This document shows positions 1 to 12,982 of a DNA stretch of 12,982 nucleotides, one piece after another. Within the stretch, counting starts at the first letter, position 1. Each line of letters opens with the position of its first letter. The notes beneath the pieces are model-generated. The model had not been told where the DNA came from, made no database searches, and saw only the letters and a program-made list of their open reading frames with translations. This DNA comes from Promethearchaeota archaeon (GTDB taxonomy: Archaea; Asgardarchaeota; Hermodarchaeia; Hermodarchaeales; Hermodarchaeaceae), in NCBI GenBank assembly GCA_048939625.1, contig JBHLPH010000036.1:1-12982 (forward strand). Reading direction: 5' to 3'. The translations under genes were made by a program, and so were the position numbers.

Positions 1-1508
1 AGTGAATAGTGGCTAGGTGCACCACAAATTCGACAGATTCGATAATGAATATTCCCGAGAACTGGTAAATCGAGACTTGGTGGAGGCGCAGAAAAGTCAG
101 GAGGAGACTCTCCAGGTGGAACAAAATAGGGTGGTGGGGGGTACTCTTCTTCATCAGCTGGAGGTGGGTGAATGTCAATGTAGGGTATAGGGGGTCCTGG
201 ATCGTATCCACACGCTAAGCATACTCGACAATACCAACAAGCTTGGATAGCTTCACATTGTGGATTCAAACATTGAATAAGGAAAGGTTCCATGCGGGGG
301 AGTGGATGTGAACAGTGAGGACATGCATCAGGAATGACTTCACTATCAGGCCAATCTGCGGGAGGCGGAATTTCAGGGGGACCGGGACTATATCCACAAT
401 TCATACAATGACGACAATACCAGCACGCCATCAACTCACGACATTCACGGCACTCAATCAGGTAAGGCGCTTTGAGAGGCAAAATAACTCCACAATTAGG
501 ACAGGGATCATGAAAGTGGTCATCAGGCCAAGGATCCTCGGGTTTAGGCCGTTCCCTTATCCCTCCACCAACGACGCCCTTTTGGATGTTGTCAAAATAG
601 TTCACACTGCCAATTTGCAAGTACCCGATTCGAGCCCACGCAAGTCCCATTGTCGTGAGAGCTATTTGTTCAGGCATAAGAGATAGTTCAACATAATTAT
701 CTATGTACCATTTCAGGAAGGCTTTACTAATCCATACCCATACACACTTTTTCTCATCAAGCCAATATTGCTGGGTATACACAGAAACGAAGACACTAAG
801 CAGTTGCCCCAGAAGTGTTCCAATGGGGCCTGCCAATAATTTGCCGATTTTTTGGAATATGGTCTTTGTGGCTGTTGTTTCGGTGATGATTTTACTTATC
901 TCTTCGTTGATTTGAAGATGAATGAGGTCAGTTCCTGCTTTTGTCCAATTTTTTGAAGTGTCAATGTCATAATGTTCTCGATCTGGGTGGGCATATCTGG
1001 TGTGGGGAGGGAATCGAAATTGGAGCCCATCCCAGCTTTTCACTTCGGGTAAGTAGTCGTGGGGTTGAGCAAATGCTATGGGCGCGGTGTGTCGAATATC
1101 TGTGATGATAACATCCATTTGATTTGAAGCCGCCTGATTCAATTGCGCAAGAAGCCGATTTGGTAAGTTCTTATTGGCAAGTTTCACAAATAAAAAGCGA
1201 TCCTTGATGGTCCTAATATCATGAGCATAGAGAAAGAGTCCTAAATCCAAACCAATTCCTTTGACTTCTTTAGCGAGGGGCAATACGGAGATTGTAGCCT
1301 GCTTAATGAATTCGGGTCCAAGAGTTTGGGCAATAAACTTTGAGATAGTCAACTCTGAACTAGGTCGCCCCACTTGACGATAGATTGATTGGACATCCAT
1401 TTGGGCAACATCATCGATATTCCGGATTCTACGTTTATACAGTGCCTTAGCGGTTTTAGATCCAATTCCCCATAGTTTCTGTAATAGAATTTTTGATGGT
1501 ATTGTCAA
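1..1508 (-). CDS. Multidomain hypothetical protein (>=502 aa, 3' end outside window): two helix-hairpin-helix-like modules, central domain with hydrophobic segment, tandem Cys8 zinc-binding repeats, Pro-rich linkers
   Basis: Manual translation: no stop from TTG 1508 (or GTG 1511; GGAG just upstream) to the window edge. Starts LTIPSKILLQKLWGIGSKTAKALYKRRIRNIDDVAQMD; second module EVKGIGLDLGLFLYAHDIRTIKD; central GKLLAGPIGTLLGQLLSVFVSV; then DPCPNC..CREC..CWYCRHCMNCGYSPGPP and DACPHC..CLNPQC..CWYCRVCLACGYDPGPP, then CRICG. Absent from the ORF track because the stop lies outside the window. Confidence 0.9.
   Translation of the reverse strand, partial: MTIPSKILLQKLWGIGSKTAKALYKRRIRNIDDVAQMDVQSIYRQVGRPSSELTISKFIAQTLGPEFIKQATISVLPLAKEVKGIGLDLGLFLYAHDIRTIKDRFLFVKLANKNLPNRLLAQLNQAASNQMDVIITDIRHTAPIAFAQPHDYLPEVKSWDGLQFRFPPHTRYAHPDREHYDIDTSKNWTKAGTDLIHLQINEEISKIITETTATKTIFQKIGKLLAGPIGTLLGQLLSVFVSVYTQQYWLDEKKCVWVWISKAFLKWYIDNYVELSLMPEQIALTTMGLAWARIGYLQIGSVNYFDNIQKGVVGGGIRERPKPEDPWPDDHFHDPCPNCGVILPLKAPYLIECRECRELMACWYCRHCMNCGYSPGPPEIPPPADWPDSEVIPDACPHCSHPLPRMEPFLIQCLNPQCEAIQACWYCRVCLACGYDPGPPIPYIDIHPPPADEEEYPPPPYFVPPGESPPDFSAPPPSLDLPVLGNIHYRICRICGAPSHYS
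189..509 (-). repeat. Two intragenic protein-level repeats of 45-47 aa with 8 Cys each (375-509 and 189-329)
   Basis: Shared pattern D-x-CPxC-x3-LP-x3-P[YF]LI-x-C-x2/4-C-x4-ACWYCR-x-C-x2-CGY-x-PGPP read from the minus-strand translation. Confidence 0.85.
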
Positions 1509-1964
1509 CACACTCCAATTGCTATTCTCGACTTTCGATACGGTGAATTAAATAGGTCTAGGGTTTCGAAGAAAAAACAGGTCGAGACGCATTATCTAAG
1601 TGAATAGAAGGCTAAGATCCTTTTTTTGACGAAATAGTATCATGAAATTACTGAAAAGACGGTTTTTAGCCCCTCTCCAAATAGAGAAGTCTGAACCCTT
1701 TCGTCAAAAAGAAAGAAACATGTACTATTTTTTTATCTTTGAACTAATTTCGAAAGAGAAAGCTTCTTTGATACTTAAATCTCTGATAAATTCCGTCCTC
1801 GTCAGTCTGTTGTTAGAAGTTTTGAATTAGATTTTCACGACATTTCGATTGAAAGAGGAGACGGAATCTGCCTTGTGGCTAACGCCACCCTCAATCAGCT
1901 TCTTCGATGAGCTTTTCACATATCGCGGACTCGGTGACAACAACCATCGACTTGCCTATGTGGT

Positions 1965-2177
1965 TTGGAGGGAGCAACTCATGGAAGAATTTTGACGGAT
2001 ACAAACAACACATCGATAGCGTCCAAAGTGCTTTATCGTAACGGAATCAGGACTATCGACGATGTAAAAAAAGTGGACATCCTAGAAGCTTCACGATTTT
2101 CGAATCGCCCAGTTGATGAACTGAAAATCTCACAATTTATTGTACAGAAACTTAGCCTGTTATTGGAATCTAGTTAG
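1965..2177 (+). pseudogene. Short ORF or gene remnant paralogous to the N-terminal HhH module of the 1-1508 protein
   Basis: VLYRNGIRTIDDVKKVDILEASRFSNRPVDELKISQFIVQKL (2028-2153) aligns ungapped with ALYKRRIRNIDDVAQMDVQSIYRQVGRPSSELTISKFIAQTL, 20/42 identical by hand count. It lacks the GIG hairpin and has a weak TTG start. Confidence 0.6.
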
Positions 2178-2318
2178 ATGATGTGGTTTTGGGGATATAT
2201 TACACCCTGTTTTACCCAATTCCATCCAGATTTAATCCATTTTCCTTCCTACCATGGAACCATAGTTTTATTACTCGATCAGAAGTGAAGAAGATCACTC
2301 ACAATCGGAGGTAAGTGA

Positions 2319-2849
2319 ATGGATCTAATAATTGCACGTCTTGATCCAGAAACCTTTCTCGAATTATATTTTAGAAGTATTCATTCAGTGTACAAAGCAT
2401 TCTGTTGGGTTTGGTTTATAGGTCCTATTTACCGCCCAGAGGATTGGAATGATGCCGGAGTAATTCAATACAATAATAACTGCTATAATTATGCCTGTAA
2501 CAAGCGTACAGACACCTTTGCTCAACCTGGAAGGGCTAGTGGAAACATGTATCAATCCTTACAATGCAATGAAGTCAAAGAGGGAGCAATCTCTGATGGA
2601 CTGAAAGCTGCGGAGACCTGTGGCCCTTGTTGCCATAAAGTGGCATTATTTGTATGGCCAGGTGTTGACTACCATTGGTATCGCCAGGATCATGGAGGTA
2701 TGTGGTCACACAAACCAGGACAAACGAGAGCAACTAACCTCGACAATGATAACAACCCCATCGATGACCCAAGAGACGCAAATCGTGGAGGCTACACAGA
2801 CTTCTGTGGATTCTTCTGTGTCTGTAGGGATAAGGTGACAATTCAATAG
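2319..2849 (+). CDS. Putative papain-like fold cysteine hydrolase/peptidase (NNCYNYA ... DYHWYRQD ... WSHKPG type), Cys-rich
   Basis: 176-aa ORF with GGAGGT RBS at 2308-2313. Candidate catalytic Cys in NNCYNYA, His in DYHWYR and a WSHKPG motif. Family assignment is from motif recall, not a search. Confidence 0.75.
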   Translation: MDLIIARLDPETFLELYFRSIHSVYKAFCWVWFIGPIYRPEDWNDAGVIQYNNNCYNYACNKRTDTFAQPGRASGNMYQSLQCNEVKEGAISDGLKAAETCGPCCHKVALFVWPGVDYHWYRQDHGGMWSHKPGQTRATNLDNDNNPIDDPRDANRGGYTDFCGFFCVCRDKVTIQ

Positions 2850-2863
2850 ATGGAGTGAGAAAC

Positions 2864-3244
2864 ATGGAAGGAAAAAAGGAAAGAATACCTGATGGCGTTC
2901 AGATTGTTGTCGATGTCTACTCTGGAAGACCTAATCCCGTGCTGAATTGCTCGGAGTCTGACATGGAAGAAATAAGAGAGCGTTTAAAGGATCTAAAGCC
3001 AGCAAAGCCAAACGAGCCTGTCCGTCTTGGATATCGGGGTTTTCTTATATTGAATACGGGACAAATCAAGGGAATTCCTGCACAAATGCGTGTATATGAT
3101 GGCGTTCTAGCAATTCTGACGGAAAAGGGAAAATTTCAGCATCATGCAGACACGAATCAACTTGAAAAATGGCTCATTCATCAGACACTCGAACTAAGTA
3201 AGAAACACAAACTTGGATTGGAGCAGATTCTTCCTAAGAAATAG
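2864..3244 (+). CDS. Conserved hypothetical protein (DVYSGRPNP ... LGYRGF motifs), probable partner of the upstream hydrolase
   Basis: ORF 14 nt after the upstream stop; GGAGTGA RBS before ATG 2864 (track start is GTG 2855); followed by a terminator-like hairpin. Confidence 0.8.
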   Translation: MEGKKERIPDGVQIVVDVYSGRPNPVLNCSESDMEEIRERLKDLKPAKPNEPVRLGYRGFLILNTGQIKGIPAQMRVYDGVLAILTEKGKFQHHADTNQLEKWLIHQTLELSKKHKLGLEQILPKK

Positions 3245-3276
3245 GGATCGACTAATACTTGGTAAATTCGCTTCAA

Positions 3277-3314
3277 AGGGTGGTTGCTATCAAGCAACAC
3301 CCTACACTCTTTTT
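3277..3314 (+). terminator. Hairpin plus T-tract after the two-gene unit
   Basis: AGGGTGGTTGCT-atca-AGCAACACCCT (11-bp stem, one bulge) followed by ACACTCTTTTT. Confidence 0.55.
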
Positions 3315-3530
3315 ATTCAATCAACCATTTTCCAAATGCTTTTCTCATTGGAGCCAGTACAATGAGGGTAAAGGTCAAAAAGAATCAATGTAAGATGTAG
3401 GTTTGACATTGTAAGAAGATGTAATGTAAGAAGAATCCCACGGCTCCTACTTCAGCATCTGGTTTACCTTCACAGAAATCACGCCAACTGGAAACCAAGT
3501 CACCCGCAAAGGCTGGACCCAACAGAAGCT

Positions 3531-3564
3531 GATTTTCCCCCAGTTCACTATCACGGGGAAAGTC
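3531..3564 (-). terminator. Stem-loop 25 nt downstream of porB (terminator or stability element)
   Basis: GATTTTCCCC (3531-3540) and GGGGAAAGTC (3555-3564) form a 10-bp inverted repeat with one mismatch. Confidence 0.35.
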
Positions 3565-3589
3565 GAATGGCGAAAGTAAGCTGAATTGC

Positions 3590-4570
3590 CTACATCTTAG
3601 CAAGCCGTTGAATAAACTCCCAATCCTCATCAACGAGATTCTGGAAATCCTTGAGCATCGCCTCTTGACGTGTCGGACGAAAGAGATGCCGGAACCGACC
3701 TTGGGGTTCCAACCATTCCTCAATCGGCTTCTTCTTCGACGGATCCTTTACATACCGCAAACTCGGTGATGACATGGTATATTCTCGAGTCTCACCATCG
3801 TACTCCCATAAGGGATTGAAACAAGTTTCTACCGCGAGTTTCGCCATTTTCATCCCCAGTTCCTCTGGATACCGCCAGTTCCGATGACAGGGGGCTAACA
3901 CAACAATTACCGCGGGACCCTGCTTCTCCATTCCCTTCCGCACTTTCATCATAAAGTCACGCCAATGATACACGGACGCTGTCGCACAATACGCTGGATC
4001 ATGCGCAGCATACACTAACGCTATGGGTTTCTTCCAGATGGGTTTTCCAGGAACAGCTTTTCCAACTTGGCTGGTCGTCGTCCACGCATATTTGGGGGTT
4101 GCACCAGAGCGTTGAATCCCAGTGTTCTGGTAGGCTTGGTTGTCGTAGATGATGTAGAGGAAGTTGTGGCGGCGTTCGATGGCGCCGCTGGCGGCTTGGA
4201 CGCCGATGTCGAATCCGCTGCCGTCGCCACTGAAGACGAGGAGATCAGGGATGTCGTCTTCGAGGCCTTGGCGTTTGCGGGCTTTGTAGGCGGCTTCGAT
4301 GCCGCTGGCGTTGGCGGGGGCGTTTTCGAAGAGGGAGTGCATCCAGGGGACGCGCCAAGCGGTGTAGGGGTAGATGGTGGAGGCGACTTCGAGGCAGCCG
4401 GTGGCTTGGCTGACGATGGTGTTGTGGGGTCGGGGGAGGGCGTGCATGGCCATGCGGGCCATAGAGCCGGCGGGGCAGCCGGCGCAGAGGCGTTGGCCAC
4501 TGGTGAAGAGTTCTTGTTGCTCAGCAATGTCTTTGAGGCGGGGTCGCCATTGGGGGGTTTCTTGGGTCAT
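3590..4570 (-). CDS. porB: Pyruvate/2-oxoacid:ferredoxin oxidoreductase beta subunit (TPP-binding)
   Basis: LCAGC, ATGCLEV, TPP motif GDG..DIG..YDNQAYQNTG, APC; last gene of a gamma-delta-alpha-beta operon. Confidence 0.95.
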   Translation of the reverse strand: MTQETPQWRPRLKDIAEQQELFTSGQRLCAGCPAGSMARMAMHALPRPHNTIVSQATGCLEVASTIYPYTAWRVPWMHSLFENAPANASGIEAAYKARKRQGLEDDIPDLLVFSGDGSGFDIGVQAASGAIERRHNFLYIIYDNQAYQNTGIQRSGATPKYAWTTTSQVGKAVPGKPIWKKPIALVYAAHDPAYCATASVYHWRDFMMKVRKGMEKQGPAVIVVLAPCHRNWRYPEELGMKMAKLAVETCFNPLWEYDGETREYTMSSPSLRYVKDPSKKKPIEEWLEPQGRFRHLFRPTRQEAMLKDFQNLVDEDWEFIQRLAKM

Positions 4571-4588
4571 GTTTCTTTTTCCTCCGGG

Positions 4589-5815
4589 TTATTTTCTCAC
4601 GGTGATGTATTTGATGGGATTACGTGGGACTTTACCCGTGTCCTTGATTTTGAGGAGTTCTTTGTAGATGGCGTTGAAGTGGTCGGGGGTTACGTCACGT
4701 CCGCCGAGTCCGCCGTAGTAGCCAAGGATGGTAGGGCGGGTGTCATGGTCGTAAAGAGCACTGCGCACCTCATTGAAGAGGGGACCACCGAGGCTACCGG
4801 TGGTATGGGTTCGCTCAAAGATGCCTAAGACAGGGACATCAGCGAGGAGTTTGGCAAGTTTTTTGTCGGGGAATGGGCGGAAAGTGCGGAGTTTGAGGAG
4901 ACCGACCTTCTTGCCTTGGGCGCGGAGTTGTCGGGCGACGAACCGTGCGGTGCCGGCTGAGCTGCCACTGGTAAGGATGACAGCGTCGGCGTCGTTAACT
5001 TTGAAGGGTTGGAGGTAGCCGTCGCCATATTTACGTCCTGTGAGTTGAGCCCATTCGTTGTTGATTTGGGTGATGACGGGGCGGGCTTTTTCCATGGCTT
5101 GGCTGTGTTGGAATTTGGATTCCATGTAATAGTCAAAAAGCTGGAGGGGTCCGATGGTGATGGGTGTTGTAGGATCGAGTTTGAGCGGGACTTGTTTACC
5201 GTCGATGGTGAGCATCATGGGTTGGCGGCGTCCGACGAATTTGTGGGCATCAGCTTCGTTGAGGAGGTAGACGTTTTCGAGGGTGTGCGTGAGGACGAAG
5301 CCGTCAAGCATGGTCATGACGGGGAGTTGGACATCGGGGTGTTCACCAATGCGGAAGGCTTGGAGGGTGGCGTCATAGGCTTCTTGTGAGTTTTCACAGT
5401 AGATCATGATCCAACCGGTGTCGCGTTGAGCGAGGGAGACGGTTTGGTCACCATGAATGTTGATGGGTCCGCTGGGTGAGCGGTCGGCGACGGCCATGAC
5501 GATGGGTTGGCGGATGCTGGAGGTGAGGAAGATGACTTCGTGCATGAGTTCAATGCCATTTGCGGCGCTGGCGGTAAAGGTGCGAGCCCCTGCGGCTGAA
5601 GCGCCAAGGCAAGCGCTGAGAGCACTGTGCTCAGATTCGACACGAACGAATTCAGTTTCAACTTCACCATTCGCGACAAATTCAGCGAATTTCTCTACAA
5701 TAATCGTTTGTGGGGTGATAGGGTATGCGGCGCAGACGTCAACGAGAGCATGTTTGGCTGCATAGGCGACTGCTTCGTCACCATTGATTCCCATGAGTTT
5801 TTGTTTAACAGGCAT
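4589..5815 (-). CDS. porA: Pyruvate/2-oxoacid:ferredoxin oxidoreductase alpha subunit
   Basis: GDEAVAYA, AYPITPQT, VESEHSA, RDTGWI, DGFVLTHT, RTFRPFP, GGLGGRDV. Start is ATG 5815 or GTG 5824 (the latter overlaps the porD stop). Confidence 0.95.
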   Translation of the reverse strand: MPVKQKLMGINGDEAVAYAAKHALVDVCAAYPITPQTIIVEKFAEFVANGEVETEFVRVESEHSALSACLGASAAGARTFTASAANGIELMHEVIFLTSSIRQPIVMAVADRSPSGPINIHGDQTVSLAQRDTGWIMIYCENSQEAYDATLQAFRIGEHPDVQLPVMTMLDGFVLTHTLENVYLLNEADAHKFVGRRQPMMLTIDGKQVPLKLDPTTPITIGPLQLFDYYMESKFQHSQAMEKARPVITQINNEWAQLTGRKYGDGYLQPFKVNDADAVILTSGSSAGTARFVARQLRAQGKKVGLLKLRTFRPFPDKKLAKLLADVPVLGIFERTHTTGSLGGPLFNEVRSALYDHDTRPTILGYYGGLGGRDVTPDHFNAIYKELLKIKDTGKVPRNPIKYITVRK

Positions 5816-5820
5816 GTGTC

Positions 5821-6093
5821 TCACTCATCTTTCATTTCGATGCATTTGACTGGGCATTCTTCGGCGCAAATGCCACAACCTTTGCAGTAGTTTAGGTCAA
5901 AGTGGATGTCTTTGCCATTCCAGCTGATTGCTGCATCGGGGCAGAAAATCCAGCAGGTGAGGCAGCGTGTGCATTTTTCTTCGTCACGGACTGGTCGTTT
6001 GCTACGCCAGTCTCCGGTTTTGTAATTGGTAGCGGGTTTCCAACACACTCCTGCGGCAGGGATGTCTTTTGATCCAGGTTGTTTTTCAGGCAT
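5821..6093 (-). CDS. porD: 2-oxoacid:ferredoxin oxidoreductase delta subunit, 2x[4Fe-4S]
   Basis: KTGDWRSKRP, CTRCLTCWIFCP and CKGCGICAEECP. ATG 6093 overlaps the porG end by 8 nt. Confidence 0.95.
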   Translation of the reverse strand: MPEKQPGSKDIPAAGVCWKPATNYKTGDWRSKRPVRDEEKCTRCLTCWIFCPDAAISWNGKDIHFDLNYCKGCGICAEECPVKCIEMKDE

Positions 6094-6655
6094 GCTTCTG
6101 CACCTCATTATACGCACGTTGGATGACGGTCACGTTTCGCTCACCAATACGGTCACCAAATTGCTCATTGACCTCTTTGAATAAGCTATCCAGTTTAACT
6201 AAACTGGTAGCACGAATTAACGCTCCTAACATGGCAGTGTTAGCAATGGGTCGTCCAATTATTTCGCGGGCGAGATCCGTTGCAGCAAGGGTCCAAACTT
6301 CACCTTTGAAACCCAGTTTTTTTGCAAGGGTCTTGGCATCTTCTCGAGTATTGACAATGAGTTTGGTCTTAGTATTAGTGCCCGCGACAATAGTGTCGGG
6401 CACTTGGGCAAGAAGTGTTGGATCAATGACCACGACATAGTCGGGTTCATACACTTTGCTGTGCAATTCGATTTCTTCGTTACTGATTCGAGCAAAGGCT
6501 TCAACGGGAGCCCCACTCCGTTCCGGTCCAAAAAAGGGGAAGGATTGTGCGTGTTTGCCTTCCATGATGGCGGCACGGGCTAGGAGGATTGACGCAGTCC
6601 ATGCTCCTTGGCCTCCTCGACCATGAATTCGAAGGTCAATAATTCGTTCCGTCAT
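6086..6655 (-). CDS. porG: 2-oxoacid:ferredoxin oxidoreductase gamma subunit
   Basis: RIHGRGGQG, FPFFGPERSGAPV, PDYVVVIDPTL, NTAMLGA. ATG 6655 is preceded by AGGTG (track start is GTG 6667). Confidence 0.95.
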   Translation of the reverse strand: MTERIIDLRIHGRGGQGAWTASILLARAAIMEGKHAQSFPFFGPERSGAPVEAFARISNEEIELHSKVYEPDYVVVIDPTLLAQVPDTIVAGTNTKTKLIVNTREDAKTLAKKLGFKGEVWTLAATDLAREIIGRPIANTAMLGALIRATSLVKLDSLFKEVNEQFGDRIGERNVTVIQRAYNEVQKHA

Positions 6656-6928
6656 GAGTGTAAACACCTGGGGTGATTTTATGAGCGAAATTCGCTTCGA
6701 TGGGGAGCTTCAGGTCTTTTATGCTTTGCTCATCTTGAGGAAAATCCAGTTACGACGATTCAGGCTAAAAGAATACGTCCAATATCAGGAAATGAGAAGC
6801 TTATCAGTCCATTCGAATACCGAAATATTTAGAAGCTTCTAGGCGTTTGTAGAGGCTGTCTAATTGAATAAAGCTTCGAATAAAGGGTGACGAGCCGCGT
6901 TTTACTTGGTAGCATTGGGTGATAGAGT

Positions 6929-7822
6929 GTGTACATGAAGTATCAGGACCGATTTGAGCAGTTGGAGGAACTCGGGAATCCAACGATGGGTCGGTTCATG
7001 CTTACCCAAGTCCTCACGCGAATGGCAACCACATGCAAAGAATGCCAACGAGATCGTATGCGGTGTACAATCCGACCATTATGCCCAGATCGTGTCTTTC
7101 TTAATATCCTGATCACGTTAGGAGCGAGGACTTCTGATTTGCCTTCGTTTTGCTATCAAGTGAGCATACGAGCCTTAGAATCTTATTTGAAATCTGGGGC
7201 AAAAAGGGACCACCCCCACGAACCACGGTATCCACTTGCGTATTTTCGCCGCTTTGTCCAATTTCAAAAGGAAGATCCTGAAGCCAATTTCAAAGTGTTT
7301 ACTGAATATTTAGAAAAAAAGACAAAACAAAAGGTTTACAGTTATGCAATTGAGAATCGATGGTATTTCGGAGTAGGAAATGGGATTTTTATTGTTGACT
7401 TGAAACGTGGTTTAGTGAGTCTGGACCCGGATGGCGATATTGTTCATCATGATGCTCTTGAACCGCTCCTGACATTTCTTATGGAAATGCATGGATTATC
7501 TGCAAATATCCTCAAGGATATGCAAGACACCTGGTATCTTCGGATTGAGTTTTCAAAATTCAGTGAAGAAGCTTTCACCGAACATGTTCAGCCACAACTG
7601 AAAGCTTTGCGTGAATTCTGGTCCTTTGTGCGTGTAAATGACATTGATGCGAAAACCCAATTTCTGATAGGGCTTGATCCACCTTCGGGTAAGGTAATGC
7701 GCTTGGGCGGATTACGAAAAACTGCTGTTATTCTTGGAGATATCGCTAAAGTTGCCCCTAAGACCACAAGTCGTAAACGCCCTTCCACAGAAGTGGAAAC
7801 TACAGCCAAACCAACTGGATAA
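6929..7822 (+). CDS. Hypothetical protein with N-terminal Cys cluster (possible metal-binding), divergent from the por operon
   Basis: 297-aa ORF, GGGTGA upstream; CKECQRDRMRCTIRPLC..PSFCY. No family recognised. Confidence 0.8.
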   Translation: MYMKYQDRFEQLEELGNPTMGRFMLTQVLTRMATTCKECQRDRMRCTIRPLCPDRVFLNILITLGARTSDLPSFCYQVSIRALESYLKSGAKRDHPHEPRYPLAYFRRFVQFQKEDPEANFKVFTEYLEKKTKQKVYSYAIENRWYFGVGNGIFIVDLKRGLVSLDPDGDIVHHDALEPLLTFLMEMHGLSANILKDMQDTWYLRIEFSKFSEEAFTEHVQPQLKALREFWSFVRVNDIDAKTQFLIGLDPPSGKVMRLGGLRKTAVILGDIAKVAPKTTSRKRPSTEVETTAKPTG

Positions 7823-7824
7823 CT

Positions 7825-8490
7825 TTAATAATCGGTTTCCATTTTCTCTGAGCCCTCATCGTCCACTTCATACCGACGAGCTATTCGTTTGCCAAATTTG
7901 TCAATACCTCGTTTCGCAGATTTTTGGATGGATTTTGCTAAATCGTAGACAAACATCAATACAAAAAAGAGAACGAGTGCAACGGCAAGAATATGGAAAT
8001 AGGGTTGGAGAACCTGGATTGGAAATAATCCTGGTAGAAGAATCGGTGAGACAATGACATAGACTGCTAAGATCATGAAGATGTAAATTAAGTTAAGGGG
8101 AATCCGTCGGGGATGGTAGCGGTCTGTTGATCGCATGCCTGGAAGCCGGCTAATAATGTAATCGGAGAAGGCATCGGCGGAACGGGCAAATTGAAGGAGG
8201 GCTTCGATTCCAAATAGCAGTATAACTAACAGCACTCCGATGCGGATTAGCGAGTACCCGGTGAGAATGATACCGGCAGGATCCAAAATTGTCGGAAGCA
8301 CAAGTATTGGAAATGCATCTAACATAGCGAAGAGTGGGATAACGAAAATATAGAATAGTCCAAGTCCAATCACAATTAAGCCGTTCACAAGGAACTTGGG
8401 AAATGAGGTTGCCAGTTGTTTAGCTACGTTACGTTTTTCTTCGGTTTTCTTTTCTTCTTCGAGTTCTTGTTGTTCTTCTTCGGTCATCAA
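7825..8490 (-). CDS. Hypothetical integral membrane protein (about 4 TM helices)
   Basis: 221-aa ORF with four long hydrophobic stretches and charged termini; GAGGT RBS before TTG 8490/ATG 8487. Confidence 0.85.
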   Translation of the reverse strand: MMTEEEQQELEEEKKTEEKRNVAKQLATSFPKFLVNGLIVIGLGLFYIFVIPLFAMLDAFPILVLPTILDPAGIILTGYSLIRIGVLLVILLFGIEALLQFARSADAFSDYIISRLPGMRSTDRYHPRRIPLNLIYIFMILAVYVIVSPILLPGLFPIQVLQPYFHILAVALVLFFVLMFVYDLAKSIQKSAKRGIDKFGKRIARRYEVDDEGSEKMETDY

Positions 8491-8588
8491 AAGCTACCTC
8501 ACTTTGCTAATGAATGATAGGTGGGGAGTAGATAATGGAACTTTCAGGCTAAAAGCCTGCTCCTTAGAAAAGAGAGGTAGAGGGACAA

Positions 8589-9269
8589 CTATTTCTTTTC
8601 CTCAACTTTACCTGTCTGAAGATCGATTTGCAGAGTTTTCGATCCTTTCTGTCTAGGTATGTTGACAACGAGTTTGTCTTCCTGTTGTTCTACTTCGACC
8701 CAGCGCACCCATTTACCCGTCTTGTCATCAAATCGATGGGTCTCCGCATCCTTGACTTTAGTGAGAAATTCCTTTAATTCGGGAACCGTTTGAAAAGTAT
8801 ATTCACCTTTATCACTGACGGCTTTGAATGGCCTTAGTGCAATGGTGTCTGCGACAGCTTCCCCTCCCCGGGCAGGATACGCCAAATCATGTAAGGTTAC
8901 CACGCGGTTACGTTCAGAAAATTCTATCACACAGGTGAGTCGCAACTTTCCAGTTTCACCAAATCCTGCTTTACCTGCAAGATTCCGACAGGTTGAGAGG
9001 ATTTCGGTCGATTCGACTTGCCCATAATGGAGCCAAAGGCTGGCAACATCACTGATATCAGCTGATTTTTCGCCCCACACAACAACTGCGCGTCCTCGTG
9101 GTTTTGAAAATCCATCCGCTAATATCGCGCTCACTGTTTTCTGGAAATCAGAATTAGTGTTGCTTTCAGAAATGCGGACATGGATTGTAGCGGAAATGAT
9201 TTGACCACCTGCACTCTTCGCACCACGAATCATTTCCCATGCCTTTTCTTGCTCGATGACCTGTTTCAT
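8589..9269 (-). CDS. Hypothetical soluble protein
   Basis: 226-aa ATG ORF filling the gap between neighbours; no recognisable motif. Confidence 0.8.
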   Translation of the reverse strand: MKQVIEQEKAWEMIRGAKSAGGQIISATIHVRISESNTNSDFQKTVSAILADGFSKPRGRAVVVWGEKSADISDVASLWLHYGQVESTEILSTCRNLAGKAGFGETGKLRLTCVIEFSERNRVVTLHDLAYPARGGEAVADTIALRPFKAVSDKGEYTFQTVPELKEFLTKVKDAETHRFDDKTGKWVRWVEVEQQEDKLVVNIPRQKGSKTLQIDLQTGKVEEKK

Positions 9270-9381
9270 GAGGCTATCCCTGCTCTGCTTTACTTCAAGG
9301 ACAGGCAGTTAAACTTTCCGTATTGGAAACAAAAGAATTAAGGCGTAGCACTGTGGATTGAGGAAAGAACAATTTCCTTCG

Positions 9382-9389
9382 TTTATAAA
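9382..9389 (+). promoter_or_regulatory. Archaeal TATA-box candidate for the NYN gene
   Basis: TTTATAAA about 30 nt before ATG 9420 with no SD, consistent with a leaderless or short-leader mRNA. Confidence 0.45.
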
Positions 9390-9419
9390 CTATATCAACT
9401 CAATCGAGTTAGAACATCT

Positions 9420-9974
9420 ATGTCATCACGAACGGGACGCATCCGAAGCTTGGTACGATTGGTATCTCGACTGCGTCGCTCGGGAAGAGTAGCCCTGCTT
9501 ATTGATGGCCCTAATGTTTTGCGTCGCGAATTCGATGTCCGATTGGATGACTTGAAGAGCCAAATCAAAGAGTTTGGAAAAATTGGTGTCGCTAAGGTTT
9601 ATTTGAATGAACGAGCGAGTACCAAATTGCTAGAAGCAATATCGAATAGCGGATTTACACCAGTTGTTACCACCTCCGATGTTCACTTACACATGGCCAT
9701 TGAATCGATGGACTTGGTTTTAGGTGATGCAACTAAACTTCTAGTAATATTTAGCCGTCATGCCAGAACAGCACCTATTCTTCGCCGAGCCCGAGAACAT
9801 GGTTTAGAAACACTGGCAATTGGATTTGAACCCGGCTTTAGTGTCGCTGTCCAAAATGCAGCAGATAACGTGCTGCGTATTGACCGACCATTGGACAATC
9901 AAATTCAGATCATCAAAGGGAAAAAGAAGAAAGAGAAGAAAGCAGACGACGATGAAGACTGGGACATAGACTGA
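9420..9974 (+). CDS. NYN domain protein (LabA/DUF88, TIGR00288-like archaeal family), degenerate active site
   Basis: VALLIDGPNVLRREF, AKVYLN..AS.KLLEAI.N.GF.P and IGFEPGFSVAVQNAAD match the archaeal TIGR00288-type family as recalled. Confidence 0.88.
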   Translation: MSSRTGRIRSLVRLVSRLRRSGRVALLIDGPNVLRREFDVRLDDLKSQIKEFGKIGVAKVYLNERASTKLLEAISNSGFTPVVTTSDVHLHMAIESMDLVLGDATKLLVIFSRHARTAPILRRAREHGLETLAIGFEPGFSVAVQNAADNVLRIDRPLDNQIQIIKGKKKKEKKADDDEDWDID

Positions 9975-10031
9975 AGTCCACTATTTTGTCACTAATTTCA
10001 CTGCTATTGAAGGTAGTTTAGGTTCCTCAAA

Positions 10032-10742
10032 TTATTCGAGTAAACTACGAATCTCTTCGTTGGTTAATGGAGTGAAGACCTGTTTTTCCGTGTCTACAAT
10101 GGAAATTTCCATGGCTTCTTCATCGAGTTTCTCTTCGACGACTTGTCGAAGGGTATCGATACAGAGTTTAACTGCAGCAGGCATCAACTTGATGGAGGGT
10201 TTATAGTGCTTTGCCAAATATTCCCGAGCTGCTTCAGAATTATAACCGATCGCAGTAGCCCGCCAGCTCCAATAAGAACCTGAAGGATCAGTTGTGAAAA
10301 TCTGCGGACCTTGCGAATCGACACCGGCAATCAACAATGAAACACCAAAGGGTCGAATGCCGCCGACTTGTGTGTAGTTTTGTTTCAGGTCACAGACTTT
10401 CTTGGTGAGAACTTCCACATCAATGGGCTCACCATATGTGATTTGATTGATTTGGCTTTGAACACGGGCAAAATCTACTAGAACCCGAGCATCGGCATGT
10501 AGTCCAGCGATGGCACAGCCAATGTGTTTATCGACAACGTAGATTTTTTGGATTTGCTCTAAATCCATAAGAGGGGAGGTGGCTTCTTTGTGAACACCAA
10601 TTACCGCACCATTTGCGGCTTTCACACCAATTGCTGTTTTGCCACGCCGTACTGCCTCTAACGCATACTCAACTTGGTATAATCGACCTTCCGGACTAAA
10701 AATGGTGATCGCACGGTCATAGGCTAGACTTCTTTCCATCAT
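10032..10742 (-). CDS. psmA: 20S proteasome alpha subunit
   Basis: YDRAITIFSPEGRLYQVEYA N-terminal signature, GLHADARVL, YTQVGGIRPFGVSLLIAG, TDPSG. Confidence 0.97.
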   Translation of the reverse strand: MMERSLAYDRAITIFSPEGRLYQVEYALEAVRRGKTAIGVKAANGAVIGVHKEATSPLMDLEQIQKIYVVDKHIGCAIAGLHADARVLVDFARVQSQINQITYGEPIDVEVLTKKVCDLKQNYTQVGGIRPFGVSLLIAGVDSQGPQIFTTDPSGSYWSWRATAIGYNSEAAREYLAKHYKPSIKLMPAAVKLCIDTLRQVVEEKLDEEAMEISIVDTEKQVFTPLTNEEIRSLLE

Positions 10743-10783
10743 TACTATTCGACCTCTGGTAGCTGCACGTTCTTTGTGTGGAG

Positions 10784-10791
10784 TTATAAAA
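10784..10791 (-). promoter_or_regulatory. TATA-box candidate for psmA
   Basis: TTTTATAA on the minus strand about 42 nt upstream of the start; GAGGT RBS-like sequence lies in between. Confidence 0.45.
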
Positions 10792-10903
10792 GTTTGTCTC
10801 TATCATCAATGAAGGCACCATACCATTTCTTCATCCACAATGAGACATGTATACTATCATTTTAAATTCTTATAGCCGCTAACCTTGCGGGAGGAATCCC
10901 ACC

Positions 10904-11335
10904 TTGGAAAATAAACTACCATTCGTTATTGGTCTCATTGGTGGACTTCTTATGATTTCCGCTGGTGCCATTGGCGGAATTGGCTTATGGGCATATCTAC
11001 CAATGATTGTTGCGATTCTGGGTCTCCCAGCAGAAGTTGCCTATTATGTGAACCTCCTTTTGTCAGTTCTCAGTTGGATTGCATCCTTTGGAGGAATTGC
11101 AGTGATCCTAGGATCTGCACTCTTTCTGGTGAACCGGATTGGAACGGGTCGATTCATCATTGGTCTTGGAGCAGGCATGGGTATCTTTAGTCTCATCATT
11201 CTCTTCGTCGGATACTATGTAGCTGGAATATCTCCTGTTGTGTGGCCTTTAATTCTCCTTAATTCACCCGCTCTTCTCGGTGCGGTTTTAGCGGTCGTTG
11301 CCCGGTACATGGCGAGACCAGTATCAAGTGATTAA
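10904..11335 (+). CDS. Small Gly-rich membrane protein (about 4 TM)
   Basis: 143-aa almost wholly hydrophobic ORF with GxxxG motifs; GGGAGG RBS before the TTG start. Confidence 0.85.
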   Translation: MENKLPFVIGLIGGLLMISAGAIGGIGLWAYLPMIVAILGLPAEVAYYVNLLLSVLSWIASFGGIAVILGSALFLVNRIGTGRFIIGLGAGMGIFSLIILFVGYYVAGISPVVWPLILLNSPALLGAVLAVVARYMARPVSSD

Positions 11336-11405
11336 CAAAAAAGAGAATTCACTGGGACAAAGCCCAACGGGAAAAAAACTTCATCCCAAGTGTATATGAT
11401 GCACC

Positions 11406-11495
11406 CTATCTCTGCCGTCTGAGAAAGGGAGCAATTAGAAACTTAAGTAGGCTTAAGCCTAGTAGGAGGATATTCTTTCCGCTTTTACCCCGCAT
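11406..11495 (-). CDS. Candidate 29-aa cationic hydrophobic peptide MRGKSGKNILLLGLSLLKFLIAPFLRRQR
   Basis: Manual translation; GAGGAG SD 7 nt upstream of the ATG; hydrophobic core with basic flanks; lies wholly in an intergenic gap. Confidence 0.5.
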   Translation of the reverse strand: MRGKSGKNILLLGLSLLKFLIAPFLRRQR

Positions 11496-11702
11496 GAAAC
11501 ATCTCCTCACTAGCTATGAGCTGGTAAACCGCGACTTATATTTCTTTGTTGACAGCTTTTTTCCTAAAAAAGCACGTTCAGGAAGACGCAATTCCCCTTG
11601 AAACTGGAATTCAAGAGCGCCAATTACCAATTCTAACTGATGATACGTAATGCTTTTACTGGGGAGTAATAACCGTGCTCATTACTGGATGTGTAGTTCA
11701 TT

Positions 11703-12982
11703 ATGGCACGAACACGAGTAATTATCATGGGCGCTGCAGGACGCGACTTTCACAACTTCAACGTGTATTTCCGTGACAACGAAGAATATGAAGTCGTCGC
11801 ATTTACTGCAACCCAAATCCCTGGTATTGAGGAGCGAACTTATCCGCCAGTTCTTGCAGGGAAGTTGTATCCGAAAGGGATTCCGATATATCCTGAAGAT
11901 ATTTTACCCGCTCTTGTGAAAGAGCATGACATTGAGCAAGTTATTTTTGCCTACAGCGACGTTGCACACATTGATGTGATGCACCTCGCTTCCTGGGTCC
12001 ACTCGATGGGCGCAGATTTTCGATTAATGGGACCCGCAACAACAATGCTTCAAAGCAAAAAGCCAGTTGTAGCTATTTGTGCAGTTCGAACAGGTGCAGG
12101 CAAAAGTCAAACAAGCCGTCGCGTTGTTGAGATTCTACGTAATAAGGGATTGAAGGTTGTTGTGATTCGACACCCAATGCCTTATGGTGATCTGGCAGAG
12201 CAGGTATGGCAGCGATTCGAAACCATCGAGGACCTTAAGAAATATAAAACGACCATCGAGGAGATGGAAGAATACGAACCTCACATCAACAGAGGCGCTA
12301 TCGTGTACGCTGGCGTTGATTATGGGAAAATCCTGGAAGAAGCGGAAAAAGAAGCTGATGTGATCATCTTTGATGGAGGCAATAACGACTTTCCATTCTA
12401 TGTGCCAGACATCCATATCGTCGTTGCAGACCCCCATCGTGCAGGACACGAAGTCATGTATCATCCCGGAGAAACCAACCTGCGCATGGCTGATGTGGTC
12501 ATCATCAACAAAGTCGATACAGCTGAACCAGAATGCATCGAACAGGTCCGCCGAACCATTCGCGTGGTGAACCCCCGGACCATCATCATTGATGCTGCTT
12601 CACCGCTTTTCGTCGACAACCCAGAGGCTATCCGAGGAAAACGTGTCCTTGTAATCGAAGATGGCCCAACATTAACCCATGGGGGAATGGAAATTGGAGC
12701 AGGATGGGTAGCAGCAGAAAAATACGGCGCAGCCGTTATTATTGACCCGCGTCCTTACGCGGTCGGATCCATTAAAACCACCTTTGAGAAATATACCCAT
12801 CTAAGCGAGATTCTTCCAGCCATGGGTTATGGAAAAGAGCAGGTGAAAGAACTCGAAGAGACGATTAACGCCGTTGATGCTGAGGTCGTTGTAATTGGTA
12901 CACCCATCGACTTGGGTCGCGTCGTCAAAATAAACAAACCCTCAGTTCGAGTGCGCTATGAGCTTCAGGAGATCGGTAAACC
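11703..12982 (+). CDS. COG2403 P-loop protein, usually annotated cyclic 2,3-diphosphoglycerate synthetase-like/GTPase; likely arginine synthetase (ArcE) subgroup; 3' truncated
   Basis: Manual translation MARTRVIIMGAAGRDFHNFNVYFRDNEEYEVVAFTATQIP.., Walker A-like AVRTGAGKSQT, RHPMPYGDL, DGGNNDFPF, EDGPTLTHG, LPAMGYG; open to the window end. Confidence 0.9.
   Translation, partial: MARTRVIIMGAAGRDFHNFNVYFRDNEEYEVVAFTATQIPGIEERTYPPVLAGKLYPKGIPIYPEDILPALVKEHDIEQVIFAYSDVAHIDVMHLASWVHSMGADFRLMGPATTMLQSKKPVVAICAVRTGAGKSQTSRRVVEILRNKGLKVVVIRHPMPYGDLAEQVWQRFETIEDLKKYKTTIEEMEEYEPHINRGAIVYAGVDYGKILEEAEKEADVIIFDGGNNDFPFYVPDIHIVVADPHRAGHEVMYHPGETNLRMADVVIINKVDTAEPECIEQVRRTIRVVNPRTIIIDAASPLFVDNPEAIRGKRVLVIEDGPTLTHGGMEIGAGWVAAEKYGAAVIIDPRPYAVGSIKTTFEKYTHLSEILPAMGYGKEQVKELEETINAVDAEVVVIGTPIDLGRVVKINKPSVRVRYELQEIGK

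Follow-up and report, generated by a model that had tools for sequence, protein, structure and literature searches.

Base composition flips abruptly inside the gene porB of this Hermodarchaeota genome, from codons that end almost exclusively in C or A to codons rich in terminal G and T, and the flip coincides with the position at which homologues carry an intein. We consider it probable that the flip marks an intein-free ("empty") homing site and is the footprint of repeated homing-endonuclease breaks and their repair; it looks like a scar of repeated cutting and repair. The features below lie in the window, which is the whole stretch of DNA that was analysed (12,982 nucleotides); slashes in motifs mark the intein junction.

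3590..4570, - strand: porB, beta (TPP-binding) subunit of pyruvate/2-oxoacid:ferredoxin oxidoreductase; intact ORF of 326 aa (Pfam TPP_enzyme_C, E 1.4e-14)
4109..4138, - strand: probable empty intein-homing site, motif YDNQAYQN/TGIQ, at the intein junction of homologues and the composition change point (4130/4129)
4124..5587, - strand: C-domain, porB codons 1-149 and porA codons ~80-411; GC skew +0.25 to +0.41, GC 0.53-0.67
3300..4123, - strand: G-domain, porB codons 150-326 and ~290 nt of 3' spacer; GC skew -0.09 to -0.20 (3301-4050)
4589..5824, - strand: porA, alpha subunit, which holds the gradient (Pfam POR_N, PFOR_II; codon table)
5821-6117, - strand: porD (Pfam Fer4/POR evidence for porD and porG); ordinary composition
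6086-6667, - strand: porG (same Pfam evidence); ordinary composition
1786..1937, - strand: decayed relic of an older porB 3' end, aa ~268-319 (tblastn with orthologue queries, E 4e-8 to 1e-7)
2319-2849 and 2855-3244, + strand: two passenger ORFs between porB and the relic tail; no Pfam family, not nuclease-like

Codon counts gave GAG17 as the sole G-ending codon besides Met and Trp in porB codons 1-147, the same count as in an earlier note made from the window alone. Up to the switch, third positions of porB are C at 50-83%, with zero to three G in each 30-codon bin; from codon 151 onward, bins hold 23-50% G and 20-37% T. Four-fold sites of codons 1-149 (n = 74) are C.91, A.04, T.05, and G.00, two-fold Y codons end in C at.92, and Gln/Lys/Glu codons end in A at.90. 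Four-fold sites of codons 150-326 are G.38, T.24, C.21, and A.17, and the codon sets on the two sides of the switch are complementary. A two-segment likelihood model placed the change point after codon 147 (window 4130/4129; support, 146-150; delta lnL, 69), in agreement with the flip near 4129 (codon 148) in the earlier note. The C bias had been described as rising through porA to the switch, and it does: four-fold sites are C at.31 across porA codons 1-79, rise to.69 over codons 80-411, and reach.91 in porB codons 1-149.

The coding strand of the C-domain is C/A-rich and G/T-poor at free positions, with a bias that grows nearing the site, and that of the G-domain is G/T-rich, so that the + strand there is C/A-rich running towards the site. 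Plus-strand GC skew moves from -0.20 (3751-4050) to +0.25 to +0.41 (4051-5550), which matches the earlier description of C/A to the left and G/T to the right with the polarity of an origin skew minimum. GC climbs to 0.53-0.67 (0.53-0.60 right at the flip; genome, 0.446), and GC3 is about.8 and.5 in the two domains (genome,.41). Such values are rare: C3-G3 exceeds 0.5 in 0.4% and falls below -0.3 in 0.27% of the genome's 10,563 100-codon windows. Antisense ORFs (4067-4828 and others) lack family support, and we attribute them to antisense frames poor in stop codons.

More than 100 PorB homologues of 650-694 aa contain PF14890 and LAGLIDADG_3; the latter (PF14528) is annotated on most intein-bearing PorB matches and is weak or faint on three contigs inspected. 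These inteins are widespread in other archaea and in bacteria. Their position corresponds to the junction between N149 (AAC, 4126-4124) and T150 (ACT, 4123-4121) of the window's protein (alignment A1, "...AY(M)N" / "TGIQRS"). The site motif is YDNxAYxN/TGIQ, with N149, T150, and G151 invariant in that alignment, and the first C-extein residue is Thr, as expected among Cys, Ser, and Thr. That the junction falls within the conserved TPP motif had already been remarked upon, and this proved the key clue to the intein site. At -2 of the target motif, one genus has Gln and the other Ser in place of Met, a change that might alter recognition. A search of 18 other family genomes yielded no porB with an intein, and among 5.8 billion proteins the intein-bearing PorB come no nearer than ~62% identity; accordingly, no resident endonuclease explains ongoing breaks at the porB site.

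The flip is conserved. Change points lie at porB codons 143-162 in 12 further Hermodarchaeota species from two genera. In relatives, porB orthologues are 77-96% identical. Between species, control synonymous sites have largely turned over (identity,.41-.52; chance,.27) while four-fold C in porB remains.91, so the force is still acting in this lineage. Polarised changes numbered 5 and 7 on the window's branch versus 19 and 17 on its sister's, a spectrum that, with few changes and a parsimony bias, tells only of branch asymmetry.

Nor is the flip alone. The earlier note had asked whether such peaks recur, and genome-wide there are 26 C-to-G flips against three of the opposite polarity (G-to-C). 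For comparison across lineages, raw GC-skew flip counts mislead in low-GC genomes and gave way to third-position windows. The earlier proposal of a local, site-specific process stands as to strand asymmetry and anchoring but not as to uniqueness, this being one of ~26 same-polarity flips. Each is ~1.5-2 kb wide, and the skew is seen for genes of either orientation, at codon positions 1 and 2, and in spacers; it is independent of gene strand and codon role. These data support a site-anchored, strand-asymmetric process at the DNA level with a gradient, as suggested before, rather than codon adaptation.

Several flips match intein sites. As an independent replicate, an OFOR beta paralogue of this genome (contig C36, 11169-12080; 38% identical) flips at the equivalent motif, YNNEAYGN/TGMQ, and the gene after it has G3 of.40 and C3 of.05. 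Some family genomes have the PolD DP2 intein and others lack it, and the exteins flip at WHAAKRRN/(C/A)DGDED in 10 of 10 alleles checked (5 occupied, 5 empty). In these alleles, C3-G3 is +0.31 to +0.67 over the 100 codons upstream of the site and -0.02 to -0.52 over the 100 codons downstream, the weakest value (-0.02) belonging to this genome's own occupied allele. At its own MCM, PolD, and PolB inteins, the C-rich peak stops within 6 codons of the N-junction. Other flips fit less closely. The RadA flip is only near a known intein site (15 codons upstream of the nearest, outside the support interval). The flip in H+-PPase is kept in 5 genus mates, and no intein-sized insert was found there in 200 Asgard genomes. 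Most of the other ~20 flips were not matched to any endonuclease target, and no common sequence motif was visible by eye at the 26 refined flip points.

The footprint is restricted to the Hermodarchaeota family lineage. No flank skew surrounds the intein-bearing porB of Heimdallarchaeaceae and two other lineages, so homing alone is not sufficient and a lineage-specific factor is also needed.

The surroundings of porB also favour a homing site. The relic extends weakly back to aa 210 (position 2133) and carries stop codons (asterisks) and a frameshift, reading W*PQGRFRLLFQSKCRENLIQNF*QQTDED and SPSPRYVKSSSKK. In the Atlas, the passenger ORFs (2319-3244) resemble a LamG-like jelly-roll with virus-dominated clusters, as well as clusters annotated as "putative phage protein"; they matched no nuclease family or fold, and no endonuclease gene was found next to porB within the window. 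Homology with all relatives and with strain contig C79 stops at the porB stop codon. In relatives, the genes downstream are GNAT, TldD/PmbA, CorA, and flavodoxin, with no porB tail relics within 3 kb downstream of porB; synteny of porD and porG (5821..6667) is kept in all of them. The relic tail, the passengers, and the end of homology at porB record past mobile-element activity at the locus. The window holds no Rfam families.

As we propose it, LAGLIDADG homing endonucleases of PorB inteins would target the conserved TPP-motif DNA at N149/T150, and in the Hermodarchaeota family the DNA flanking such sites gains a mirror-image bias, each strand read 5' to 3' being C/A-rich and GC-enriched nearing the site and G/T-rich beyond it, and the bias fades over ~1.5 kb. 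The cause would most likely be repeated double-strand breaks at the site, each with homologous repair that has biased, strand-specific steps. Correction of heteroduplexes, damage to freshly synthesised single strands, or both could be such steps, and GC-biased conversion would act alongside. Repair-tract length would then produce the gradient, and the break point the sharp flip. No candidate chemistry predicts C >> A at four-fold sites unless a GC bias is added. Deamination of resected 3' overhangs was considered and rejected, as its polarity is wrong.

We tentatively entertain, as a possibility, a Hermodarchaeota-specific pathway of break repair or heteroduplex correction that turns each recurrent break site into a kilobase-scale C-to-G mirror. 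One candidate would be a mismatch endonuclease blind to C/A-type mismatches; another, a gap-filling polymerase or deaminating exposure acting on newly made strands. NucS/EndoMS, a hypothetical agent of such asymmetric correction, cuts G/T-type mismatches and ignores C/A-type ones (PMC4838380), and NucS is present in this genome and in 17 of 18 family genomes. NucS as a sufficient cause is not supported: genome G021 has NucS and an intein-bearing porB, yet no skew.

Another site-anchored process might act at highly conserved motifs, with inteins merely sharing its sites; a programmed nick, a recombination hotspot set by an unknown factor, and free-standing endonucleases are candidates, and taken together we regard them as unlikely. 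Many flips that sit in conserved motifs or near gene 3' ends, where inteins are not known (as in H+-PPase, SecY, an SPFH protein, and a small GTPase), would suit such a process, as would the free-standing HTH and weak LAGLIDADG-like genes that adjoin some flips and the absence of the porB intein from the family (18 other genomes searched). Against this, the flip falls no more than 2 codons from the intein junction in porB, no more than ~4 codons from the equivalent motif in the paralogue, and in PolD at the junction of adjacent 20-codon bins; so tight a fit at three intein junctions is hard to obtain unless the endonuclease target is the anchor. Selection could instead have recoded the flanks of homing sites to C and A only, whether for unstructured single strands or mRNA, for escape from homing, or for translation tuning. 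Synonymous C kept at 91% with very few changes on the window's branch has the look of a selection-like force, and the replacement of Met at -2 in two genera also favours this reading, but complementary codon sets occur within one gene, spacers and codon positions 1 and 2 are affected too, highly expressed genes are unbiased, and the strength required per synonymous site over 1.5 kb is implausible. Occupied PolD alleles share the skewed flanks, so the skew does not block homing, and on balance selection seems to us improbable. Codon adaptation as such was rejected, with C3 of.17-.27 in EF-2, thermosome, and ribosomal-protein genes and complementary halves in porB.

The earlier note had favoured a replication initiation or helicase-loading site as the anchor, and a local initiation zone, or the start of break-induced replication, would give origin-type skew; the polarity is that of an origin skew minimum, and DNA synthesis that a break primes would look like an origin. 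Such an anchor is not supported. The genome's 2.3 Mb hold at least 26 such sites of ~1.5-2 kb apiece, and flips coincide with intein junctions; here the site is rich in GC and lacks an AT-rich unwinding element, holds only chance-level repeats of 12-19 nt and no ORB-type repeats, and no Orc1/Cdc6 domain occurs in the window's ORFs. A replication origin at the flip is unlikely, and we give replication in either form little credence. Ancient recombination or horizontal transfer might also have left a junction in the TPP motif, or the assembly might be chimeric; recombination there and a chimera had been raised from the start. The setting in the most conserved motif, a MAG contamination of 6%, and a discordant tail in species L042 could be read that way. 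However, the flip recurs in 12 other assemblies, and the junction is unbroken in all of these and in C79, a second contig of this bin; on these grounds we reject the chimera. The half-gene trees that were to reveal discordance agree except for L042, and recent recombination is rejected as well. Donor codon usage, moreover, cannot yield complementary sides or a 26:3 excess of one polarity. Conservation of the flip effectively refutes these readings, which we hold to be very improbable.

If the flip is indeed the trace of cutting by homing endonucleases and of the ensuing repair, homing elements leave behind a lasting scar that is strand-specific and readable from sequence alone, and such scars would reveal empty or long-vacated homing sites and break hotspots without the element being seen. 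They would also point to a force, strong but local and non-adaptive, that shapes the codon usage and protein composition of Asgard archaea and would mislead codon-bias estimates of expression, detection of horizontal transfer, skew-based origin prediction, and gene calling (C-domains contain long antisense ORFs). The flips would, in addition, offer a concrete way to approach strand asymmetry in archaeal break repair and mismatch correction, a subject that uncultured lineages make difficult to study. Should the lineage-specific repair pathway exist, the 26 or more flips would serve as a natural chart of the homing sites and recombination hotspots, extant as well as extinct, of an archaeon closely related to eukaryotes. 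The force at work would then be strong enough to rewrite core genes at synonymous sites and at some amino acids. We found no description of a compositional or strand-skew footprint of homing sites in the accessible literature.

Parts of this picture recall known systems. WHO-type tail-replacing homing elements of yeasts reportedly leave stacked, decayed 3' ends of the target gene downstream; the decayed porB 3' end and the passengers between relic and gene are similar, but no endonuclease gene lies near porB, there is one relic rather than a stack, and the relatives' downstream genes are ordinary. Replication imposes strand asymmetry at bacterial origins and on the H and L strands of vertebrate mitochondria. 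The flips share with it the contrast of C/A and G/T at synonymous sites and the origin-like polarity, but differ in being local (1.5-2 kb), numbering dozens per genome, centring on intein junctions, and showing C >> A at four-fold sites. Gene conversion biased towards GC at recombination hotspots (of the Duret and Galtier type) is strand-symmetric and makes no C-to-G mirror. Locally raised GC3, a selection-like force, a fixed site, and effects on non-synonymous positions are common to both, whereas the mirror here is strand-asymmetric, unlike classical GC-biased conversion.

Intein homing co-converts extein flanks, for example with haloarchaeal MCM and PolB inteins (PMC10643990). The conserved motif, the Thr at +1 of the C-extein, the LAGLIDADG domains in homologues' inteins, and the presence/absence polymorphism of the PolD intein within the family all resemble it, as would repair of a break from a homologous copy with flank tracts of about a kilobase. 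What differs here is that no family member searched has an intein at the porB site, which nevertheless carries an extreme footprint, and that the intein-bearing porB of other lineages is without one. The geometry is the same as that of break-centred, "single-switch" strand-coordinated mutation clusters in yeast (Sakofsky et al. 2019, PMC6786661), in which the bias switches at the break and tracts of about a kilobase on each side derive from single-stranded repair intermediates. There, after resection and cytosine deamination, the top strand is mutated at C to the left of the break and at G to the right of it (PMC6786661), so that the strand running towards the break loses C at steady state, whereas here it is C-rich. 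This opposite polarity would suit exposure of freshly synthesised strands, or a correction of heteroduplexes that is asymmetric, and the bias here, unlike the yeast clusters, is fixed over evolutionary time and saturates synonymous sites.

Contig C52 (12,982 bp), which is the whole window, belongs to a Hermodarchaeota (Asgard) MAG of 2.31 Mb (G000; 83 contigs; GC content, 44.6%). The following features are considered here.

3590..4570, minus strand: porB, member of the porGDAB operon
4589..5824, minus strand: porA, member of the porGDAB operon
1786-2133, minus strand: decayed porB tail, interrupted by stops and a frameshift; it covers aa about 268-319 (1786-1937), more weakly back to aa 210, and lies about 1.65 kb beyond the stop codon of the intact gene
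9420-9974, plus strand: NYN-domain protein
10032-10742, minus strand: proteasome alpha subunit

A recount confirmed all of the codon pattern described in the earlier note, namely a single G-ending codon in porB 1-147 (GAG17, Met/Trp aside), G/T endings from about codon 148, and a gradient along porA, where four-fold C rose from.31 (codons 1-79) to.69 (codons 80-411). Four-fold sites of porB codons 1-149 were C.91, A.04, T.05, and G.00, with C in 92% of two-fold pyrimidine codons and A ending 90% of Gln/Lys/Glu codons; from codon 150 onward they were G.38, T.24, C.21, and A.17. A two-segment likelihood model placed the change point of this switch, or flip, after codon 147 (support, 146-150; delta lnL, 69). 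The difference between C and G at third codon positions (C3-G3) exceeded 0.5 in just 0.4% of the 100-codon windows of G000. Long antisense ORFs on the plus strand over porA/porB (4067-4828, 4773-5018, 5009-5389, and 5457-5765) would most simply arise from the C-ending codon bias, which leaves antisense frames poor in stops, and gene callers could take them for genes.

The earlier note had raised an assembly chimera or a recombination junction as alternatives. The former was dismissed, as the junction is spanned by C79, a second contig of the bin (94% identical, continuous across it), and by assemblies of 12 other species in two genera of the family that show the same switch (change points at codons 143-162). 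Recombination with discordant porB halves also failed: the tree built from porA with porB 1-147 agreed with that from porB 148 to the end, save for one species (L042) whose tail was basal, which excludes a recent recombination junction in the window's lineage. Codon usage of highly expressed genes was ruled out by C3 of.17-.27 in EF-2, both thermosome genes, and the ribosomal-protein cluster, near the G000 mean of.23, and translation cannot account for complementary codon preferences on the two sides of the flip inside one protein. Identity between species at control synonymous sites (porG and porA 1-79) was 41-52%, against 27% by chance, so most of these sites have turned over; four-fold C in codons 1-149 of the window porB is still 91% despite this. 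Polarised changes in the C-rich domain (porB 1-149 and porA about 80-411) and the G-rich domain (porB 150-326 and the 3' spacer) numbered 5 and 7 on the window branch versus 19 and 17 in the sister, the latter mostly C>T and G>A, respectively. The bias is thus maintained in the window's lineage and relaxed in others.

A search for longer homologues found >100 PorB proteins of 650-694 aa (Heimdallarchaeaceae, Woesearchaeota, Omnitrophota, and others) with an intein splicing domain within the TPP domain and, in most, a LAGLIDADG domain. When aligned with the window PorB, the intein fell between '...AYMN' and 'TGIQRS', at N149/T150 (window 4124|4123); the distance to the change point is two codons, inside the support interval of the latter. 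In G000, a paralogue 38% identical to PorB (C36 11169-12080) has its flip at this motif too, as YNNEAYGN|TGMQ, and the gene following it had G3 of.40 and C3 of.05. Position -2 of the porB motif is Gln in one genus, Ser in the other, and Met in outgroups and intein-bearing alleles. The PorB intein occurred in no family genome searched (G000 and 18 others), and the closest intein-bearing PorB among 5.8 billion proteins was only about 62% identical. The link of the flip to the site is well supported, and its probable anchor is an intein homing site.

Inteins are present in the MCM, PolD (DP2), and PolB genes of G000, with C3-G3 rising to +0.6 to +0.7 directly upstream and change points at most 6 codons from the N-junction; a second MCM intein and one in a radical-SAM gene had little skew. 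G000 and at least seven genus mates have the PolD DP2 intein (aa 892-1432; G000:C36:17608-22683), which G011, G003, and the sister genus lack (relatives' loci compared: G011:C18, G003:C153, G017:C67, and G018:C36 and C93). Ten alleles were profiled, 5 occupied and 5 empty, and all 10 flip at WHAAKRRN|(C/A)DGDED; the first C-extein residue was Ala, not Cys, in three empty ones. C3-G3 was +0.31 to +0.67 over the 100 codons upstream (up to +0.9 in the last 60) and -0.02 to -0.52 over the 100 codons downstream (to -0.8 in the first 40), the weakest downstream value being that of G000's own occupied allele. This flip at occupied and empty alleles directly parallels the empty porB site. The MCM gene, with two inteins, is divided between contigs (G000:C12:77674-80397 and G000:C65:148-2577), and skew islands also contain or adjoin several other contig ends: that of C14 in the FttA gene, a break in G018 H+-PPase at aa 432-468, and one in G003 PolD close to the site. 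Polymorphic alleles may be what breaks the assemblies here.

Scanning G000 for flips (450-bp arms, skew jump of at least 0.5) gave 26 from C-rich to G-rich on the plus strand versus 3 opposite. This polarity is invariant to reverse complementing, each strand being C-rich approaching the flip and G-rich beyond it. Averaged over the 26, third codon positions were most affected, but positions 1+2 (-0.15 | +0.11) and spacers (-0.22 | +0.29) were also skewed, with decay within 1.5-2 kb. Genes transcribed away from flips were G3-rich (.27-.32), those transcribed towards them C3-rich (about.40), and the 18 largest intragenic change points all ran from a C3-rich 5' end to a G3-rich or neutral 3' end. 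The flip is a genome-wide, DNA-level phenomenon. One intergenic flip (G000:C81:31176) has near-homopolymer arms, '...CCCTCCCCCCTCCTGGACCCTCCCCCCACCC | TTTAGGTGGGGATTGGTGATGG...', making the bias visible in non-coding DNA. Some flips adjoin free-standing genes with HTH and weak LAGLIDADG-like matches. Candidate free-standing homing endonucleases are two paralogues of about 535 aa that share 40% identity (G000:C38:255-1862 and G000:C61:17240-18838) and show HTH matches along with a LAGLIDADG-like one below threshold; C3 richness extends to codon ~338 in each, and each converges on another C3-rich gene at a flip. A second proteasome-alpha gene (C34, 62406-63254) is among the most C3-rich of G000, and the window copy is unbiased.

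The intein link covers the named sites, most other G000 flips being without an assigned element. RadA flips after codon 255 (support, 254-266), near but not exactly at an intein site (270|271, occupied in 13 long homologues) that lies 15 codons further downstream. The H+-PPase flip, in the GPIxDN region, is kept in five genus mates, with no intein-sized insert seen there in 200 Asgard genomes. Intein-bearing porB genes of Heimdallarchaeaceae and another lineage had flat third-position profiles, and that of G021, from another Asgard family, lacks such skew; homing alone is therefore not enough, and some factor in G000's family turns such sites into skew mirrors. Sampled islands of two genus mates reached C3-G3 of.72 and.78 per 100 codons, as extreme as G000, and a 200-kb sample of another family reached a maximum of.31.

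Upstream of porB the window is syntenic with its relatives; nucleotide homology to all of them and to C79 stops at the porB stop codon. C79 (positions 1-711 versus window 4303-3603) begins within porB (aa 90), matches the window at 94% identity as far as the stop codon, and then carries unrelated genes. It represents a variant strain or species that was binned along with G000 and has another downstream region. Together with the decayed tail, this end of homology indicates that the porB 3' end was replaced at least once in the window's lineage. The two passenger ORFs between porB and the relic have virus-like affinity, and neither is a nuclease. An ORF at 3-1511 (minus strand; >503 aa, running off the contig end) has an N-terminal helix-hairpin-helix/Pol-lambda-fingers match and is otherwise unassigned, and an inverted 45-aa fragment beside the relic (2013-2147, plus strand) resembles its residues 18-62 (47% identity; E, 1e-6).

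We propose a mechanism of breaks and their biased repair. After a break, 5'->3' resection would leave strands running towards it as 3' overhangs, here the C/A-rich strands. Cytosine deamination of overhangs was rejected, as it would deplete C on them, opposite to the observed polarity. Damage could instead fall on the new strands that synthesis-dependent annealing or break-induced replication displaces; running away from the break, they would turn G/T-rich, so the polarity fits. Alternatively, heteroduplex of the invading strand might be corrected asymmetrically, C/A alleles being kept and G/T alleles lost. EndoMS/NucS cuts G/T, G/G, and T/T mismatches well and C/C, A/C, and A/A hardly (PMC4838380). 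G000 and 17 of 18 family genomes have NucS; because unskewed G021 has it too, NucS cannot be a sufficient cause. The excess of C at four-fold sites (C >> A) follows from neither route by itself, and the raised GC3 suggests an added component of GC-biased conversion.

In yeast single-switch clusters, cytosine deamination of overhangs gives a C-depletion polarity (PMC6786661), opposite to that of the Hermodarchaeota flips. The porB locus is like those of tail-replacing elements in its replaced 3' end and differs in having no endonuclease gene. Intein homing with flank co-conversion, break-centred strand-switch clusters, GC-biased conversion, and origin-type skews are already known. The literature searched gave no description of their combination as seen here, in which recoding on the kilobase scale forms a mirror image around homing sites, empty ones included, and is maintained through evolution.
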